Shown here: piece after piece, positions 1-64,000 of the stretch | Position numbering within the stretch: the stretch's first letter is position 1 | How the letters are laid out: every line of letters begins with the position of its first letter | Source of the DNA: a bacterium | GTDB lineage: Bacteria; Methylomirabilota; Methylomirabilia; CAVQYV01 | Direction of reading: 5' to 3' | DNA length: 64,000 nucleotides | Assembly (NCBI GenBank): GCA_043800755.1 | Contig: JAZDMQ010000034.1 | Span: 2,656-66,655, forward strand | The notes under the pieces: model-generated | What the model was told of the DNA's origin: nothing | Seen by the model: only the letters and a program-made list of their open reading frames with translations | Databases searched by the model: none | Program-made: the position numbers and the translations under genes

Positions 1-188
1 TTACCCATCTGCCCATGGGGAAGCCCTACCGTTTCCCCAGAGGCTTGAAGCAGGGTGTGGGGGTAGCGTCCCCAGAGCTCATCCATGTTGGGAGTTTTCG
101 CCAGGGCGATGGCATTGCCCTCCTGGCGCGGGTTGATTCCCCAACCATCGAGTACGATCACCAGAATGGGAGACAGGGAAGAAGACAT
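1..188 (-). CDS. gpmI: 2,3-bisphosphoglycerate-independent phosphoglycerate mutase, N-terminal fragment (gene runs off left edge)
   Basis: Reverse-complement of 1..188 translates to MSSSLSPILVIVLDGWGINPRQEGNAIALAKTPNMDELWGRYPHTLLQASGETVGLPHGQMGN, the conserved iPGM N-terminus (LDGWG, GLPxGQMGNSEVGH). ATG at 188. Confidence 0.7.
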   Translation of the reverse strand, partial: MSSSLSPILVIVLDGWGINPRQEGNAIALAKTPNMDELWGRYPHTLLQASGETVGLPHGQMG

Positions 189-193
189 AGGGG

Positions 194-1543
194 TCAAAAG
201 CGAATGGGGCTCTGCAAAGTTGAGGGTTCTGAGGGTCTGACCAAGGTGCGCAGTTCGTCGGAGAGGCTATTCCACTCTCCACAACTGGAACACCGGTCCT
301 GCCATTGAAGGGTCTTGGTTCCGCACTCGGAACAGCGATATTGAAACAGAGGGGGAGAGGGGGAGAGGGCTTCCTTGAGCTGCGCCAACGCCTCACCCCA
401 CCGCCGCCGGCGTTCGTAAATCTGGGCGAGCAGGAAATGGGGAAGGGCGAAGCCGGGAACCTCCCGGGTCAATATCTGAAATTGCCCCACTGCCTCGTCG
501 ATCATCTCCAGGCGATAGTAGAGCTTTCCCAGATGGAGGCGGAGCAAGAGGTCTTGAGGATAGCGCAGGATCCGTTGGTGATAAAAGGAGACCAGGCGCT
601 GGGGCTCTTCCCATTCCAGGTAAAGCCGCTCGATCCGCTCTAGGAAGACGCCGGAGCGAGTGATGTCAAAGGCCCGTTCCCAGACGCGAGCCGCCTTCCC
701 CTTGTGTCCACTCTGATAATAGGTCTCCCCCAATTGCAGATAGGCGGGAAGGAACCCCTTGTCCACTTTCACTACCTCCCGATAGATCTTGGCCGCCTCC
801 TTGAATTCCCCCTGAGCCAGCTTGGCGTTTCCAATCTCGTAGCGGCACCCGAGCAGGATCCGCCTCTGCGTCCCCGCCTTGGTCGCCTCCTCCGAGGATT
901 TCAAGAGATCCTGCTGCACCTCCAGGGCCTTATCCCACCTCCCCTGTTTGATGTATAAGCCCCGCAGCTTCTGTCGGGCAGCGAGATTTTCCTTGAATGC
1001 CTCCCTGATCCTCTCCAGGATCGTGATGGCCTCATCGGTCTGCCCCGCCCTCTCATAATCCGTCTCCAGGTCCATCAAGACCTCCAGATTGTCGGGATCC
1101 AAGTTCCTGGCCTTGAGGTGCAGGCGAATGGCCTCGTTATAATCTCCCTCCTGCAGCGAGATCTCCCCCAGCCGGAGGAAGGCCGGGATGTTGCCGGGAT
1201 CCCTCAACAGGATCTTGCGGAAGAATTGCCTCGCCTGGGCCCACCTCTTCCCCAGCAAAGACCTCATCCCTTCGTCGTAGATCTCCCTGATCTTCTTATT
1301 CTGCCGCAGATCGCGCGAGAGGCGATAGGAGGACAGGGTGCGTTGCAGATCGTAAATGGTCGCGAAGAGGAGGGTGATCAGGATTCCGGCCAGGAGGGGA
1401 ATGATCACCAGGACGGTCAGGGGCATTTCATAAATGCCCAAGGAGGAGAGATCGATGCTCACCAAGCCCCTGTTGTGGTGAGCAAAGAAGAGGATCAGCG
1501 AGCAGAGGACCAATATGGTAAAGAGGAAGAGACGCGGGAACAT
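194..1543 (-). CDS. lapB: TPR-repeat protein with N-terminal TM helix and C-terminal rubredoxin-like zinc ribbon (LapB/YciM-like)
   Basis: Long ORF 194..1612 with multiple TPR-like repeats. C-terminal CSECG..CSSCG zinc ribbon. Hydrophobic N-terminus MFPRLFLFTILVLCSLILFF. Internal Met at 1543 chosen to avoid overlap with the next gene. Confidence 0.55.
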   Translation of the reverse strand: MFPRLFLFTILVLCSLILFFAHHNRGLVSIDLSSLGIYEMPLTVLVIIPLLAGILITLLFATIYDLQRTLSSYRLSRDLRQNKKIREIYDEGMRSLLGKRWAQARQFFRKILLRDPGNIPAFLRLGEISLQEGDYNEAIRLHLKARNLDPDNLEVLMDLETDYERAGQTDEAITILERIREAFKENLAARQKLRGLYIKQGRWDKALEVQQDLLKSSEEATKAGTQRRILLGCRYEIGNAKLAQGEFKEAAKIYREVVKVDKGFLPAYLQLGETYYQSGHKGKAARVWERAFDITRSGVFLERIERLYLEWEEPQRLVSFYHQRILRYPQDLLLRLHLGKLYYRLEMIDEAVGQFQILTREVPGFALPHFLLAQIYERRRRWGEALAQLKEALSPSPPLFQYRCSECGTKTLQWQDRCSSCGEWNSLSDELRTLVRPSEPSTLQSPIRF

Positions 1544-1553
1544 GATCAGTTCC

Positions 1554-1913
1554 TTACCGGGGAGTCGCTCCTTCTTCTTCCTTCTCCTTACAGGCGATGC
1601 ACAACTGTGCAAAGGGGAGCGCCTCCAGGCGCTTCAGGAAAATGGGGCCCTTGCAGTGCTCACATTTGGCATAACTGCCTTTCTTGATCTTGTCCAGGGC
1701 GATATCGATCTGCTTCAATATCCTCCGCTCTTCATCGCCCACCGAAAGGAGAAACTCCTTGGTGTAGGCGGAAGAGGCCTGATCAGCGATGTCTTGAATC
1801 CCATCGCTTCCGGTCTCCATGCTGGAGCTGCTGCTGCTTTGGACCTCTTTAATCAGCTCCTTTCTTTTCTCCAACAACTTCTTGCGAAATCGTTCGAGTT
1901 GAGCGGTATTCAT
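1554..1913 (-). CDS. DksA/TraR-family C4-type zinc-finger protein
   Basis: 119 aa. Coiled-coil N-terminal half and C-terminal CEHCKGPIF...CIACK (CxxC-N17-CxxC) motif typical of DksA/TraR. Confidence 0.7.
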   Translation of the reverse strand: MNTAQLERFRKKLLEKRKELIKEVQSSSSSSMETGSDGIQDIADQASSAYTKEFLLSVGDEERRILKQIDIALDKIKKGSYAKCEHCKGPIFLKRLEALPFAQLCIACKEKEEEGATPR

Positions 1914-1961
1914 AGCACTTGACCTCCCATGAGATAGGGGCCGGTGAGAAACCCTTGCTTC

Positions 1962-2345
1962 CTAATGCGCTTCCTGACCAGCAGGCAAATCCTCCGAGGG
2001 GATGATGCACATACGGGGAGCGTCCCTCCAGAGACGTTCCAGGTCATAATAATCCCTCGTTTCCTCATCGAAGATATGGATAATGAGGTCGCCGTAATCC
2101 AACAAGATCCATTTCGCCTCCTCGTAGCCCTCTCGATGGTGGGGCCTAACCTTGGTTGCGGCCAGCCGCTCTTCTATCCGCTCGGCCAAGGCATGCACCT
2201 GGCGGGCAGTGGCAGCACTACAGATGAGGAATCGGTCCGTATAAGAGGAGATGCCCTTCAGGTCCAACATGACCAAGCTGTCGGGCTTGATCTCCAGCGC
2301 GGCAGAGATCGCCAGGCTCAACACCTCTTCATTTTCGATGTTCAT
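1962..2345 (-). CDS. rsfS: ribosomal silencing factor RsfS (Iojap)
   Basis: 127 aa with Iojap-like sequence (LDLKGISSYTDRFLICSAATARQVHALAERIEE...LLDYGDLIIHIF). Directly downstream of nadD, the conserved nadD-rsfS arrangement. Confidence 0.8.
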   Translation of the reverse strand: MNIENEEVLSLAISAALEIKPDSLVMLDLKGISSYTDRFLICSAATARQVHALAERIEERLAATKVRPHHREGYEEAKWILLDYGDLIIHIFDEETRDYYDLERLWRDAPRMCIIPSEDLPAGQEAH

Positions 2346-3121
2346 CTCCCCAATGAAGGCAATCTCCCCGGCTTCTGATTCGCCTTGGGGGGCTGGGGAA
2401 CCACCTCGGGATAGCCCCTGAGGTCTCCGGCCCCTCCCCCATGATTCTCCCGATAAAGTCGATTCTTGGCCACATAGGCGGCCACCGTGTCCGGCACCAG
2501 AAACCGAACGCTGCGCCCCTCTTCGACCAGTTGACGGATTTCAGTGGAGGAGATATCCAGGGAGACCACCTCCACCAGGAGGACCAGTCCTTTCCCAGGG
2601 GTCTTGATCTCCTCTTCAGAATCGATTTCCGAGATCTTGAGGTAGCGAAAACGCGGATTCCCCAGCTTTTCCAATTGTCTTGGCTTCAGAGACTTCTCCA
2701 CGTCGTCGAGGCGCCACCCGGGGCGGGCCGTGACAATGAACTGGACCGAGGTGAGAAGCTCTTTGGCATCCCTCCAGGTGGAGATCTCTAAGAAAGCATC
2801 CACCCCCACAATGAAATAGAGGACCGTATCCTTGCCATACATCTTCAGGAGCTCCTGCACCGTCTCTACCGAATACGATCTGCCCGGGCGATCGATCTCA
2901 ATCGAGGAGACCGAGAAGTAAGGGGTAAAAATGGTGGCTAGGGAGACCATCTCGTACCGGTGGAGGGCGGGGGCCACCTCGTTCTCATTCTTGTGCGGCG
3001 GGCAGGAGGAAGGGATGAAGATGATCTTGTCCAGATTGAAGGCCCAGTAGATCTCCTCCGCCGCCCGTAGATGACCTAAGTGAATGGGATCAAAAGTTCC
3101 CCCCATGATGCCGACGCGCAT
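2342..3121 (-). CDS. nadD: nicotinate-nucleotide adenylyltransferase
   Basis: MRVGIMGGTFDPIHLGH (HxGH nucleotidyltransferase motif), ...ISSTEIR. 4-nt overlap with rsfS. Confidence 0.8.
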   Translation of the reverse strand: MRVGIMGGTFDPIHLGHLRAAEEIYWAFNLDKIIFIPSSCPPHKNENEVAPALHRYEMVSLATIFTPYFSVSSIEIDRPGRSYSVETVQELLKMYGKDTVLYFIVGVDAFLEISTWRDAKELLTSVQFIVTARPGWRLDDVEKSLKPRQLEKLGNPRFRYLKISEIDSEEEIKTPGKGLVLLVEVVSLDISSTEIRQLVEEGRSVRFLVPDTVAAYVAKNRLYRENHGGGAGDLRGYPEVVPQPPKANQKPGRLPSLGR

Positions 3122-3309
3122 GCAACCTCCTTTTCTGGCCGAGCAGGTCCCTCCGCGAGCTATTCTGCTATATTAGCACAAAACGCGGCAGAAATGCACC
3201 AACAGGACTAATAGGCAACTGGCGCTGGGTTTGCCAGCCTACCCGTAGCGTTCCCGGCTCCCCAGGAAGCAAAGGGAAGTCTTCTTCCCCCGGGGCGAGG
3301 AGAGGGTCA

Positions 3310-4572
3310 TTACTGCGACCTTCGAACCTGCCCTTGTCCCAAGACGACAAACTTCGTGCAAGTCAATTCCCGCAGTCCCATGGGCCCCCGGGCATGCAAC
3401 TTCTGGGTGCTGATCCCGATCTCTGCCCCCATGCCGAACTCTCCTCCATCGGCAAACCGGGTGGAGGCATTGACAAAGACCGAGGACGCGTCCACCTCCT
3501 GCAGGAACCTCATGGCCCGGGAATAATTCTCGGTGATGATGGCCTCGGCCAGGCCAGAGCCATGGCGGGCAATATGATCCAGTGCCTCCTCCATATCCGC
3601 CACCACCCGAACCGAGAGGATGAGATCCAGGTATTCCGTATTCCAATCTTCCTCCGAGGCCTTCTTCATGGAGGGCCAGAGGGCGAGGGATTTGGGGCAT
3701 CCGCGCAGCTCGACACCGGCTTGCTCCAGTTGAGCGGCCACGGCGGGAAGAAAAGTGGGGGCAATCTTCTCGTGAATAAGGAGTGTTTCCATAGCATTGC
3801 AGACTCCGGGCCGCTCCACCTTGGCGTTGAAGGCAATCTCCTCCGCCATGGCCGGTTTGGCATCCTCATCCACATAGATATGGCAAAGTCCCTTTTCGTG
3901 CCGAATCACCGGGATCTGAGAATTCTCCACCACGAAGCGAATCAGTTCAGGTCCCCCCCGGGGGATAAGGACATCAATGAGCTGGGGAAGTCGAAGCAGC
4001 TCTAAGACGGCCGCTCGATTTGGGTTTTCCACCAAGCTGATGCAGTGTTCGGGGAGATCTGCCCGCGAGGCTTCCCTGACCAGAGTCTGGGCAATGGCCA
4101 TGTTCGAGGAGAGCGCCTCCTTCCCTCCCCGCAAGATGACCGCGTTGCCCGCCTTGAGGCAAAGCCCAGCGGCATCAGCGGTCACCGAGGGGCGGGATTC
4201 GTAAATCACCCCCACGACCCCCAAAGGCACGCGCATGCGTCCCACCCTCAGGCCATTGGGACGGACCTCCATGCCCGTCACCTCTCCCACTGGATCAGGC
4301 AATCCGGCGATCTGCTCCAACGTATTCGCCATCGCCCGGATCCGTTCGGAATTTAAGGTCAGCCGGTCCAGGAAGGCACCGGTGTAGCCAGCTCCCTCGG
4401 CTGCCTTCAGATCCTGACGGTTGGCCTTCTTGATGACATCCTCTTCCGCCAGCAAGGCCCTGGCCATTCCCTTCAAGGCTCGATTCTTCTGGTCAGAGGA
4501 AGATCTGGCCAGCCGCCTCGAGGCCGATTTAGCGCCCTCCGCCTTCTTTCTCACCTCCTGGGCTAGGGTCAA
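3310..4572 (-). CDS. proA: gamma-glutamyl phosphate reductase
   Basis: 420 aa, aldehyde-dehydrogenase fold with the ProA pattern (VIYESRPSVTADAAGLCLKAGNAVILRGG...). Overlaps proB stop by 4 nt. Confidence 0.9.
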   Translation of the reverse strand: MTLAQEVRKKAEGAKSASRRLARSSSDQKNRALKGMARALLAEEDVIKKANRQDLKAAEGAGYTGAFLDRLTLNSERIRAMANTLEQIAGLPDPVGEVTGMEVRPNGLRVGRMRVPLGVVGVIYESRPSVTADAAGLCLKAGNAVILRGGKEALSSNMAIAQTLVREASRADLPEHCISLVENPNRAAVLELLRLPQLIDVLIPRGGPELIRFVVENSQIPVIRHEKGLCHIYVDEDAKPAMAEEIAFNAKVERPGVCNAMETLLIHEKIAPTFLPAVAAQLEQAGVELRGCPKSLALWPSMKKASEEDWNTEYLDLILSVRVVADMEEALDHIARHGSGLAEAIITENYSRAMRFLQEVDASSVFVNASTRFADGGEFGMGAEIGISTQKLHARGPMGLRELTCTKFVVLGQGQVRRSQ

Positions 4573-5732
4573 ATTCTCCTCTCCATGAGCGCTAGATTGT
4601 CGCGATGGATGACCTCATCCGAATGTTTATACCCCAAGACCTTCTCAATCTGGCCGCTGCGACAGCCCTTGATGCGATTGACCTCCTCAATCCCGTAATT
4701 GACCAGGCCTTTGGCAAACTCCAGCCTCTCTTCGTCCAGGAGGGTCACCACATCACCCGCTCGGAAATCCCCCCAGGCGTCCAGGATGCCTGAGGGAAGT
4801 AGGCTCTTCCCCTTCCGGATCAGGGCGGATTTGGCCCCGTTGTCCACGGCGATCATCCCCTGGGAGTGGGTGGCGAAGGCCAACCAACGCTTCCGGCTTG
4901 CCATCCGGTCCGGCTCCGGCAGAAACAGGGTGCCCACAGCCTTGCCCGTCATGATCTGTCCCAGGATCCCCTCCACCCTCCCGTTGGCCACAATGGTTGG
5001 AATGCCGGAGGAGGTGGCCACCTTCGCGGCCAGGAGCTTGGAATTCATCCCACCCACCCCCATTCCGCTGCTCGAATCCTTCGCCCACAGCTTAATATCC
5101 GATGTGATCTCCGGGACCAGGGAGATGAGACGGGCGCGTCGACTCTTTCGGGGGTCGGCGGTAAAGAGGCCGTCCATATCGGTAAGGATGATGAGGAGAT
5201 CGGCGTCCACCAGATTAGCCACCAGGGCTGAGATCTGGTCGTTGTCTCCAAACCGGATCTCCTCTACCGCCACCGTATCATTCTCGTTGACAATGGGGAT
5301 TACCCCCAGGTGGAGCAGGGAGATGAGGGTATTGCGGGCGTTCAAATAACGAGAGCGATCTCGCACATCGTCCTGGGTGAGGAGCACCTGGGCTACCATC
5401 TGCCCTTGAAACTGAAAGGCCTCCTGATAAGCCCACATCAAACGACTCTGGCCGATGGCCGCGGCGGCTTGCTTGGAGGGAATATCCTTGGGCCTTTCCT
5501 TCCACTTGAGCTGGCTCAACCCCGCCAGAATCGCACCGGAAGAGACCAGTATCACCTCCAGACCCTTCTCTCTCAGGGAGGATAGCTCGGAGGCCAGATG
5601 GTGAATGCGGCAGGGATCTAAACGGGATTGCCCGGAGGAGAGCACGCTGGAGCCCACCTTGACCACTAATCTCCCGGTGGACCGGGCGATGTCCAATCTG
5701 GACTGGGTCTTTTCAGGTGCGTTGGCGTGCAT
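4569..5732 (-). CDS. proB: glutamate 5-kinase with C-terminal PUA domain
   Basis: RLVVKVGSSVL..., amino-acid kinase fold plus a PUA-like C-terminus. Start taken at the internal Met (MHANAPEK) that minimises overlap with obg. Longest ORF extends to 5807. Confidence 0.8.
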   Translation of the reverse strand: MHANAPEKTQSRLDIARSTGRLVVKVGSSVLSSGQSRLDPCRIHHLASELSSLREKGLEVILVSSGAILAGLSQLKWKERPKDIPSKQAAAAIGQSRLMWAYQEAFQFQGQMVAQVLLTQDDVRDRSRYLNARNTLISLLHLGVIPIVNENDTVAVEEIRFGDNDQISALVANLVDADLLIILTDMDGLFTADPRKSRRARLISLVPEITSDIKLWAKDSSSGMGVGGMNSKLLAAKVATSSGIPTIVANGRVEGILGQIMTGKAVGTLFLPEPDRMASRKRWLAFATHSQGMIAVDNGAKSALIRKGKSLLPSGILDAWGDFRAGDVVTLLDEERLEFAKGLVNYGIEEVNRIKGCRSGQIEKVLGYKHSDEVIHRDNLALMERRI

Positions 5733-6750
5733 CGCGGATGGGTCCACCTTGAACCTGACTTTGGAGAGTGGAATCCAGGTAAGAGACGAGGGGCTCCAGA
5801 CCCTCACGGGTCTTGGACGAGATAAAGAAGAGTGGGATTCCTTGCCTCCGGCAGAAATCCTCTAAGTGAGCGCGGGATGTGGGATCGCAGGGCAGGTCGA
5901 TCTTGTTGCCCGCGATCACCTGGGGCCGTTGCCCCAGCGCGGGATTATAGGAGGCAAGCTCCCCTTGCACGATCTGGTATGCGCGCAGGGGATCCTGGGA
6001 GGCCTCCTCGGATACATCAATCACCTGCAACAGAACTTTCGTGCGCTCGATATGGCGCAGAAACTGGTTTCCCAGTCCGGCCCCCGATGCAGCCCCTTCA
6101 ATGAGCCCGGGGATGTCGGCGAGCACAAAAAACCGGAGATCTTTTAGCCAGGCCACGCCCAGGTTAGGGACCAGGGTGGTGAAGGGATACGAGGCGATCT
6201 TGGGATGGGCAGAGGTGATGGCCGCCAACAGAGTGGACTTGCCCGAATTGGGCAGTCCGATGAGTCCAACCTCCGCGATCAGCCTCAATTCGAGCAGGAT
6301 ACTCCGACTTCCACCTTTTCCCCCCGGCTCCGCCATCCGGGGTGCCTGGCGGGCAGGGGTAGCGAAGTGGGCATTCCCACGTCCGCCCCTTCCTCCTCTG
6401 GCCACCAGAACCATTTGGTCGGCCTCGGTCAGATCTGCCAAGGCCTCACCGCTCTCCTCGTCTATGACCAGCGTGCCTCGAGGGACTTTAATGAAAAGGT
6501 CCTGACCGTCTTTTCCCTGCATGAGCTTTCCCTGCCCGTGGCCTCCTCTTTCTGCTTGATAGCGCTGGCGATATCGGGGGTCGATCAGGGTTTTATAGGA
6601 GGAATTCGCCTCCACATAGATGGAGCCACCCCTGCCTCCGTTGCCCCCGTTTGGGCCTCCCCGGGGAACTCCCCTCTCGCGGCGAAAACTGATGCAGCCA
6701 TTTCCCCCGTCCCCTGCTTTGATGAAAATCTTAGCCCGATCGACGAACAT
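5713..6750 (-). CDS. obg: GTPase Obg/CgtA
   Basis: MFVDRAKIFIKAGDGGNGCISFRRE... Obg fold. G-domain GLIGLPNSGKSTLL. Conserved obg-proB-proA linkage. Start at internal Met matching the canonical Obg N-terminus. Confidence 0.9.
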   Translation of the reverse strand: MFVDRAKIFIKAGDGGNGCISFRRERGVPRGGPNGGNGGRGGSIYVEANSSYKTLIDPRYRQRYQAERGGHGQGKLMQGKDGQDLFIKVPRGTLVIDEESGEALADLTEADQMVLVARGGRGGRGNAHFATPARQAPRMAEPGGKGGSRSILLELRLIAEVGLIGLPNSGKSTLLAAITSAHPKIASYPFTTLVPNLGVAWLKDLRFFVLADIPGLIEGAASGAGLGNQFLRHIERTKVLLQVIDVSEEASQDPLRAYQIVQGELASYNPALGQRPQVIAGNKIDLPCDPTSRAHLEDFCRRQGIPLFFISSKTREGLEPLVSYLDSTLQSQVQGGPIRDARQRT

Positions 6751-6888
6751 GGATAAACCAAGTTGAGCGAGCCTGGTGAAAACGGACCGCCAACGCAATC
6801 CCCCCGCCAACCTTCGGGATTGTAGGCGCAGGTAGCGATGGAAACCTTACAGTGAAAGTTCCCTCCAGCAAGCTCTGGGGGGAGTTTC

Positions 6889-6925
6889 AAAAAAAAAATC
6901 CCGCAAGGCCAGCGCTTCCTTACGG
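6889..6925 (-). terminator. intrinsic terminator downstream of rpmA
   Basis: Minus strand reads CCGTAAGG-aagcgctgg-CCTTGCGG followed by GATTTTTTTTTT (plus-strand A10 at 6889..6898). Confidence 0.5.
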
Positions 6926-6990
6926 TGAGACAACTACCAAAAGATCCCTGTGCCGATCGAGCGGAGATGGGAGCTACAGGTCGTTCCTCT

Positions 6991-7245
6991 TCAGGCGGCG
7001 ACGATGCTCACGAAACGGCCCCATTTGCCTCTTCTCTCCACCACTACGGAACCCTCTGTCTTGGCGAAGAGGGTATCATCCTTCCCTCTGCCCACATTCT
7101 TCCCTGGCTTGAGCTTGGTCCCCCGCTGCCGCACCAGGATGCTGCCCGCCGAGACCGTTTGGCCGGAGAAGGCTTTCATCCCCAGCCTTTGGGAATGACT
7201 GTCCCGTCCATTGCGGGAGCTGCCTACGCCCTTCTTGTGTGCCAT
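6991..7245 (-). CDS. rpmA: 50S ribosomal protein L27
   Basis: [52 protein letters not shown]..., canonical L27. Confidence 0.9.
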
Positions 7246-7263
7246 GGTTGCTCTCCTTGCTTC

Positions 7264-7578
7264 CTATCCCAGGAGGATCTCTCTGATCCGCAGGCAGGTC
7301 AGCGACTGGCGATGTCCCTGCCGACAGCGGTATTTTTTCCTCCGGCGAAACTTGAAGACAATGATCTTTTTGGCCTTCCTCTGTTCGGTGATCTCCGAGA
7401 CCACCCTGGCCCCGGGGATGGTGGGATGACCGACCTTGGTCTCCTTCCCATCGAAAAGGAGGAGCACCCGGTCCAGGTGGACCACTTCTCCTACCTCTCC
7501 GCCCACCTTCTCTACCTCCAGCAATTGGCCAGGAGAGACATAGTATTGCTTCGATCCTGATTCCACGATGGCATACAC
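7264..7578 (-). CDS. rplU: 50S ribosomal protein L21
   Basis: VYAIVESGSKQYYVSPGQLLEVEK... L21. GTG start at 7578 preceded by GGAGG. The longer ORF to 7653 would overlap rng. Confidence 0.85.
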   Translation of the reverse strand: MYAIVESGSKQYYVSPGQLLEVEKVGGEVGEVVHLDRVLLLFDGKETKVGHPTIPGARVVSEITEQRKAKKIIVFKFRRRKKYRCRQGHRQSLTCLRIREILLG

Positions 7579-7649
7579 CCTTTTTTCCTCCAAATCAAGG
7601 TAGTAAAAGATAGATTGGCGTTGGAAATTAGCACAATAAGTCCAGCATG

Positions 7650-9200
7650 TCAATCTTTACCTTTGGTTTTTTCTAACTCGATCATCTGGTACATCCTGTC
7701 GGCCATCGATTCCTGGGGGGAGAGGACGATGTCCCCCCCATAATTGGCCTGAAGGCTGGCAATGAGCTCGGCCTCCTCCGCCCTGAGCCACTCGACGATG
7801 TCCGGGTGGGCCTTAATGGTAATCTTGCGGGCATGATTTCGCGACATCTCCCACTCCACCTCGCGAAGAATATGGGCGGCGATGCTCTGCAGGGACCTCA
7901 GCCATCCGGTGCCATTACAGGTAGGACAGGGGATGCCCATATGCATGCTCATGGCAGGGCGTACCCTTTTCCTGGTCATCTCCACCAGGCCCAACTCGTT
8001 GAGGAAAAGGACATTAGTGGGAGATCGATCTGACCTGAGGACATCCTTCAGCCCCTCCACCACCCTCTCTCGATTCTCCTGCTTCGCCATATCGATGAAA
8101 TCGATGATGATAATTCCACCCAGGTCCCGGAGCCTCACCTGGCGTGCAATCTCCCGAGAGGCCTCTAGGTTCGTTTTCAGCACCGTCTCCTCGAAGTCCT
8201 GTTTTCCCACATATTTGCCTGTGTTCACATCGATGGAGACCAGGGCTTCGGTCTCCTCGATGATGATGTAACCGCCAGATTTGAGCCAGACCCTGCGTCG
8301 GAGGGCCTTCTCGATCTCCTTCTCGATCCCGAAGGATTTGAAGATGGGCACCTCCTCCGTGTAAAGAAACAGGCGGGATTTCAACTCCGGCTGCAGGGAA
8401 TCCACATATTCCAGGCACCTCTCGTATTCGGCGGGCGAATCGATGATCAGGTGGGACACCTCCTCGCTGAAGATATCCCGGATGACCCGGAAGATGAGGT
8501 CGAGGTCCTGATGCACCGAGGAAGGAGCGGAGAGCCTCTCCGCTTTCAAGCGGATGCGCTGCCAGAGGTTGCGGAGGAAATCCAGGTCCGCTTGGAATTC
8601 CGGCTCTCCTTTTCCGATGCCCACCGTGCGCACAATGAGCCCTTCCCCCCCCGGGTTGATCCTCTCGATGATGTGGCGCAGCCTGGTCCTCTCTTCCTCA
8701 TCTGAGATCTTGCGGGAGACCCCGATCTGGTAATCCATGGGCATATAGACCAGGTAGCGACCGGGAAGGGTGATGTGGGAAGTGATCCGCGCCCCCTTGG
8801 TCCCCAAAGGCTCCCGGGCCACTTGCACCAGGATCTCCTGTCCCTCCTGCAGGAGTTCCTCGATGGAGGGATAGCTCTTCTTGGCTGGGGGACGGCGGGG
8901 GATGACCTCCTCTTCTTCGGCCAGGGAGGCCTCCGGGTCTATCAAGGAGAGGAGCCTTTCGTACTCTTCCAGATCCTCATAGACATCCCGGACATAGAGA
9001 AAGGCGTCCTTGCTGAGGCCTATATCGACGAAGGCGGCCTGCATCCCCGGAAGAATCTTCAACACTCGGCCCTTATAGATGTTGCCGGCAATGCCCCGGC
9101 TCTTGGCGTTCTCGAAGAGATACTCCACCGGTGCGCCGTCCTCCAGGACGGCGACCCTCGTGTCAACCAAGGAGGCATTGATGATAATCTCGCGTTTCAT
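7650..9200 (-). CDS. rng: ribonuclease G/E family endoribonuclease
   Basis: S1 domain start MKREIIINASLVDTRVAVLEDG..., RNase E/G catalytic core, DNase-I-like and Zn-link (CPTCNGTG) regions. Confidence 0.8.
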   Translation of the reverse strand: MKREIIINASLVDTRVAVLEDGAPVEYLFENAKSRGIAGNIYKGRVLKILPGMQAAFVDIGLSKDAFLYVRDVYEDLEEYERLLSLIDPEASLAEEEEVIPRRPPAKKSYPSIEELLQEGQEILVQVAREPLGTKGARITSHITLPGRYLVYMPMDYQIGVSRKISDEEERTRLRHIIERINPGGEGLIVRTVGIGKGEPEFQADLDFLRNLWQRIRLKAERLSAPSSVHQDLDLIFRVIRDIFSEEVSHLIIDSPAEYERCLEYVDSLQPELKSRLFLYTEEVPIFKSFGIEKEIEKALRRRVWLKSGGYIIIEETEALVSIDVNTGKYVGKQDFEETVLKTNLEASREIARQVRLRDLGGIIIIDFIDMAKQENRERVVEGLKDVLRSDRSPTNVLFLNELGLVEMTRKRVRPAMSMHMGIPCPTCNGTGWLRSLQSIAAHILREVEWEMSRNHARKITIKAHPDIVEWLRAEEAELIASLQANYGGDIVLSPQESMADRMYQMIELEKTKGKD

Positions 9201-9240
9201 GGACAGTATGAAAACCTGGGTGGACTTCCCCGGTGACAAG

Positions 9241-11796
9241 TCATAACAGGGCCTTTCTGGTGATCTTCAGGCCCAAGACTAACTGATCGGCCTCATCCTC
9301 GTCAAGATAATTTGAAAGGAACCGGGCCATCACCTTTCGGGGGCTAATGCCACCTTCCGAGCTGATCCTCAGGGTCAGCCCCCAAGAGGGGGGAGTTACA
9401 CCTTCCTGTAGAAAGAACTCCACCAGCAAGGGCTTGATGTCGGTGATGACCTCCCGTTCCTTCCGTTTAATGCGCGTGGGGAGGGCCCCCTCGCTGAGAA
9501 AGGCCCGCGGCGCATCGGACGAGAGCAGGAGAGGGTGTCTTGCCTTCCATTCTTCGGCCAGGCCTGCCTCCAGGCAGATGGCATAGCCAGCCTTAGAGAG
9601 AACAAGCTCCAGGGGACGGCTGGTTGATGGAACCTCCTCTATGTCCAGGACCGAGAGACCCCGGGGCAGATGCCGGTTGAGACACTCCCTCATCCCGGCC
9701 AGGGGACCTACCCCTTCCAGCTCCATCTCTCCCCGCTCCGCCTCCCCAGACACCCCTACCGGCAAAGCCCATGCGATCGTCAGGCGAGGTTGAGGATGAA
9801 AGCCTTGAGAATAGGCGATGGGGATGCTGGCGCGACGCAGGGCACGGGCAAAAGCCCGCAGCAGCTCCAGGTGGGAAAGGTAACGCACTTCCTCCCCTTT
9901 CTGAAAGCTGAAGCGAACCCTGGTCTTTTCTCGAGGAGGCTGCACCCCTCCTTTCGGTCCAATGTCCTCGAGGGATAGGGGCGCGGGGGCAGGGGGCCGC
10001 CTTCCGGGAGGACAACCGATCCCGCAGTTGAGGCACCGGTCAAATTGGCAATCCGGACTGCCCTCCCCCGCTAGGGCCTTCTGGTACTCCCTCAGCAGGA
10101 AATCCTTGCTCAGGCCAGCGGAGATGTGATCCCAGGGCAAGGGTGCCTGGGGGTCAAATTGCCGATAGCTGTAAGATCCAGGATCGATATCCGAATCCGA
10201 GAAGACCGCCTGCCACAGGCCATAACGGAGCTGATCGGTCCAGCCATCGAAACGACAGCCCAAGGAATGGGCCCGGAGGAGAGCCTGGCCCAAGGCCCGA
10301 TCTCCCCGGGAGAAGACGGCTTCCAGAAAGCTCATCTCCGGCAATTGCCATTTGAGCTCCAAGGAATGGCCTCGCACCTGTTCCCGGAGGAGCCGATGTT
10401 TTTCTTTCAACTCATCGATAGGGGCCTGGCCCGCCCACTGAAAGGGGGTATGGGGCTTGGGGATGAAGGAGGAGATGCTGACGGTCAGGCGAAAATTACC
10501 CTTGCCCCTTTCTCTCTTTCCCGCCCGGACTGCCTCCCGAGCTAGGCGGGCAATCTCCAGCAGGTCTTCCTCCTTCTCCGTCGGCAGGCCGATCATGAAG
10601 TAGAGCTTCATCCCTTCCCATCCGGCAGAGGCTGCTGCCCGTACTGCCTCCAGCACCGATTCTTCGCTGAGCCCCTTGTTAATCACATCTCTGAGCCGTT
10701 GGCTTCCCGCCTCGGGAGCGAGGGTCAGGCCGGTTTTGCGGACCCTCTTGATCTGGTTCAGGATCTTCAGGCTCAGGCCATCCACCCGGATGGAAGGGAG
10801 GGAGAGGGAGATTTTCTGCCCTTCCAGATGTGCCATGAGGAGCGGGAGCAGTGCCTCCAGACAGCTGTGATCGGTGGTGTTGAGGGAAAAGAGAGACACC
10901 TCCTCATACCCTGTCTCCCTGAGGGAGCGAAGGACCAGATCCTGGATGCACTCGGCCGAACGCTCCCGGATGGGGCGAAAGACCATCCCGGCCTGACAGA
11001 ACCGGCATCCCTGAGAGCATCCCCTGCCCACTTCAATGTTGGCTCGGTCGTGGACGATCTCCATAAAGGGAACTACGAAGGCGGTGGGATGGGGAGCCGC
11101 GTCGAGGTCGGCGATCAACCGTTTCTCGATGACCCTGCCCGGTTGATGCACCGCCGGACAGTAGATCCCGGGGTAGCGGCACAGGCGTTCGAGAAGCGCC
11201 TCCCTCCCCCTTCCTGATCCTTTCCAGGACAGGTATTCCTGGGCCACCTCCAGGATGGCTTCCTCTGCCTCTCCGATCACGAAGAGATCGATGAAGTCCG
11301 CCAGCGGCTCAGGGTTGAAGGCACAGGGCCCCCCGGCGATGAGGAGAGGATATCTCTCATCCCTCTGCTCCCTGCCCGGTGGGATCCCGGCTAGGTCTAA
11401 CATGTTCAAGACATTAGTATAGGAGAGCTCATACTGCAGGGTAAAGCCCAGGATGTCGAAGGAGGACAGCGGAAGGCCGGATTCGTGGCTGGAGAGCGGA
11501 AGGCCCTTGCGCCGCAGCAGGAGTTCGGCGTCGATCCAGGGAGAAAAGACCCGTTCTGCCAGAATCTGGGGATGACTATTCAGGATCTGATAGAGGATCT
11601 TCAGGCCGAGATGGGACATCCCGATCTCGTAGGCGTCGGGAAAGGCGAGGGCCACCTTTAAGCGCACCGCAGATGGGTCTTTATGGATCGCATTGTGCTC
11701 CCCGCCCAGGTAGCGGGAGGGCCGGCTCACGAAGGGGAGGATTTCGGTGTCTCGGATACGGATGGCATCGCCCATGAAGAGGTATCGTAACGGCAT
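9241..11796 (-). CDS. fused B12-binding/radical-SAM protein (TIGR03960-like) plus DUF2344/TIGR03936-like C-terminal domain
   Basis: 851 aa. CxxxCxxC-type radical SAM core (GCSQGCRFCQAG). N-terminal B12-binding-like region. C-terminal ~230 aa resembles DUF2344. Typical gene neighbour of rng. Confidence 0.7.
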   Translation of the reverse strand: MPLRYLFMGDAIRIRDTEILPFVSRPSRYLGGEHNAIHKDPSAVRLKVALAFPDAYEIGMSHLGLKILYQILNSHPQILAERVFSPWIDAELLLRRKGLPLSSHESGLPLSSFDILGFTLQYELSYTNVLNMLDLAGIPPGREQRDERYPLLIAGGPCAFNPEPLADFIDLFVIGEAEEAILEVAQEYLSWKGSGRGREALLERLCRYPGIYCPAVHQPGRVIEKRLIADLDAAPHPTAFVVPFMEIVHDRANIEVGRGCSQGCRFCQAGMVFRPIRERSAECIQDLVLRSLRETGYEEVSLFSLNTTDHSCLEALLPLLMAHLEGQKISLSLPSIRVDGLSLKILNQIKRVRKTGLTLAPEAGSQRLRDVINKGLSEESVLEAVRAAASAGWEGMKLYFMIGLPTEKEEDLLEIARLAREAVRAGKRERGKGNFRLTVSISSFIPKPHTPFQWAGQAPIDELKEKHRLLREQVRGHSLELKWQLPEMSFLEAVFSRGDRALGQALLRAHSLGCRFDGWTDQLRYGLWQAVFSDSDIDPGSYSYRQFDPQAPLPWDHISAGLSKDFLLREYQKALAGEGSPDCQFDRCLNCGIGCPPGRRPPAPAPLSLEDIGPKGGVQPPREKTRVRFSFQKGEEVRYLSHLELLRAFARALRRASIPIAYSQGFHPQPRLTIAWALPVGVSGEAERGEMELEGVGPLAGMRECLNRHLPRGLSVLDIEEVPSTSRPLELVLSKAGYAICLEAGLAEEWKARHPLLLSSDAPRAFLSEGALPTRIKRKEREVITDIKPLLVEFFLQEGVTPPSWGLTLRISSEGGISPRKVMARFLSNYLDEDEADQLVLGLKITRKALL

Positions 11797-11907
11797 CCCC
11801 GGCCGGCAGGGGGGTTAGCGAGCGAATATGGAAAATCCTTGGGCTGGGCAACCAAAAAACAGGAGGAAATGGGCCTCATTCCCTCCCGAGATGAATTGGA
11901 ATGAACT

Positions 11908-12195
11908 CTATTCAGACTTGGTCTCTCCCTGGGGGGTGGATTTGGCCTCCGCGGGGGCCTTCTTTCCAGCGCCATCCCCGTTCCCCTTTTCCGCCTTCAT
12001 CCCCCTTTTGCGGTCCGGGCTGGGGAATTCACTGACATACCAACCCCCGCCCTTGAAGACCAGGGCCGGAGCCGAAAGAAGCCTCTGCACGACCGAGGAA
12101 CACCGGGGACACTCTTTGATTGGCTCATCCGAAAACTTCTGCAGGACCTCAAAGGTGTGCCCGCAGCTCCCGCAGTGATACTCATAAATCGGCAT
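11908..12195 (-). CDS. FmdB-family zinc-ribbon regulatory protein
   Basis: MPIYEYHCGSCGHTFEVLQKFSDEPIKECPRCSS..., CxxC...CxxC zinc ribbon with an acidic/lysine-rich tail. Confidence 0.7.
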   Translation of the reverse strand: MPIYEYHCGSCGHTFEVLQKFSDEPIKECPRCSSVVQRLLSAPALVFKGGGWYVSEFPSPDRKRGMKAEKGNGDGAGKKAPAEAKSTPQGETKSE

Positions 12196-12249
12196 CTCTT
12201 ACTTCACCTCCACCACACCTGAGGGATGCCCACCAGCCCCTCAGATCGT

Positions 12250-13515
12250 TCAATCATAGACAACAATGACCCTTGATTTCTCCAGGAAATTGGAGACGGA
12301 GACCGCGGCCACGATGGTGGCCGCATCCGGATCGGGAATGACGACATCGGTCCTCTCTTTGCCCACCGCCTTGATCCCCTTCACCAGGAGCGGCTTGTCG
12401 GTAACCCGGATATTCCGCTGGGCAGCGGAAACATCCTTGGCGTAACCCACCAGTCCTTGCTCCAGGGCACTCTGTCGGCCAACCTGTCTGGTGCTGTAAA
12501 CCTCATTGCCCCCTTCATCGAAGATGCGGGGAAGCAAGGCGGGTTTCAGGCCCAGGCCTCGCGCATCAACCACCAGGCCGGTGGCCATCACCGGGGCAGG
12601 GGTGGGGGGCAGCTTTGCCTCGACCGGCTTCTTCTCCTCCGGGGCAGGAACCTTTTTCTCCTCTGTCTTTCCTGCAACTGACGGAGGCTGTGTCGGGGAG
12701 ACCTCAGGCCGGAGAGGTACGGGAGGCTGAGTAGGGGCAACCTCGGGAGCCGGCGATGCCTTCTCCGTAGCGGGGCGGCCGACGACTTCGGTTTTCTTGG
12801 CGGACGGTTCCCCTTCCCGCTTTTCGGCCGGCGAGGGGGACGAGGACTCAATCTTGGGACGGACTTCCTCCTTCTTCCCCTCCTCTCTTGCCGCCTTGGG
12901 CACGGCGGAGGGGGCTGTTGCGATCGGAGTCGGCTCTTTGAGCGCCTCCTTGGCCGGAGGAGCAGTCTGCTCCCTCATCGCCGGGGGAGCCTGGCTGGCT
13001 GGCTTCTCTGGAGGCCGCTTTTCCCGGGGGGGGGAAGGCAAGGCCGGAGTGGCCAAGAAGAGGGAGGTGGGCATCAAGATCGAGGCCAGCTCCCCCCTCA
13101 CATAGACCCCGACCGTCACTTCGATGGAGCCATCGGAAAAGTATTTGGTTTGCATCACCTGGGAACCTTGAAGGATGCCGCTTACTTGAGTTTTGATGAC
13201 ATCGCTCGAGACAATGAAATTCTCCACCGTGGTGGCTGAGTCGATCCTGACCCCCTTGAGAACCTCCAAGAGGTTGCGGCGGGCGACCGTTATCGCCGCC
13301 CTCTGGGTCATGGCCCGGACCTGGGCCGGGTTCTTGAGATCTTTGGGAGGGGCCCCAATGCCGTTGGCGGTCAGGAGCCCCAAGCTCCAGTTGATCCTTC
13401 CCTCCCCCACATTCTCAATCAGGTCCGCCGCCCAGGAGGCGGGAGCCTGCAATAGGAGCAAAGAAAGCCACAACAACGCGCTGAGCAGGGCTCTCCAGGA
13501 AAGATCCTTCCTCAT
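12250..13515 (-). CDS. secreted proline-rich repeat protein (hypothetical)
   Basis: Signal peptide MRKDLSWRALLSALLWLSLLLLQAPASWA. ~170-aa Pro/Ala/Glu/Lys-rich linker with repeats (PEVAPTQPPVP / PEVSPTQPPSV). Structured N- and C-terminal domains. Confidence 0.5.
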   Translation of the reverse strand: MRKDLSWRALLSALLWLSLLLLQAPASWAADLIENVGEGRINWSLGLLTANGIGAPPKDLKNPAQVRAMTQRAAITVARRNLLEVLKGVRIDSATTVENFIVSSDVIKTQVSGILQGSQVMQTKYFSDGSIEVTVGVYVRGELASILMPTSLFLATPALPSPPREKRPPEKPASQAPPAMREQTAPPAKEALKEPTPIATAPSAVPKAAREEGKKEEVRPKIESSSPSPAEKREGEPSAKKTEVVGRPATEKASPAPEVAPTQPPVPLRPEVSPTQPPSVAGKTEEKKVPAPEEKKPVEAKLPPTPAPVMATGLVVDARGLGLKPALLPRIFDEGGNEVYSTRQVGRQSALEQGLVGYAKDVSAAQRNIRVTDKPLLVKGIKAVGKERTDVVIPDPDAATIVAAVSVSNFLEKSRVIVVYD

Positions 13516-13540
13516 GTTCCTCTCTCTCCTTTAAGGAATG

Positions 13541-13588
13541 AAATCCCTTGATAAAATAAGGCATGCCACCCTTTTTGTCAAGGGATTT
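13541..13588. promoter_or_regulatory. 16-bp inverted repeat AAATCCCTTGATAAAA-N16-TTTTGTCAAGGGATTT upstream of the gap promoter
   Basis: Arms at 13541..13556 and 13573..13588 match 15/16 as reverse complements. Lies between divergent genes, just upstream of the -35 element. Confidence 0.35.
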
Positions 13589-13602
13589 TGTCCCGGGAGG
13601 GC

Positions 13603-14710
<1,108 letters not shown>

Positions 14711-14720
14711 GGGGTCAGCA

Positions 14721-15911
14721 ATGGAAAAGATCGGCATCGATCAACTGGACCTCAAGGCCAAGAGAGTCCTGATCCGGGTGGACTTCAATGTGCCTTTGAA
14801 TGCCTCCCTGCAGATCACGGATGATACGCGCATCCGGGCCTCCCTCCCCACCATCTCCTATGCCATTGGCCAGGGGGCCAAGGTCATCCTGCTCTCCCAT
14901 CTGGGTCGTCCCAAAGGGAAGGTCGTGCCGGAGATGAGCCTGAATCCGGTGGCATCCCGCCTGGCAGAACTCCTGGGAAAGGGCGTCAAGATGGCCAAGG
15001 ACTGCATTGGCGAGGAGGTGAAGGCTGAGATCGGGCGCATGCGGGAAGGAGAGGTCCTCCTCTTAGAGAACTGCCGCTTCCACCAAGGGGACGAGGAGAA
15101 CGACGAGGTCTTCTCCCGGGCCCTGGCGGGGTTGGCCGATCTCTATGTCAATGACGCCTTTGGCACCGCCCACCGCGCTCACGCCTCTACCGTCGGGGTG
15201 ACGCGCTTCCTGCCGGTCTCTGCCGCTGGATTCTTGATGCAGAAGGAGATCCAATACCTGGGAAAGGTGGTCTCTAACCCGGATCGGCCGTTCATCGCCA
15301 TCCTGGGGGGGGCGAAGGTCTCGGATAAGATTGGGGTGATCAAGAACTTGATGGGCAAGGTGGACACCCTGCTCATTGGCGGGGCGATGGCCTACACCTT
15401 CGAAAAGGCCCAGGGGCTATCCACTGGCTCTTCTCTGGTCGAGGAAGAGAAAGTAGGCCTGGCGAAAGAGCTCTTGGACCAGGCCGCCTGCCGCAAAGTA
15501 AGGCTCCTGTTGCCCCTCGACCATGTGGTGGCGGAGGCGGCAGAGCCCGGGGCCAAAACCCAGACCGTGGGGAGGGGGGAAATCCCCGCCGGCTGGAAGG
15601 GCCTGGATGTCGGGCCCCGTACGATTGAGGCCTATTCGAGAGAGATCCAGACGGCCAAGACCATTTTGTGGAACGGTCCATTGGGCGTCTTTGAGGTAGA
15701 GCCCTTCAGCCGCGGGACATTGGCAATCGCCCAGGCGATTGCCTCATCCTCGGCCGTCTCCGTCATCGGAGGCGGAGATTCGGTGGCTGCGGTCAGCCAG
15801 GCCAAGGTGGTGGACAAGATCTCTCACATCTCCACCGGGGGAGGGGCCTCTCTCGAATTCCTGGAGGGGATTGAACTGCCGGGCATCGCCGCTCTGACCG
15901 ACAAGAAATAG
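14721..15911 (+). CDS. pgk: phosphoglycerate kinase
   Basis: 396 aa with the canonical PGK pattern (RVDFNVPL..., GGGASLEFLEG). Confidence 0.95.
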   Translation: MEKIGIDQLDLKAKRVLIRVDFNVPLNASLQITDDTRIRASLPTISYAIGQGAKVILLSHLGRPKGKVVPEMSLNPVASRLAELLGKGVKMAKDCIGEEVKAEIGRMREGEVLLLENCRFHQGDEENDEVFSRALAGLADLYVNDAFGTAHRAHASTVGVTRFLPVSAAGFLMQKEIQYLGKVVSNPDRPFIAILGGAKVSDKIGVIKNLMGKVDTLLIGGAMAYTFEKAQGLSTGSSLVEEEKVGLAKELLDQAACRKVRLLLPLDHVVAEAAEPGAKTQTVGRGEIPAGWKGLDVGPRTIEAYSREIQTAKTILWNGPLGVFEVEPFSRGTLAIAQAIASSSAVSVIGGGDSVAAVSQAKVVDKISHISTGGGASLEFLEGIELPGIAALTDKK

Positions 15912-16006
15912 TCCGTTAGCCATTGGTCGAGGGTCCGAAGACGCGCCCTTAGGTTGCTTTTTGCAGGGGCGGGCTTCGGAATCCATCAGTGAGGACAAAC
16001 CGGAAG

Positions 16007-16780
16007 ATGCGCATTCCCATCGTCGCCGGCAATTGGAAGATGAACAAGACGGTCATCCAGGCCCTTGACCTGGTGAGCAAGCTGAAGGACGCCTGCAAAG
16101 GCCTTCAGGGTGTACAGGTTGTGGTTTGTCCGCCCTTTACTGCCCTGCAACCGGTCTCTCAAGTCCTCTCTGCCTCCTCCATCCGCCTGGGGGCTCAAGA
16201 TCTTTATTGGGAAGCCCGCGGGGCCTTTACCGGTGAGATTTCCGCCGAGATGATCAAGGACGTGGGATGTGACTTCGTGATCTTGGGACATTCGGAGAGG
16301 AGAGGGTACTTTCACGAGGGCAATCTCGAGGTGAGTAGAAAAATCGCCGCTGCCCAATCCCAGGGTCTGATCCCCATTGTCTGCGTGGGAGAGACCCTTA
16401 GGGAGAGGGAGGAGAACCGGACCTTCTCCGTGATCGAGGAACAGGTCCGAGGCTGCCTTTCCTCCTGGGTTCCTTCTCAGAAGGAATCCCTGGTCATCGC
16501 TTATGAGCCGGTATGGGCAATCGGCACCGGGAGGAATGCCACCCCCGACCAGGCCAACGAGGCTCATACCTTCATCCGGCAGCTCTTGCGCGACCTCTTC
16601 GGAGAGGAGGCGAGCGCCCGCATGCACATCCTCTACGGCGGGTCAGTCAACCCCAAGAACATCTCGGCCCTGGCCGCCCAGCCCGAGCTGGATGGCGCGC
16701 TGGTGGGAGGGGCAAGCCTCGATGCGGAATCCTTTGCGCAAATCGTAAGATCTTCCATGAAATCGCCCCATGGATCTTAG
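16007..16780 (+). CDS. tpiA: triosephosphate isomerase
   Basis: MRIPIVAGNWKMN..., IAYEPVWAIGTG, GGSV. Internal Met chosen over the upstream start at 15989. Confidence 0.9.
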   Translation: MRIPIVAGNWKMNKTVIQALDLVSKLKDACKGLQGVQVVVCPPFTALQPVSQVLSASSIRLGAQDLYWEARGAFTGEISAEMIKDVGCDFVILGHSERRGYFHEGNLEVSRKIAAAQSQGLIPIVCVGETLREREENRTFSVIEEQVRGCLSSWVPSQKESLVIAYEPVWAIGTGRNATPDQANEAHTFIRQLLRDLFGEEASARMHILYGGSVNPKNISALAAQPELDGALVGGASLDAESFAQIVRSSMKSPHGS

Positions 16781-16792
16781 GAGGAGGAAAGA

Positions 16793-17143
16793 ATGTATCT
16801 GGCACTTTCGATCGTCCACTTGATGATGTGTTTCATCTTGATCCTCATCGTCCTGCTGCAGTCCGGAAAGGGCGCTCAGATGGGGAGCGCCTTTGGCAGC
16901 GGGGCGAGCCAAACCATCTTCGGCACCCGCGGGACCGCTACTTTCTTGAACAAGCTGACTACGGTGGCGGCGATCGTCTTCATGCTGACCTCCCTTTCTC
17001 TGGCCATCATTGCCTCCCAACGCTTTGGCACCTCTGTCGTCCGAGAGGAGACCAGCCCGGCCTCCCAGGCCCCGGCACCCATGACTTCCCCGGACAAGTC
17101 CCCGACTTCCCCCGCCGCTCCTGCCTCGCCGGCCCGACACTGA
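16793..17143 (+). CDS. secG: preprotein translocase subunit SecG
   Basis: Two-TM small protein LIVLLQSGKGAQMGSAFGSGASQTIFG with a Pro/Ser-rich tail. Conserved position after tpiA. Confidence 0.8.
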   Translation: MYLALSIVHLMMCFILILIVLLQSGKGAQMGSAFGSGASQTIFGTRGTATFLNKLTTVAAIVFMLTSLSLAIIASQRFGTSVVREETSPASQAPAPMTSPDKSPTSPAAPASPARH

Positions 17144-17281
17144 TCGGAGATGGGCAAAGACGTAAAGAACCCTGTGCTTCCGCACAGGGCATTAAAGACC
17201 AAAGCAAACTTCAAAAGCCCTTACGGCAAGCGGAACCCTTTCCTCCCCGTGCTTCCGCAAGGGGTATCCAGGGTGTCTTTC

Positions 17282-18931
17282 ATGAATTGGCGGCTACGAG
17301 GATGTCGCCTGTTGCCCTGCCTGCTCCTGGTGGGCCTCTCTCTTCTCTCTTGTGCCCAAAAGGAACCTTCCCTCTCAGCAGGTTCGGTTGATTATCTCCG
17401 GGATGGGGAGCCAGCGGCGGGAGACACGATCATCCTGGGCTCCATCGGAGATGCCAGCAGCATGATCCCCAATGTCACCGGGGATTCCGCTTCTCACGAG
17501 ATCGGCAGCTTCCTCTACAATGGCCTGGTGAAATATGACAAAGATTACCACATCGTAGGGGATCTGGCCGAATCCTGGGAGGTGTCCCCCGACGAGCTTT
17601 CGATCACCTTTCATCTCCGCAAAGGAGTGAAGTGGCACGATGGAAGAGAATTCACGGCCGATGATCTCATGTTCACCTATCGATTCATGACCGATCCCCG
17701 GACCCCCACCCCCTACGCCGGGGATTTCCTTTTGGTCAAGGCTGCAGAGGTCCTAGACCGGTATACCTTCAGGGTCCATTACGCCAAGCCCTTTGCCCCC
17801 GCCCTCATCAGTTGGGGGATGTGGGTTCTCCCCAAACATCTGCTGGAAGGGAAGGACGTCCGCCAAAGCCCGTTAAATCATCACCCTGTGGGCACCGGCT
17901 CCTACCTCTTCCGGCAATGGAAGACGGGCGAAAAGATCGAACTGGAGGCCAATCCCAACTATTTTGAGGGGCGGCCCTACATTCAACGCCTCATCTATCG
18001 CATCATTCCCGACTCGGCTACCCTTTTTCTGGAACTGAAGGCTGGGGGCGTGGATTGGAGCAGCCTCTCCCCGCTGCAATACCAGAAGCAAACGGATATC
18101 GAGCTATTCCGCCGAAGCTTTCGCAAATACCGTCACCTGGCCAACGGCTACACCTACCTGGGGCTCAACTTGAAGGATCCACGCTTTCAGGATAGAAGGG
18201 TAAGGCAGGCCCTTGCCTATGCCATTGATAAGCAGGAAATCATCAAGGTGGTGCTCCTCGGCCTGGGAATCGAGGCCACCGGCCCCTACAAGCCCGATAC
18301 CTGGGTATACAATCCTCGGACCAAGAGATACCCCTATGACCCAGATCGAGCGAAGAAGCTGCTGGCGGAGGCGGGATGGAAGGACGAGGATGGAGACGGG
18401 GTCCTGGAAAAGGACGGGCGACCCTTCCGCTTTGCCATTCTGACCAATCAGGGGAATGAAGAGCGGAAGATGACGGCAGAAATCATCCAGAAGCGGCTGG
18501 AGAGAATCGGCATCCAGGTGGAGATTCGCGTTGCCGAGTGGGCCTCCTTCATCAACTATTTCATCAAGAATCGTCGGTTTGAGACCGTGCTCCTCGGATG
18601 GGCCACCGGACAGGACCCCGACCTCTATGACATCTGGCATTCGAGCAAGACCCTGCCCGATGAATTCAATTTCGTCTCCTATCAAAACCAGGAAGTGGAT
18701 CGGCTGATCGAGGAGGGACGGCACACCTTCGACCAGAAACACCGCAAGGCCTGCTACGACCGGATCCAGGAGATCCTGGCGGAGGATCAGCCCTACATCT
18801 TTCTCTATACCCCCTTCGCCCTCCCGGTCATCCACGCCCGCTTCAAGGGAATCGCGCCGGCACCAGCCGGGATCTCGTATAATTTCATCCAGTGGTATGT
18901 CCCAAAAGACCAACAACGGTACACCCAGTAG
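17282..18931 (+). CDS. ABC transporter substrate-binding lipoprotein, peptide/nickel (family 5) type
   Basis: Lipoprotein signal MNWRLRGCRLLPCLLLVGLSLLSC. OppA/DppA-like body (~550 aa). Followed by two permease genes. Confidence 0.8.
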   Translation: MNWRLRGCRLLPCLLLVGLSLLSCAQKEPSLSAGSVDYLRDGEPAAGDTIILGSIGDASSMIPNVTGDSASHEIGSFLYNGLVKYDKDYHIVGDLAESWEVSPDELSITFHLRKGVKWHDGREFTADDLMFTYRFMTDPRTPTPYAGDFLLVKAAEVLDRYTFRVHYAKPFAPALISWGMWVLPKHLLEGKDVRQSPLNHHPVGTGSYLFRQWKTGEKIELEANPNYFEGRPYIQRLIYRIIPDSATLFLELKAGGVDWSSLSPLQYQKQTDIELFRRSFRKYRHLANGYTYLGLNLKDPRFQDRRVRQALAYAIDKQEIIKVVLLGLGIEATGPYKPDTWVYNPRTKRYPYDPDRAKKLLAEAGWKDEDGDGVLEKDGRPFRFAILTNQGNEERKMTAEIIQKRLERIGIQVEIRVAEWASFINYFIKNRRFETVLLGWATGQDPDLYDIWHSSKTLPDEFNFVSYQNQEVDRLIEEGRHTFDQKHRKACYDRIQEILAEDQPYIFLYTPFALPVIHARFKGIAPAPAGISYNFIQWYVPKDQQRYTQ

Positions 18932-18937
18932 GGCTCG

Positions 18938-19924
18938 ATGCTATTATACCACATCCTTAAGAGAATCCTGCTTTCCCTTCCCCTGCTGATCGGCATCACC
19001 TTCGTCTCCTTTGTGGTCATTCACCTGGCCCCCGGGGAGCCTGTTAGCCTCCAGACGGATTTGAATCCTCGGGTGAGTGCGGCCTCCAAGGCGCAGTTGA
19101 GGCATCTTTACGGTCTGGATGAACCCCTCCCCCTCCAATATCTGAAATGGGTGGGGCGGTCTTTTCGCCTGGACTTCGGAAGGTCCTTCTCCCCTGATGG
19201 GAGAAAGGTGACAGAGAAGATCGCGGAACGGATCCCGATCACCATACTCCTGAGCCTGCTGGAGATGCTGGTGATCTTGCTGGTGGCCATCCCCATCGGC
19301 ATCCTCTCCGCCACTCGCCAGTACTCCCTCTTCGACAAGGCCACGACCGTCTTCGTCTTCATCGGCTTCGCCATTCCTACCTTCTGGCTGGCCTTGCTCT
19401 GTATGAACCTCTTTGGCATCCATTTGGGTTGGCTGCCCATCTCTGGTTTGCAGTCACTGGATTATGCCCGGCTCAGCCTGGGGGGGAAGATCCTCGACCG
19501 CCTTCGGCACCTGATCCTTCCCGTCCTGGTGGGCTCCTTCGGGGGGCTGGCCGGTTTCTCCCGCTATATGCGATCCAACATGCTGGAGGTCATTCGCCAG
19601 GACTACATCCGGACGGCCCGGGCCAAGGGGCTTGCGGAGAGAACCGTGATCTACAAGCACGCACTGCGCAACGCCCTGTTGCCCGTGGTGACGATTCTCG
19701 GCCTCTCGGTCCCCAGCCTCATCGGTGGAGGAGTGATCTTCGAGACTATCTTCGCCATTCCCGGCATGGGGCAGCTCTTCTATAACAGCGTGATGTCCCG
19801 GGATTATCCGGTGATCATGGGAATCCTGGTCATTGGGGCAGCCCTGACCCTCTTGGGCAATCTCCTAGCGGACATCTCTTATGCTCTGGTTGATCCGCGG
19901 ATACGGCTGTCCAAGGGGCAATAG
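18938..19924 (+). CDS. ABC transporter permease (DppB/OppB-like)
   Basis: 328 aa, six-TM permease with an EAA-like loop ([24 protein letters not shown]). Confidence 0.8.
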
Positions 19925-19949
19925 GCCACTGGCCGCTGAAAGGGAGGGA

Positions 19950-20813
19950 ATGGGTCAAGGCTTATCAGCAAAGATGGCAGCGAGCGCCTTCTGGAGGCAA
20001 TTGGGCAAGAACCGGCTCGGCCTCATCGGGGCCGGGATCGTGGTTGTCCTGTTTGCAATAGCCCTTTCGGCCCCGATTCTCTCTCCCAGTAATCCCACGG
20101 ATCTGGATGGCCAGCACATCCTCTCCCGTCCCGATCCCCATCATTGGTTCGGGACCGACCGCCTGGGCCGGGATGTCCTCTCGCGGGTCATTTGGGGCTC
20201 TCGTATCTCTCTCTTGGTGGGATTCGTGGCCGTGGGGATTGCCACCCTGATCGGGATCTTCTTAGGTGCGTTGGCGGGCTATTATGGCAGGTGGGTGGAT
20301 AGCCTGATCATGCGCTTCGTGGACCTCATGCTCTGCTTTCCCACCTTTTTCCTCATCTTGGCAGTCATCGCCTTCCTGGAGCCGTCCATCTGGAATATTA
20401 TGGTGGTCATCGGCCTCACCGGCTGGATGGGAGTAGCCAGATTGGTGCGAGCGGAATTCTTGAGCCTGAAGGAGCGGGAATTCGTACTGAGCGCGCGGGC
20501 GTTGGGGGCATCTGACCTGCGCATCATCTTCCGCCACATCCTGCCCAATGCCCTCGCCCCGGTGCTGGTATCGGCAACCCTGGGAGTGGCAGGGGCAATC
20601 CTCACCGAATCAGCCTTGAGCTTCTTAGGGATCGGCATCCAGCCTCCTACCCCCTCCTGGGGAAACATCCTGACCGGGGGAAAGGACAACCTGGAGATCG
20701 CCTGGTGGCTCTCCTTCTTTCCGGGATTGGCCATCCTGATCACGGTGTTGGGGTATAACCTTCTCGGGGAGGGCATCCGGGACGCCCTAGACCCCCGGCT
20801 CAGGAGGAAGTGA
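19950..20813 (+). CDS. ABC transporter permease (DppC/OppC-like)
   Basis: Start MGQGLSAKMAAS after an AGGGAGGG RBS. Permease with EFVLSARALGASDLRIIFRHILPNA. No ATPase genes follow. Confidence 0.8.
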   Translation: MGQGLSAKMAASAFWRQLGKNRLGLIGAGIVVVLFAIALSAPILSPSNPTDLDGQHILSRPDPHHWFGTDRLGRDVLSRVIWGSRISLLVGFVAVGIATLIGIFLGALAGYYGRWVDSLIMRFVDLMLCFPTFFLILAVIAFLEPSIWNIMVVIGLTGWMGVARLVRAEFLSLKEREFVLSARALGASDLRIIFRHILPNALAPVLVSATLGVAGAILTESALSFLGIGIQPPTPSWGNILTGGKDNLEIAWWLSFFPGLAILITVLGYNLLGEGIRDALDPRLRRK

Positions 20814-20839
20814 CCCCCGCCTGCCCTTTGCCTCTTTCC

Positions 20840-22102
20840 TCAGCGCAAAGAGAAGGTGATGTCCTTCGAGTTAACGATCTTCGCCTGATAGAGGAAGGAG
20901 GCCTGGCGCAGGGCCAGTGCCTGATCGAAAGGATTCAAGGCGGAGATGGCATCCTCGGCCAATACCACGGAATAGCCCGACAAGCGAGCCTTTCCCGCCG
21001 TGTGCAGCACGCAGATATTGGAGACAGTCCCCACGATCAACACCTCCTTGACCCCCTTCTGCCGCAGCAGCAGGTCCAGGTCGGTGCCGAAGAAGGCATC
21101 GTAAGTCCGCTTCTTGATATAATAGTCCCCCTTCTGCGGCTCGAGTTCATCGATCACCTGTGCCCCCACCGTATCCTCCACCACATGGGGAGGCCAGATG
21201 GAGAATTCGGGATCATCGGCCCGATGCCAATCCTGGGTGAAGATGATCGGCGCGCCTGCCTCCCTTGCCTTCTGGATCAAGCTCCGAATGGGCACAGTCG
21301 TCTGCTTGGTGCCTGGCACAAAGAGCTTTCCCCCTTTCTGAGCGAAGTCCTTCTGCATGTCCACCACGATCAGGGCCGACTTGGAGGCCAGAAGGGTTGC
21401 CCGCTCCGTCCGTCTCAACTCCGGTACCTTGGCATCGAGCTTGATGGGAAGTGACAACATCTGTTCGCCGAAGGCTTGATCGGCGGTGACGATCTGTGCC
21501 TGATAGAGGAAGGAGGCCTGGCGCAGGGCTGCCTGCTGGTCGAATTCATTCAGGGCACAGATGGCATCTTGAGGGATGACCACGCGGTAGCCCCAGAGCG
21601 CGGCATCCCCAGCAGTATTGAGTACGCAGATATTGGAGACGGTCCCGCAGATGACCAGCCGCTTGATGTCCAGGTCCCGCAGCAGCAGGTCCAGGTCGGT
21701 GGCAAAGAAGGCGTTGTAAGTCCGCTTGCAGATGGTGTAGTCCCCTTGCCTGACCTCAAGCTCGGGGATAATGGCTGCCCCAGGGCTTCCCTCAATGGCA
21801 TGAGGGGGCCAGATATTGAACTCCGGGTCATCAGCCCGATGCCAATCCTGGGTGAAGATGATCGGGAGGCCTTCTTTTCTCGCCTGATTGATCAGCAGGC
21901 GGATCTGTGGCTTTATCGCCTCCGTCGCGGGATTATAGAGGAGGCCGCCCTGGCTGGCAAAATCGTTCTGCATATCCACCACGATCAGCGCCGTTTTGGG
22001 TCCCCCCGCCCAAGCCGGGGAGAAGGCCCCCGTCAAGACCGCAACAGAGAAAAACATACCCAAAAGGATCAAGAGACTGTTTCCTTCTACCATGCTTTTC
22101 AT
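20840..22102 (-). CDS. secreted protein with two tandem isochorismatase-family (cysteine hydrolase) domains
   Basis: Signal peptide. Residues ~35-200 and ~240-420 are ~60% identical to each other (ALIVVDMQNDF...IIFTQDWHRADDPEF...GTVSNICVL x2). Confidence 0.7.
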   Translation of the reverse strand: MKSMVEGNSLLILLGMFFSVAVLTGAFSPAWAGGPKTALIVVDMQNDFASQGGLLYNPATEAIKPQIRLLINQARKEGLPIIFTQDWHRADDPEFNIWPPHAIEGSPGAAIIPELEVRQGDYTICKRTYNAFFATDLDLLLRDLDIKRLVICGTVSNICVLNTAGDAALWGYRVVIPQDAICALNEFDQQAALRQASFLYQAQIVTADQAFGEQMLSLPIKLDAKVPELRRTERATLLASKSALIVVDMQKDFAQKGGKLFVPGTKQTTVPIRSLIQKAREAGAPIIFTQDWHRADDPEFSIWPPHVVEDTVGAQVIDELEPQKGDYYIKKRTYDAFFGTDLDLLLRQKGVKEVLIVGTVSNICVLHTAGKARLSGYSVVLAEDAISALNPFDQALALRQASFLYQAKIVNSKDITFSLR

Positions 22103-22167
22103 CTTTTTCCCTTTCTGTTTCCGCTCGCCCCAGTCGCGGATTCTCCCTGGGGGGCGTCTTCCCTTCT

Positions 22168-22782
22168 TCAGATTATAGTCCCCTCTGCCTCCTGGAGCAA
22201 GTCCTGAAAAATTCGTCTGGTCTCCCTCTCTGCTTCCGACCTGTCTTTTGAATTGTCAATCAGGTAATCGGCATATTTCGCCTTCTCCGACAGCGGCATC
22301 TGAGAGCGAATCCGGGACAGGGCCTCTTCCTGGGTGAGTCCCTTTCGCCTTAGCCGTTCAATCTGAGCCTCCTGACTGGCCGCCACCAGCACCACCCGAT
22401 GAAAGCGTCGGAAGGAACCAGTCTCGATCATCAGGGCCTCCTCCACCACCCCAACCTTCACCTTCCCTGACCGCTCCCACTCCGCCATCAACTCCTCTTC
22501 CTTCGCCAGAATAGCCGGATGCATGATCTGCTCCAAGTCCGCCCTTTTGGCAGCGTCTGAAAAGACAATGCGGCCGAGCCGGCCGCGGTCAATGGTGCGG
22601 TCGGACCGCAGGATCAGATCGCCAAAGGTCTTCACGATCTCCCGCCAGACCAGGGTATCCGGGCGCTGCAATTCGTGGGCGATGATATCGGCATCGATAA
22701 AACCTGCCCCCAGCCCTGCGAAGACTGCGGCCACGGTGCTCTTCCCGGTGGCGATCCCCCCGGTCAGCCCCACCTTCAACAT
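22168..22782 (-). CDS. coaE: dephospho-CoA kinase
   Basis: MLKVGLTGGIATGKSTV (P-loop), CoaE pattern, 204 aa. Confidence 0.85.
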   Translation of the reverse strand: MLKVGLTGGIATGKSTVAAVFAGLGAGFIDADIIAHELQRPDTLVWREIVKTFGDLILRSDRTIDRGRLGRIVFSDAAKRADLEQIMHPAILAKEEELMAEWERSGKVKVGVVEEALMIETGSFRRFHRVVLVAASQEAQIERLRRKGLTQEEALSRIRSQMPLSEKAKYADYLIDNSKDRSEAERETRRIFQDLLQEAEGTII

Positions 22783-23012
22783 CTTCGGCCATCCCCCCTA
22801 AGGGAAAGGACCCTTGATAAGCCGACAAAAGCCATTGACATCCGGCGGCCGCCATGGTATTCAAATTCCGGCCGGCCCAGCATGGCATGAAAAAGGCGCG
22901 CGAGAATATGATGTAAATCAGGAGAACTCCCCCCTCGTAGGGGTGCGGCCCGCGGAGTCCACCGGTCGGGGGGTTGAGCTCTCCTCAACCCCTTTCGGAG
23001 AGGAGAAGGCGA

Positions 23013-23327
23013 ATGAAAAGGATAATCTGTTTAGCCCTCATCTTGACCTGCCTGGGCGCATCCTCCTTGGCCCTGGCCGGAACCTTCAAGATCAAGGATG
23101 GAAGTACCATAGACGGGCAATTGGTAGAACGCAACATCAAGATGAAGACCGCCTATGGCGAGGCAACCTTCAAAGCTCAGGATATCGTTTCTTATCACGA
23201 CGGCGTCCTTAAGCTGCGGGACGGAAATAGCATCAAGGGAACGATCCTGAATCGGTCCCTCAAGGTAAAGACGGCCACCGGCACCTTCACCATTGAGCCG
23301 ACCAAGCTCCTCTCTTTTGAGCAGTGA
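23013..23327 (+). CDS. small secreted protein with two ~38-aa tandem repeats (hypothetical)
   Basis: MKRIICLALILTCLGASSLALA signal peptide. Repeats GTFKIKDGSTIDGQLVERNIKMKTAYGEATFKAQDIVSY and GVLKLRDGNSIKGTILNRSLKVKTATGTFTIEPTKLLSF. Confidence 0.4.
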   Translation: MKRIICLALILTCLGASSLALAGTFKIKDGSTIDGQLVERNIKMKTAYGEATFKAQDIVSYHDGVLKLRDGNSIKGTILNRSLKVKTATGTFTIEPTKLLSFEQ

Positions 23328-23373
23328 GCTCCTGAAGCAAGAACATGGGACGCCTCTCCTGCCCACTACCTCC

Positions 23374-26049
23374 TTAAGGGTGGGCTTCGCTCCAGTTCTT
23401 GCCCATCCCTATCTCCACCTGAATGGGGACCCTCAGGCAAATCACCCCTTCCATCGCCCTGCGCACCAGGACCTCCATCTGCCCTCGCTCCCCCTCCGGA
23501 ACCTCAAAGATCAACTCATCGTGGACCTGGAGGACCATTTTCGCCCGAAGGTCCTCCTGCTTCATCTGGCGATGGATACAGACCATGGCCTTTTTGATCA
23601 GGTCCGCCGCACTGCCCTGGATAGGGGTATTGATGGCCATGCGCTCCCCCAACTGTCTGGTGGTGGCATCTGGGCTTTGGAGGTGGGGGATATCCCGGCA
23701 CCGGCCAAAGAGGGTCTTCACGCACCGGGAAGCCCTCGCCTCCTCCAGCAGCCTCTCAATGTAGGACCTCACTCCCTCATAGCGGGAAAAATACCTCTCG
23801 ATATAGGTCTTGGCCTCGGCCTGGGAAACCCCCAACTCCAGCGATAGGCCGTAGGGGCTCATCCCATAGATGATCCCAAAATTGATTGTCTTGGCCATCC
23901 GCCGCATCTCTTGGGTCACCTCTTCGGGAGTCACTCCCCAAATCTCCGCCGCAGTCCGGGTATGGATATCCTCCCCACGCCGGAAGGACTCGATCAGGGC
24001 CTCATCGTCTGACAAATGGGCCAGAATGCGGAGTTCGACCTGGGAATAATCCGCCGAGAGCAGCCAACATCCCTCCTCCGCGATGAAGGCCTCCCGAATC
24101 CGGCGGCCGATCTCCGAGCGAATGGGGATGTTCTGCAGATTGGGTTCGCTGCTGGAGAGCCGGCCAGTGGCCGTCACCGTTTGGTTCAAGGAGGTATGGA
24201 TCCTCCCTGTCTGAGGATTAAGGAGTTTGGGAAGGACATCCACATAGGTCGATTTCAATTTCGCCAGGCTTCGATAATGGAGGACCTCCGCCGGCAAGGG
24301 GTGAGAAAGCGCCAATTGCTCCAGCACCTTCACCTCGGTGGAATAGCCGGTCTTGGTCTTGCGAAGGGGACTCAACCCCAACCGGCCAAAGAGCACCTCG
24401 GAGAGCTGCTTGGGGGAATTGATGTTGAATTCTCCCTTGGCTAGCTCGAAGATGCGGGAGGCGACCTCCGCCAGCTCCTTTTCCAGCCAGCGCGACATCT
24501 CATGCAGCAGGGCCACATCGACCTTGAAGCCGTTTCTCTCAATCTCCGCCAGCACCTCAACCAGGGGCATCTCGATTTCGCGGAAGAGTTTCTCCAACTC
24601 GCCCTCCGCCAATAGAGGCGTCAGGGCGGAAACCAGCTGCAAGACCAGATCCGCCTTGGTGCAGGCGTAATCGGTGGCAGTCTCCAGCGCCGCGGCCTCA
24701 AGGCCCAGATCCTTCCCCACCAACTCTTCCAGGCTTTTCAGCTTCAGCTGCAAGTAATCGAGGGCCAGGCTCTCCAGGCCATGGTCGGATTTGTTCGGAT
24801 TCAGCAGATAGGAGGCAACCATGGCGTCGAAGGCCAGTCCCGCGAGCACTACCCCTGCTTGCCGCAGGAGGAGGAGGGTGAACTTCAAATTGTGCCCATT
24901 TTTCCGGAGCCTGGACTCCTCCAGAATCGGCCTCAACCCGTCCCAGACGAGCTCGGGAGGCAACGGGTCGGGAACACCAGAGACCCGATGGCCGAGGGGA
25001 ACATAGTAGGCCTCCCCCGGCCGCATGGCCAACGCGATCCCCACCACCTCCGCTCGCCATAGATCCTTGGAGGTGGTCTCCAAGCTCAGGCTGAAGCCCT
25101 CGGCCTGCTTCAAGGCAGCCACCAGGTCCTTAAGCTGAGAGCTGTCCAAGACGGCATGGTAGCAGCCTGATCCCAAGGAGCGGGAAGGGGCAACCTCTCG
25201 CAGGAGATGATGGAATTCCAGATCCCGAAACAGGTCGGTCAGTGCGGCCGGGTCCGGCTCCTTTACCTTCAGCTCGGAGAGCTCGATCTCCAAAGGGAGG
25301 TCATCATGCAAGGTGGCCAGTTGGCGACTGAGCAGCGCCAGATCCATATGTTCCTTCAGGTTTTCCTTCAGCTTCGGCCTCTTGACTCGATCCAGAGACT
25401 CCCGTAGTGCCTCGATGCTCCCAAACTCCCGGATGAGGAAGGCGGCGGTCTTCTCCCCCACCCCTGGCACCCCGGGGATGTCGTCAGAGGCATCCCCCAT
25501 CAATCCCATAACCTCCACCACTTTATCCGGCCCTACGCCAAAACGCTCCCTGACCTCCTCCTCCCCCAGGAACATATCCCGCATCGGATCGTAGACATGA
25601 ACCGAAGGACCAACCAACTGGAGGAGATCTTTATCCCCCGTCACGATAACCACTTCACAGCCCTGACTTTGGGCCTTCTTGGCTAGCGTAGCCAGGATAT
25701 CGTCCGCCTCGTAACCCTCCATTATCAAGGCCGGAATGCGCAAGGCCTCAATGAACCGATAGATCTGGGGAAGTTGCAGGGAGAGAGACTCGGGCATGGC
25801 GGGGCGATGGATCTTATAGGACTCAAAGGCTTGGTGACGAAGGGTTTTCCCCTTATGATCGAAGGCGATGGCCAGATAGTCCGGCTTTTTCTCCCTGAGG
25901 ATCTTAAAGAGCATATTGGTGAAACCGAACACCGCGTTGGTGGGCTGGCCTTTGGAGGTGGATAGGTAGGGAATGGCGTGGAAGGCCCTGTAAAGATAAG
26001 AGTTGCCATCGATGAGATAGAGGGAGGGGCGCGATGGGTGAGGAGTCAT
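23374..26049 (-). CDS. polA: DNA polymerase I
   Basis: 891 aa with 5'-3' exonuclease N-terminus (LYLIDGNSYLYRAFHA), 3'-5' exonuclease-like middle, and family A polymerase motifs (RRMAKTINFGIIYG, QVHDELIFE). Confidence 0.95.
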   Translation of the reverse strand: MTPHPSRPSLYLIDGNSYLYRAFHAIPYLSTSKGQPTNAVFGFTNMLFKILREKKPDYLAIAFDHKGKTLRHQAFESYKIHRPAMPESLSLQLPQIYRFIEALRIPALIMEGYEADDILATLAKKAQSQGCEVVIVTGDKDLLQLVGPSVHVYDPMRDMFLGEEEVRERFGVGPDKVVEVMGLMGDASDDIPGVPGVGEKTAAFLIREFGSIEALRESLDRVKRPKLKENLKEHMDLALLSRQLATLHDDLPLEIELSELKVKEPDPAALTDLFRDLEFHHLLREVAPSRSLGSGCYHAVLDSSQLKDLVAALKQAEGFSLSLETTSKDLWRAEVVGIALAMRPGEAYYVPLGHRVSGVPDPLPPELVWDGLRPILEESRLRKNGHNLKFTLLLLRQAGVVLAGLAFDAMVASYLLNPNKSDHGLESLALDYLQLKLKSLEELVGKDLGLEAAALETATDYACTKADLVLQLVSALTPLLAEGELEKLFREIEMPLVEVLAEIERNGFKVDVALLHEMSRWLEKELAEVASRIFELAKGEFNINSPKQLSEVLFGRLGLSPLRKTKTGYSTEVKVLEQLALSHPLPAEVLHYRSLAKLKSTYVDVLPKLLNPQTGRIHTSLNQTVTATGRLSSSEPNLQNIPIRSEIGRRIREAFIAEEGCWLLSADYSQVELRILAHLSDDEALIESFRRGEDIHTRTAAEIWGVTPEEVTQEMRRMAKTINFGIIYGMSPYGLSLELGVSQAEAKTYIERYFSRYEGVRSYIERLLEEARASRCVKTLFGRCRDIPHLQSPDATTRQLGERMAINTPIQGSAADLIKKAMVCIHRQMKQEDLRAKMVLQVHDELIFEVPEGERGQMEVLVRRAMEGVICLRVPIQVEIGMGKNWSEAHP

Positions 26050-26138
26050 TCGATCTTGAGGCCTCGGTTGATTTCTTCTTCCTTAGATTCCCTCGCTAAT
26101 CCGAAGGCTTGCTGCCCGGATTGGGCTCGCCATCAGTC

Positions 26139-27263
26139 TCATTCAGACGCTGGCAGGGGGAGCTTGATCTCTACCGTGGTGCCCTTTCCCTTTTCGCTCC
26201 CGATGTGGAACTCCCCTTGATGGGCTTCTGCGATCCCCTTGGCCACCGCGAGACCAAGGCCAAGCCCGGAGGCAGATCGAGTCATGCTCATGTCCGCCTG
26301 GGTGAAGGGCTTCATCAACTCTGCGAGGCGGTCCTGAGGGATTTCACCCTGGGTGTTGATGATGCGAAGCCAAAGCCCGTCACGGGCAGGGTTCATCTCC
26401 GCCTCCACCAGCACCTTGCCTCCTCGCTCGTTGAACTTGACCGCATTCTCCAGGAGGTTAAATAGCAGGATCTTCATCTTCTCCGGGTCTGCCAGCAATG
26501 GCGGCAGGTCGGAGGGATAGGCCTTTTCCACGGTGAGGTCTCTCTCCTTCGCTTCTTCCTCCAATTGCTGCAGGGCCTCCTCCACCAAGGGCAAGAGGTC
26601 CACCCTCTCCTTTTTCAGGCGCATTTCCCCCTTCCCCAGCCCCACGAATTCCAGGAGGTTGAAGATTATCCGGCCCAACCCGAGAGAGCTCTCTTTGATC
26701 GCCTTGAGGCCCTCCACCTGCAAGGGGTTCTGGCCAGCGGTTTGATCGCCCAAGAGCAGATCAACCCACCCATAGATGACGGTAAGAGGGGTGCGGAACT
26801 CGTGAGAGATGGCCCGCAGGAGGTTCGATTTGATCTGGTCGATCTCCTTGAGCCTGCGATTGATTTCATTGAGCTGGATGTTTTCCTGACGCAATCGCTG
26901 CTGTTCCAGTCCTCGCCGCACCGCGTGCAGGATCTCATCCAGCTTGAAGGGCTTCAAGATATAGTCATAGGCCCCGCCCTTGAGGGACTTGACGGCCGTT
27001 TCGATCGTGCCAAACCCGGTCATGAGGATCACCACCAGATCTGGAAAGAGCGCAAGGGCCTGCTCCGCGAGTTCGATGCCATTCATCTTGGGCATCATCA
27101 GATCGGTGAGCATCAACTGATAGCCCCCCTTTTTCAGGGTCTCCAGTGCCTCCATCCCATCTGCGGCCACCGAGACATCAAATCCTTCCACCTGAAAGGC
27201 AGTATAGAGAGGCAATCGCAGGCTCTCTTCGTCATCGACCACGAGTATTTTCTCCGCGGCCAT
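26139..27263 (-). CDS. hybrid response regulator/histidine kinase (REC-HisKA-HATPase_c)
   Basis: MAAEKILVVDDEESLR... receiver domain with phospho-Asp, H-box SHEFRTPLTVIYGW, G-boxes GLGLGLAVAKG. Confidence 0.8.
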   Translation of the reverse strand: MAAEKILVVDDEESLRLPLYTAFQVEGFDVSVAADGMEALETLKKGGYQLMLTDLMMPKMNGIELAEQALALFPDLVVILMTGFGTIETAVKSLKGGAYDYILKPFKLDEILHAVRRGLEQQRLRQENIQLNEINRRLKEIDQIKSNLLRAISHEFRTPLTVIYGWVDLLLGDQTAGQNPLQVEGLKAIKESSLGLGRIIFNLLEFVGLGKGEMRLKKERVDLLPLVEEALQQLEEEAKERDLTVEKAYPSDLPPLLADPEKMKILLFNLLENAVKFNERGGKVLVEAEMNPARDGLWLRIINTQGEIPQDRLAELMKPFTQADMSMTRSASGLGLGLAVAKGIAEAHQGEFHIGSEKGKGTTVEIKLPLPASE

Positions 27264-27447
27264 ATGGGATCCTCCTTCTCCATAATGTCCCAAACCCAGA
27301 GCCCAGACCCATCAACCGCTACCAATGTGACTGAGCCCTCAATCCAGCCAACCCCCTTCTCGGTTCTCGAGCCCAGGGAGTGCCCCAGCCTCCATCCCTT
27401 CCCCCATCGGAAAGGAACCCCCCCCCTTCTTTTCCCTCGGATGGCCT

Positions 27448-29817
27448 CTACTCGCTGATTGGAAGCGAAAAGGTAAAGGTGGTCCCCTTTTCCAATTCGC
27501 TTTCCACCCAGATCTTCCCCTGGTGATTCTCGATGATACGCCGAACCACACTCAGCCCCATCCCCGTTCCCTTCCCCGGGGGCTTGGTGGTGAAGAAGGG
27601 ATCGAAGATGCGGGGGAGGTGCTCTGGAGGGATCCCCGAGCCGCTGTCTTGGATAGAAACCTCCAAGAGACGGCCATTCGCCTGTTGGGCCTTGATTCCG
27701 AGATGTCCACCCCGGGGCATGGATTGGGCGGCGTTCAAAATAAGGTTAAAAAAGACCTGCTCCAGCTCCAGGGCATCCCCTTGAACCTGGGGGAGATCCT
27801 CGGCCAATTCGCAGCTGATTTCGATGTCCTGGAACAGGGAATGCCCCTCCAGGATCCCCAGGGATTTCCTGATCACCTCCTGGAGATTGAGGGGACAGAG
27901 GTGCTGTGGCGTGGGACGGGAATAATCCAGCAGCCCCCGGACGATCTTGGCCATGCGTTCCACATTCTCCTCCATGGCTGCCAGATACTTCTGGGTTTCC
28001 TCGTCGGTCCTCTCCTTCCTGCGCAAAAGCTCCGCATAGATGGAGAGGGAGGCCAAGGGGTTGTTGATCTCGTGGGCCACGCCCGCAGCCAAGTGCCCCA
28101 GGGAGAGCATCTTCTCTGCCTGAATCATCTGGGACTCCAGCCACTTCTCTTCCGAGACGTCCTTGAGTTGATGGATGATCTGCAGGACCCTCCCTCGCTC
28201 CACGATGACCGGGAAGGCGGAAACCCCCCAGACTCTCTCCTGGCCATTTTCCTCCAACTCTTTTCTTTCCCCCCGCAGGGGACTCGCCTTTTCCAGAATC
28301 TGGGGGACCAGACAATCGGTGCAGGGCTGCCTTTGACCTCGCAATGACTCATAGCAGATGCGGCCCACCAGGGACTGCGGAGTTCGTTTCAGGTAGGAGG
28401 CATAGGGCCGGTTGATCTGGGAGATCCGGAACTCCGGATCCACCACATAAAGGAAGTCCGTAATCCCATCGATCACCGCCATCAATTTTTGCTTGCTCTC
28501 ATAAATCTGCTTTTCCATGCGGGACAATTCCGACATATCCTTGTGGATGGAGGAAATCTCTTGGGGATTTCCCAGCTCGTCCCGAATCAGGGACCAGGTA
28601 ATGAGGACCGGAACGAGCCGCCCATCCTTGTGGCGGCGATCCGCGCGAAACAACACTCCACGGCCCTCTTCCATCATGGAGCCCACCCTTCTAACCTCTT
28701 CATCCCAAGACTCCTGAGGAAAGATTATCTCAATGGACTTGCCCTCTACCTCTTCCGCCAGATAACCATAGATTCGCTCTGCTCCCTTATTCCATAGTCG
28801 GATGATCCCTTTCAGGTCGGCGCTGATGATGGCATCGTTGGAGGACTCCACCAGTTTCGCCAAGTACTCCTTCGCCTCTCGCACCTGGGTGTAAGCTCGG
28901 GCTTTATCGATGGCCATCGCCGCGTGCTGGGCAAAGGCAGTCATCAGGGCGATCTGCTCGGGGGAAAAGAATCGATCCTGGAAGCTGTTGAAATTAAGCA
29001 CCCCGATGAGCCTCTGGCCCACCAACAGGGGGATTCCCAGATAGCTGGTTATTCCATGCTTCCTGGCAAAGGGGGCTGAGCGGTAGGGGTATCGCGTCTC
29101 GGACAAGGAATCGGAGAGGGCGAGGACCTCCTTATGCTGAGCCACCCACCCGGCCAGGGACTCCCCCACCTTCAGGGGGTGGAGCCGGAGATCCTCCAAC
29201 CATTCCTCCGGGAAATTGGCATGGACGGAGACGATCAGCTCTCCCTTTTCGTTAACCAGCATGATGCTGGTGCAGGCTGAGGTCCACAGTTGCTGGGCGA
29301 TCTCGATGATGGCGTGCAGGGTTTGTTGAACATCCAGGCTCGAGGTGAGGATCACGCTCGATTCAATCAGGGCCGAGAGCTCCCGATTACGCTCCTGCAG
29401 AGTCGTCTCTGCCCGCTTAACCCTCAGCCAGAGCTTGATCTTGGCCAGGAGCTCATCATTGGAAAAGGGCTTCTCGATGTAGTCCTCGGCCCCCAGGCTT
29501 AATCCGATCCCCCTATCCGGAACCTCGGCTTTGGCGGAGAGGAAGATGATCGGGAGATTCTGCCATCGCTGCTGCTGCTTGATGGCCTGAAAGACCTGAT
29601 AGCCATCTACCTTCGGCATGACGATATCCAACAGAATAAGGTCCACCCCTTCCCCGTCCATCATGTCCAGGGCTTCCTCTCCCGAGGAGGCAGACAGGAC
29701 TGCATAACCCTCCCTCTCCAGCAGGGCCTTAATCAGTTTCCTTACCGCCTGATCGTCATCGATCACCAGGATATGCGCCTGACGATCCCGGGTTTCGCTG
29801 GTGCCTGCGACCTCCAT
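27448..29817 (-). CDS. hybrid sensor kinase REC-GAF-PAS-PAS-HisKA-HATPase_c
   Basis: Start at internal Met (MEVAGTSETRDRQAHILVIDDD) to avoid overlap with the upstream gene. H-box AHEINNPLASL. G2 GTGMGLSVV. Confidence 0.8.
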   Translation of the reverse strand: MEVAGTSETRDRQAHILVIDDDQAVRKLIKALLEREGYAVLSASSGEEALDMMDGEGVDLILLDIVMPKVDGYQVFQAIKQQQRWQNLPIIFLSAKAEVPDRGIGLSLGAEDYIEKPFSNDELLAKIKLWLRVKRAETTLQERNRELSALIESSVILTSSLDVQQTLHAIIEIAQQLWTSACTSIMLVNEKGELIVSVHANFPEEWLEDLRLHPLKVGESLAGWVAQHKEVLALSDSLSETRYPYRSAPFARKHGITSYLGIPLLVGQRLIGVLNFNSFQDRFFSPEQIALMTAFAQHAAMAIDKARAYTQVREAKEYLAKLVESSNDAIISADLKGIIRLWNKGAERIYGYLAEEVEGKSIEIIFPQESWDEEVRRVGSMMEEGRGVLFRADRRHKDGRLVPVLITWSLIRDELGNPQEISSIHKDMSELSRMEKQIYESKQKLMAVIDGITDFLYVVDPEFRISQINRPYASYLKRTPQSLVGRICYESLRGQRQPCTDCLVPQILEKASPLRGERKELEENGQERVWGVSAFPVIVERGRVLQIIHQLKDVSEEKWLESQMIQAEKMLSLGHLAAGVAHEINNPLASLSIYAELLRRKERTDEETQKYLAAMEENVERMAKIVRGLLDYSRPTPQHLCPLNLQEVIRKSLGILEGHSLFQDIEISCELAEDLPQVQGDALELEQVFFNLILNAAQSMPRGGHLGIKAQQANGRLLEVSIQDSGSGIPPEHLPRIFDPFFTTKPPGKGTGMGLSVVRRIIENHQGKIWVESELEKGTTFTFSLPISE

Positions 29818-29833
29818 CGACCTCCGTCCCTCA

Positions 29834-30643
29834 TCAAGGCTGAGAAATCTGATAACTGAAAGAGAGCAAGGGATGTCTCTCCTCGCCCCGCAGCACATAA
29901 CCCCGAGCGAGGTCTTCCTGGTTGTAGAAGAGAGAGGCCATCTTCTCCACCTCCTCCACCGCCGCCTTGCCGATCCTCTCCAGGCAATTTTCCGAACCAA
30001 TCAACACGAAGGTAGATTCCCCGCGATGCCCCAGAAAGCACGAACCCTCCCCCAGCCGCTCCGCCAGTTCGCGGAGGATATTAGCCGTCGTTGCCAGGAG
30101 CTCTTCCCACTTGAGGCCCCCATATTTCTGCTGGAAGATGTGGATGGCCTCTGGCCGGAAGCGCATTTCGCACACCGAGAAAGTCTCTCTTGCCTCCCTG
30201 CGCCTCTCCAGCTCCTTCTCGATGGAGGGATGAGTCGCCAATCTGGTCAGGGGATGATAGCCCTCCCCGCTCTCCTTCAATTTCAGAAGCTGCATCACCA
30301 CCCGTTCCAGATCGAGGGGATCAAAGGGCTTCGTGACATAGTCGTCGGCCCCCGCATCCCGGCCCCAGAACTTGTCCTCCTTCTGGGCCTTGGCAGAGAG
30401 CATCACGATGGGAATCTCCCGATATTCGGGGCTTTGCTTGAGCTCGCGACAGACCTCGAACCCATTCTTTTTGGGCATCATGATATCCAGGATCACCAGA
30501 TCGGGCCTCTCTCGCTTCACCTGATCTAGTGCCTCTTCTCCGTCCTTGGCCAGGAGGATCTCGAAGTCCAGCGTCTCCAGGGCCATGGAGACCACCTCCA
30601 AGATGTAAGGATTGTCATCTGCCACCAATATCTTCTTCTTCAT
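29834..30643 (-). CDS. response regulator with C-terminal degenerate GGDEF-like domain
   Basis: MKKKILVADDNPYILE... REC domain. C-terminal domain aligns to GGDEF (HPLTRLATHPSIEKELERR ... FLGHRGESTFVLIG) but has HRGES in place of GG[DE]EF. Confidence 0.55.
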   Translation of the reverse strand: MKKKILVADDNPYILEVVSMALETLDFEILLAKDGEEALDQVKRERPDLVILDIMMPKKNGFEVCRELKQSPEYREIPIVMLSAKAQKEDKFWGRDAGADDYVTKPFDPLDLERVVMQLLKLKESGEGYHPLTRLATHPSIEKELERRREARETFSVCEMRFRPEAIHIFQQKYGGLKWEELLATTANILRELAERLGEGSCFLGHRGESTFVLIGSENCLERIGKAAVEEVEKMASLFYNQEDLARGYVLRGEERHPLLSFSYQISQP

Positions 30644-30663
30644 ACCTTGCTCCTTTAAAGATG

Positions 30664-33261
30664 CTACCCGGGGGGAAGAGCGAAAGTAAATCGGCTCCCC
30701 TTTCCCACCTCACTCTCCGCCCAGATCTTCCCGCCATGGGCCTCGATGATCTCTTTGCAGATAGACAGACCCAGACCCGTTCCCTGCGTCGCGGCACTCA
30801 GGCTACCGTCCACACGGTAGAATTTGTCGAAGATGCTGGCGAGATGCGGTTTGGGGATGCCAATCCCGCTGTCGATGACGCTCACCTCGATATGATTCAA
30901 TGAAGCCTGTGATCGCTCTTCCGGGGAGCTATTGTAAACCGCTCGCATGGAGATGATGATCGTCCCGCCGGCAGGGGTGAACTTGATCGCGTTGCCCAGC
31001 AGATTGTAAAAGACCTTCTTGATCTGTCCCTTGTCCGCCCGGACCTGGGGGAGGGAGGGAGGGATCTCCTGCTCCATCCTGAGCCCCTTCTCCTCCGCGA
31101 CCGTCTTCAGGCTCTCCATACAGTCGAGCCCCAGCTCGGCCAGGTTGATCTCCTCCCGCTTCATCTCGGCCTTCTTTGCCTCCAGCTTGGCCATCACCAG
31201 CAGATCATCGATCAGATCGGCCAAGTGGGTACTCTCCGCATTTACGATCTGGATTAACCGCGCCTGCTTGGGGTTCAACTCTCCGATCTGGGGACGCCCG
31301 AGGAGGGCGGCTGCCCCCTTAATTGAGGTCAGGGGGGTGCGCAATTCATGAGAGACATGGGAGACGAATTCCGACTTGAGCTGGCTGACCCGCTCCGCCT
31401 CGGTGATATCTTCCAATACCCCCAGGACCCCAATGATCTCCCCCTCCCCACTGCGAATCGGGGCCAACTTGGCCTGGAAGATCTTCTTCTCCGGTTCCTC
31501 CAGGGTGATCTTCTCATCCGAGGGCAGGCCCTGGTCCAAGCCTGCCTGCAACATCTGCCGAAAATGACCCCATACCCTGCTCTCGGTCACTACGCTTCCA
31601 TCACTGGACACCTGGACGATCTGAAAGATCTCTTTGGCCCTTTGATTGAAAAGGAAGAGATGGCTCGCTCGATCCCATACCACCACCCCTTCAACCATGC
31701 CCTCTAATATCGCCTCCATCTTGCTCTTTTCTTGGGAGATCCTTCCGTAGAGCTCCACCATCTTCTCATAGAGTCGAGCATTCTCCAGGGCGATGGCGAT
31801 CTGTTGGGAGAGCCCCACGAAGAGTTCCAAATCCCTTTCGCTGAAACCACCTTCCTCGATCTTGTTGATGGCCTCTGCTACCCCGATGACCTTTCCCTTG
31901 TAGAGCAAGGGTGCAGCAATCATCGACCGGGTCGTGAATTGGGTCTTCTTGTCCACCTGGGAGAAGAAACGCGGATCCTGCTTGGCATCGGAAACCACCA
32001 CTGGCTTTCCCTCTTGCGCCACCCACCCGGCGATGCCTTCTCCCTTTTTCAGTCGAAACTGCTTGACCTCCTCCCCCTTCTCCCCCAGGGCGACTTCGAA
32101 GACCAGCTCTCCGCTTTCCTCGTCCATCATCAGCAGTGAGCATGCCTCCACTCCCATGACCCTCTTCACCTGTTCCATGGCCTCGGCCAGCACTTCCTTC
32201 AGGTTGAGAGAGGAGCCAACCAGCTTGCTCACATTGATGAGGGTGTTGAGCTCTACCGCGTTCTGCCCTAAGTCGTTGAACAGGCGGGCGTTTTCCAGGG
32301 CCGAGGCGAACTGGCCGCAGACTAAGGTGAATTTCTCAATGTCCTCGGACGAAAAACCCTCATACCTCTCGGAGCCCAAAACCAGAAGGGCGAGGACCTT
32401 CTCCTTGGCAACGCAGGGCAAGATCAGCAGAGAACGGACCCCTTCTCTGCCCAGCAGTCCGGAAGGCGTAAACCTCTCCCGGAGGTGAAGAGAGATATAG
32501 GGCCTCCCCTCTTCCAAAAGGCATGCTTGCATCTCCCGTGGCAAATCCTCTCGAGGAATCTCGAGAAGTCCTGTATCCCCCTTCGAGGGATGCCTGCCCT
32601 GCAAACGAAGTCGCCTGGAATTCCCCTCGTAGAGGAAGATCGCCACCTCGGAGATCCTCCTCTGCTCCGAGACGAAGGCAAGGAGATACTCACAGATCTT
32701 CCCCGAATCGATGGTGGCGTTCAGGTCATGGCTCAGGCGCATCAGGCCTTTCGCCTTTTGGTAGAAGATCTCCTCCTTGCTGGACCCCTCCGCCAGGAAG
32801 CTGGCAAAGAGCGAAATGATATAAAGAAGAGGGACGCGGATCAGATTCACGGGCTCCCAGAGTTGGGGCAGGGATTGGTTCTTCAGGAAGAGCATGAGGT
32901 AAACCAGGACCGATACGGTGGCGATCAAGAAGGTCCACCGCAGATCCCTCCCCAGGGCAGCGATCAAGAGGGTGAGAAAGAAGATGAGGTAAAGGTCGAA
33001 GTCCCCGGAGAGATAAATCATGGAAGAGACCAGGAGAGTGTCGAAGATCACAATGGGGTATTCTAAATGCCATTTCTGGAATTGCCTGTTGGGAATGAAG
33101 GGAAGAAGGAGGTTGGAGAGGATAAAGAGGAAGAGGAAGCCGAGCTTGAGCGCGGCCCCCATCATCTCCCCTCCGAAGACCACCATGTAGCCCAACACCA
33201 AGATCATCAACCATCGGAGGAGGGCGATATTTCCCTTCTTGGAGAGGAAGAAGGTCTTCAT
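30664..33261 (-). CDS. membrane sensor histidine kinase with two GAF domains
   Basis: N-terminal ~5-6 TM segments, two GAF-like regions, H-box [13 protein letters not shown], HATPase_c [21 protein letters not shown]. Confidence 0.8.
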
Positions 33262-33264
33262 CCC

Positions 33265-34695
33265 TTAAGGCTCGTCCCGCAGGAGTTCGTTCTTCAAGAA
33301 GGCTTCGACCACCCGGGGGTCAAATTGGAAACCGGCCTCCTGCTTCATCTCGGCAATGGCCATCTCCCTGGTCTTGGCGGGGCGGTAGGGACGACCAATG
33401 GTAATGGCATCAAAGGCATCAGCAACCGCAATGATCCGGGAACCCAGCGGCGCCGCCTCTCCCTCCAACCCGAAGGGATAACCCCTTCCATCGAATCGCT
33501 CGTGGTGGTGCAGGATGATGGGATAAAGCCGTTGCAGACTGTCCACCGCGCTGATGATCTTGGCTCCCACCTGGGGATGTTGTTGGATCTCCCGGCGATC
33601 CTCTTCGGTAAGGGTCCCCATCTTACGTAAGATTTCAGTGTGAATCCCGATCTTGCCCACATCGTGCAACAGGCCCGCCAACTTGACATCCTCCCTCTCC
33701 TTGAAGTCAAAGCCCAATTGCGTTGCAATGGCGAGGGAGAAACGCATCACATTTTCGGAGTGCCCCCGGGTGAAAGGATCTTTGGCGTCGATGGCGGCCA
33801 CCAAGGCGCGAACTGTATCGAAGTAATTCCTGACCAAATCTTGATGGAGGCGGGCATTGTCGATGGCAATTGCGGATTGGCTCGCGAAGATGGAAAAGAG
33901 CCTTCCCTCCATCCTGAGCGCCTTATCCTCCGGCAAATCGACCAGGACGCACAGGAGTCCCATGGTCTTTCCCTGGGAGGAAAGGGGGTAGCAGAGGCCC
34001 TTCCCCGACGAAGGCATCCCCTGAAAATCGACCCAGAAGTGATCCCGCTCCCCTTCCTCCTTTTGGAGACACAACCCCAGTTCCGCCTGCAGCCGGTCCT
34101 GCACAGCCAGGGCGGCCGATTCCGGAATTCCCTCCCAGGCGCCAATCTTCAAACAGCGCTCCCCTTCATCCCAAAAATAGAGAGCCGCCCCTCTGGCCAG
34201 GCTATTACTCAGGATGAGCTTCAAGACCAGGTTCAAGACCTCGTCCAAATCGAGGGTAGAATTAATCACCTTGCCGGCCTCGTAAACCCCTACCAGGGCC
34301 TTCAACTCCCCCACCTCACGGGCGAGTCGTTGTTTCTCCAGCGCCTGGCCCAAGGTTATATTAAGGGAATTGATCTTGAAAGGCTTGGTGATATAATCAT
34401 AGGCTCCCAGCTTAATCGCGTTGACCGCCATCTCGATGGTCGGGTAGCCGGTCAGCATGACCACCTCGGTCTCTGGGTATTGGGCCTTGATTCCCCTCAA
34501 AAGCTGAATTCCATCCATCCCTGGCATCTTGATGTCAGAAATCACCACCTGGGCGGGCTGGGCTTCCAGCTTCTCCAATGCCTCCTCGCCGCTCGCGGCG
34601 GTGAAGACCTCATACCCTTCCTTCTCCAGCACGATCCGGATGCTCTCGCGCAGGTGAAACTCATCATCAACCACCAAAATCCGCTCCCTGGACAT
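33265..34695 (-). CDS. response regulator REC-GAF-HD-GYP (c-di-GMP phosphodiesterase type)
   Basis: MSRERILVVDDEFHLRE... receiver, GAF, then HD-GYP signature LLHDVGK...HHHERFDGRGYP. Confidence 0.8.
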   Translation of the reverse strand: MSRERILVVDDEFHLRESIRIVLEKEGYEVFTAASGEEALEKLEAQPAQVVISDIKMPGMDGIQLLRGIKAQYPETEVVMLTGYPTIEMAVNAIKLGAYDYITKPFKINSLNITLGQALEKQRLAREVGELKALVGVYEAGKVINSTLDLDEVLNLVLKLILSNSLARGAALYFWDEGERCLKIGAWEGIPESAALAVQDRLQAELGLCLQKEEGERDHFWVDFQGMPSSGKGLCYPLSSQGKTMGLLCVLVDLPEDKALRMEGRLFSIFASQSAIAIDNARLHQDLVRNYFDTVRALVAAIDAKDPFTRGHSENVMRFSLAIATQLGFDFKEREDVKLAGLLHDVGKIGIHTEILRKMGTLTEEDRREIQQHPQVGAKIISAVDSLQRLYPIILHHHERFDGRGYPFGLEGEAAPLGSRIIAVADAFDAITIGRPYRPAKTREMAIAEMKQEAGFQFDPRVVEAFLKNELLRDEP

Positions 34696-34794
34696 AAGAC
34701 GAAACCCTTTCCTCCAAATTCTTCAAATGTGAAGTCCCAACTCGGACTCAAAATAGCTGATCCCGGGAAACCCGTCAAGGCAAATTTGGGAGGC

Positions 34795-35523
34795 TCATCC
34801 CAGATCCCCCAGCTCGTACTGCAGAACGCTGAGGGCCACCAAGGCCACGCTTTCCGTGCGAAGAATGCGAGGACCCAGGGAGACGCTGATGTACCCTCTG
34901 GCCCTGGCCCTCTCCACCTCCTGGAGAGAGAAGCCCCCCTCCGGCCCCACCAGGAGGGTGTAGGCGGAGGAAGGATCTGCCCTCAGGGCCTGCCGCAGTC
35001 GGCGCTCAGTCTCCCCTTCCCAGAAGACGATCTTCACCCCGGGGAGGCCCCTCTCAAGAAAGGTGACCAGGTCTTGGGGGGGCTCGATCTCCGGGGCAGT
35101 CTGGCGAAGACATTGCTCGGCAGATTCCTTGGCGATCCTTCTCCACCGACTCAATTTAGAGCCACCCGCCTCACCCCGGGATGGGGTCCTCTCTGCGAGC
35201 AGGGGGATGATCTGGGAGGCTCCCAGTTCGGTCGCCTTTTTCACAATCAGGTCCATCTTGGGCCACCGGGGCAAAGCCTGGGCCAAAGTAATGATCAGGG
35301 CCGACTCTTCCCCGCCTCCCATCATTTCAATGAGCCTCCCGCGGACCTCGGTCTGGCTCACCTCCTCCAGAACGGCAAGGAAGCTCAACCCCCTTCCATC
35401 CAGAACCTCAATCGAGTCCCCGGGTCTCAATCTCAGCACCCTTCGGATCTGCCTGGCGTCCGCGCCGCGGATGCGGACCTGATCTCCTTGGACCCCCTCC
35501 TGGCCCACCAAGAACCGGTGCAT
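34795..35523 (-). CDS. rsmE: 16S rRNA (uracil1498-N3)-methyltransferase
   Basis: MHRFLVGQEG...IRGADARQIRRVLRLRPGD..., RsmE PUA-like plus SPOUT pattern, 242 aa. Confidence 0.8.
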   Translation of the reverse strand: MHRFLVGQEGVQGDQVRIRGADARQIRRVLRLRPGDSIEVLDGRGLSFLAVLEEVSQTEVRGRLIEMMGGGEESALIITLAQALPRWPKMDLIVKKATELGASQIIPLLAERTPSRGEAGGSKLSRWRRIAKESAEQCLRQTAPEIEPPQDLVTFLERGLPGVKIVFWEGETERRLRQALRADPSSAYTLLVGPEGGFSLQEVERARARGYISVSLGPRILRTESVALVALSVLQYELGDLG

Positions 35524-35524
35524 C

Positions 35525-36430
35525 TCAGCCCCTTGCCTTTAGCCCTGCCCCCAACCACTCCCCCTGAAACTCAAGCTCCACCATGGCCAGATGGGCCGCT
35601 TCCCAGGTAACCCTCAGCTCATCCATCTCCTTCCGCAGGATGCCGGAGAGAAACAGGATCCCCTTCCGGGGGGCCAGGTGAGGATCTAAGAGGGAAAGGG
35701 TTGGAAGGATCTCCTCCAGGGTCAAGTTCGCCACCACGATCTCGAAGGTCTCGTCAGCAAGGGATGCAAGGGATGTCCCGCACACCTCACCCTTTCCCTC
35801 CACTCTGTTTAACTCGAAGTTCTGCCGCGCGATGCGAGCTGACTCGGCGTCGACCTCCAGTGCCTTCACCAGCCTCGCTCCCAATTTAGCGGCGGCGATG
35901 GCCAGGATCCCCGATCCGGTTCCCAAGTCCAAGACCCCCTCTCCTCCTCTCACCCATCTCTCCAGGAATCGGAGGCAGAGCGCGGTGCTGGGATGCCGGC
36001 CGGTGCCAAAGGCCCTTCCCGGGTCGATCTCAATGATGACCTCCGAGGGATCAAGCAGATAATCCTCCCAGGTGGGCTTGATCACCAACCTCCTTCCCAG
36101 GAGGAGGGGCTTAAAGAAATCCTTCCATCTCTCCGCCTCCCCAGACTCTCTCCAAGGAAGGAGTTGGATCTGCGTTGGCCCAGGATCGATCCCCAAGCCG
36201 GCCAGGGCAGTCAGATAGTGTGCAACGGCCTGCAATTTGGAAGGAAGATGATTGTCCGAAGGAAAATATGCGGTGAGACAAACACCAGAGGCCTGGTCTC
36301 CCTGGCTGATGAGACCGCCGGCCTCCAGTTCAAAAAGGAGGTTGGCTAAGCCCTCTTCCGCCGGCTGGGAAACCTGGATGGAGACCTGGACCCAGGGAAG
36401 GGACTCGTCCTCCAGTCGGTTCTCATGCAT
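35525..36430 (-). CDS. prmA: ribosomal protein L11 methyltransferase
   Basis: VLDLGTGSGILAIAAAKLGA SAM-binding motif, PrmA pattern, 301 aa. Confidence 0.8.
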   Translation of the reverse strand: MHENRLEDESLPWVQVSIQVSQPAEEGLANLLFELEAGGLISQGDQASGVCLTAYFPSDNHLPSKLQAVAHYLTALAGLGIDPGPTQIQLLPWRESGEAERWKDFFKPLLLGRRLVIKPTWEDYLLDPSEVIIEIDPGRAFGTGRHPSTALCLRFLERWVRGGEGVLDLGTGSGILAIAAAKLGARLVKALEVDAESARIARQNFELNRVEGKGEVCGTSLASLADETFEIVVANLTLEEILPTLSLLDPHLAPRKGILFLSGILRKEMDELRVTWEAAHLAMVELEFQGEWLGAGLKARG

Positions 36431-36446
36431 GGCGGGATGCTATTCC

Positions 36447-37556
36447 TCAGCCCCACTTCTCTCTGATCCGATCAAAGATCCCCTTTGAATCCTGTTCGGC
36501 CGCTGCCTGCTCCAAAGAGGCCAACTCCTGCAAGAGCTCCCTCTCGCGGGCACTCAGCTTGGTGGGAACCTGGACCACCAATCTCACCTGCTGATCGCCA
36601 CGACCATGGCCGCGCAGGTTGGGCAGGCCCTTTCCCTTTAGGCGAAAGCTCTTTCCTGAGGGGGTTCCCGGCGGAATCACCAGCCGATGGCGGCCATTGA
36701 GGGTGGGGACCTCGATTTCATCCCCCAAGGCTGCCTGGGTGTAGGAGATGGGAACTTCGCAGATCACCTCATCTCCCTCCCGCGTAAAGAGGGGATGAGG
36801 TAATACTTCGATCTGAACATAAAGGTCGCCCCGCGGCCCTCCCCCTATCCCAGACTCCCCTTCGCCCGCAATCCGCAGCCGAGTTCCGGTCTCTACCCCC
36901 GGAGGGACCTTGAGGGAGATCTTTCTCTCCACCGACACTCGACCTCGTCCAGAGCACTCCGGGCATGGATCGGTGATGATGCGACCCTCTCCCTGGCATC
37001 GGGTACAGGTTTGGCCGATACTGAAAAACCCTTGGGAGAAGCGAATTTGCCCAACTCCTCCGCAGGTGGGGCAAGGGACGGGTTGGGTCCCTTTTCGGGT
37101 TCCGCGGCCGAGACAGGCAGTACAGCTCTCATGGCGCGGGATGGTAATCTCCCGCTCGGTTCCCGAGGCGACCTCGGATAACTCTACTTTCAGATCGTAG
37201 CGAAGATCGGCTCCCCTTTGGCCCCTGGTTCTTCGCGACCCAGTACCAAAGAATCCCTCAAAGAGATCCTCGAAGAGGGAGCCAAACCCGGTGCTAAATG
37301 GGGGAAAGTTGGAGTAATCCTCAAAATCCCTGACGCTGGGCAGATATCCGTATCGATCATAGGTGGATCGCTTCTCCGGATCGCTCAGGACGGAATAGGC
37401 CTCGTTGATCTCCTTGAACCGCTCCCCGCATTCCTGGTCCCCAGGGTTCTTATCCGGATGAAACCTCTGGGCCAGCATGCGGTAGGCTTTCTTGATCTCC
37501 TCCGAGCTTGCTTCCCGGCCAACTCCCAAGATGTGATAGTAATCCCGCCTACTCAA
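36447..37556 (-). CDS. dnaJ: chaperone DnaJ
   Basis: J-domain DYYHILGV...HPDKN, G/F region, four CxxCxGxG zinc-finger repeats. Confidence 0.9.
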
Positions 37557-38176
37557 GATCCCTCGTCCTCGTCCTGAGTCTCCTCCGGAGGTAGCGCCTT
37601 GGCGACCTTTACCATGGCCGGACGCAAGACCCGATTATTGAGGAGGTATCCCCGCTGTATCTCTTCTACCACCGTATTGTCTGGGTGAATGGCCGATTCC
37701 ACCGTCAAGACTGCCTCATGGAGTCGTGGATCGAAGACCTGTCCTTGGGCACGGATCTCCTTTACCCCCGCCCTCTCCAGGAAGGTGGTGAATAGCCGCT
37801 GTACCAACTCCAGTCCCTTCAGGAGGTTCTCTATATCAACATTTTCCCTGGCGGAATTGATGGCCCGCTCCAGATTGTCCAGTATCGGTATCATCTCCAG
37901 CAGGAGGCCCTCGTTGGCAAATTTGATCAATTCCGCCCGCTCTTTGGCCGTCCTCTTCTTGAAGTTTTCGAATTCAGCCTGAAGCCGGAGGAGCCGATCG
38001 GAGAGGACCTCGATCTCCCTTTCCTTCGATTCCAACTGGCTGACCCAGTCCGCCCCCTCCTGCTTCTGAGCTTCTGAAACCTCTTCCTTCCGATCAGACC
38101 CCTCTGATAGGGAGTCGGCATCGGAATCGAGACGGAGGGATTCTCCTTGGACTCCTGTCTCTCTGGTCTCCTTCAT
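37553..38176 (-). CDS. grpE: nucleotide exchange factor GrpE
   Basis: Coiled-coil N-terminus and GrpE C-terminal pattern (FDPRLHEAV...). Overlaps dnaJ by 4 nt. Confidence 0.85.
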
Positions 38177-38477
38177 TTGATAATCCCTTCCCCTTCCCTT
38201 CTGGCCAACAACAGGCAGGTGAAGCTCCCCATCGTCGGGCGTGGTTTCCGGGAAATGAAGTACCTATCAATTTGTATTGCCCCTCGACCCCGCCCCCGGG
38301 CGAGGCTTGTGGGGCACGGTTCGGTCGAGAAACGCGCTTCCTGGGGCTGACCTCCAGGTGGAGATCACGATCAAGGCCCCTGATTGCTCCACCAGCCTTC
38401 AACGACAGTATTTCATCCATCTTTCAATGAAGACAAGGGGCAGAACAGTAGGGAGAGGTCATTAGGGCAAGGGAAGC

Positions 38478-39521
38478 TCAGACACACATCTCGGCCAGCA
38501 TGCGACTGACCAATTTGGCGGTATATTCCACCAGCGACATGATTCGGGGATATTCCATCCTCTTGGGCCCCAAGACTCCCAAGATGCCCACCGGGAGATC
38601 GCGATAGCAATAGGGACAGGCAACCAGGCTGCAATCCCCTATCTCCGCCGCCTGGTTTTCGGATCCGATGATCACGCTAACGCTTTGCTGCCGCAGGCAT
38701 TCGTCCAGGATTTTTACCAACCTGCCCTTTTCTTCGAACGTCGAAAAGATGAATCGCATCCTCTCGGCATCGGCAAACTCCGGCTGGCTCACCAGGTTCG
38801 CGGTACCTCCCACATAGAAGTCTTCCTCTTCGGCCCCCTCGAAGGCCTTTTGACCCAACTTGACCGCATGCCGCAATGGGTCATCATAAAGCATTTTCTC
38901 TTCTGCCATGCGCGAGAGGATCAGGTCCCGCACCTCCTCCAGGGTGAGGCCACCCAGCAAGTCATTCAGGCGAGCAGAGATGCGATTGAGCTGTTCCTGA
39001 TTCATCACCTCGTCCATGTGGATCACCTTATGTATGACCACCCCGGATTGGGAGACCAAAACGACCAGGATCCTCTCACTCTGAAGGTGAATGAATTCGA
39101 TCCGCTTGAACTGGGCACTCCGGAGCTTGGGGGCAAACACCATGCCGATATAGTGAGAGTAAGCGGAGAGGACCTTGGAGGTCATCCGCATCACATCCTC
39201 CAACTCACACGAGGAGGGACTGTAACATTTCTCAATCCGAGCCTCATCCGCCTTGCTGAGGCGAAACCGCTCGATCAGGCTGTCCACATAGCACCGATAT
39301 CCTCTGTCCGTAGGGATTCGTCCCGCCGAGGTATGGGGCTGGTGAAGGTAGCCCTTCTCTTCCAGATCCGCCATGATATTGCGGATGGAGGCTGGACTCA
39401 GGTTCAAGCCGTATCTCTTGGAGACGCTCCGTGAGCCGACCGGCTCCCCGGAGTTGATGAACTCCTTGACCGTGGCCCTCAGGATCTCTCTTTCCCGCTC
39501 ATTCAAGATGTCCTCTGGCAT
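38478..39521 (-). CDS. hrcA: heat-inducible transcription repressor HrcA
   Basis: MPEDILNEREREILRATVKEFINSGEPVGSRSVSKRYGLNLSPASIRN... HrcA wHTH and C-terminal domain. Confidence 0.85.
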   Translation of the reverse strand: MPEDILNEREREILRATVKEFINSGEPVGSRSVSKRYGLNLSPASIRNIMADLEEKGYLHQPHTSAGRIPTDRGYRCYVDSLIERFRLSKADEARIEKCYSPSSCELEDVMRMTSKVLSAYSHYIGMVFAPKLRSAQFKRIEFIHLQSERILVVLVSQSGVVIHKVIHMDEVMNQEQLNRISARLNDLLGGLTLEEVRDLILSRMAEEKMLYDDPLRHAVKLGQKAFEGAEEEDFYVGGTANLVSQPEFADAERMRFIFSTFEEKGRLVKILDECLRQQSVSVIIGSENQAAEIGDCSLVACPYCYRDLPVGILGVLGPKRMEYPRIMSLVEYTAKLVSRMLAEMCV

Positions 39522-39769
39522 TCCCTTTCTCTCCCCATGTCCTACTTTACTTATAAAATAACCAACGCCCCCTCAGTTGTCAAGAAGAAATCAGGGACAG
39601 TTATCTCGAAAAAATAAGGGGTTACCGTCATTCGCGATGGGCTGGGCCGGGAAGGAGAGGCTGAGTTGCCGGTGAGTGATGCACGGAGAAGATTCGGCCC
39701 CACGAAGGGTGAAGCGGGAGAAATCCGAGGGCCTTTAGAGCAAGCTGATCTCCTTGGGCCTGGATTCCG

Positions 39770-40357
39770 TCAGTGGACGATCTTCCCCATACGGCCCAAT
39801 CTCGGTCGGAACTTCTCACTGTCCCAGGACCAATAGACGAGGAAGGCTTTTCCTCGTATCTTTTTCTGATCGAGGAGGCCCCAGAACCGGCTATCCATAC
39901 TGTGATCGCGATTGTCCCCCATCATGAAGTATTCTCCAGGGGGGATCACAATCGGTCCTAAGAAGTCCCGGGGAGAGAAGGACTCATCCTGGACATCCGG
40001 ATCCGCATGAACGGCATAGGACTCCACGAGGGGGCGGTCGTTAATGAAGACCTGCTTATCACGCACCTCGAGCTTCTCTCCGGGGAGTCCGATGACCCGC
40101 TTGATGAAATCTCTCTTCTCATCTTTGGGATATTTGAAGACGATGATCTCGCCTCGTTGGGGGGAGACGAAATGGAAGATGAACTTATTGACCAGGATGT
40201 GGTCCCCGATCTGGAGGGTGGGAAGCATCGATCCAGACGGAATCTTGAAGGCCTGGACGATGAAGGTCCTGATCACCAGGGCCAGGACGAGGGCGATGAC
40301 AATCGCCTCGGCGTATTCTCTGAAAGTCGATTTCTCTCTCTTGAGCCTCTTGGGCAT
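39770..40357 (-). CDS. lepB: signal peptidase I
   Basis: TM anchor plus SGSMLPTL catalytic Ser box, ...GDNRDHSMDSRFWG. Confidence 0.85.
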   Translation of the reverse strand: MPKRLKREKSTFREYAEAIVIALVLALVIRTFIVQAFKIPSGSMLPTLQIGDHILVNKFIFHFVSPQRGEIIVFKYPKDEKRDFIKRVIGLPGEKLEVRDKQVFINDRPLVESYAVHADPDVQDESFSPRDFLGPIVIPPGEYFMMGDNRDHSMDSRFWGLLDQKKIRGKAFLVYWSWDSEKFRPRLGRMGKIVH

Positions 40358-40592
40358 TAATCACCTCGCAGAAGATCTTCCATCCGCAAGCCACCCAAAC
40401 GAGGCCTCCCTGCGAGGAAGGCACCCGAAGGTCAACCTTCGAATGCCGACCCCAAGGGAGGCCCACCTGGTAACGAAGCTTGAGGGCTGATTCAAACTCC
40501 CCCCCCAGGGGGGGTCTTTATTATTTCGATAGGTGAGCGCTCACCTGAAAGCGCGTTCCGGGATTGTGAGCCGTGCCTCTCCAGGAGATCCC

Positions 40593-41567
40593 TCACCGAT
40601 CCCGATCCAGCGTATAGCCGGCCAAACCAAGGAGGCAGCCTTTGGGCTCGCTGGGCGGAAAACCGTGCAAATGACCCTTCGCCCTTTCTATATAGCCCGC
40701 CGCGATGCCCTTTGCCCAGGGGATGGCCTGGTATTTCTCCACTAAAGAGAGGATCTCTGCCACCTGGCTCCCTTCCATCTTAGGGGAGAGGGAACGCCTC
40801 AGGAACTCCTGGTCGGGAGCCGATCCCTTCTCCAAGACATGGATCAGGGGAAAGGTGATCCTGCCCTCACGCAGGTCTTTCCCCGCCGGCTTTCCCAGCG
40901 TTTGCTCGTCCGCGACAAAGTCCAGGGCATCATCCATGATCTGGAAGGCCACACCCAGATCCAATCCGAAACGGCTCAGGGCCTCGACCTGTTCCGATGC
41001 TGCCCCGGACACAATCGCCCCCACCCGACAGCAGGCCGAGAATAAAGAGGCGGTCTTGTGGGTAATCATCCTCAGATAATCCTCATAGGAGATATCCGCC
41101 CTGCCGTCCATCTCCTGTTGCAGCACCTCTCCCTCGACCATCCTCAAGGTCGCATCGGAGAAGGCCCGCATCACCTCCAGGTCTTCGTCCTCGATCAGGT
41201 GCCTCACCGACCGCGAGTAGAGGTAATCTCCCACCAAGACCGAGAGGCCATTGCCCCAACGGGAATTCACCGAGGGCCTCCCCCGCCTCATGTCAGAATG
41301 GTCAATAATATCGTCGTGGATCAGGGTGGCCACATGGAGGCATTCCCCAATGGAGGCCAGCCTGATATGGCGCAGGCCGTCGCGGTGACCGCAGATGCGC
41401 TCCGAAAGCAGAAGGAGGGCCGGCCGGATGCGTTTCCCCTTGCTCTGAAGGGCATAGCTGGCTGCCCGACAGATGAGCTCCGCCTCGGAGTCGATCTCCC
41501 GGCTCAGAATCTGCTCTACGGAGGCGAGGTCTTCCTCGATCAGGCCCAGGCACAGGATGCCCGGCAA
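40593..41567 (-). CDS. polyprenyl diphosphate synthase (IspB-like trans-prenyltransferase)
   Basis: DDxxD motifs LIHDDIIDHSD and FQIMDDALDF. TTG start at 41567 preceded by AGGAGGG. The longer ORF to 41810 would overlap trxB by ~150 nt. Confidence 0.7.
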   Translation of the reverse strand: MPGILCLGLIEEDLASVEQILSREIDSEAELICRAASYALQSKGKRIRPALLLLSERICGHRDGLRHIRLASIGECLHVATLIHDDIIDHSDMRRGRPSVNSRWGNGLSVLVGDYLYSRSVRHLIEDEDLEVMRAFSDATLRMVEGEVLQQEMDGRADISYEDYLRMITHKTASLFSACCRVGAIVSGAASEQVEALSRFGLDLGVAFQIMDDALDFVADEQTLGKPAGKDLREGRITFPLIHVLEKGSAPDQEFLRRSLSPKMEGSQVAEILSLVEKYQAIPWAKGIAAGYIERAKGHLHGFPPSEPKGCLLGLAGYTLDRDR

Positions 41568-41662
41568 AGGACTTCCCTCCTTCCCAAGATCTTCAACAGG
41601 CCATCTTTCCCTATCAGTCTCCCTTGGTCCCTTGGGGAAGGTACTGAAAACCCGCCGGGCTG

Positions 41663-42610
41663 TCAAGGGACTTCTCCCCTGGTGGCGAAGGGAAGGCCTT
41701 CCAGATAGCTCATGGCGGAATGGGCGGCCAGGGCACCTTCCCCCACCGCAGTCGCGATCTGGCGAAAGGATTTCCTCCGACAATCCCCGGCCGCAAAAAC
41801 GCCTGGACAAGAGGTCTGAAGCCCCTCATCGGTGAGGACAAAACCCTGATCGTCGAGCGAGAGGACCCCTTGCCAGAGGGCGGTATTGGGACGACTGCCC
41901 ACGCAGACGAAGATCCCCTTCACAGAAAGCTCTCTCACCTCCTGGCTGATCCGATCGACCGCCAAGACGCCCTCCACCTTTTCATCCCCCAGGATCTCTC
42001 TGACCTGGCCATTCCATAAGAAGTCAATCTTCTCATTCTCCCTGGCCCGTTCCTCCAAGACCTTCGCCGCGCGCAGGCGATCGCGCCGATGGATCAGGGT
42101 CACCTTGGAGGCAAACCGGGTGAGGAAGAGGGCCTCCTCCAGGGCAGTGTCTCCACCTCCTACGACCGCGACCGGAAGATCTTTGAAAAACGCCCCATCA
42201 CAGGTCGCACAATAGGAGACTCCTTTCCCCCGCAGCCGATCCTCTCCGGGAACTCCCAGACGGGCGTAGTCCGCTCCGGCGGCCACAATGGCCGATCGGC
42301 ACGAAAACCTCCCTTCCGCGGTCAGGATCTCCAAGCCCCCCTCGGCCCGCCGGCATCCGGTCACTTCCTGGATTCGGATCTTCAGGCCAAAGCGCTCCGC
42401 CTGATTGGCCATCCGACTGACCAGCTCAAAGCCCCCGATCCCTTCAGGGAATCCGGGATAATTCTCCACCCAGTGGGTGGTGAGGACCTGCCCGCCCAGT
42501 CCCTGGCGCTCCAGGAGAAGGCAATTCAGGCGCGCACGGGCGGCATAGAGGCCAACGGTCAGCCCAGCCGGACCTCCCCCCACAATGATCAGATCGTAGC
42601 GCTCTTCCAT
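41663..42610 (-). CDS. trxB: thioredoxin-disulfide reductase
   Basis: GGGPAG FAD motif, redox-active CATC, NADPH motif GGGDTA, 315 aa. Confidence 0.9.
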   Translation of the reverse strand: MEERYDLIIVGGGPAGLTVGLYAARARLNCLLLERQGLGGQVLTTHWVENYPGFPEGIGGFELVSRMANQAERFGLKIRIQEVTGCRRAEGGLEILTAEGRFSCRSAIVAAGADYARLGVPGEDRLRGKGVSYCATCDGAFFKDLPVAVVGGGDTALEEALFLTRFASKVTLIHRRDRLRAAKVLEERARENEKIDFLWNGQVREILGDEKVEGVLAVDRISQEVRELSVKGIFVCVGSRPNTALWQGVLSLDDQGFVLTDEGLQTSCPGVFAAGDCRRKSFRQIATAVGEGALAAHSAMSYLEGLPFATRGEVP

Positions 42611-42703
42611 CGTTCCAGAAAAAAAAAGGAAGACCCCAGGGATGCCCTGGGGTCTTCCACTCCCTACCCTACAACTGATAGAGAGGCCTTGAATGAGCTG
42701 AAG

Positions 42704-44233
42704 TTAGAAGCTGAATATACAGTTAGCCCTCATCACATAGCCCCAACTCGGAGAAGAGGTCTTCTCCACCTCGCTAAGGGTGCTGTTGTCGGGATTGGCT
42801 GCATCAAGGTACTCAACATGTTCGCTACCCTTGGCCACCTTGAAGTAATCCCCAGGAATAAACGGGGCAAAGGCACCGGTGACCGAGAAGTTCTTGTTGA
42901 GGGTCCACTTGGCGGTCAGGTCAATCTCCCAGCCCACATCGCGGTCCTGCTTCTTCTTGTAGATGATCCGGCTGTCGGGATCGAAGCCGCCCTTCGGGGT
43001 GACCTGGGCAGCCCAGATCTTAAAGATGTCCACGCCTAGGGTGACCGGGGTGATCGGGGTATAGGTGGCACCGATCGTCAGATAGATCTGGTTCTCCAGG
43101 CCCCTCTGAGTCCATACCCCAGTGCGCTTCTCTCCTTTGTTATCCAGTCCGCCGCCGAATCCGGGGGCGAAGTCGAAGGGATCGCCCTGGCCGTGCTGAT
43201 GGAAGAAGCTCCACTCATCATAGACGACGGTGCGGCCCCATTGGGCCATGGGGACCTTGAATCCCTCATACTTGGTGCCAGAGCCCCAGTTCTTCACGTC
43301 GCCATCGAGCTTTTTCCGCTTGTCACCCGAGCCATAGGCCCCTTCAAAGGTCACCGTGGCCGGGCCCAAATTGGCGGTGACACCCGCCATGAGGGCATAG
43401 CCGCCGATCTTTTCCTCTTGTTGCATGTCGGTCTTCTTGAAGTCATCGGTCAGCTTACCGCCGACATAGGCCGCCTCCGCCCGGTAGCTGATCATGTCAA
43501 TCGCCCCATCGGCCGAGATTCCGAGGGCCCAGATGTGGCTATCGAAGGTGATGGAGGGATCCCACATCGTGAACATATGGTCATAACCACCCAACTGCCT
43601 GCTGGTGGCATTACTGTTGATGTTCAGGTTCCGGCCCTCGAACCACTGGAAGTAGCCGCCAACCTGGTGCTTCTCCGCCAGGGGGGCCGTCGCCTGGAAG
43701 AAGTACTGGTCGATGTCATTGGCGAAATCGCCCTGCTCGTTATACTTCATATAGCCGAGTTCGACCTTGGCCGGGCCGATCGGGGCATAAAACTTCATGC
43801 CGTCTCCGCCATACGCCCCGGTGTTCATCACGAAGCCATGGCCCAAGGATTGGGCGAAACGTCCCAGTCGATAGTGCACCGGGGTGCCAGGGATCTTGAC
43901 ATCAAACCAGACCTGTTGCAGGGAGACGGGGTGAGATTCGCCGTTGGGCGCTTCCCCCGCATAGTCTGCCCCACCCAGGGCATATCCGCCACCCAAGGTA
44001 CCCAGCCGGAAGTACCCCTCTGCATAATCCTCTGCCTTGTAGCCTGCCCCGACCCAGAGAATGGGAAGGATACGGGCATCGTTGGTGTTGGGATTGTCCT
44101 TCAGAAAATCCGTGTTATAGTAGATTCTTGGCCGATAGAAAACCAACCCATCGATATAGGTCTCGGCGAAGAGGGGGGCGGCGATTGCCAGGATTAGGAG
44201 CCCAGCAAATAGAGCTACCGCATACTTTTTCAT
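42704..44233 (-). CDS. outer-membrane beta-barrel protein (porin-like, hypothetical)
   Basis: Signal peptide MKKYAVALFAGLLILAIAAPLFA. Gly/Tyr/aromatic-rich alternating pattern. C-terminal Phe (..CIFSF). Confidence 0.5.
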   Translation of the reverse strand: MKKYAVALFAGLLILAIAAPLFAETYIDGLVFYRPRIYYNTDFLKDNPNTNDARILPILWVGAGYKAEDYAEGYFRLGTLGGGYALGGADYAGEAPNGESHPVSLQQVWFDVKIPGTPVHYRLGRFAQSLGHGFVMNTGAYGGDGMKFYAPIGPAKVELGYMKYNEQGDFANDIDQYFFQATAPLAEKHQVGGYFQWFEGRNLNINSNATSRQLGGYDHMFTMWDPSITFDSHIWALGISADGAIDMISYRAEAAYVGGKLTDDFKKTDMQQEEKIGGYALMAGVTANLGPATVTFEGAYGSGDKRKKLDGDVKNWGSGTKYEGFKVPMAQWGRTVVYDEWSFFHQHGQGDPFDFAPGFGGGLDNKGEKRTGVWTQRGLENQIYLTIGATYTPITPVTLGVDIFKIWAAQVTPKGGFDPDSRIIYKKKQDRDVGWEIDLTAKWTLNKNFSVTGAFAPFIPGDYFKVAKGSEHVEYLDAANPDNSTLSEVEKTSSPSWGYVMRANCIFSF

Positions 44234-44795
44234 CCTTTATCCTCCTCCATCTTTAGTCTCTTTCCGCCTTTTCGCTCGTAGCAAAATCCCTCACAAACCA
44301 CGCCCCTACATTTTTCCCATCGCATCCCCCCTTCATCGATTGAGTCACCGCAGCGCATCTCGCCACGGTAACCTGGTAATTTAGATCTTAGAATAAAAAC
44401 ACGGACTTGATCCTATTCCCTCAAACCCAGAAACCCTGGACGACCTGCGTCTGGTAGAGACGCTTCACCTCCTCTCTTCCTCTCGTGGGGGATTTAGGAG
44501 TGAACTCTGTTGGGAGGGGAAATCCTCGTCCCGCGTGATTTATCCCCCTTTTTTGGGCGACCATAACATTTGCCCCCAGCCCTGTCAAGGTTTTTTTCGC
44601 CCAGGATGGATGAAAAAATTGGAGTGACCCCCCTCATTGCCGCCTTGGGAGGGGGCCTTTCCCCCTTTGAGGCCTTTTGCATTTGCACGGATCATGCCAA
44701 CTCACCCGTTCGGTTCAATGCATTGATTTTAAAGACTATTTTCTTAGGGTCCCCAGCCCCTGTCGTAAATTCACCACGGAAAAGTGGACTCCCTG

Positions 44796-45296
44796 CTACA
44801 ACCGGCGCTCTTTCAGGGCCGCGGAGGCCTCTCTCTCTGCCACCTTCCGCTTTTGGTCTTCTCGCTTGTCGTAGAGCTTCTTGCCCCGGGCCAGTGCCAG
44901 CTCAACCTTCGCTCTGCCTCCCTTGAAATAGAGGCTGAGGGGTATCAAGGTCCAACCTTTCTCCGCCACCTTCCCCACCAAGTAGCGAATCTCCCTCTTA
45001 TGGAGGAGCAAGGTCCGGGGGCGCAATGGGTCATGGTTCGCCCGGCTGCCTGGCTCATAGGGGGGGATGTGGCAGCCTAAGAGTTGGATCTGCTCGCCCT
45101 TGACCTCCCCGTAGCCCTCCTTCAGGTTGACCCGTCCGGATCGCAGAGACTTAGCCTCCGTGCCCATCAGGACAATCCCCGCCTCATAGGTCTCCTCGAT
45201 ATGATAATCGTGGTGGGCTCGGCGGTTCAGGGCAATCACCCTTTGCTCTTCGGCCTTCCCCCCCTTCGGGGCCTTCCCCCCTGCAGCTACCCGCAT
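44796..45296 (-). CDS. smpB: SsrA-binding protein SmpB
   Basis: Internal Met start MRVAAGGKAPKGG... SmpB core ALNRRAHHDYHIEETYEAGIVLMGTEAKSL... Confidence 0.85.
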   Translation of the reverse strand: MRVAAGGKAPKGGKAEEQRVIALNRRAHHDYHIEETYEAGIVLMGTEAKSLRSGRVNLKEGYGEVKGEQIQLLGCHIPPYEPGSRANHDPLRPRTLLLHKREIRYLVGKVAEKGWTLIPLSLYFKGGRAKVELALARGKKLYDKREDQKRKVAEREASAALKERRL

Positions 45297-45322
45297 TGAA
45301 CCCGGACCTTGTGGTGTCTCAT

Positions 45323-46531
45323 CTAACCGAGGGCGGACCTCACGATGGCCTCCAGATCCTCCACCCCAATCCGGCGCGGATTGCCTCTCATCAGGCGGGT
45401 GATGCCGATGGTGTTCTCGGCAATCCACTTCACATCCTTCTCCTTCACTCCCAGATCAGTCAAGGTCTGGGGGAAGCGAATATCCCGGATGAGTGCCCGG
45501 ACGGCATCCACTCCGCTCTGCGCCGCTTCTCCCAGGGAGAGGCCTTCCACCTCCACTCCCATGAGCTGAGCGATGTTCGCCATCTCCTCCGGGCATACGG
45601 GCAGGTTGTACTGCATGATATAGGGCAACATCACCCCGTTGCAGGCGCCATGGGTCGCCTTGGTCAGTCCTCCGATGGGAAAAGAAAGGGCATGAATGGC
45701 GGCCACCCCGGCATTGGAGAAGGCCATCCCCGCCAGCAGGCTACCTAAAGCCATCTGCGTTCGGGCTTCCAGGTTATTTCCCTGATCCACGGCCAGACGC
45801 AGGTTAGCCCCGATGAGCTCAATGGCGCGCTCTGCCAGACAATCGGCCAGAGGCTGCTTCCCGGAAAAGACGACATCCGCATCCTCAGGGACGGGAAGAT
45901 AGCGATACAGGATATTGGTATAACACTCAATAGCGTGGCAAAGGGCGTCCATTCCGCTATCCGCCGTCACCTTGGGGGGCATCGTCAGACAGAGCTCCGG
46001 ATCCACCAGGGCGACCCGGGGGCGAAGCAGGTTGTCAGAGATGCCAATCTTGATCTTTTTCTCCTCGTCGGTCAGGACAGAGACCGGGGAGACCTCGGAG
46101 CCGGTGCCCGAGGTGGTAGGAATGGCGATGTGGGGCAGGATCGGACCTGGAACCTTGTACTCGCCAAAATAGTCGCGGCAGGAACCTCCGAACTGCAAAA
46201 CCACCGCCGCCGCCTTGGCCAGATCGATGTTGCTTCCTCCTCCCAGGCCGATGAGCAGGTCGAAGCCCCCCCCTTTGGCAAAGGCCACACACTCCTCGGC
46301 CACCCGAATGGGTGGATCCTCACAGCCACCATCGAAGACCTTGAAGCCAATCCCCTCTTCGGTGAGCGGCCGCTCAATCCTCTCCACCATCCCCAGATTC
46401 GCCAGGACCTTATCCGTCACCACCAAGGCCTTCGATGCCTTCAGGCGCCGAGCGATCTTGCCAACCTTCTTACATGCCCCGGGACCAAAGACCACCTCCT
46501 GGGCAATGCTGAACTGCCAGAAATCCCGCAT
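45323..46531 (-). CDS. iron-containing alcohol dehydrogenase family protein
   Basis: 402 aa with Fe-ADH pattern (GGGSNIDLAKAAA, metal-binding His region ...THGACNGVML). Confidence 0.8.
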   Translation of the reverse strand: MRDFWQFSIAQEVVFGPGACKKVGKIARRLKASKALVVTDKVLANLGMVERIERPLTEEGIGFKVFDGGCEDPPIRVAEECVAFAKGGGFDLLIGLGGGSNIDLAKAAAVVLQFGGSCRDYFGEYKVPGPILPHIAIPTTSGTGSEVSPVSVLTDEEKKIKIGISDNLLRPRVALVDPELCLTMPPKVTADSGMDALCHAIECYTNILYRYLPVPEDADVVFSGKQPLADCLAERAIELIGANLRLAVDQGNNLEARTQMALGSLLAGMAFSNAGVAAIHALSFPIGGLTKATHGACNGVMLPYIMQYNLPVCPEEMANIAQLMGVEVEGLSLGEAAQSGVDAVRALIRDIRFPQTLTDLGVKEKDVKWIAENTIGITRLMRGNPRRIGVEDLEAIVRSALG

Positions 46532-46648
46532 CGTTCACTCCTTTCCCTCAAATCGGTGGCATGCGAAGGAACCGATCTTCCCAAGAAAACTGTTTACCTC
46601 ATCCCGCCCTGGCCCGTCAAGGGGTTTTTGCATGGCTTCCCTTTCCCT

Positions 46649-47233
46649 TTATGGATTCCTCGCCCCGTTGCCCTCTTCGACGATCGACTTGCCGGTCACC
46701 TCCCTGAGCCTCTCGGCCATGAGGAGAAGCCCCTCTTTCATCACAGCCCCTCCGCAGTCAATCTCGATCCTTTCTCCGCTTATAAGGATGAGCTCCAGGC
46801 AATAAAAGGGACTTCCCCCTAAGGCCCCCGCGCGGCTCCCTCGCCGAAGGCCAATCCTTTCGATCTCCTTCAGGGAAAAGGCCCTTCGCTTCGGGTGAAA
46901 AGGGAAAAGCCCCTTTTCGATGATCTGCACCGTGGCGGGCGATTCATGGAAGGAAATCAGCCAGGGATCGGCTAACATGGTAGTCCCGGCCCAGAGGAGG
47001 AGGGCGCCGAAGGCCCAGAAGACCCCCAGCACCAGGATGGCAGACAGGCTTTTGGCCAGGGCAAAGAGGAGTGAGAAATAGAAGGCGATCCCGAAGCCAA
47101 TCAGAAAGGCAAGCAGGCCCAAGAGGCGATACAGGAGGGTGGGCCTCAACACCAGAAGGCCCTTTTCATCCTGCCATATCCTTCTTCGGGCCCAGATTCC
47201 TCTAAGTGGGGACGGATCGAGGCGCTCTGACAT
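46649..47233 (-). CDS. hypothetical membrane protein (two N-terminal TM helices plus a bacterial-PH-like domain)
   Basis: ORF with hydrophobic N-terminus LLYRLLGLLAFLIGFGIAFYFSLLFALAKSLSAILVLGVFWAFGALLLWAG. No recognisable catalytic motif. Confidence 0.4.
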   Translation of the reverse strand: MSERLDPSPLRGIWARRRIWQDEKGLLVLRPTLLYRLLGLLAFLIGFGIAFYFSLLFALAKSLSAILVLGVFWAFGALLLWAGTTMLADPWLISFHESPATVQIIEKGLFPFHPKRRAFSLKEIERIGLRRGSRAGALGGSPFYCLELILISGERIEIDCGGAVMKEGLLLMAERLREVTGKSIVEEGNGARNP

Positions 47234-47339
47234 CTTCCCTCCTCCCAGAAAGGACCTTATTACACCATTGGAAAGGGTCTTCTGTCAATCCTCGCAAAAA
47301 TACTTTGACCTCCATCATCGGACATGGTATCTCTCGCCC

Positions 47340-48458
47340 ATGATCGAGCTCATTTGTGCCCGGTGCCAGAAGCACTACCCAGAAGAGGCTTGCCGGTGGC
47401 TCTGTGAATGCGGATCTATCCTCGACCTCTCGGCCCCGGCCGCCTTCCCCAAGTCTTCCCTTTCCTCACGGCCCCCCAGCCTCTGGCGATATCGGGAGGC
47501 GCTGCCCCTTTCCCCAGACAGCGAGCCAGTGAGCCTGGGGGAGAGCCTTACCCCCTTGATCCGGCCGGACCCCGCCCTCCCCCGCCTCTTCCTTAAACTC
47601 GACTTCCTCTTTCCCACCGGCTCCTTCAAGGATCGGGGATCAGCACTCCTGATCAGCAAGGCCAAGGAGCTGGGTATCGCTTCGGTGGTGGAGGACTCCT
47701 CTGGGAACGCCGGGGCCTCCATCGCCGCCTATTGCGCCAGGGCAGGGATCTCCTGCCAGGTCTTCGTCCCGGCCCAGACCTCCGAGGCGAAGCTGACCCA
47801 GATCAAGGCCTATGGGGCCCAATTGATCAAGGTGGAAGGATCTCGGGAGCAGACGGGAAAGGCGGCACTGCAAGCGGCCCAGGGGGCTTACTATGCCAGC
47901 CACTCCTTCAATCCCTATTTCTTTGAGGGATGCAAGACCTTTGCCTTCGAGGTATGGGAACAGATGGGGTGGGAGGCTCCGGATTTCTTGATTCTGCCAG
48001 TAGGGAACGGAACCTTGCTCTTGGGCGCCTACCTCGGCTTCTCCCAGCTGATGCAGGCGGGGGAGATCCGTAGGATGCCCCGGATCGTGGGGGTTCAGTC
48101 TGAGCACTGCGCTCCCCTCTTCCGGGCCTATCAGGAGGGCCGCGGTGAGGTTGCTCCCATCGTGAAGGCCGAGACCATCGCCGAGGGAATCAGCGTGGCC
48201 CATCCCATCCGGGGGAAGCAGGTCCTGCAGGCGGTGAGAAGAAGCCAGGGGTTCTTCCTCACCGTGACGGATGGGGAGGTGGTCGCCTCCCTCCGGGAGA
48301 TGGCCAGGATTGGCCTTTACCTGGAGCCCACCTCGGCCACGGCCACTGCGGCCTGGGAGAAGATCAAGGGAGGACCGGGGATGAGGGAACAAACCGTAAT
48401 CATCCCCCTCACCGGCTGCGGGCTCAAAGCCGGGTCGACCATCGCCAAGATCCTCTAA
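47340..48458 (+). CDS. threonine-synthase-like PLP-dependent enzyme with N-terminal Cys4 zinc ribbon
   Basis: MIELICARCQKHYPEEACRWLCECGS. PLP-lysine motif FPTGSFKDRG. Tryptophan-synthase-beta fold. Confidence 0.7.
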   Translation: MIELICARCQKHYPEEACRWLCECGSILDLSAPAAFPKSSLSSRPPSLWRYREALPLSPDSEPVSLGESLTPLIRPDPALPRLFLKLDFLFPTGSFKDRGSALLISKAKELGIASVVEDSSGNAGASIAAYCARAGISCQVFVPAQTSEAKLTQIKAYGAQLIKVEGSREQTGKAALQAAQGAYYASHSFNPYFFEGCKTFAFEVWEQMGWEAPDFLILPVGNGTLLLGAYLGFSQLMQAGEIRRMPRIVGVQSEHCAPLFRAYQEGRGEVAPIVKAETIAEGISVAHPIRGKQVLQAVRRSQGFFLTVTDGEVVASLREMARIGLYLEPTSATATAAWEKIKGGPGMREQTVIIPLTGCGLKAGSTIAKIL

Positions 48459-49092
48459 GAACCCCCGCCTTCCTCTCCTTCTGTCCGGCCTGCCTCGGAA
48501 TCCTCGCCAGCTCCTCCAGGTGGCCTACAACCTGGGCCTCCCTCTCGGCCCAAAGGAGCAGAGAGGTTCGCCTCCGCCGATCCCCACCCACCCATTGCGT
48601 GGCCAAGAAGGGAATGCCCCTTTCTATTCGAACTCGTCCTATGGCCTCCAGGACCTTCCCCATGATTCGCTTTGCCTCCCAGTCCCTTACAGCCGGATCA
48701 AGGAGGAGGTCGACTATCCCGGAGAGGATGACCAGCCCTGCCCCCTTCTCCTCGATGGCCGCCTCCACCCTATCCTGTAGCAGGGTCTGAAGTTGATAGC
48801 AGGTGAAGGGGCGAGAGATGAGGATCCGCTGAAGCAACTCCAAAGGATCCCGCCCTCTCCGTTGGGCCAGGAGGGAGACCAGGTAGGGATCGAAGGCATT
48901 GACCGCATCGATATAAAGCACAAGGCGCTGGGAAGAGGCTACCCATCCTGCCAGATAGGTGACGACTGTCGGGGCCGAAAGGGTGGCCTCGAGCAGGGTG
49001 AAGGGACAAGGCCTTCTTGACTCCAATAGGCCCCTCACCTCCCGCGGCCACTCTTCCCTTTTCCCTTCCTGCGACCACAGGATCGTACCCAT
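48424..49092 (-). CDS. SulA/ImuA-like SOS protein (degenerate RecA-like fold), co-operonic with lexA
   Basis: 222 aa, 9 nt downstream of lexA. Core LVLYIDAVNAFDPYLVSLLAQRRGRDPLELLQRILISRP...GAGLVILSGIVDLL resembles the SulA/ImuA family. Low confidence. Confidence 0.35.
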   Translation of the reverse strand: MGTILWSQEGKREEWPREVRGLLESRRPCPFTLLEATLSAPTVVTYLAGWVASSQRLVLYIDAVNAFDPYLVSLLAQRRGRDPLELLQRILISRPFTCYQLQTLLQDRVEAAIEEKGAGLVILSGIVDLLLDPAVRDWEAKRIMGKVLEAIGRVRIERGIPFLATQWVGGDRRRRTSLLLWAEREAQVVGHLEELARIPRQAGQKERKAGVLRGSWRWSTRL

Positions 49093-49101
49093 GATCTCCC
49101 C

Positions 49102-49722
49102 TCAGAGCCGACGAAAGACGCCGGTCACCTTGCCCACGATCTGGAAGGAGGGATCATCCCTCTTCACCACCATCGGCTCCAGCGCCTCATTCTCTGGCTG
49201 AAGGAGGATGAATTCCCTTCGGAGGAAGAAACGCTTAATCGTCGCCTCATCCTCCACCAGGGCGACCACGATCTCTCCATCCTGGGCGCTGGGCTGGCGT
49301 CTCACCAGGGCGTAATCCCCGTCCTGGATATGGGCCCCGATCATGCTGTCGCCCCTCACCTTGAGGAGGAAGGCCTCCCCTTCCCCTACCCAATCCTCAG
49401 AGACAGGAAGGGACCCCTCCAGGTTCTCCACAGCCAGGATGGGCTCTCCTGCAGCCACCCTCCCCACAATGGGAATCTGCCGCGTCCCCGGGCCCAGGAC
49501 CCTCTTTCCCCACGCGAGCATCTCCAGGGAGCGAGAGCGGGAGGGCTTTCTCCGCAGATAACCCTTTCGCTCTAGGGCACGCAGATGGTCGAGCACGCTG
49601 GGGGCCTTCACGCCAAAGTGATCCCCGATCTCCCGCAGGGAGGGGGGATATCCTTCCTTAGCGATAAAGCCTTGAATGAAGTCGAGAATCTCCTGCTGCC
49701 GAGAGGTTAAAGAAAGGCTCAT
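49102..49722 (-). CDS. lexA: LexA repressor
   Basis: N-terminal wHTH (LTSRQQEILDFIQ). Ala-Gly cleavage site (VAAGEP). Ser/Lys peptidase S24 domain (GDSMIGAHIQDGD...KRF). Confidence 0.9.
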   Translation of the reverse strand: MSLSLTSRQQEILDFIQGFIAKEGYPPSLREIGDHFGVKAPSVLDHLRALERKGYLRRKPSRSRSLEMLAWGKRVLGPGTRQIPIVGRVAAGEPILAVENLEGSLPVSEDWVGEGEAFLLKVRGDSMIGAHIQDGDYALVRRQPSAQDGEIVVALVEDEATIKRFFLRREFILLQPENEALEPMVVKRDDPSFQIVGKVTGVFRRL

Positions 49723-49757
49723 GGCTCCTCTGTCCTCCTCCTTGCGGCGATGCCCTC

Positions 49758-49786
49758 TTTATACCTAACATTTGTTACCCTGTCAA
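49758..49786 (-). promoter_or_regulatory. lexA promoter (TTGACA-N17-TATAAA) with a candidate LexA operator TAACATTTGTTA (49766..49777) in the spacer
   Basis: Minus strand reads TTGACA (49786..49781), 17-nt spacer, TATAAA (49763..49758). Spacer contains the palindrome TAACA-TT-TGTTA resembling the GAAC-N4-GTTC Cheo box. ~35 nt upstream of the lexA ATG. Confidence 0.5.
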
Positions 49787-49906
49787 GAGAAATTCTAAAG
49801 GCGGCCCAGCGGACAGGAATCCCGGGAACCACCAGCAGGACAGCTTGACAAAGGCACCCGGTTCGGATATGAAGGCATGGGCAGGAACTTCACGATCTGA
49901 GAGGTC

Positions 49907-50590
49907 ATGGGCGACTTTCATCCCTTCCCCGAAGAGGTAATCCTCCGCTATCATGAATGGTATGAGAAGCCCCCGGGTTCTATCCTGGCGACCCTGGAGA
50001 AGAAGGCCCTTTCTTCCCTCCTATCCCCTCAAGAAAAGGACCTCCTCCTGGAGGTGGGATGCGGCACCGGCTACTTCACGGCCTGGCTGGCCGAACTCGG
50101 CTTTCAGGTGGTGGGGCTCGACCGCTCCCCTCCCATGTTGCAGGCCGCCCGGGAAAGACACGGGGGGATCCCTTTTCTCCTTGGATCCGGCGAGGCCCTC
50201 CCCTTCTTCAGCCACTCCTTCGACCTCGTGGCCTTCCTTACCTCCCTGGAGTTCATGGCCCAGCCCCAGAAGGCAATCCGTGAAGCCGCCCGGGTGGCCA
50301 GAAAAGCCATCCTGCTGGGAATCATCAATCGCTGGAGCCCTTACGGGCTTCAGCGGCGCCTCCGCCAGAGGCCGCCCTACGATCACGCCCACTTCTATTC
50401 GGTGGCACAACTGAAGGGTCTCCTGTCCTCTCTGGATCGTCCTTTTAGGATATCCTGGAGGACCGCCATCCTCTCGCCCCGCTTCGGCTTCGCCCCCGCC
50501 CACCTCCCTTGGGGGGGATTCATCGCCCTGCGGGTCGGTTTCGAAGATTGGCCTCACGGTACGGAGGTCTTCAAGACTGACGAATCTTAA
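49907..50590 (+). CDS. class I SAM-dependent methyltransferase
   Basis: Motif I LLEVGCGTGYFTAWLAELGFQVVGLDRSPPML. 227 aa. Divergent from lexA. Confidence 0.75.
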   Translation: MGDFHPFPEEVILRYHEWYEKPPGSILATLEKKALSSLLSPQEKDLLLEVGCGTGYFTAWLAELGFQVVGLDRSPPMLQAARERHGGIPFLLGSGEALPFFSHSFDLVAFLTSLEFMAQPQKAIREAARVARKAILLGIINRWSPYGLQRRLRQRPPYDHAHFYSVAQLKGLLSSLDRPFRISWRTAILSPRFGFAPAHLPWGGFIALRVGFEDWPHGTEVFKTDES

Positions 50591-50654
50591 GGGGAATCGC
50601 TCTGCTATCCATGAAATGGACTTGCCCTTTTACTTGCAGAAAGGAGTCATAGAC

Positions 50655-51416
50655 ATGGACCAGTACGAGATCTATGCCCTGTGGTTGGGGGAAAAGACGG
50701 CTGACAACACCCGCTTCATGTACCTCACCCGTCCGGGGAGACAAACCACCATCTACTATTACCTCTGGCTGCTCAAGGGAAAAGAGGAATGGGTCCTGGT
50801 CGATACCGGGTTCAGCCCAGAGGCCGCCCAAAAGCGGATGCTGGAAAATTACTCTCATCCCCTCGAGCGCCTGGCACAACTCAGGGTGAACCCCATCTCC
50901 ATACACACCACAATCATCAGCCATTTGCACTGGGATCACTTTGCCACCCCGGAGTACTTCCCTCAGGCCACCTTCTACCTCCAGGAGAGGGAGGCTCAAT
51001 TCTTCACCGGGCCCTTCGCCCGTTATCGTGCCTTCAACGAATTCGTCGACCAGGAGTCGGTGGAAAAGATGGTTGGCTTGAATTATCAGGGCCGATTCCG
51101 GTTCCTCGAAGGAACCGAGGAGATCCTTCCCGGCCTCCGCCTGCATCTCACCGGAGGCCATACCCCGGGCCACCAGATCGTGGAGGTGAATACCGCCAAG
51201 GGAAAGGCCGTCCTCGGAATTGACGCCTGCCACCTCTATGCGAATCTGGAGGAGATGACCCCGGGAGGAGTCATCGCCGATCTGCGGGAGATGGTGAAGG
51301 GGCTGGAAACGGTGAAGGCCCTGGCCAGCTCTCCGGATCTGATCTTCCCCGGGCATGACCCGCTGCTCATGAAGAAATACCACCAGGTGGGGGCGGGGGT
51401 CTTGAGGCTGGTCTGA
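50655..51416 (+). CDS. MBL-fold metallo-hydrolase (lactonase-like)
   Basis: AAGGAG RBS 8 nt before ATG at 50655. ISHLHWDHF (HxHxDH) motif. Confidence 0.7.
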   Translation: MDQYEIYALWLGEKTADNTRFMYLTRPGRQTTIYYYLWLLKGKEEWVLVDTGFSPEAAQKRMLENYSHPLERLAQLRVNPISIHTTIISHLHWDHFATPEYFPQATFYLQEREAQFFTGPFARYRAFNEFVDQESVEKMVGLNYQGRFRFLEGTEEILPGLRLHLTGGHTPGHQIVEVNTAKGKAVLGIDACHLYANLEEMTPGGVIADLREMVKGLETVKALASSPDLIFPGHDPLLMKKYHQVGAGVLRLV

Positions 51417-51517
51417 GGCTTACTCGGGCAGGAAGGGAAGAAGGAAAAAGATTCTGCAGGGGGCACGGCCATTGGATGAGGATCCCGCAAAGGCCGAGGG
51501 AGGACGAGACCAGCCCC

Positions 51518-52201
51518 TCAAGGACTGCTTCGCCTCTGGCACAGGAGGACCACCTTCTCCGAGAACAGCCAGACCACAGGGACCCACTTCAGCAAGACAA
51601 CTCCTGCCTCCCCCAGCTCCGAGGAGATCTGAGAGATGGAGTACCGGGGGCGCAGGGGTTTGGCCACCCCCAGCCGGTATCGGATCCATCGCGAGAGGGA
51701 ACGGAAGGCAAGCTTGTAGCGATAATCGACGATGAAGGGGCCCCGGCTCACCCGCGCCAGCTCCGACAAAACCATCTTCCTGGTCTCCACCGGAAGATGG
51801 GGCAGGAAGCGAAAGCAAAGGACCGAGCCAAAGGCAGCCGAGCGAAAAGGCAGGCTCTCCGCTTCACACCGGATATAGCCCAGAACCCCCTGCGGGGAAT
51901 CGGCCCTTTCCCTCGCGAATCCCAGCATCTCCTGGGAGATATCGGCGTGGACCACCTCGTTTCCCCCCTCCCGCAGCAGCGGGCGGAAACGGCCGGTCCC
52001 GCAGGGCATGTCCAGGATCCTCAATCCGGTCCCCACCTGCCTCAAGGCCTTCTTGATCGCGCGCTCCTCCGCCCACTCCCTGAGCCACCCTGAGAGGCCG
52101 GAAAACCGCTTTTCCTCATATCCCTTGACAATCTGCCCATCCTGATAATGGGCCTTCGCCTTGTATTCCTTCCCAAGAGATCCTTCCCTTGCCTTATCCA
52201 C
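51518..52201 (-). CDS. class I SAM-dependent methyltransferase
   Basis: ILDMPCGTGRFRPLLREGGNEVVHADISQEMLGFARER motif I/II pattern. Confidence 0.7.
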   Translation of the reverse strand: MDKAREGSLGKEYKAKAHYQDGQIVKGYEEKRFSGLSGWLREWAEERAIKKALRQVGTGLRILDMPCGTGRFRPLLREGGNEVVHADISQEMLGFARERADSPQGVLGYIRCEAESLPFRSAAFGSVLCFRFLPHLPVETRKMVLSELARVSRGPFIVDYRYKLAFRSLSRWIRYRLGVAKPLRPRYSISQISSELGEAGVVLLKWVPVVWLFSEKVVLLCQRRSSP

Positions 52202-52351
52202 CGTCCCCTCTCCTCAGCCTATGTCATCCTTCGTAGTCGCCCAACCTCTCCGCCGGCGCCGAATGGCGACACGGCAGTCCAATGTCCGCACGCCCTTCTG
52301 CAATTGGATGTTCGAGGAGGCCTTGTCCGGCTCTCCCCCCTTCCATCCTGC

Positions 52352-53686
52352 TCACGGGGTGAGGAATTCGATGCCCGAGAGCTCGCAGAATTGGGCCAGC
52401 TCCCGGGTGACATCCCCATAGACCATCACTGGATGATGCTCCACCCCCTCCCGCAGCATCTTATCGATGAAGGCGGCGGGTGAGGGCTCGACCCTTACCG
52501 TGGCCACACTGCCCCGTACCTCCTTGGCGGTGGGGACCGCCTCTCCCCGGGCCACGAACATGGCCACTCGATGATTGAGGGGACGGAGGAGCTTGGCCAG
52601 GGTCACCGTTCCCCCCTTGAAGCCGAATTCCAACATGGCCCCGGCCCCGGTGCGCATGTGCCCCCGAATCTTCGCCCTCTTGGGATCTTGGGCCAGCGAG
52701 AGCGCAGCCGATCCGCAATGGGCCAATTGCACCGCCCCCTCCTCTTCCAAGAAGCCGGTGATGTCGAAGCAATAAGTGGGAGTCCCGGCCAGGTCATTCA
52801 GGATATAGGCGGTGATCAGCGCCGGGAGGTCTACCTCGCAGACGCTGGGAATCCCCGCCTCCGCCATCTGAGAGAGGGTAAGGCAGATGGTGGTCTTATA
52901 TTGATCCCGCAGTTCCGGCCAACAGCGCACACAGAAGGCATCCAGCTTGTACCTCTCCACCAGGGCCTTCATCCCCAGATAGAGGCGATAGTGCTCCGCC
53001 ACCTTTTCCTGCCCCAACTCCTCCATGCCCCCGGTCTGAGAGACCAGATGTTGCGCCAGTTGAGCCGCCTCTTCGGCCGAGGCCTCTTGGGCCGCCTTCA
53101 ATAGGGCATCCAGGTCCAGATGGATAACAGTGGCCCCCACGGCCTTCTGCATCAACGCCTCATCACAGCCGGCATCGATCATCCCGGGACAGGGGTAGCC
53201 CACTAGGCCAAATCGCGCCCTGCGCAGCCGCCTGAGCATCCCCGCCACTTGAGCCGACCTGGCCGCCTCCCGGACCTTCTCGGCGTTCGCCTGGCCGATC
53301 AAATAGACATAAGGCTTCCCCAGTCGGCGGATATTGCACCCTGAAGTGGTCAGTCCGGTCATAGGGGAAGGGATGGGGGTTTCCTTATCCAGATAAGGCA
53401 GGGCCCACAGCAGCAGGGGATAATCGATGAGCTCCTTGGCCAGGGCCAGGGTAATATCCTCGGCGACCCAGGTGCAGAAGAAGAGGAGGACCAGATCGAC
53501 CTCGCCCTTCTTCAGGAGGCCGGCAATCTCCAGGGCATCGAGGGAGCTGCGGGGGATCTCGGTGCATAGGACCTCGCAGCCTGCTTGCCGCAGGCCGGCG
53601 ACGGCCTGGTCGCGGTGCTGCATGACCTCGGGCAGGTCATAAACCGGATGGACGCAGGTGACAAAGCCAATCTTGGGACGATCCAT
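52352..53686 (-). CDS. L-fucose/L-arabinose isomerase-family protein (COG2407-like), function unknown
   Basis: 444 aa. N-terminal MDRPKIGFVTCVHPVYD... resembles the isomerase N-domain. Assignment by recalled family resemblance only. Confidence 0.4.
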   Translation of the reverse strand: MDRPKIGFVTCVHPVYDLPEVMQHRDQAVAGLRQAGCEVLCTEIPRSSLDALEIAGLLKKGEVDLVLLFFCTWVAEDITLALAKELIDYPLLLWALPYLDKETPIPSPMTGLTTSGCNIRRLGKPYVYLIGQANAEKVREAARSAQVAGMLRRLRRARFGLVGYPCPGMIDAGCDEALMQKAVGATVIHLDLDALLKAAQEASAEEAAQLAQHLVSQTGGMEELGQEKVAEHYRLYLGMKALVERYKLDAFCVRCWPELRDQYKTTICLTLSQMAEAGIPSVCEVDLPALITAYILNDLAGTPTYCFDITGFLEEEGAVQLAHCGSAALSLAQDPKRAKIRGHMRTGAGAMLEFGFKGGTVTLAKLLRPLNHRVAMFVARGEAVPTAKEVRGSVATVRVEPSPAAFIDKMLREGVEHHPVMVYGDVTRELAQFCELSGIEFLTP

Positions 53687-53719
53687 GTCCTGCTCCTTTC
53701 TCTCTGTTCTCTTCTAATC

Positions 53720-55099
53720 TTAATTGCGGATCGAGTGGATCGGGGGAGGGAAGGTCCCTCCTCTGCGTATGAAGTCCCGGGAGGAAAAGGGGTTGACCGG
53801 CATCACCACCGTCGATCCAAACAGGCCGCCGAATTCTACCCTCTCCCCCGCTCTTGCACCCGGAACCGGAATCAGGCGAGCGCCCGTCGCCTTGTTGTTC
53901 ATCACCCCGATGGCCATTTCATCTGCGATCAGTCCCGCAACGGTCTCCGCAGTGGTGTCTCCCGGGATGGCCACCATATCCAACCCCACCGAGCAAACCG
54001 AGGTCATGGCCTCCAACTTCTCCAGGGAGAGGGCGCCGCTGGCGGCGGCGGCCACCATGCCCACATCCTCGCTCACCGGGATAAAGGCCCCTGAATACCC
54101 GCCCACGGCAGAAGTGGCCATGACACCCCCCATCTTGACCGCATTGGTAAGCAGGGCTAACGCCGCGGTAGAGCCAGGGGCACCTACTTTTTCGATCCCC
54201 ATCGCCTCCAAGATCTCAGCGACCGAATCGCCCACCTTGAAGGTGGGGGCCAGGGAGAGGTCCACCGCGCCCAGGCGCGTGTGAAGGGCCTCGGCCATCT
54301 CCCGGCCGATCAGCTCACCCACCCGGGTAATCTTGAAGGCCCTCCGCTTGATCTCTTGGGCCAGATCCTGCAAGGGCAAGCCCCTTTGGGATTGCAGGGC
54401 CGACTTGATGACCCCCGGCCCCGAGATCCCGATATTGATCACCGTCTCTGGGTTACCGAAGCCGTGAAAGGCCCCGGCCATGAAGGGGATGTTCTCCGGG
54501 GCATTGCACAGGACCACCAGGCGGGCGCAACCGCTCCCCTTCTCCGTCCGCTCGGAGATCTGTTTGACGATCTCCCCCATGGTCCTCACCGCATCCATAT
54601 TGATCCCGGACACGGTGGTCGCTACCTGGATGGAGGCGCACAGCGCCGAGGTAGAAGAGAGGACGGCGGGAAGGGAATGGATCAGGACCTCCTCGGCGAA
54701 GGTCAGGCCAATATGGACCAGCGCGGAGTAGCCTCCTACCAGGTCCACCCCCATCTCCTGGCAGGCCCGATCTAACTCCCCAGCGAAATCATCGCAGAAG
54801 GTCAAGGCCTCTGCTTCGTTCATGCCCCGAACTGGGGCCGCAATGATGGCCGAGAGCGGGGTTAGGGAGATGCGGAGGTTGACAATGGGGATGCCGTACT
54901 TCCTTTCCAGATGCCGGGCCGAGGGCAACAGGCCGGAGGCGGTGCGCTGAATCTTCTCTTTTACCTTTACCACCGCGTTTTGAGGATCGGCATCGATGCA
55001 GTCCAGGAGGGAGATCCCCAAGGTGATGGTGCGGATATCCAGATTCTCCAAATTGATCATCTTGATCGTTTCCAGGATCTCTTCCTTGCTATAGAGCAT
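53720..55099 (-). CDS. UPF0210 (DUF711) family protein
   Basis: MLYSKEEILETIKMINLENLDIRTITLGISLLDC... characteristic UPF0210 N-terminus. ~459 aa. Immediately downstream of the small ACT protein. Confidence 0.6.
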   Translation of the reverse strand: MLYSKEEILETIKMINLENLDIRTITLGISLLDCIDADPQNAVVKVKEKIQRTASGLLPSARHLERKYGIPIVNLRISLTPLSAIIAAPVRGMNEAEALTFCDDFAGELDRACQEMGVDLVGGYSALVHIGLTFAEEVLIHSLPAVLSSTSALCASIQVATTVSGINMDAVRTMGEIVKQISERTEKGSGCARLVVLCNAPENIPFMAGAFHGFGNPETVINIGISGPGVIKSALQSQRGLPLQDLAQEIKRRAFKITRVGELIGREMAEALHTRLGAVDLSLAPTFKVGDSVAEILEAMGIEKVGAPGSTAALALLTNAVKMGGVMATSAVGGYSGAFIPVSEDVGMVAAAASGALSLEKLEAMTSVCSVGLDMVAIPGDTTAETVAGLIADEMAIGVMNNKATGARLIPVPGARAGERVEFGGLFGSTVVMPVNPFSSRDFIRRGGTFPPPIHSIRN

Positions 55100-55126
55100 C
55101 TTTCACCTCAGGGAGATGGAGTACCT

Positions 55127-55408
55127 TCATATGCGATGCATGAAGTCAAAGATCTTCTTGTGCTGCATCAGGACCTTGACCCCCAGGGAATTTCCCTCCT
55201 GCGCCAGGGCCTCCTGCAAGGCCTCGAAGCTGGTCTGGCAGGCGGAGATGTCTACGATCAGGATCATGCTGAACATCTCCTGGAGGATAGTCTGGCTGAT
55301 GTCTTCAATATTGACCTGGTGATCCGCCAAGACCCGGGAGATCCCGGCCACCAGGCCCGGCCGGTCCCTCCCCATCACCGTGATGATCGCGAGTTCCTTT
55401 TCGCTCAT
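55127..55408 (-). CDS. ACT-domain protein UPF0237
   Basis: MSEKELAIITVMGRDRPGLVAGISRVLADHQVNIEDISQ... Single ACT domain, ~93 aa, the conserved partner of UPF0210. Confidence 0.6.
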   Translation of the reverse strand: MSEKELAIITVMGRDRPGLVAGISRVLADHQVNIEDISQTILQEMFSMILIVDISACQTSFEALQEALAQEGNSLGVKVLMQHKKIFDFMHRI

Positions 55409-55689
55409 CCTTCCCTCCCCCATTCCTCGCCGGGGCATGAACCCCTGGCCGAGATTCCCCCCTCTTCATCGCGGCATTATGAATAGGCATCCTGCATCTG
55501 TCAAGGAGAAAGCCGCCCCCTGGTGCCACCTTGTAAGCCGCCCCTTGCTTGACAAATTCGAACAACGGAACTCTCCAGCCCTGCTTTGCTGCAGGGGGGC
55601 AAGCATTCAATGCTTGCCCCCCTGCAGTTCTCAGGTTTCAGCTTGAAGGGTCTCCCCCAACCCTCGTCCACGAGGCCTTGCTCCTCTTT

Positions 55690-57174
55690 TTACATCTTTC
55701 CCCCAATGACCAGATAGAGGTAGGCAAGGCTCATCAGCACATAGGAGGCGGTGCAGAGGTACATGATGACCTTGTTGATCGGGTGGGGCTGGACCCACTG
55801 GGGGAAGGCCTTGGGCACCAGGTAGTAGTTCAGGTAGATCAGCCCCGGGGCGAAGATCGACATGGCCAGGAAGGAGCAGACGCCCCGAATGATCAGGAGG
55901 GCTCCAGGCTGGGCCAGCGCCATGGTGAAGATGGTGGATACGGAAAAGGTGGCCACAAAGATGTAGTACCAGGTGCGGAAGTGATATTTGCGGGCCGGCT
56001 TGATATTGGAATAGACGAAATCGGCCCATACCCGGGAGAACCCATCCGTGAGCTGCAGCCAGGCATCGCACAAGAAGGCGGCAGCGACCACCAGAAACAA
56101 GGCCCTCCCGACCCTGCCCCAGGCCACTTCAAAGAAGGCCGACTGCACCACCGCGATCTCCCAGCCCTTCGGGACCTTGTGCTCCGGCAGCAGCAGAGCC
56201 CAGGCCAGCCAGCACATGATTACCGTGGTCAGGGTATTGAGAAAGACCCCAATGAAGTTCTCGCTGGCGATGTAGCGCACCCAACCCTTATACTGCTTCT
56301 TGTTTTCCTCCGTGTCCTTGAACGCATAGCCCGTAGCAGGGATGGCCTCTTCCTCCCCGGTGATGGGGCTGGTCACCCGACCAATGAGCTTGCCCATGCC
56401 CGCCCCCTTATCTCTCATCCAGTAGCCAATGAAGAGCTGGCCAAACCCTCCGGCTCCGGCATAGGCGATGCAGGTGACCAAGATCCCCAAATCCTTAGGA
56501 TCCCAGTTGCTGGGCCTGGAGAAATGGGGAAGCAGAGCAGGAAGGAAGTGGGAGGCGGCTGAATAGACCTTCGGTTGGAACAGGGCGGCGGTGATGCCCC
56601 CGATGGTAATCAGCACGATGAGGCTGGAGAATTTCTCCACTACCGTGTAGACCACCCGGCCGAAGGTGAGGGCGATGATATAGACACTGATGGTGAGATA
56701 GCCCCAGAACAGGGCCCTGCCACCAGGACTCCATCCCGCAGGAAATTGAGTCAAGGATCCCAGGGCGGTCCCTCCTGCGCTGGCGTAGGCCCCAAACCAG
56801 ATATTCTCAATGAAGATCCCGATGAAGATCACGATGGCGTACCATCTTCCGATCCGGGTGAAGCCGGTCATGGCGGTCTCACCGGTGAGGATGGCGTAGC
56901 GCATAATCTCCAGGTTGATCCAGTACTGCAACATGGAGGCGGGGATGAGGATCCCCAGGAAGGCTGCCCCATACTTGGCGGTCATGTAAGGCCACCAGAT
57001 GAGCTCTCCGCTCCCCTGGGCCATGGCTGCCCAGATGAGCCCGGGTCCTATGTAAGCGAATATGCCCATAAAGGTAGGCAGGATCGCCAGCTTCAGGGGC
57101 TCCATTTTTCCCATGGGGACCTCGCCCCCGATGAGGCCTTGATTCGCATGCACCGGCTTCTTCTCCTCTGCCAT
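55690..57174 (-). CDS. Nramp-family membrane transporter, non-canonical (DPGN motif replaced by GPGL)
   Basis: 494 aa, ~11 TM. IFAYIGPGLIWAAMAQGSGELIWWPYMTAKYG aligns to the Nramp AYIDPGN...LLWV region. LEIMRYAILTGE aligns to the second Nramp motif. Confidence 0.5.
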   Translation of the reverse strand: MAEEKKPVHANQGLIGGEVPMGKMEPLKLAILPTFMGIFAYIGPGLIWAAMAQGSGELIWWPYMTAKYGAAFLGILIPASMLQYWINLEIMRYAILTGETAMTGFTRIGRWYAIVIFIGIFIENIWFGAYASAGGTALGSLTQFPAGWSPGGRALFWGYLTISVYIIALTFGRVVYTVVEKFSSLIVLITIGGITAALFQPKVYSAASHFLPALLPHFSRPSNWDPKDLGILVTCIAYAGAGGFGQLFIGYWMRDKGAGMGKLIGRVTSPITGEEEAIPATGYAFKDTEENKKQYKGWVRYIASENFIGVFLNTLTTVIMCWLAWALLLPEHKVPKGWEIAVVQSAFFEVAWGRVGRALFLVVAAAFLCDAWLQLTDGFSRVWADFVYSNIKPARKYHFRTWYYIFVATFSVSTIFTMALAQPGALLIIRGVCSFLAMSIFAPGLIYLNYYLVPKAFPQWVQPHPINKVIMYLCTASYVLMSLAYLYLVIGGKM

Positions 57175-57220
57175 TGGTCATTCCCTCCCTTCTCTGGACC
57201 TAACGAGATCGGAGTCGCCC

Positions 57221-57259
57221 AAAAAAAGATCCCCGCAACCCTCTTTGGAAAGTGCGGGG
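57221..57259 (-). terminator. intrinsic terminator inside the 5' leader of the Nramp-like gene (candidate attenuator or riboswitch expression platform)
   Basis: Minus strand reads CCCCGCA-15 nt-TGCGGGG-AUC-UUUUUUU, ending ~45 nt before the GGAGGG RBS and ATG at 57174. Candidate promoter upstream (TTGACA at 57398..57393). Confidence 0.45.
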
Positions 57260-57462
57260 ATTCACATCGGCTATTGTCTTCGATTGGGGGACGCACACAT
57301 GAGATCAACCTGGCCGCGAACGATCCGTTCTGTCGCTCCTTGGATCAACCCATATCACATGAGTTCATCGTATAATACCAGCCGCCCGTCGCTGTCAAGG
57401 AAAAATGGATCCCGGAAAGGCCCTTGGGCATGCCTGCCGACCCCTGGCCTCCCTGGCCTTCC

Positions 57463-57945
57463 TCAACGGGGAATCACATTGAATCCAGTATTCGAGATGA
57501 GTCCGGAATAGGTCTTCTTGAACTTCTTCCACAGGGCCCGCATATTCTTGTACCTCTGCAGCCAGGTGAGGAACAACAGGTCGAGGGCCGCGCTATCCGT
57601 CCAGATGACATCCTTCTTGTAGCCGGCGATCATGGAAACCCGGGTAGAATCCAGGAAGTTGGCAATCCGCTCCCTATCCGTATCGATGGTGCTGCAGGTG
57701 CCAAAATGGACCACCCAGTTTGCAAATCCTCTTCCCATGAAGCCCGCCAGGGTCTCGAGGTCAATCGAGCCCTCATCCAATTGAATCTCTCCCGGACTGC
57801 CATGGAAGGCAAAATAGAGGATCCCATAGCCCGATCGGCGCTTGATCTTGACCAGGTTATAGCGAAGCTCCTCCTTGGTATTGCAGGATAAAAGGATCAG
57901 CTTCACCTCGTTGAGCTTGGAGACCAGCTCCATGATCGGTCCCAT
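57463..57945 (-). CDS. hypothetical small protein with caspase/CHAT-like His-Gly ... Cys dyad
   Basis: ORF 57463..58119. Probable start at internal ATG 57945 (MGPIMELV). Motifs ILYFAFHGSPG and VVHFGTCST resemble the catalytic His and Cys strands of caspase-fold peptidases. No other similarity recognised. Confidence 0.3.
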   Translation of the reverse strand: MGPIMELVSKLNEVKLILLSCNTKEELRYNLVKIKRRSGYGILYFAFHGSPGEIQLDEGSIDLETLAGFMGRGFANWVVHFGTCSTIDTDRERIANFLDSTRVSMIAGYKKDVIWTDSAALDLLFLTWLQRYKNMRALWKKFKKTYSGLISNTGFNVIPR

Positions 57946-58382
57946 GCTCAGCCGCCGATGGCTCTCCAGGTCTTGGTCCCAAAGCGACTCCAGGCAGATG
58001 ATACTTTTCTTTTTTTGCTTGGCCAGCCTCAATTGGCAACGCCCCCTCTCTCGATTGCAGATACAAAGGGCCCCTATCGGGCACCCCTGAAGCAAATGCC
58101 CCCTTCTGCCTCCGCCCAACCCCTGGACTTATCTTGACAAATTCCCTCGCTTCCGGTATGGAAGATCCTGTTTGTACCTCCTTCCGGTGAGGCCAAGAAA
58201 AGGTGCGGCCCTTCTTTCTCATAAGTATAGGCCAAGCGCCTCATAATTTCAATCCCATTAGATAGGGGGGGGTCATCCTGTATAAACCTGCCCAGATCTC
58301 GACCTGCTGTCCCCAATGCGGCGGAGAACTGAATTTTGATGAGGGCTCCAATGCCGTCCAGTGCCGGTTTTGCGGAAGCGCA

Positions 58383-59753
58383 TTGCTGGCCACGGGATAT
58401 GGTCGCATCTTGAGCTATTCCCTTGCCTCCAACCTGAAGGCGGAGGAGGTGCGAAGAGCGGCCCTGGGACGGCTGACCTCCCGAGGACAGAAGAACGACA
58501 TTCGGGGGATTCGCCTCGCCTTCGTCCCCTTCTATCGGCTGACCGGCCTCGATTTCTCCTGGAGTTGGAAAGACAAGGAGATCACCTCCCCCTTGTTGGA
58601 GACCCCTCACGCCAGCAACGCGGCCCTGGGGATCCTCCGCTTCGGGGAGGAGGCCTTGAAAAACCCCAACGGCGGACCCCTTCCCCCCCTCAAGGAGAAG
58701 GAATATCTCCTCACCTCAATCTACCTGGATCGCACCTTCCTGGCCGCGGACTTGCCCTCCCTGAGCCTCCGCTCCTTAGGGGTGCGCTCCCAGGTGCGCA
58801 CCCTTCATCTCTTCGATCCGGAAGCGCTATCGCGAGAAGGACAAGTGATCCCGGTGACCATGGACTGGAAGGAGGCCTGGAATCGCATAGAAACGGGCCT
58901 GCCCCTCGAAAACCTGACCCGGCGGCTGCTCATCAACCGGATCCTCTCCTTGGTCTTCTTCCCTCTATGGGAGGTTCAGGTCGATTCCGGGGCAAGGACC
59001 TCCTCCCTCCTCTTCGACGGCGTCGCCCGGTCTTTTCTCCAAGAGGAGGCGGCCTCTCGCTTCTTTTCGGAGTCTCCGGCCGGCAGCGGCTTCTCCGCCC
59101 AAACCCTGCGCTTCCGACCCCTGGCTTGCCCGAACTGCGGCGGAGGCCTCCCCGTGGATCGGGACTTTCGCCTCTTCTCCTGTCCCACCTGTCATCGGCT
59201 CTGGCATATCAAGGGGGACGAATTCGAAAATCTCCCCTACCGCCTGGCGGAGGCGCCCAAGAGGCTCGATCCGCGCCAGGTGCATTATCTACCCTTCTGG
59301 ATCTTCCTGGGACAGGTCCACCTCGAAGGAAGAACCATTGCCAGCAAATATGACCTCGCTCAGCTCGCTCCCCAGGCGCGTCTCCTGCGTGAGGAGGATA
59401 AGGCGATCCCGCTCCGCTTCTTCGTCCCGGCCTTCAAGGTCCGGGACCTTTCAGTGGCCAATCGCCTCTCCACCTCCTTCACCCGCATGCAGCCGCTCTT
59501 CCAAGTCAAGGAGCCCAGCGGGGAATCGCTCCATCCTGGCGGGGTCCTGGATCGAGATGAGGCAGCCACCTTCGCCCACCTTTCCCTGGTCTCCATCACC
59601 CCCAAGGGAAATCCCAAGCTGGTGGAGCGAGTGGCTCAAGCTGAGCTCACCCTCTCCCCGGGCGAGCTGGTCTTCTTTCCCTTTCAAGATCATCTGGATT
59701 CGCTGCGGGAGGACTTCCTCGGCACCGCGATCCACAAAGCGACGCTCCGTTAG
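58383..59753 (+). CDS. hypothetical protein with two zinc-ribbon-headed repeated modules (true start probably upstream, non-canonical)
   Basis: Track ORF from TTG 58383. In-frame upstream codons encode CPQCGGELNFDEGSNAVQCRFCGS with no ATG/GTG/TTG before it. A second ribbon, CPNCGGGLPVDRDFRLFSCPTCH, occurs mid-protein. The two halves share motifs. Confidence 0.4.
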   Translation: MLATGYGRILSYSLASNLKAEEVRRAALGRLTSRGQKNDIRGIRLAFVPFYRLTGLDFSWSWKDKEITSPLLETPHASNAALGILRFGEEALKNPNGGPLPPLKEKEYLLTSIYLDRTFLAADLPSLSLRSLGVRSQVRTLHLFDPEALSREGQVIPVTMDWKEAWNRIETGLPLENLTRRLLINRILSLVFFPLWEVQVDSGARTSSLLFDGVARSFLQEEAASRFFSESPAGSGFSAQTLRFRPLACPNCGGGLPVDRDFRLFSCPTCHRLWHIKGDEFENLPYRLAEAPKRLDPRQVHYLPFWIFLGQVHLEGRTIASKYDLAQLAPQARLLREEDKAIPLRFFVPAFKVRDLSVANRLSTSFTRMQPLFQVKEPSGESLHPGGVLDRDEAATFAHLSLVSITPKGNPKLVERVAQAELTLSPGELVFFPFQDHLDSLREDFLGTAIHKATLR

Positions 59754-59760
59754 GGGTCCA

Positions 59761-60255
59761 ATGAGGATTCATTTTCAATCCCTAAGATCGGAAAAGGATG
59801 GGCCGGCGGGCCTGGTGCTCGGTTGTCTTTTGATTGGCCTGCTCGGTCTGGCGGCCGGACTGGGCTTCAATTCCCTGCGGTCCTCCCCCCTGCCCTTAAT
59901 CCCCCCTTTTCTCCTCGCCTCCCCCTACCCGGAGGCCGGACCGGATCAGGCGCAGGAATGGGCCGAGGAGGGCAGGGTCCTCTTTCTGGACAGTCGTCCT
60001 CATGCGCAATACAAGAAGGCCCATCTGCCCCAGGCGGTGAGCCTCCCGGTGAAGGACTTTCCTGCCCTCTATCCGGTGCTCAGTCCGCTCTTCCCTGCAG
60101 AGGGATGGATCGTCATTTACGGGGAGGGCGGAGGGTGGCCCACGGAGAGGGAACTGGCCCATCTCTTCCGGAAGGCGGGGATGGAGAGGGTCAAGGTGTT
60201 GGCCGGGGGGTTCCGTGCCTGGAAGGAGAGGGGCTTTCGAGTGGAGGGGAGATAG
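59761..60255 (+). CDS. membrane-anchored rhodanese-homology-domain protein lacking the catalytic Cys
   Basis: ATG at 59761. N-terminal TM LVLGCLLIGLLGLAAG. Rhodanese fold (VLFLDSRPHAQYKKAHLPQAVSLP...AGGFRAWKERG) with IVIYGEGGGWPT where the Cys loop is expected. Confidence 0.6.
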   Translation: MRIHFQSLRSEKDGPAGLVLGCLLIGLLGLAAGLGFNSLRSSPLPLIPPFLLASPYPEAGPDQAQEWAEEGRVLFLDSRPHAQYKKAHLPQAVSLPVKDFPALYPVLSPLFPAEGWIVIYGEGGGWPTERELAHLFRKAGMERVKVLAGGFRAWKERGFRVEGR

Positions 60256-60258
60256 AGG

Positions 60259-60762
60259 ATGAATCAAGGCCGGCCTGATTCCTGGCGCAGAAGAATACTC
60301 CACTTTTTGAAAAGCCCCTACCTGGCTGCGCTACTGCGGATCATCCTGGGCGCCCTTTTCCTCGAGGCGAGCTGGGATAAGATCCTGCATCCGGCTCGAT
60401 TTGCCGAGGATGTGGCCAACTACGCTATCCTCCCCCCTTTGTTGGTCAACTTGTGGGCCCTCGTCCTCCCCTGGCTGGAGATGATCGCCGGCCTCTCTCT
60501 CATCCTGGGCCTCCTCTCCCGGAGCAGCGCCCTGGTCCTCTCTGCCCTCCTGGTCAGCTTCATCATTGGCATCTCCATCAATATCGCCCGAGGGGCGGAG
60601 ATCGACTGCGGCTGTTTTGGCGCCGGGGAAGAGCTCGGCTGGATCAGCCTATTCCGGGATCTCCTGTTCCTAGCCATGGGGATCCAGATCCTCTTCTGCG
60701 ATCGGGGCTTCCTGGGATTGGATTCTCTGTGGAGAAAACGGGGGGTGGAAAAGGAGGGGTAG
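60259..60762 (+). CDS. DoxX/MauE-family membrane protein
   Basis: 167 aa, four TM. ILGALFLEASWDKILHP...WLEMIAGLSLILGLL. CGCFG motif typical of MauE/DoxX-like proteins. Confidence 0.65.
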   Translation: MNQGRPDSWRRRILHFLKSPYLAALLRIILGALFLEASWDKILHPARFAEDVANYAILPPLLVNLWALVLPWLEMIAGLSLILGLLSRSSALVLSALLVSFIIGISINIARGAEIDCGCFGAGEELGWISLFRDLLFLAMGIQILFCDRGFLGLDSLWRKRGVEKEG

Positions 60763-60862
60763 AAAAGGGATTGCTTTGGGGTCGGTTTTGTGTTTTGCTC
60801 ATTGGATCCAGGATGGGATTTCTGGCAAGGGATTTTCGACGATAGCAAAGGAGGGATGGGTC

Positions 60863-61441
60863 ATGGCGAAACAGGTCCCCTGGGAAACCATTATAGAGGT
60901 CGCCTTGGACCGAAGCACCAAGGAACAGAAGCCGATCTTCGTTGATTTCTGGTTCGATGGCTGAATTGGCTGCAAATTTATGAATACGGATTCGTATTCA
61001 CAGGACAAGGTGGTCGGTTTCTTGGTGGAGAACTTCATCCCCGTCCGCAGCCAGTGCTTCTTTGACCACTTTACGGCGATGATGCGGCGGTATCAGGTGA
61101 AATGGACCCCGACCTTCGTGGTCCTGGATCCGGACGGAAGGGAGCACCACCGGGTGGTGGGATTCCTCCCGCCCGAGGACTTCATGGCCCAGTTGCAGTT
61201 GGGAAAGGCCAAGCTCTACTACGATCAGGATCGGCTAGACAAGGCCGCTTCCGAGCTCCAGATCGTAATTGACCGCTTTCCCCAGACGGCGGCCGCGGAG
61301 GAGGCCATCTTCCTCCTGGGCGTCTCCGGCTACAAGCGTACCCATCAGGCCGGGGAATTGAAAAAGGCTTGGGAGAGGCTCTCCCGGGATTATCCCGCGA
61401 GCGAGTGGAGCAAGAGGGCCCGGCCCTATTCGGCCCTGTAG
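60863..61441 (+). CDS. thioredoxin-fold (Thioredoxin_7/DsbD-gamma-like) protein with in-frame UGA at 60962 (candidate selenocysteine, UxxC motif) and a C-terminal TPR-like region
   Basis: Track ORFs 60776..60964 and 60980..61441 are in the same frame, separated only by TGA. Read-through gives KPIFVDFWFDG-U-IGCKFMNTDSYSQDKVVGFLVENFIPV, aligning to KPvlVDFtADWCgWCK...F.dpeV...L...FV.v. The UGA sits at the first Cys of CxxC. AAGGAGGG RBS before ATG 60863. Confidence 0.55.
60981..61000 (+). promoter_or_regulatory. SECIS-like hairpin downstream of the in-frame UGA
   Basis: UGAAUACG-GAUU-CGUAUUCA, an 8-bp stem with apical loop GAUU (G at loop position 1). Begins 17 nt after the UGA, apical loop ~25 nt after, within the range reported for bacterial SECIS elements. 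Confidence 0.35.
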
Positions 61442-61571
61442 TCCTCGGGGCACCTCAAGGGCGGGGACGGGGGCGGAGATGATTTAGGGCTCCCTCAGCC
61501 ATCTGAGGGAGCTTTGAAGGTAAGGACGTCCTGTTGGCGGCCTCACCCGTGCCGGAAGGTGCGGTGCGGGG

Positions 61572-63608
61572 TTACGCCCCTGAGATCTGCCCCTCCTGGC
61601 CCACCCCCACCTCTTCGATGCGCAGGCTGACCTCCTCCCATTCCCGGTACAGGGTGCGGATGCGATCTTCTAACTCCTCCTTCTCCCCAACCGCCGCTTT
61701 GGCCCTCTCCCCCTCCCGATAGAGCTCAGGCTGCGACAGGGCCTCCATGACTTCACTCATCCGGGCCTCCCGGGAGCGAATCTCCTGTTCGATTTCGCTG
61801 AGCTTCTCCCGGAGGGGCAAGAGCATCCTGCTCCGCTTCTGCCTCTCCTCTGCCTCTCTCCTCTTCTCCTCCTTGCTCTTGCGTCGGCCAGGGGCAGCGC
61901 CAGCTCCGGCAGCAGAGGCCTCTTCCGACAGCTTGACCCCGGGGCTGGCATCGGGCGGCCAGGTCTCTCGCTGCCTCCGCTCCTCCTCCTCGACCTTCTC
62001 CCAATAGTAGTCGTAGTCTCCCAGGAACTCCCGTATCTTCCCCGCCTTGACCTCAACCACCTTGTTGGCGATGCGATTGATGAAATAGCGGTCATGGGAG
62101 ATGAAGACCATCGTCCCCTCCCAAGCGGAAAGGGCTTCTTCCAGCACTTCACGGGCATCCAGGTCCAGGTGGTTGGTTGGCTCATCCAGGAGCAGGAAGT
62201 TCACCGGCTTGAGCAGCATACGCGTCAGGGCCAGACGGCTCTTTTCCCCGCCGGAGAGCACCGAGACCTTCTTTTCCACCTCCTCCCCCGAGAAGAGGAA
62301 GGCCCCTAAGATGGCACGGAGTCGAGGCTGCATCTCGAAATCCGCCACCTCCGCCAATTCCTCCAGCACGGTGTGGCCGGAGTGAAGTGCCTCCAACTGG
62401 TGCTGGGCGTAATAGAAGAGGGAGACCTGGGTGCCCAGGGCTCGCTGCCCCTTTTCGAAGGGAAGCACCCCGGCCAGGATCTTAACCAGGGTGCTCTTCC
62501 CAGCCCCATTCGGCCCCACCAGGGCGACCCGATCGCCCCGGGTGAGCTGAAAGTCGAGGCCGGAATAGACAACATTCTCTCCATAGGACTTGCGCACGCC
62601 GGAGAGATGGGCTACATGGAGTCCACTGCGCGGAGGGGTGGGGAATCTCAGGTTTAGGCTGCGGGTGGCCCTGCGCTCGACGGTCGCCTTCGGCATCTTC
62701 TCCAACATCTTGATCCGGCTCTGGACCTGGCTGGACTTGGTATTTTTCGCCCGGAACCGCTCGATGAAGCGCTCCACTTGTTCGATGCGCCGTTCCTGGT
62801 TGCGCATCGCCGCCTCCTGCAACCTCTGTCGTTCCTCCCTTTGGACACAATACTGATCATAATTTCCCGAATAAAGGGTCAGCGATCCGGCTTCCAGGGC
62901 CGCAATCCGGCTCACCATCCGATTTAACAGGTAGCGATCGTGGGAGACCAGGACATAAGTCCCCTCGTAGTTGCAGAGGAAATCCTCCAGCCACCGGATC
63001 GCCTCCAGGTCCAAATGGTTGGTCGGCTCATCCAGGAGCAGGTAATCGGGCCGAGTCAGGAGGAGGCGCGCCAGGGCCACCCGCATCTGCCAGCCACCAG
63101 AGAGCTCCCGAAGCGATCCGCGGATTTCTCGCTCGCCGAACCCCAGTCCGGTCAGGATGGATCGAGCCCGAGACTCCAGGCTGTACCCGCCCTTCGCCTC
63201 ATATTCCTGCTGCATGGCCCCGTAGCGGCCCAGCATCGCCTTCCACTCCGGGTCATCCTCCTGCACCTTTCCCCTGCCGGCGGCCTCCTCCATTTGATTG
63301 CGCAGCCACTCCAGCTCCTCTCCCAGGCGAGGCACCTCCTCGAAGCCCGCCATCACGAAGGAAAGCACCTGATCGCCCTCCAGGGTCTCGATCTCCTGGG
63401 GCAGGTAGCCCAATCGAGCCCCCCGGGAGCGGTGGATCTCACCCTCGTCGATCCCCTCCTGCCCCAAGATGATGCGGAAGAGGGTGGTCTTCCCCGCCCC
63501 ATTGGGCCCCACCAGACCTATCTGCTCCCCCTTCCTGATCTGCCAGGAAAGATTGCGAAAGAGGTACTTGCCTGCAAATTGCTTGGAGATCGATTTCAGG
63601 TCAATCAT
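61572..63608 (-). CDS. ABC-F family ATPase (two ABC domains, no TM domains)
   Basis: 678 aa. Two Walker A motifs (GPNGAGKTT, GPNGAGKST), two LSGG signatures, inter-domain linker and a charged coiled-coil C-terminal extension. Confidence 0.85.
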   Translation of the reverse strand: MIDLKSISKQFAGKYLFRNLSWQIRKGEQIGLVGPNGAGKTTLFRIILGQEGIDEGEIHRSRGARLGYLPQEIETLEGDQVLSFVMAGFEEVPRLGEELEWLRNQMEEAAGRGKVQEDDPEWKAMLGRYGAMQQEYEAKGGYSLESRARSILTGLGFGEREIRGSLRELSGGWQMRVALARLLLTRPDYLLLDEPTNHLDLEAIRWLEDFLCNYEGTYVLVSHDRYLLNRMVSRIAALEAGSLTLYSGNYDQYCVQREERQRLQEAAMRNQERRIEQVERFIERFRAKNTKSSQVQSRIKMLEKMPKATVERRATRSLNLRFPTPPRSGLHVAHLSGVRKSYGENVVYSGLDFQLTRGDRVALVGPNGAGKSTLVKILAGVLPFEKGQRALGTQVSLFYYAQHQLEALHSGHTVLEELAEVADFEMQPRLRAILGAFLFSGEEVEKKVSVLSGGEKSRLALTRMLLKPVNFLLLDEPTNHLDLDAREVLEEALSAWEGTMVFISHDRYFINRIANKVVEVKAGKIREFLGDYDYYWEKVEEEERRQRETWPPDASPGVKLSEEASAAGAGAAPGRRKSKEEKRREAEERQKRSRMLLPLREKLSEIEQEIRSREARMSEVMEALSQPELYREGERAKAAVGEKEELEDRIRTLYREWEEVSLRIEEVGVGQEGQISGA

Positions 63609-63726
63609 GGTCCGATATGATAGATGGGTCTCTTTCCCAAGGCAATCAAAAAAGGGAATCCTTTCAGGATTCCATATCCCCCGGAGAAATCATTTGCCCG
63701 GATCCCTTCACCCTTCACCTTATCTA

Positions 63727-63758
63727 TTGACATCTGGCCATCCCCTATTATATATAAT
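63727..63758 (+). promoter_or_regulatory. candidate sigma70-like promoter on the plus strand at the window end
   Basis: TTGACA (63727..63732), 18-nt spacer, TATATA/TATAAT (63751..63758) in an AT-rich island. Downstream 240 nt to the window end has no ORF in the track. Confidence 0.3.
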
Positions 63759-64000
63759 AATCGATAGATAGCGAACGAGACTCTTCCAAACGATCTTCAC
63801 CTGGTCCGACGGGGGAAGGACGCACTTTGCCCGAGAGGCAGATCATGGAAATTCGGTCCTGCGTTCGTTCTGAAACGGTTCCCTGCGCGCGGCCGCCGAG
63901 GCATGCCAAGGTTTGAGGTATGCCAGGGCGGCTTCTTGTTTTTCTGTGGCATTCCTCGGCCTTTCGCTGAGTATCGCAGAAGGCGTTGGGCCGAGGGGTG

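What the first reader, a model, noticed from the sequence alone, without database searches (positions are those of the whole stretch)
57463..59753. Divergent pair of unknown genes: small caspase/CHAT-like His-Cys protein and a duplicated zinc-ribbon protein with a non-canonical start
On the minus strand, a ~160-aa protein has ILYFAFHGSPG ... VVHFGTCST, which matches the beta-strand-His-Gly and beta-strand-Cys arrangement of caspase-fold (C14/CHAT) peptidases. It is far smaller than typical members. On the plus strand, divergently, sits a ~490-aa protein built from two similar modules, each headed by a zinc ribbon (CPQCGG-N14-CRFCG and CPNCGGG-N13-CPTCH). The first ribbon is encoded in frame upstream of the first ATG/GTG/TTG (58383). 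The open frame starts after the TAG at 58263..58265, and the only start-like codons before the ribbon are CTG 58278 and ATC 58275, preceded by a GGGGGGGG run. Either the gene starts at a rare start codon or the sequence carries an error. Neither protein resembles a family I can name. The compact pairing in a housekeeping context suggests a small accessory module.
Basis: partly seen in the sequence, partly recalled or inferred. Interest (0 to 1): 0.55.

Follow-up and report, generated by a model that had tools for sequence, protein, structure and literature searches.

The report
Mini-caspase gene beside CTG-started zinc-ribbon gene
Two back-to-back genes in an NC10-type bacterium encode a very small caspase-fold protein and a two-zinc-ribbon protein whose translation almost certainly starts at a conserved rare CTG codon, but they are neighbours only in this lineage and do not look like a shared module.

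Summary

**Minus-strand gene (57463..58032).** It encodes 189 aa from a TTG start, not about 160 aa. It belongs to Pfam DUF6642. A confident AlphaFold model (pLDDT 89) matches the CHAT and caspase folds, and His77-Gly78 and Cys113 are invariant.

**Plus-strand gene.** It encodes two zinc ribbons whose eight cysteines are invariant across a large family with no Pfam model (1,583 clusters at 50% identity). The first ribbon lies upstream of every ATG, GTG or TTG.
- The family normally starts 9-10 codons before the first Cys. This clade has CTG there in 12 of 13 distinct sequences, each with a GGAGG-like Shine-Dalgarno 3-6 nt upstream.
- dN/dS for the ribbon-1 codons is about 0.1.
- I therefore place the start at CTG 58278, giving 491 aa.

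**The "module" reading fails.** The two genes are adjacent only in a narrow, fully syntenic clade.
- In 63 of 66 other genomes the ribbon gene directly follows an SPFH (Band_7_1 plus zinc ribbon) gene.
- The ribbon family is a distant, anchor-less relative of YdjG-like SPFH partners (hhalign 97.8%).
- DUF6642 has no constant neighbour.

Overall these are new variants of known kinds, of moderate interest.

The parts
57463..58032 (-). DUF6642 gene: 189-aa soluble mini caspase-fold protein, TTG start; His77-Gly78 and Cys113 form the predicted catalytic dyad.
   Evidence: Pfam PF20347 E 1.7e-16, 60.8 bits against a cut-off of 27. Homologues are 184-191 aa and start at the same position. AF2 model pLDDT 89.3, pTM 0.87. 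Foldseek top hits are SAVED-CHAT 8tl0 (E 4e-8, TM 0.69) and caspases-3/6/7 and CED-3. No TM segment.
58224..58252 (-). Sigma-70-type promoter for the DUF6642 gene: TTGAAA (58252..58247), 17-nt spacer, TATACT (58229..58224). It lies inside the 5' leader of the plus-strand gene.
   Evidence: Promoter scan gives 10 of 12 matches, against 0.3 expected in shuffles. Across clade members the hexamers are conserved while the 17-nt spacer varies in sequence but not length (alignment).
58134..58162 (+). Candidate promoter for the zinc-ribbon gene: TTGACA (58134..58139), 17-nt spacer, TATGGA (58157..58162; weak -10, consensus TATnnA in relatives).
   Evidence: TTGACA is conserved in 6 of 7 clade sequences and TATnnA sits 17 nt downstream. 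The scan did not report it because the -10 has 3 of 6 matches and lacks the final T, so this is inferred only.
58265..58272 (+). G8 run acting as the Shine-Dalgarno element, 5 nt upstream of the CTG start. Its first G completes the in-frame TAG stop (58263..58265).
   Evidence: Relatives carry GGAGG, AGGAGG or GGGAGGA at the same place, 3-6 nt before the CTG. Two 99-100% identical contigs (L014, L091) have 7 G instead of 8, which shifts the upstream frame without consequence, so this stretch is untranslated.
58278..59753 (+). Zinc-ribbon protein gene: 491 aa, with the proposed start at CTG 58278 and a TAG stop at 59751..59753.
   Evidence: The open frame and the lack of a canonical start before ribbon 1 are shown. 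CTG sits at the family's normal start position. dN/dS is 0.17-0.30 for the whole gene. For codons 1-35, dN is 0.10-0.19 and dS 1.1-2.1. AF2 model pLDDT 91.3, pTM 0.88. No TM segment.
58308..58373 (+). Zinc ribbon 1 (Cys11, Cys14, Cys29, Cys32 in CTG-start numbering), located upstream of the first canonical start codon TTG 58383.
   Evidence: All four cysteines are invariant in 64 homologues. The ribbon aligns to ribbon 2 and to the second ribbon of YdjG-like proteins.
59127..59192 (+). Zinc ribbon 2 (Cys284, Cys287, Cys302, Cys305), heading the second module.
   Evidence: All four cysteines are invariant in 64 homologues.
59762..61441 (+). Downstream genes that probably share an operon with the ribbon gene in this clade: membrane-anchored rhodanese, a DoxX/MauE-type membrane protein and a thioredoxin-like protein.
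   Evidence: ORFs appear, with an 8-nt gap after the ribbon gene's stop. Pfam families of the orthologues in syntenic contigs are PF00581, PF07291/PF07681 and PF13098.

Best explanation
These are two unrelated genes that became neighbours in one NC10 (Methylomirabilota-like) lineage. They are not a two-gene system.

**Gene 1 (minus strand)** encodes a 189-aa soluble member of Pfam DUF6642.
- It is a minimal caspase-hemoglobinase fold carrying an invariant His-Gly after the third core strand and an invariant Cys after the fourth.
- I infer it is a stand-alone Cys/His hydrolase, most likely a peptidase.

**Gene 2 (plus strand)** encodes a 491-aa soluble protein with two Cys4 zinc ribbons. Each ribbon is followed by a helix and a long 'hhhPFW' strand.
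- It belongs to a very large family with no Pfam model. Elsewhere the gene is almost always encoded immediately downstream of, and on the same strand as, an SPFH (Band_7_1 plus double zinc ribbon, YdjI-like) gene.
- The family is a distant, duplicated relative of the YdjG/SamG-type proteins that recruit the SPFH protein YdjI to the membrane in Bacillus subtilis. It lacks the membrane anchor.
- I infer it is a zinc-dependent partner or adaptor of an SPFH scaffold.

**In this lineage** the gene has lost the SPFH neighbour. It now heads a rhodanese-DoxX-thioredoxin gene string.
- Translation starts at a conserved CTG (58278). A Shine-Dalgarno element, here a G8 run, sits 5 nt upstream.
- The CTG occupies the position where relatives have ATG or GTG.
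- A weak start codon would keep the protein's level low.

**What is shown and what is inferred**
- Shown: the folds, residue conservation, family sizes, gene contexts, lack of a canonical start, CTG and Shine-Dalgarno conservation, and purifying selection on ribbon 1.
- Inferred: catalytic activity, SPFH binding, low expression and promoter use.
For: **DUF6642**
- Pfam hit above the cut-off.
- 37 homologues have invariant H77, G78 and C113.
- AF2 pLDDT 89.
- Foldseek returns 251 PDB hits at E<=1e-3, led by SAVED-CHAT, caspases-3/6/7, CED-3 and TPR-CHAT.

**Ribbon family**
- Exhaustive HMM search finds 1,583 representatives at E<=1e-3 and 173 at E<=1e-30.
- Eight cysteines are invariant.
- AF2 pLDDT 91.

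**SPFH link**
- A Band_7_1+DZR gene (Pfam) lies directly upstream on the same strand in 63 of 66 loci with enough upstream DNA. These come from at least six phylum-level lineages.
- The closest non-clade relative, P0058, found independently, shows the same arrangement.
- Profile-profile match to five real YdjG-like proteins gives 97.8% probability, E 6.6e-13. A ribbon-free second match gives 95.4%.
- Each of those five proteins follows an annotated SPFH gene.
- The published YdjG/YdjI roles are in PMC8581546 and PMC11237479.

**No pairing of the two genes**
- No DUF6642 within 8 kb in any of the 73 ribbon-family loci.
- The ribbon gene is next to DUF6642 only in loci at least 73% identical to the window's DUF6642. 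Those loci are syntenic over the whole neighbourhood.

**Start codon**
- No ATG, GTG or TTG between the in-frame stop and ribbon 1 in the window and at least seven other distinct sequences.
- Family-wide, the start lies 9-10 codons before Cys1.
- CTG occupies that position in 12 of 13 distinct clade sequences, each preceded by a GGAGG-like motif.
- CTG accounts for only 36% of codons at conserved Leu columns, and only 2 of 49 such columns are all-CTG.
- For codons 1-35, dN is 0.10-0.19 and dS 1.1-2.1.
- N-terminal extensions called in some relatives are not conserved.
Against: - No experimental data exist for either protein.
- The caspase assignment rests on a predicted structure. I could not inspect the superposition, so the placement of His and Cys at the catalytic positions is judged from their position after the predicted strands and from their spacing (36 residues, against about 42 in caspase-3).
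- No sequence-level match to Peptidase_C14 or CHAT models.
- The window gene itself has no SPFH gene within 64 kb, so its present partner is unknown.
- The YdjG-like comparison set was retrieved with a bait sequence recalled from memory that I could not verify. Only the retrieved annotated proteins were used as evidence.
- The clade's two promoters are conserved and face each other, which leaves room for local co-regulation.
- One clade member (L003) has CTC instead of CTG, plus an ATG 26 codons upstream of Cys1.
Confidence: 0.72

Rival explanations
1. The two genes form a lineage-specific functional pair. The mini-caspase would process or regulate the orphaned ribbon protein, or the reverse, and the genes would be co-regulated through their overlapping, face-to-face promoters.
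For: - The divergent arrangement with a 245-nt spacer is kept in all clade members down to about 55% (ribbon protein) and 73-79% (DUF6642) identity.
- Both promoter-like elements are conserved.
- Each promoter lies inside the other gene's leader, so the two 5' UTRs would overlap in antisense by about 45 nt (inferred).
- The ribbon gene lost its usual SPFH partner exactly where it gained this neighbour.
Against: - The whole 13-kb neighbourhood is syntenic in the same contigs, so adjacency carries no extra information.
- There is no co-occurrence in 73 ribbon loci, nor in 66 DUF6642 loci outside the clade.
- Each family has its own context elsewhere: SPFH for the ribbon family, variable neighbours for DUF6642.
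Confidence: 0.12
2. The ribbon gene starts at the first canonical codon (TTG 58383) and lacks ribbon 1. Alternatively, it is a decaying pseudogene, or the sequence carries an error in the G-run.
For: - Automatic gene callers chose TTG 58383, or other late starts, for this and several related contigs (P0001, P0005, P0006, P0008, P0013).
- G-run length differs between near-identical contigs, 8 against 7.
Against: - The ribbon-1 cysteines are invariant in 64 homologues.
- Codons 1-35 are under strong purifying selection.
- Neither 7, 8 nor 9 G creates a canonical start upstream (sequence reading).
- At least eight distinct sequences share the feature.
- The full 491-codon frame is intact in all clade members, with dN/dS 0.17-0.30.
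Confidence: 0.04
3. Translation starts upstream of ribbon 1 but at a different rare codon, such as ATC 58275 or ATC 58296, rather than CTG 58278.
For: ATC 58275 is adjacent to the CTG and is served by the same G-run. ATC/ATT starts are known in bacteria, for example infC (own knowledge).
Against: - The codon before the CTG is not conserved. It is AAG, CAT, ACC, ATC, ACG, CCC or TCG in relatives.
- ATC 58296 encodes the conserved Ile of 'ISTxC'. It would lie 23 nt from the Shine-Dalgarno element.
- CTG is the only start-like codon shared by 12 of 13 sequences.
Confidence: 0.07
4. DUF6642 keeps the caspase fold but is not a peptidase. It could be a different thiol-dependent hydrolase or transferase, or a non-catalytic binding domain.
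For: - No sequence similarity to any characterised clan-CD peptidase.
- At 189 aa it lacks most of the specificity loops of caspases.
- Extra invariant residues (Cys50-Asn51-Thr52, His109, Trp106) are not caspase features.
- In Pyrinomonadaceae it sits between a UbiA prenyltransferase and a radical-SAM CofH_C gene, which looks metabolic.
Against: - The His-Gly/Cys pair is invariant in all 37 sequences and sits where the dyad is expected.
- The best structural matches are active proteases.
- The metabolic context is confined to one lineage.
Confidence: 0.3

Closest known systems
CHAT and caspase peptidases (clan CD; e.g. SAVED-CHAT PDB 8tl0, caspase-3/7, TPR-CHAT of Craspase)
   Same: - Same predicted fold (Foldseek E 4e-8 to 1e-5, TM 0.6-0.69 normalised to the query).
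- His-Gly follows one core strand and Cys follows the next, both invariant.
   Different: - Only 170-190 aa, against about 250-300 aa for a caspase or CHAT catalytic domain.
- No detectable sequence similarity.
- No fused sensor or effector domain (SAVED, TPR and similar).
- No defence-system context: PADLOC gives no hit and neighbours are variable and housekeeping.
- Activity is untested.
Pfam DUF6642 (PF20347)
   Same: The window protein scores 60.8 bits against a cut-off of 27, and all 37 homologues carry the precomputed PF20347 assignment.
   Different: Nothing differs; it is a member. The family has no described function, and I found no paper that mentions it.
Bacillus subtilis YdjG (SamG) and YdjG-like 'TFIIB-type zinc ribbon-containing proteins', partners of the SPFH protein YdjI (SamI)
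   Same: - A zinc ribbon followed by a helix and an 'hhPaW' strand, with profile-profile probability 97.8% (E 6.6e-13) and a second ribbon-free match at 95.4%.
- Encoded next to a Band_7_1-type SPFH gene with C-terminal zinc ribbons.
- In B. subtilis, YdjG and YdjH are needed to bring YdjI and PspA to the membrane (PMC8581546).
- Domain description of YdjG is in PMC11237479.
   Different: - About 490 aa against about 340-430 aa.
- The two ribbons are about 270 residues apart, each heading a module, instead of both lying in the N-terminal third.
- No C-terminal transmembrane helix.
- No TPM (YdjH) or PspA gene was seen in the operons. A 166-aa protein without Pfam (C2) is the frequent third gene instead.
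- The window gene has no SPFH neighbour at all.
Bacterial genes with non-ATG/GTG/TTG starts (CTG and ATT/ATC are allowed in translation table 11; infC AUU is the classic case, from own knowledge)
   Same: - A weak start codon is served by a good Shine-Dalgarno element at normal spacing.
- The codon is conserved among relatives.
   Different: - The evidence here is comparative only.
- The CTG replaced an ATG/GTG that the rest of the family uses at the same position.
- No autoregulatory logic of the infC type is known for it.

Membership tests
Clan CD caspase/CHAT-type peptidases | Caspase-hemoglobinase fold (central mostly parallel sheet flanked by helices) | tested here: met
   AF2 model pLDDT 89.3, pTM 0.87. 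Foldseek against PDB gives 251 hits at E<=1e-3, all top hits CHAT or caspases, TM 0.6-0.69.
Clan CD caspase/CHAT-type peptidases | Catalytic His (His-Gly) after one core strand and catalytic Cys after the next, both conserved | tested here: met
   H77-G78 follows strand 69-75 and C113 follows strand 107-110. All are invariant in 37 sequences. The residue-level superposition on a caspase was not available to me.
Clan CD caspase/CHAT-type peptidases | Sequence match to Peptidase_C14 (PF00656) or CHAT (PF12770) models | tested here: not met
   Pfam scan at E<=1 returns only DUF6642. PDB sequence and profile searches find no caspase.
Clan CD caspase/CHAT-type peptidases | Cysteine-dependent peptide-bond hydrolysis | not testable with these tools
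   Needs an enzyme assay.
Pfam DUF6642 (PF20347) | Score at or above the gathering threshold over most of the model | tested here: met
   60.8 bits against 27, model positions 32-179 of 182, using the 160-aa form. The 189-aa form supplies the missing N-terminal strand.
YdjG/SamG-like SPFH-associated zinc-ribbon proteins | Zinc ribbon(s) followed by the helix plus 'PaW' strand unit | tested here: met
   hhalign of the 64-sequence family alignment against 5 YdjG-like proteins: 97.8% (E 6.6e-13, 83 columns) and 95.4% (50 columns without the ribbon).
YdjG/SamG-like SPFH-associated zinc-ribbon proteins | Gene adjacent to a Band_7_1 SPFH gene (YdjI-like) | tested here: not met
   Met for the family: 63 of 66 loci, P0058 and all 5 YdjG-like loci. 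Not met for the window gene or its clade, which have no Band_7_1 gene in the 64-kb window or in the clade loci.
YdjG/SamG-like SPFH-associated zinc-ribbon proteins | C-terminal transmembrane anchor | tested here: not met
   Maximum Kyte-Doolittle 19-residue mean is 1.47. The five YdjG-like proteins end in a hydrophobic helix (sequences). Some distant family members instead carry an N-terminal hydrophobic extension (P0018).
YdjG/SamG-like SPFH-associated zinc-ribbon proteins | Operon with PspA and a TPM-domain protein (YdjH) | tested here: not met
   The recurrent third gene is a 166-aa protein with no Pfam or PDB match. No TPM or PspA appears in the Pfam lists of the clade loci or L172. Not every locus was scanned with Pfam.
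Genes initiated at CTG | No canonical start available upstream of an essential, conserved N-terminal element | tested here: met
   In-frame stop at 58263-65, first ATG/GTG/TTG at 58383, ribbon 1 at 58308-58373. The same holds in at least seven other distinct sequences.
Genes initiated at CTG | Conserved CTG with a Shine-Dalgarno element at working distance | tested here: met
   CTG in 12 of 13 distinct sequences, with a GGAGG-like motif 3-6 nt upstream. Background CTG share at conserved Leu columns is 36%.
Genes initiated at CTG | Protein N-terminus or initiating ribosome mapped to the CTG | not testable with these tools
   Needs proteomics or initiation profiling.

The most novel reading that the evidence does not exclude
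The ribbon protein would represent an unrecognised family with a new fold that serves as the standard partner of Band_7_1 SPFH scaffolds in at least six bacterial phyla. On this reading it is an anchor-less, duplicated counterpart of SamG/YdjG. The NC10 lineage would have rewired it to a membrane thiol-redox operon (rhodanese-DoxX-thioredoxin) and deliberately throttled it with a conserved CTG start. Beside it, DUF6642 would be the smallest active clan-CD peptidase known, at about 180 aa.
Probability: 0.3. Interest if true: 0.6.

Novelty: new variant of a known kind. Interest (0 to 1): 0.45.

Why it matters
- **Start codon.** This is a clean, comparatively supported case of a conserved CTG start. 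Public gene calls for this gene are wrong in both directions: some are truncated by 35-74 residues and lose part or all of a zinc ribbon (P0001, P0005, P0006, P0008, P0012-P0014), and others are extended by non-conserved residues (P0002-P0004). It is a useful test case for gene finders and for studying weak-start regulation.
- **SPFH partner family.** The work exposes a very large protein family with no Pfam model and no structural relative in the PDB. The family is almost obligatorily linked to SPFH/Band_7_1 genes and is remotely related to YdjG/SamG. This gives the SPFH field a concrete candidate partner outside Firmicutes.
- **DUF6642.** A Pfam DUF now has a fold and a probable catalytic dyad. 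If it is active, it sets a lower size limit for the caspase fold.
- **The pairing.** The adjacency that drew attention is a lineage accident, which spares a fruitless search for a 'module'.

Tried and rejected
- PDB sequence searches with both proteins and with the DUF6642 profile found nothing useful.
- PADLOC and NCBIfam returned only weak zinc-ribbon noise.
- Rfam on 57300-59900 found no RNA family in the conserved leader.
- Foldseek of the ribbon model found no PDB hit at E<=1e-3. In BFVD only two giant-virus 'DnaJ-like C3' proteins appeared, at E 1e-4 but TM 0.2. I do not interpret these.
- A second word-indexed search with the family alignment added nothing.
- The search for related loci with the 64-sequence alignment failed because no stretch was conserved enough. 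A narrower alignment was used instead.
- tblastn of the window ribbon protein against plasmids found no match.
- An exact look-up of a YdjG sequence recalled from memory failed. That sequence served only as bait. Only the annotated proteins it retrieved were used.
- I tested whether the 402-aa unknown gene near Acidobacterial DUF6642 is a ribbon-family member. It is not.
- I tested whether the UbiA/radical-SAM context of DUF6642 is general. It is confined to the Pyrinomonadaceae loci.
- I tested whether the third operon gene C2 is PspA-like. There was no PDB or Pfam match, only a weak NCBIfam LIMLP_15305 hit.
- A frameshift in the G-run as a route to an upstream ATG was rejected by reading all three frames.
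Full report
**1. What is in the sequence**

The minus-strand ORF ending at 57463 contains ILYFAFHGSPG and VVHFGTCST. The plus-strand frame is open from just after TAG 58263-58265 to the stop at 59753. It encodes CPQCGG-N14-CRFCG near its beginning and CPNCGGG-N13-CPTCH at residue 284. The first ATG/GTG/TTG in that frame is TTG 58383, downstream of the first ribbon.

**2. The small protein is a mini caspase fold (Pfam DUF6642)**

- It scores 60.8 bits on PF20347, against a cut-off of 27.
- Thirty-six homologues of 40-99% identity were found, mostly 171-209 aa. In the window that position is TTG 58032. The extra segment (KSIICLESLWD) is conserved and forms the first beta-strand.
- Invariant residues in 37 sequences include His77-Gly78 and Cys113, and also Cys50-Asn51-Thr52, His109 and Trp106.
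- AlphaFold2 with this alignment gives pLDDT 89.3 and pTM 0.87. His-Gly directly follows strand 69-75 and Cys follows strand 107-110.
- Foldseek against the PDB returns 251 hits at E<=1e-3. The list is led by the CHAT domain of the SAVED-CHAT filament (8tl0, E 4e-8, TM 0.69), then caspases-3/6/7, CED-3 and the TPR-CHAT protease of type III-E CRISPR.
- There is no sequence-level similarity to these proteins.
- The protein has no hydrophobic segment and no PADLOC hit.
- No paper in the library mentions DUF6642 or PF20347.

The fold and the dyad pattern are therefore shown. Catalysis is inferred.

**3. The large protein belongs to a big family without a Pfam model that is tied to SPFH genes**

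- The word-indexed search found only 18 relatives. The exhaustive profile search found 1,583 representatives (50%-identity clusters) at E<=1e-3 and 173 at E<=1e-30.
- In a 64-sequence alignment all eight ribbon cysteines are invariant. Most proteins begin 5-9 residues before the first one.
- Pfam recognises only the ribbons.
- AlphaFold2 gives pLDDT 91.3 and pTM 0.88. Foldseek finds no PDB match at E<=1e-3.
- The two-module idea is partly right. Residues 1-135 and 273-375 align at 96% probability over the ribbon and the following 'PFY/PFW' strand. The other parts are at best weakly similar.

A scan of one genome per species gave 73 loci. By record titles they come from Methylomirabilota/Rokubacteria, Nitrospirota, Binatia, Desulfobacterota and 'delta proteobacteria', Acidobacteriota, Zixibacteria and Ignavibacteria.

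- Clustering the flanking ORFs showed one dominant neighbour, a 350-440-aa gene directly upstream on the same strand. It is present in 63 of the 66 loci that have at least 1.1 kb of upstream DNA.
- That gene is Band_7_1 (PF13421, E 2e-68) plus a C-terminal double zinc ribbon. This is the architecture described for B. subtilis YdjI (PMC11237479).
- A 166-aa protein without Pfam, PDB or convincing NCBIfam match precedes it in 35 loci.
- P0058, the closest relative outside the window's clade, was looked up independently. It also follows a Band_7_1+DZR gene, with a 1-nt gap.

**4. Relation to YdjG/SamG**

In B. subtilis, the membrane proteins YdjG and YdjH are required to bring the soluble SPFH protein YdjI, and through it PspA, to the membrane (PMC8581546). 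YdjG is described as two zinc ribbons, an NTF2-like domain and a TM segment (PMC11237479).

I had no verified YdjG sequence. A sequence recalled from memory was not found by exact look-up, so I used it only as bait. It retrieved real, annotated proteins on Enterococcus, Comamonas, Vibrio, Paracoccus and Tsukamurella replicons.

- Each of these lies immediately downstream of an annotated 'SPFH domain-containing protein'. In Enterococcus it is also followed by a TPM-domain gene.
- Their SPFH neighbours match my Band_7_1 neighbour HMM at E 1e-28 to 2e-85.
- A profile-profile comparison of the 64-sequence family alignment with these five proteins gives 97.8% probability (E 6.6e-13). It covers window residues 9-91, comprising the ribbon, the helix and the 'PYW' strand.
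- A second, ribbon-free alignment covers residues 188-237 at 95.4%.

The family is therefore a remote relative of YdjG-like SPFH partners, with three differences. It is larger. Its two ribbons each head a module. It has no membrane anchor. A subset, such as P0018, carries a hydrophobic N-terminal extension.

**5. The two genes are not a conserved pair**

- No DUF6642 ORF occurs within 8 kb of any of the 73 ribbon-family loci.
- Among 80 DUF6642 loci from metagenomes, the ribbon gene is adjacent only in those whose DUF6642 is at least 73% identical to the window's (L091-L103). The remaining 66 have variable, unrelated neighbours.
- In Pyrinomonadaceae, DUF6642 sits between a UbiA prenyltransferase and a radical-SAM CofH_C gene. 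That context is not general.
- In the clade that keeps the pair, the whole neighbourhood is syntenic: branched-chain ABC transporter, a 495-aa membrane protein, DUF6642, the ribbon gene, rhodanese, DoxX/MauE and thioredoxin. Adjacency there says nothing about function.
- The distant ribbon relative P0018 lies beside priA and a TetR gene.
- The window and its clade carry no Band_7_1 gene in the DNA available. This lineage has separated the ribbon gene from its usual partner.
- One 67%-identical homologue is named 'candidate division NC10 bacterium'. That is my only basis for the organism.

**6. The start codon**

Six lines of evidence converge on CTG 58278.

1. Ribbon 1 must be translated. Its cysteines are invariant family-wide. 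Codons 1-35, from the CTG to the TTG, show dN 0.10-0.19 against dS 1.1-2.1 in six orthologue comparisons, at least as constrained as the whole gene at 0.17-0.30.
2. Between the in-frame stop and ribbon 1 there is no ATG, GTG or TTG in the window, nor in at least seven other distinct clade sequences. Their upstream stops lie at different positions.
3. Across the wider family, the start (ATG in most, GTG or TTG in some) lies 9-10 codons before the first ribbon Cys. The clade has a conserved Leu exactly there, in LYKPAxISTxC.
4. That Leu is CTG in 12 of 13 distinct sequences. Each is preceded by GGAGG, AGGAGG, GGGAGGA or, in the window, G8, at 3-6 nt. Sequence further upstream diverges.
5. CTG makes up only 36% of codons at the 49 Leu columns conserved in five distinct clade sequences, and only two of those columns are all-CTG. 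The codon itself is therefore under selection.
6. Two near-identical contigs have G7 instead of G8. This changes the upstream frame, so that stretch is not coding.

The codon preceding CTG (ATC in the window) is not conserved, which argues against ATC 58275. The N-terminal extensions that gene callers gave some relatives (P0002, P0003, P0016) are not similar to each other. One outlying member (L003) has CTC at this position and an ATG 26 codons before Cys1, so it may start there.

**7. Regulatory anatomy (partly inferred)**

- The 245-nt spacer holds a minus-strand TTGAAA-17-TATACT promoter at 58252-58224. It scores 10 of 12, against 0.3 hits expected in shuffles. Its hexamers are conserved while its spacer varies.
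- It also holds a plus-strand TTGACA-17-TATGGA element at 58134-58162, conserved in 6 of 7 clade sequences but with a poor -10.
- If both are used, each lies in the other's leader and the two 5' UTRs overlap in antisense by about 45 nt.
- Rfam finds nothing there.

**8. Verdict**

- The caspase-fold guess and the non-canonical-start guess are both supported and sharpened: DUF6642 and CTG 58278.
- The 'accessory module' reading is not supported.
- What remains is a new, very small variant of the caspase fold with unknown substrate, a new anchor-less and duplicated variant of the YdjG-type SPFH partner in a lineage that uncoupled it from SPFH, and a well-supported conserved CTG start.

None of this is categorically new, and all functional statements are inferences, so interest is moderate.

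Noticed in passing
L018-L090 (e.g. L019 2644-5703): A conserved three-gene string occurs in many phyla: a 166-aa helical protein with no Pfam or PDB match (weak NCBIfam LIMLP_15305 hit), then a Band_7_1 SPFH protein with a C-terminal double zinc ribbon, then the two-ribbon protein. It looks like an undescribed SPFH system lacking PspA and TPM genes.
   Followed up: partly
L008 5126-7805; L011 5125-7716: In Pyrinomonadaceae-type Acidobacteria, DUF6642 lies 5-6 nt after a UbiA prenyltransferase gene and just before a radical-SAM CofH_C gene, a menaquinone/futalosine-like setting. A redoxin-rhodanese pair lies about 5 kb upstream. This context was not seen in other lineages.
   Followed up: partly
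window 59762-61441: The ribbon gene is followed at an 8-nt gap by a membrane-anchored rhodanese. A DoxX/MauE-type membrane protein and a thioredoxin-like protein come next. This thiol-redox string is conserved in the clade and is probably co-transcribed with the ribbon gene.
   Followed up: partly
window 58134-58252: Two conserved promoter-like elements face each other, so each lies within the other gene's leader. The two 5' UTRs would then overlap in antisense by roughly 45 nt.
   Followed up: partly
window 58265-58272 vs L014 and L091: The homopolymer G-run is 8 in the window and 7 in two 99-100% identical contigs. This is either natural length variation in the Shine-Dalgarno tract or an assembly error.
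   Followed up: partly
window 55690-57174 (minus strand): A 494-aa polytopic membrane protein has orthologues in syntenic contigs that carry no Pfam hit on record. It lies downstream of DUF6642 on the same strand, after a 288-nt gap.
   Followed up: no
public proteins P0001, P0005, P0006, P0008, P0012-P0014 and P0002-P0004: Database gene calls for this gene are inconsistent. Several are truncated by 35-74 residues and lose part or all of ribbon 1. Others are extended by 30-65 non-conserved residues. All of this follows from the missing canonical start.
   Followed up: yes
P0018 (L004-L007 8001-9959) and P0103, P0140, P0159, P0163, P0167, P0175: A subset of the ribbon family carries an extra N-terminal extension of about 100-140 aa. 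In P0018 it is clearly hydrophobic and multi-TM-like. P0018 lies divergently next to priA and before a TetR gene instead of after an SPFH gene.
   Followed up: no
model m37be30d91ee4 vs BFVD: The only structure hits at E<=1e-3 for the ribbon protein are two giant-virus proteins named 'DnaJ-like subfamily C member 3' (Yasminevirus, Edafosvirus; E 1e-4, probability 1.0, but TM about 0.2). The meaning is unclear.
   Followed up: no
window 53720-55438 (minus strand): Upstream housekeeping genes look like a UPF0210/DUF711-type protein (459 aa) and a small ACT-domain protein (103 aa). This is judged from the translations only.
   Followed up: no

Follow-up and report, generated by a model that had tools for sequence, protein, structure and literature searches.

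A cysteine-less rhodanese homologue encoded directly upstream of a MauE-family membrane protein and a predicted selenocysteine-containing thioredoxin in a Methylomirabilota genome

The window (the whole 64-kb stretch of DNA that was analysed) contains three consecutive plus-strand genes coding for a membrane-anchored rhodanese homology domain protein of 164 aa (59761..60255), a four-helix membrane protein of the MauE/DoxX family of 167 aa (60259..60762), and a thioredoxin (Trx)-fold protein of 192 aa with a TPR-like part (60863..61441). The gaps of 3 nt (60256-60258) and 100 nt (60763-60862) given in an earlier sequence-only reading of this DNA were confirmed, every element of the three-gene stretch was kept in homologues, and chance was excluded. 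A further plus-strand open reading frame lies at 58383..59753 and stops 7 nt short of the rhodanese gene; it codes for a protein of 456 aa that carries a zinc ribbon (CPNC...CPTC) in its middle. A homologue of it was identified immediately before the rhodanese gene at every NC10-clade locus, with a spacing or overlap of 4-7 nt (4-nt overlap in L008) and also where the Trx gene is absent (L008/L016), which makes it a candidate extra member of a lineage-specific operon. A cluster scan detected neither promoter nor terminator in the 100-nt gap, and co-transcription of the MauE and Trx genes across it is therefore possible. Wider searches identified no tRNA in the 64-kb window, hence no tRNA-Sec, only chance-level matches and no SECIS family in an Rfam scan of 57-64 kb, and no DsbA- or TlpA-like genes in the rest of the window. 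The scanned neighbours included no sulfur-oxidation genes, no mau genes and no SodA.

The rhodanese homologue matched Pfam Rhodanese (PF00581) with an E-value of 1.6e-14 (54.6 bits, cut-off 22.2), and the best Foldseek matches of its AlphaFold2 model (pLDDT 77) were rhodaneses (E 1.6e-8). The model has a helix at the N-terminus (residues 15-37), and its residues 121-126 lie within the strand-loop-helix cradle that belongs to the rhodanese fold. The active-site loop WIVIYGEGGGWPT (G121-E-G-G-G-W-P-T, 60121..60144, plus strand) contains no Cys, as had been read from the sequence; in a HMMER alignment to PDB 3tp9 the catalytic Cys of 'vyCrtGG' falls opposite G121, and the sole Cys of the protein, C22, lies inside the transmembrane (TM) helix. 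By its sequence the protein lacks the loop-start Cys (CxxGxR[ST]) that defines active rhodanese sulfurtransferases. The YGEG of the loop was invariant across 14 homologues and the alignment held 49 invariant columns, including a new YGEG...PTE motif, while loop position 6 is Trp in the window protein, Arg in the 13 aligned database homologues, and the second Cys in the partner rhodaneses of other phyla. The dN/dS ratio of 0.20-0.32, with dS saturated, was similar to that of MauE and ruled out a pseudogene. The Cys-less rhodanese is therefore functional and under purifying selection, and for this reason is probably a redox-dead accessory. The positive-inside count favoured an N-in anchor in 27 sequences versus 19, a rule by which the anchor topology is not decided. 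Replacement of the active-site Cys within a rhodanese fold is also found in Anabaena Alr3790 (PDB 2kl3/3ilm, 'YGAG'), which likewise has Y-G at the active-site position, and in the docking domains of MAPK phosphatases. The YGEGxGRPTE loop motif is specific to the NC10 clade, and neither Alr3790 nor the other inactive domains are known to be both membrane-anchored and operonic with MauE.

The second gene product matched Pfam MauE (PF07291) at 2.6e-28 (99.3 bits, cut-off 27) as well as DoxX at 2e-09 and, weakly, DoxD, in agreement with its earlier assignment as a DoxX/MauE protein with a CGCFG motif. This motif (C117-G121, 60607..60621, plus strand) lies between TM3 and TM4 and is predicted to form the periplasmic active site; it was invariant together with K41 and E74 in 20 homologues; the C-terminal Cys146 was not conserved in the same alignment. 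Only in 2026 was MauE proposed to rank second in frequency among the disulfide-generating enzymes of bacteria. Two homologues, from Caldithrix and Desulfatibacillum, replaced DsbB in E. coli although their native neighbours were absent, and lost this complementation if either Cys of the CXC motif was mutated (bioRxiv 10.64898/2026.03.05.709764). The CXC motif faces the periplasm, conserved Lys and Glu residues lie near the docked quinone, and 8.2% of MauE proteins are reported to be fused to Trx (bioRxiv 10.64898/2026.03.05.709764). The window protein shares with these enzymes the PF07291 match, the four TM helices, the CXC-F-G (here CGCFG) loop between TM3 and TM4, the Lys in TM1, the Glu in TM2, and a genomic setting that is not tied to mauA. 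By analogy it is probably a DsbB-like, quinone-linked disulfide generator.

Comparison of 80 species-level MauE loci, collected with a 7-sequence MauE alignment, revealed a rhodanese open reading frame directly upstream and on the same strand in 57, spanning more than 10 phyla and frequently overlapping by 4 nt, and the same pairing appeared when Gemmatimonadota, Geobacter, Geothrix and Myxococcales were examined independently. Rhodanese to MauE is thus a conserved operon across many phyla, which strongly supports the earlier proposal that a DoxX/MauE-type protein works with a rhodanese. The rhodanese loop reads [YF]C-x4-C ([YF]CxGxxCxxS) in 55 of the 57 rhodanese-bearing loci, and among the MauE-linked rhodaneses sampled both loop Cys were absent only in the NC10/Methylomirabilota clade and in locus L035. 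If a MauE-linked CX4C rhodanese is taken, as a working definition, to be one that is TM-anchored at its N-terminus, is encoded directly before MauE and has a [YF]CxGxxC loop, the window gene has the anchor and the position but not the CX4C pair; the comparison identifies it as a derived, Cys-less offshoot of the rhodanese that normally precedes MauE. In L035, which holds its closest relative outside NC10, the neighbours are DsbA-like and TlpA-like genes. MauE loci without a rhodanese usually have DsbA in its place, and a DsbA-like CPxC gene was adjacent in 16 of them. Other lineages have MauE fused or adjacent to Trx-fold domains, as in L035 and in the MauE-TM5-Thioredoxin_7 fusion of L060, which makes a MauE-Trx link conceivable in the window too. 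The neighbour-encoded partner differs from that of the MauE proteins described in bioRxiv 10.64898/2026.03.05.709764 in being of the rhodanese fold instead of a DsbA/MauD-type thioredoxin and, in the window, in having a Cys-free soluble domain. That preprint makes no mention of rhodanese, and literature searches for MauE or DoxX together with rhodanese turned up no description of such a pair.

A related architecture occurs in the selenoprotein TsoB, where a single polypeptide joins a UxxxxU rhodanese to the membrane domain of DsbD and to a Trx domain (NF045694; listed in PMC13188914), an example of membrane thiol-disulfide relays that employ a 1-6 spaced pair of the rhodanese loop. With the CX4C rhodaneses of MauE operons TsoB shares the 1-6 spacing of a chalcogen pair, with the window the DsbDγ-like Trx and the use of selenocysteine (Sec), and with both a thiol-disulfide module in the membrane. 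They differ in that the membrane module here is MauE and not DsbD, each component has a gene of its own, the window rhodanese lacks Cys and Sec alike, and the Sec sits in the CxxC of the Trx; matches to NF045694 were at domain level only (49.8 bits for the Trx and 33-35 for the CX4C rhodaneses of other loci, cut-off 805).

The third gene contains an in-frame TGA (60962..60964, plus strand) that gives DFWFDG-U-IGC when read as Sec. With U read as Cys the product matched Thioredoxin_2 (6e-12), Thioredoxin_7, DUF255 and YfiO/TPR_6 in Pfam, and DsbDγ structures matched residues 20-112 (E 3e-7) with U opposite the first Cys of CVAC. The TGA occupied the redox position in all 78 readable loci of the family, and also in L001, L005 and L007; no sampled locus had a Cys form, and in every database homologue the annotated protein breaks off at the TGA. 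Because U aligns with a redox Cys, homology extends on both sides, and the TGA is kept in 78 of 78 loci, the gene first noted as a Trx-fold Sec candidate is predicted to code for a genuine selenoprotein. A candidate SECIS-like hairpin of 8 bp, UGAAUACG-GAUU-CGUAUUCA (60981..61000, plus strand), begins 17 nt past the UGA. Four diverged homologues, L007, L001 and L005 among them, have it in the corresponding position, where one A-U pair is replaced by G-C as a compensatory change; its z score is only -1.9, in a region that is also coding and without an Rfam match. Methylomirabilota MAGs have been reported as rich in selenoproteins. The Trx reached no NCBIfam selenoprotein cut-off. It resembles the UxxC 'thiol:disulfide interchange protein' selenoproteins (PF13098; PMC13188914) in its UxxC-bearing Thioredoxin_2 domain and in the possible SECIS-like hairpin that follows the UGA, but differs in the C-terminal TPR/YfiO-like domain of its family, in having no sampled locus with a Cys form, and in export, since a signal peptide was found in none of the 78 readable loci scanned (the homologue L005, outside the scan, has one). 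The Shine-Dalgarno-like AAAGGAGGG (60847..60855, plus strand), 8 nt before the ATG at 60863, supports a short start that leaves no room for a signal peptide, and no hydrophobic segment was found in the in-frame stretch upstream. A frameshifted remnant signal peptide was considered and dropped, the hydrophobic stretch being out of frame only. The protein is on this evidence probably a free-standing cytoplasmic redox protein, without the export signal of MauD and DsbA. With neither signal peptide nor anchor on the Trx and no mau gene among the neighbours scanned, the locus is not a member of the MauE/MauD methylamine cluster type.

The neighbourhood data separated the Trx gene from the other two. 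Viewed from MauE, this Trx occurred in no locus outside the clade of the window, and a sister NC10 genome (L008/L016) has the rhodanese-MauE pair with GlnE downstream instead of the Trx. Viewed from the Trx, MauE and rhodanese adjoined only 5 of 80 loci, all of them closest homologues with at least 82% identity, while more than 70 loci of the family had neither nearby; other contexts of the gene were downstream of a methylmalonyl-CoA-mutase-like gene and next to FKBP. The three-gene module of the sequence-only reading consequently stands for its rhodanese-MauE part and fails for the Trx, the gene at which co-conservation of all three broke down. Adjacency of the Trx to MauE probably reflects a recent, lineage-restricted arrangement and not functional coupling, to judge from these comparisons.

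The reading that we consider reasonably probable is a two-gene rhodanese-MauE unit, in which MauE generates disulfides and the rhodanese of this lineage is redox-inactive, with the Sec-containing Trx as an independent neighbour. The conserved unit would consist of a rhodanese domain protein with a single-pass membrane anchor followed by MauE, whose periplasmic CGC loop would, with Lys41 and Glu74, pass electrons to quinone and generate disulfides in the manner of DsbB. The CX4C pair, and a genomic position held by a DsbA-like protein in actinobacterial MauE operons, suggest that the CX4C rhodanese is probably the direct dithiol/disulfide partner of MauE. In the NC10/Methylomirabilota lineage of the window both Cys were lost, giving G-E-G-x-G-R/W-P-T, with the gene kept by purifying selection. 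The Cys-less protein may then serve a still-active MauE as a redox-inactive accessory, whether scaffold, regulator or anion-binding module, and the NC10 MauE would oxidise another partner encoded elsewhere.

A broader and more tentative proposal, for which we see a minority chance, is that membrane-anchored CX4C rhodaneses form an unrecognised class of MauE partners, replacing DsbA in the MauE disulfide pathway of many phyla without DsbB and VKOR. The window would then represent a rewired version with the rhodanese as a redox-dead scaffold and another carrier for MauE, conceivably the Sec-containing Trx or the 456-aa protein.

The gene of the 456-aa protein leads to another, unlikely, explanation, in which this protein, the Cys-less rhodanese and MauE form a unit with a different function, such as sensing or the maturation of a specific substrate, and the rhodanese acts in ligand binding or docking. 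In its favour, the gene keeps its place beside the rhodanese throughout the NC10 clade, in the Trx-less L008/L016 too. A binding role would also suit the Gly-rich cradle retained by the Cys-less loop, the Arg at position 6 of the aligned homologues, the occurrence of other Cys-less TM-anchored rhodaneses as the C-terminal part of proteins of ~580 aa whose sequences resemble those of sensors, and the use of inactive rhodanese domains as docking modules in MAPK phosphatases (Foldseek matches 2ouc and 3tg1). Yet the 456-aa protein matched no family in Pfam, NCBIfam or PADLOC and no PDB entry and has no predicted TM segment, so that no mechanism can be proposed, and MauE retains every residue tied to DsbB-like activity.

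We give little credence to a single thiol-oxidoreductase system of all three genes in which the Sec-containing Trx supplies the redox pair that the rhodanese has lost. The genes are co-directional and closely spaced with no detected terminator, synteny is held in L007, L096, L097, L100, L101 and L102, in other genomes MauE is paired with or fused to Trx-fold proteins, DsbA-like and TlpA-like genes flank L035, the only other locus with a Cys-less rhodanese, and DsbDγ and the TsoB Trx domain are both similar to the Trx. This synteny is, however, limited to the close relatives described above and is broken in L008/L016, and the many Trx loci without either partner argue against the module. The strong Shine-Dalgarno-ATG start without a signal peptide would also leave the Trx on the other side of the membrane from the periplasmic CXC loop of MauE, and Cys146 of MauE is not conserved.

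A role in sulfur handling after the pattern of DoxX-SseA or DoxDA/TQO, the rhodanese delivering sulfane sulfur or thiosulfate and the membrane protein passing electrons to quinone, is improbable. The DoxX and weak DoxD matches, the classical function of rhodaneses as sulfur carriers, and the membrane oxidoreductase complex of DoxX, SseA and SodA in M. tuberculosis speak for it. The last had served as comparator in the sequence-only reading, and the likeness holds as far as a DoxX-clan membrane protein associated with a rhodanese-type protein; it does not extend to SseA, which is soluble and Cys-active where the window rhodanese is membrane-anchored and Cys-less, to DoxX proper (PF07681), which has no CXC-FG site where the best family here is MauE, or to SodA. 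The Cys-free rhodanese domain, periplasmic in this reading, could not carry a persulfide, the partner in other loci is interchangeable with DsbA and not with sulfur enzymes, the scanned neighbours lack sulfur-oxidation genes, and MauE homologues act on DsbA-dependent protein substrates (bioRxiv 10.64898/2026.03.05.709764). Better comparators than DoxX-SseA are MauE as a DsbB-like generator (bioRxiv 10.64898/2026.03.05.709764), MauE/MauD and TsoB.

Loss of both active-site Cys and a tiny family, with only one other 50%-identity cluster among 1.84 billion representatives, could suggest that the rhodanese is a functionless decaying relic, but the dN/dS, the invariant columns, the intact reading frame and the tight coupling to MauE in all clade members make this very hard to credit.

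The TGA at the redox position of every readable locus of the Trx-TPR family bears on why Sec is retained. For the rhodanese-MauE unit, the CX4C rhodanese emerges as the usual genomic partner of MauE in the sample, alternating with DsbA. In Geobacter, Acidobacteriota, Ignavibacteria and other groups it is a concrete candidate, open to testing, for the DsbA-like component that is missing there. The Cys-less variant of NC10 is a natural "active-site knockout" that could separate the structural from the redox role of the rhodanese.

The window cluster was made up of four co-directional plus-strand genes encoding a 456-amino acid protein (58383-59753), a rhodanese (59761-60255, 164 amino acids; Pfam Rhodanese, E 1.6e-14), a MauE/DoxX protein (60259-60762, 167 amino acids; MauE 2.6e-28, DoxX 2e-09), and a thioredoxin-like selenoprotein candidate termed Trx(Sec) (60863-61441; in-frame TGA at 60962-60964; Thioredoxin_2 6e-12). 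Minus-strand genes flanked the cluster on both sides, a divergent one for a DUF6642 protein at 57463-58119 and one for an ABC-F ATPase at 61572-63608 that was convergent. The intergenic gaps of 3 and 100 nt separating the last three genes agreed with the sequence-only reading. The 456-amino acid protein carried a central zinc ribbon (CPNC...CPTC) and had no match in Pfam, NCBIfam, PADLOC, or PDB; its gene stopped 7 nt ahead of the rhodanese start and was immediately 5' of the Cys-less rhodanese in all loci of the NC10 clade (the Methylomirabilota lineage of the window), with a 4-nt overlap in L008, a sister locus lacking the Trx gene. A 494-amino acid polytopic membrane protein without a Pfam family (55690-57174, minus strand) was kept near the cluster in L008 and the NC10 locus L007, while the DUF6642 gene was kept only in L007 and was not conserved in L008.

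The proposed loss of the rhodanese catalytic Cys was borne out by HMMER alignment to PDB 3tp9, where Gly121 was opposite the Cys ("viyGeGGg" versus "cvyCrtGGrs"), and the second-best PDB relative, Anabaena Alr3790, was likewise Cys-less with Y-G at this site. The AlphaFold2 model (pLDDT 77) displayed a TM helix (residues 15-37), containing the sole Cys (C22), and a rhodanese fold in which residues 121-126 formed the loop joining the central strand (116-120) to a helix (127-138); its top Foldseek matches were the rhodaneses 3tp9, 3nhv, Alr3790, and YgaP. IVIYGEG was unvarying in 14 homologues (53-96% identity) and the derived loop G-E-G-x-G-R-P-T-E retained the Gly-rich cradle. With dS saturated, dN/dS was 0.20-0.32 in the rhodanese, indicating that the Cys-less gene is maintained by selection, and 0.11-0.34 in MauE. 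Loop position 6, the Arg of CxxGxR in canonical rhodaneses, was Arg in 13 aligned database homologues (one 96% identical) and in the related loci read, and Trp126 in the window (TGG, 60136-60138); the near-identical metagenome locus L096 probably also has Trp (dN≈0). The domain is probably periplasmic as judged from signal-anchor-like n-regions, charge counts not being decisive.

MauE proteins of Caldithrix and Desulfatibacillum substitute for DsbB in Escherichia coli with motility and PhoA as readouts, the active site being a periplasmic CXC, with F-G next, in the segment linking TM3 to TM4; a Lys in TM1 and a Glu in TM2, both conserved, are close to the docked quinone, and Trx-superfamily fusions constitute 8.2% of MauE proteins (bioRxiv 10.64898/2026.03.05.709764). 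The window MauE has K41, E74, and C117-G-C-F-G, each unvarying in 20 homologues (30-69% identity). This 2026 preprint makes no mention of rhodanese, and in the literature searched no paper paired a rhodanese with MauE or DoxX.

Single look-ups placed a rhodanese directly 5' of MauE in L008 (NC10), L011 (Gemmatimonadota), L012 (Geobacter), L014 (Geothrix), and L015 (Myxococcales). A census of 80 MauE loci (one genome per species; ORFs called and searched with purpose-built HMMs) identified a same-strand upstream rhodanese with a [YF]C-x-G-x-x-C-x-x-S loop (CX4C) in 55, a Cys-less upstream rhodanese in two (L016 from NC10 and L035), an adjoining DsbA-like CPxC gene without rhodanese in 16, and neither in seven, including one at a contig edge and the fusion L060. 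The CX4C taxa included Armatimonadota, Ignavibacteria, Calditrichota, Acidobacteriota, Zixibacteria, Dehalococcoidia, Bacteroidota, Latescibacteria, and Geobacter/Desulfobacterota, and in many pairs the two genes overlapped by 4 nt. Fifteen of the DsbA-type loci formed a block of mostly Actinomycetota-labeled MAGs and isolates (within L067-L095) in which MauE was followed at once by a membrane-anchored DsbA-like gene in all; in L071 the DsbA-like CPxC gene was upstream. The two arrangements were mutually exclusive among the sampled loci, and this alternation suggests that the CX4C rhodanese would be the usual redox partner of MauE. Its second Cys occupies loop position 6, a spacing equal to that of the UxxxxU motif in TsoB, a rhodanese/DsbD-fusion selenoprotein (NF045694). 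Other arrangements included two tandem rhodanese genes 5' of MauE in L024 (2544-3992, Dehalococcoidia; loops YCDGGDC and YCAPGC) and, in L010/L011 (227-5489, Gemmatimonadota), a CX4C pair closing a co-directional cluster of ECF sigma, anti-sigma (zf-HC2), CcdA (DsbD_TM), TlpA-like redoxin, and two DUF1573 genes. In L060 (3974-5557, Kiritimatiellae), a fifth hydrophobic segment linked MauE to a CTYC-containing Thioredoxin_7 domain, making a natural MauE-Trx fusion analogous to VKOR-Trx.

The Cys-less form was limited to the NC10 clade (window, L007, L008/L016, and L096-L102), its outside relative L035 also lacking the Cys. A representative search (1.84 billion) returned one other 50%-identity cluster at E<1e-30, following matches falling to 83 bits. 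The L035 rhodanese, from an uncultured bacterium, was the nearest relative outside the clade (35% identity, reciprocal best) and also had "YGEG" (loop YGEGEDLERAR), encoded in a four-gene cluster (2689-5685) of an exported DsbA-like protein (CPSC), the rhodanese, MauE, and a TlpA/Redoxin-like exported lipoprotein with CPHC. The same search returned a protein family (P0154, P0195, P0207, P0237, and P0272) of ~500-600 amino acids with one TM helix, a C-terminal Cys-less rhodanese ("VVYGRxxSRxYD"), and a long cytoplasmic-looking N-terminal region, coiled-coil/GAF-like as judged by eye, that may be sensors with the inactive rhodanese as extracytoplasmic domain.

Trx(Sec) had a strong Shine-Dalgarno AAAGGAGGG 8 nt ahead of its ATG, weak Thioredoxin_7/DUF255 and C-terminal YfiO/TPR_6 matches, and scored below every NCBIfam cut-off; the nearest relative of its domain was DsbDγ (E 3e-7), with U opposite the first Cys of CVAC. 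All 14 database homologues were annotated as 150-153-amino acid fragments beginning just past the TGA, and read-through yielded U-I-G-C in L001 (44% identity), L005 (40%), and L007 (81%). A metagenome scan returned 80 loci, and the TGA lay within DF[WFY].{2,3}-U-[ILVA]-G-C in 78 of the 78 readable, none of which had an N-terminal hydrophobic segment; nowhere among the sampled loci was the Sec codon replaced by one for Cys. Four diverged homologues shared a hairpin 17-19 nt past the UGA, which showed one compensatory change. An N-terminal signal peptide was clear in the distant L005 protein (5812-6462) and absent from the window protein and from those of L001, L007, and the 78 loci. Selenoproteins of the PF13098 UxxC "thiol:disulfide interchange" type are already known (PMC13188914), and Methylomirabilota have been reported as unusually selenoprotein-rich.

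That rhodanese, MauE, and Trx(Sec) form one three-gene module, as the sequence-only reading proposed, is improbable, since MauE and rhodanese were upstream of Trx(Sec) in only its five closest loci (at least 82% identity) and the three genes were not co-conserved. A clade at 43-55% identity was instead directly downstream of a methylmalonyl-CoA-mutase-like gene (19 loci), other homologues adjoined FKBP or radical-SAM plus M20 peptidase genes, and GlnE followed MauE in the sister NC10 locus. Prediction also places Trx(Sec) in the cytoplasm, across the membrane from the periplasmic CXC loop of MauE and from the rhodanese domain, which is probably periplasmic. The module would fit the Trx-fold partners tied to MauE elsewhere, the Trx-fold neighbors of the Cys-less rhodanese in L035, and the lack of a detected terminator within the 100-nt gap. 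In the 19 loci (among L103-L175), a biotin-carboxylase-like gene was found further 5' of the mutase-like gene.

The DoxX-SseA-SodA complex offers no more than a loose analogy, SseA being a soluble Cys-active enzyme, unlike the window rhodanese, and DoxX lacking the CXC site of the window MauE. Among known systems, MauE as a DsbB analogue, MauE/MauD, and TsoB come nearest. The two genes are best classed as a conserved, undescribed rhodanese-MauE pair in a new, Cys-less form, and the Trx(Sec) neighbor as a new member of a known selenoprotein class; the main interest lies in the family-wide alternation of CX4C rhodanese and DsbA reached via the window.

Follow-up and report, generated by a model that had tools for sequence, protein, structure and literature searches.

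The DNA analyzed here, referred to as the window, is a stretch of 64 kb numbered from its first nucleotide. Two open reading frames (ORFs), 60776..60964 and 60980..61441, lie in a common frame and are separated by a lone TGA at 60962 to 60964. An earlier sequence-only reading of the window had pointed out this layout, and both the layout and the read-through that it yields, ...KPIFVDFWFDG*IGCKFMNTDSYSQDKVV..., are exactly as described. With the TGA read as selenocysteine (Sec, U), this part of the protein becomes KPIFVDFWFDG-U-IGCKFMNTDSY. The same reading had placed the gene at 60776 to 61441; its end is retained, whereas its start is better moved downstream. A GGAGGG sequence lies 7 nt upstream of ATG 60863 and the N terminus MAKQ[VI]PWET is common to the closest relatives, the NC10-clade loci L008, L019, L020, and L021, so that ATG 60863 is most likely the start codon, judging from these sequence features, and TTG 60776 is unlikely. 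The product of 60863..61441, MAKQVPWETIIEVALDRSTKEQKPIFVDFWFDGUIGCKFM...RARPYSAL, aligns end to end with full-length Cys homologues of 186 to 192 aa. The features of the locus are collected in Table 1.

Table 1. Features of the candidate selenoprotein locus in window coordinates
Feature	Position	Strand	Remarks
DoxX-family membrane protein gene	60259..60762	+	Upstream; weak NCBIfam matches to DoxX-type families
Shine-Dalgarno-like GGAGGG	60850..60855	+	7 nt 5' of ATG 60863; read from sequence
Predicted selenoprotein coding sequence	60863..61441	+	192 codons; UGA-Sec is codon 34; stop TAG at 61439-61441
Thioredoxin-fold domain, DsbD-gamma/DsbH-like	60920..61192	+	Residues ~20-110; Pfam Thioredoxin_2, 6e-12
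In-frame TGA, predicted to be read as Sec (U34)	60962..60964	+	First position of UxxC; TGA in 37 loci, TGC in 6
TGC, putative resolving cysteine C37 of U-I-G-C	60971..60973	+	Invariant in 61 aligned family members
Bacterial SECIS-type hairpin	60981..61000	+	Stem 60981-60988 / 60993-61000, 8 bp
W-T-P-T, predicted thioredoxin-fold cis-proline loop	61103..61114	+	Residues 81-84
C-terminal helical TPR-like tail, CpoB/YbgF- and BamD-like	61181..61420	+	Residues ~107-186

An initial protein search returned 14 homologues, all of about 153 aa and all beginning with the Met downstream of the TGA, suggesting systematic truncation by gene callers. The window's own 153-aa ORF had no exact match on record. 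At the DNA level, distant homologues (40 to 53% identity) carry a short upstream ORF whose end is exactly 15 nt from the called start, and reading through in frame gives PG-*-IGC, HM-*-IGC, PN-*-IGC, and DG-*-IGC. Of the named genomes with homologues, the closest, at 85% identity, is a metagenome-assembled genome (MAG) of candidate division NC10 (Methylomirabilota), and the remaining ones are Desulfobacterota/"Deltaproteobacteria" MAGs.

Scans of genome and metagenome collections yielded 47 related loci in total, 43 of which cover the Sec site. The codon is TGA in 37 of these 43 and TGC, giving CIGC, in the other six (L010, L024, L025, L030, L032, and L043), where the reading frame is uninterrupted. 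None of the 37 interrupted loci has TAA or TAG at this position. The TGA-bearing loci comprise 28 distinct 69-nt sequences from independent samples and phyla, and they span NC10/Methylomirabilota and several Desulfobacterota lineages, down to 36 to 40% identity. Across that range of overall identity the 33 residues upstream of U are conserved (W7, A14, and KPIL.DF), as are the 158 residues downstream of it. The proposal that the UGA occupies the position of the first Cys of a CxxC motif is thus borne out by the Cys-containing homologues, with which a comparison had been suggested: six orthologues have TGC at this codon, and in the 37 TGA loci the protein is conserved on both sides of it. Nor do homologues naturally end at the TGA, which had been named as evidence that would count against a selenoprotein, as these six CIGC orthologues continue through it.

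A profile built from Sec and Cys forms found 817 family members, which fall into two length classes: about 186 to 192 aa (Cys forms and some Ser variants) and about 150 aa (proteins cut at the UGA). Full-length Cys forms number 39 among the protein matches listed. In a library of representatives at 50% identity, 219 proteins match the family profile at an E value of ≤1e-30, and at least 34 of the best 150 start exactly after the Sec position. Members of the Geobacteraceae and Geomonas are present in the family. One 90%-identity cluster holds both a Sec form (L049) and a Cys form (L024/P0015).

With U replaced by C, the window protein matches three Pfam families above their cutoffs: Thioredoxin_2 (PF13098; 6e-12, 46.3 bits against a cutoff of 27), Thioredox_DsbH (3.8e-8), and Thioredoxin_7 (5.3e-8). 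The thioredoxin fold proposed in the sequence-only reading therefore stands, but its best Pfam match is Thioredoxin_2 rather than the Thioredoxin_7/DsbD-gamma pattern suggested there. No NCBIfam model reaches its cutoff for this protein. When the family profile is compared with solved structures, those nearest to the thioredoxin domain are 2kuc and DsbD-gamma (1.8e-13 to 1e-10), with DsbD-gamma itself at about 1e-10 to 1e-11. Residues W81, T82, and P83 are invariant in 61 aligned sequences. Most members lack a signal peptide, their N termini lying about 33 residues before U; L004 is an exception in possessing a signal peptide.

We made an AlphaFold2 model of P0022, the closest full-length Cys homologue, which is 47 to 48% identical to the window protein (pLDDT 97.2, pTM 0.91). 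Positions 34 and 37 lie just before and at the start of helix 35 to 44 (alpha-1) in this model, and the invariant W-T-P loop precedes strand 81 to 85. Five to six helices follow from residue 101 to 188, and the model has no membrane segments. This C-terminal TPR-like/BamD-like helical domain had been overlooked in the earlier reading. The family profile matches its tail to CpoB (2.6e-10) and also to YbgF and BamD, while the Pfam matches of the tail fall below cutoff (YfiO, 3e-4; TPR_6, 4e-4).

Downstream of the UGA, the sequence-only reading described a SECIS-like hairpin, GAAUACG-GAUU-CGUAUUC at 60982 to 60999, that begins 17 nt after the stop codon. The hairpin is present as stated and extends by one U-A pair, giving UGAAUACG-GAUU-CGUAUUCA at 60981 to 61000, and it thus starts 16 nt downstream of the UGA, with a spacing of 24 nt from the UGA to the loop. 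The apical loop GAUU occupies 60989 to 60992, with an invariant G at 60989, and the conserved core consists of the 6 bp formed by 60982-60987 with 60994-60999. Its folding energy is -8.4 kcal/mol. When the peptide was recoded synonymously 5,000 times according to codon usage in the window, just 4 of the recoded sequences reached this stability, indicating that the hairpin is more than a product of chance. The bacterial SECIS model set out in PMC13188914 has four published criteria, and the 8-bp stem, the 4-nt loop with G first, the 24-nt spacing, and the energy of -8.4 kcal/mol agree with all of them. At the second loop position, where G or U is commoner in the model, the window has A; opening the closing G-C pair would give GG.

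We then considered 27 distinct Sec-form sequences in a SECIS alignment whose core is formed by columns 30 to 35 with columns 42 to 47. The six-pair core helix is 100% paired in all 27. Two of its pairs, 31-46 and 32-45, have both partners exchanged from G-C to A-U or the reverse (7 sequences for the first pair and 9 for the second), and G-U intermediates occur as well; these both-sided changes amount to about two to three clade-level events, not 16 independent ones. The loop base G37 (alignment numbering) never varies, even though the amino acid encoded there may be D, V, or G. For the eight-pair structure, 88% of cells pair, compared with 21 to 58% when the 3' partner is slid by 1 to 3 columns, and none of 500 column shuffles matched the observed pairing or covariation score. 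An extended lower stem was also considered and rejected: single-sequence minimum free energy folds pair the UGA region downstream, but RNAalifold gave it no conserved support.

The Cys forms offer a comparison. Averaged over the Sec forms, the hairpin energy is -10.1 kcal/mol, compared with -5.6 kcal/mol for the Cys forms, and the hairpin has decayed in four of the six Cys forms, being gone from L010, L025, and L043 and weakened in L024. Within the 90%-identity cluster mentioned above, L049 (Sec) has VTYPD and an intact hairpin, whereas L024/P0015 (Cys) has VTFPD, the Y-to-F change disrupting a stem pair. The hairpin is still kept in the Cys forms L030 and L032, so part of its conservation could stem from constraint on the MDAVTYP peptide. 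The hairpin with G as its first loop base, originally proposed to be SECIS-like, behaves as a SECIS would, with covariation among the Sec forms and degradation among the Cys forms.

These observations bear on whether the UGA might instead be a true stop, in which case the locus would hold two genes, encoding a peptide of 33 (or 62) residues and a protein of 153 residues that starts at ATG 60980. That is how every gene caller annotates it: the 14 first-round homologues and dozens found later run for about 150 aa from this Met, and ATG 60980 is conserved. The same Met, however, belongs to the C-x-x-C-[KQ]-[QF]-M motif of the uninterrupted Cys forms, so its conservation is no sign of a start, and position 60980 is not preceded by a Shine-Dalgarno sequence. 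By the P0022 model, the 153-aa product would be missing strand beta-1 and the whole active site. Two genes would also leave the exclusive use of TGA at the interrupted loci, and the conservation of the upstream 33 residues as protein, to be explained. We therefore consider a true stop very improbable.

A second alternative is that the UGA is read through without Sec, either by near-cognate insertion of Trp or Cys or under a code in which TGA is reassigned. Eleven "WIGC" database entries do carry W at the Sec position, but the one that was checked (P0016/L048) proved to be a TGA codon translated under an alternative table. Further, TGA terminates 13 of the 29 confident window genes and is the commonest ordinary stop there, indicating that the code is not reassigned in the window. 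A UGA that aligns with a catalytic Cys and is accompanied by a structure fitting a SECIS is the signature of Sec rather than of leaky termination, and we regard decoding as another amino acid as highly unlikely. Finally, a pseudogene or a sequencing or assembly error (TGA for TGC or TGT), which the earlier reading had named as a possible objection, would need just a one-base change from TGC, and Cys forms exist, but this explanation is effectively refuted by the comparative data, as the TGA is shared by 28 distinct sequences, drawn from many independent metagenomes and MAGs, in which the frames on either side are intact and a covarying hairpin follows, and we give it almost no credence.

Selenocysteine insertion depends on dedicated factors, and the window offers none of those sought. 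No selA, selB, or selD is found among its 30 large ORFs annotated with NCBIfam, and ARAGORN detects neither tRNA-Sec nor any other tRNA in the 64-kb window, for which an Rfam scan at gathering thresholds also returned nothing. The 14 longer related loci likewise contain no tRNA by ARAGORN and no selA, selB, selD, or tRNA-Sec. The window content is that of a housekeeping chromosome, with proAB, obg, rng, gap, pgk, polA, dnaJ, hrcA, and trxB (41663 to 42610). An AIRS-domain gene adjoining the homologue in L001 was considered as SelD and rejected, since it is ThiL. Screening the window for further TGA-interrupted genes gave 160 candidates, mostly out-of-frame noise, and none besides 60962 is convincing.

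Indirect evidence for Sec use comes from related lineages. In L005, of the L004/L005 lineage, a canonical FdhA Sec site (VDHCARL-TGA-HSSTVVG) lies about 2 kb from the family gene. PMC13188914, citing Deng et al. 2026, describes a Methylomirabilota MAG in which 63 selenoprotein genes are predicted, more than in any other bacterial selenoproteome reported so far, and Sec-type Group 4 hydrogenases occur in Methylomirabilota according to PMC13582414. From the comparative and published evidence together, we infer that the host genome encodes the Sec machinery.

Among described selenoproteins, the best candidate for a relative is the "thiol:disulfide interchange protein" family, listed in PMC13188914 and PMC9312934 with PF13098, a UxxC motif, one Sec, and WP_011366075.1 as its representative. 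These sources trace the family to Kryukov & Gladyshev (2004) and to Geobacter metallireducens, G. uraniireducens, and Syntrophus aciditrophicus. The window protein resembles it in having Thioredoxin_2 as its best Pfam match, a U-I-G-C motif, and a single Sec. The distributions are also alike, as the 2004 family occurs in Desulfobacterota and the window family includes Geobacteraceae and Geomonas. Even the name would fit, since "Thiol:disulfide interchange protein DsbD" is the name under which the nearest solved relatives of the window thioredoxin domain were deposited. On the other side, the family descriptions in the reviews, with which the window family was compared, give no TPR-like tail. 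No match traceable to G. metallireducens is found among two lists of the best 120 matches, and among the matches listed no database entry names any family member a selenoprotein. Whether the window family is the 2004 PF13098 UxxC family is about an even call; the window gene is either an NC10 member of that family or a representative of a sister family not yet catalogued.

Structurally, the closest solved folds are DsbD-gamma and DsbH-type domains (PDB 1vrs, 1uc7, 2fwf, 2ju5, and 2kuc), which have CxxC in the same place; Foldseek searches of the PDB gave TM scores of 0.69 to 0.80 for these structures (0.69 to 0.74 for DsbD-gamma). Unlike DsbD, the window protein has 192 aa, no membrane or alpha domains, Sec in place of the first Cys, and an added helical tail. 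Full DsbD identity was rejected: the DsbD model NF001419 scores 42.3 bits against a cutoff of 330 and covers the gamma domain only, and the predicted structure is free of membrane segments. The top two-domain Foldseek match is the chaperedoxin CnoX/YbbN (PDB 3qou and 3qdn), which shares an N-terminal thioredoxin domain followed by TPR helices and a cytoplasmic location. CnoX/YbbN, however, has about 284 residues and a larger TPR domain, whereas the window family has about 190 aa and about two TPR-like repeats. With 12 to 13% identity, a root mean square deviation of 11 to 12 Å, a query-normalized TM score of 0.43 to 0.44, and no family-model match, identity with CnoX/YbbN was also rejected.

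The best NCBIfam match, ahead of DsbD, is to TsoB (NF045694), a rhodanese/DsbD fusion-like selenoprotein, and it involves only the C-terminal thioredoxin domain of that model (positions 456 to 569 of 572). Just upstream of the gene studied here, rhodanese-like and membrane protein genes occur separately in the window. TsoB is described in PMC13188914 as a 572-aa protein with a UxxxxU motif and two Sec residues, whereas the window protein has 192 aa, UxxC, and one Sec. TsoB identity was rejected on the score of 49.8 bits against a cutoff of 805 and on the UxxC rather than UxxxxU motif.

A literature search for the UIGC/ULGC motif or for a thioredoxin-TPR selenoprotein found nothing relevant. 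A bolder proposal, which we hold tentatively and with somewhat less than even confidence, is that these proteins form a widespread, undescribed selenoprotein family of about 190 aa, distinct from the 2004 family, in which a DsbD-gamma-like thioredoxin domain with U-[ILV]-G-C is joined to a CpoB/BamD-like TPR tail of two repeats (a "mini-CnoX" architecture). Sec would be dominant in Desulfobacterota and NC10 and possibly ancestral, flipping to Cys and back between relatives that are more than 90% identical. If so, members of the undescribed family could serve as client-specific reductases or chaperedoxins that depend on Sec.

Whichever family it belongs to, the gene structure, the pairing of Sec and Cys forms, the conservation of the SECIS hairpin, and the UxxC thioredoxin fold all argue that 60863 to 61441 is very probably one gene for a 192-residue cytoplasmic selenoprotein, in which the UGA is decoded as Sec via the SECIS at 60981 to 61000 and a thioredoxin fold is followed by a TPR-like tail. 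The selenoprotein proposed in the sequence-only reading, with Sec at the first CxxC position, is accordingly supported by Cys orthologues, a conserved TGA, and the SECIS-like hairpin. Selenium insertion itself, as well as the redox direction, client, and reductant of the protein, can be proposed by analogy with what is established for thioredoxins and selenoproteins, as can any function past that of a redox-active thioredoxin fold. During translation, UGA 60962-60964 would be recoded to selenocysteine at codon 34, with the hairpin acting as a SECIS that recruits SelB-GTP-Sec-tRNA(Sec) to the ribosome and outcompetes release factor 2. In the folded protein, U34-I-G-C37 would sit at the N terminus of helix alpha-1 with the WTPT cis-Pro loop opposite, followed by the tail of about 80 residues. 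The chemistry may be that of a thioredoxin-type reductase: the selenolate of U34 would first attack the disulfide of a client or a different oxidized sulfur species, C37 would resolve the mixed selenenylsulfide to leave an intramolecular Se-S bond, and an upstream reductant would re-reduce that bond. A role in choosing the client or partner may fall to the helical tail.

No kind of bacterial selenoprotein is commoner than the UxxC type with a thioredoxin fold. The window gene is thus of an ordinary kind and its biology is unsurprising; its importance lies in annotation and in the series of forms that the family provides. Hundreds of public family entries are fragments of about 150 residues that lack the active site and are labeled either "hypothetical protein" or "TPR repeat protein," and some entries wrongly give Trp at the Sec position. 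The family has no NCBIfam model, and a curated Sec-aware one would mend these entries and raise selenoproteome counts in NC10/Methylomirabilota and Desulfobacterota. With forms that carry Sec, Cys, or Ser, and with a Sec/Cys pair of more than 90% identity among them, the family is a natural series for the study of Sec-to-Cys exchange and SECIS decay.

The surroundings of the gene differ from clade to clade, and no gene neighbor is conserved across clades among the loci compared. The DoxX-family gene immediately upstream in the window (60259..60762) may be cotranscribed with the selenoprotein gene; its synteny extends only to L019 and L020. DoxX and rhodanese-like genes together precede the selenoprotein gene in the closest NC10 relatives only. 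Read from their N-terminal sequences, the genes flanking the Desulfobacterota clade members encode macro-domain and universal-stress-protein-like proteins.

The active-site position of the selenoprotein family, the first residue of its UxxC motif, is occupied by residues other than Sec in several homologues (see table for coordinates). A Sec form (locus L049) and a Cys form (locus L024, database protein P0015) fall within one 90%-identity cluster. In the Cys form, a Tyr-to-Phe change (UAC to UUU) disrupts a stem pair of the SECIS hairpin. The two forms thus seem to have diverged by a very recent exchange between Sec and Cys, with hairpin decay already under way. Family-wide, matching database proteins also include Ser variants (SIGC, SMGC, SVGC, and SLGC) and one Ala variant; the Ser variants have a counterpart in E. 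coli CnoX, a Trx and TPR chaperedoxin with an SxxC motif. A further 'WIGC' group, consisting of P0016 (locus L048) and 10 others, contains full-length proteins with a spurious Trp in the active site. Here, some public gene calls render the UGA codon for Sec as Trp; the apparent cause is the choice of an alternative genetic code for short contigs. At locus L005, gene callers cut the formate dehydrogenase alpha-subunit gene at its Sec site into 56-aa and 539-aa open reading frames (ORFs); this gene lies ~2 kb from the copy of the Trx selenoprotein gene in the same lineage.

Whereas the family is mostly leaderless and presumably cytoplasmic, the L004 homologue carries an N-terminal signal peptide and would be an exported selenoprotein. 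Two NC10-clade copies (L023 and L044) are preceded by unrelated sequence and a stop codon, and may represent either remnants of truncated genes or chimeric assemblies.

The selenoprotein gene is immediately preceded by two genes: one specifies a membrane-anchored protein with rhodanese homology that has Gly at the catalytic Cys position (…IVIYGEGGGWPTE…), and the other a DoxX-family membrane protein. L019 and L020, the closest relatives, are the only loci in which this trio is syntenic. The arrangement is reminiscent both of TsoB, a rhodanese/DsbD-fusion selenoprotein, and of DoxX-sulfurtransferase complexes. The TrxB gene, unlinked at a distance of ~19 kb, encodes a candidate recycling reductase for the selenoprotein. 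Three large ORFs in the window (see table) lack an NCBIfam match at 1e-15; the 456-aa ORF contains a zinc-ribbon-like motif (CPNCG…CPTC) and overlaps another ORF (59338-60255) in a different frame.

Coordinates of window genes and of related loci
Feature	Location	Strand	E value	Remark
Large ORF	window 12250-13515	-		421 aa
TrxB, thioredoxin-disulfide reductase	window 41663-42610	-	9.8e-112	
Large ORF	window 42704-44233	-		509 aa
Large ORF	window 58383-59753	+		456 aa
Rhodanese-homology and DoxX-family pair	window 59713-60762	+		directly 5' of selenoprotein gene
Formate dehydrogenase alpha subunit	L005 2087-3889	-		canonical Sec site VDHCARL-TGA-HSSTVVG
Sec form	L049 5893-6450			
Cys form	L024 1074-1667			P0015
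WIGC entry	L048 190-759			P0016
Homologue with signal peptide	L004 6891-7541			VSNKKRWVGLGLFLIFLLGQAIPAAAAE
Partial copy	L023 794-1147			matches only from residue ~75 (…NLKWTPTFLVLD…) onward
Partial copy	L044 1713-1895			matches only from residue ~75 (…NLKWTPTFLVLD…) onward
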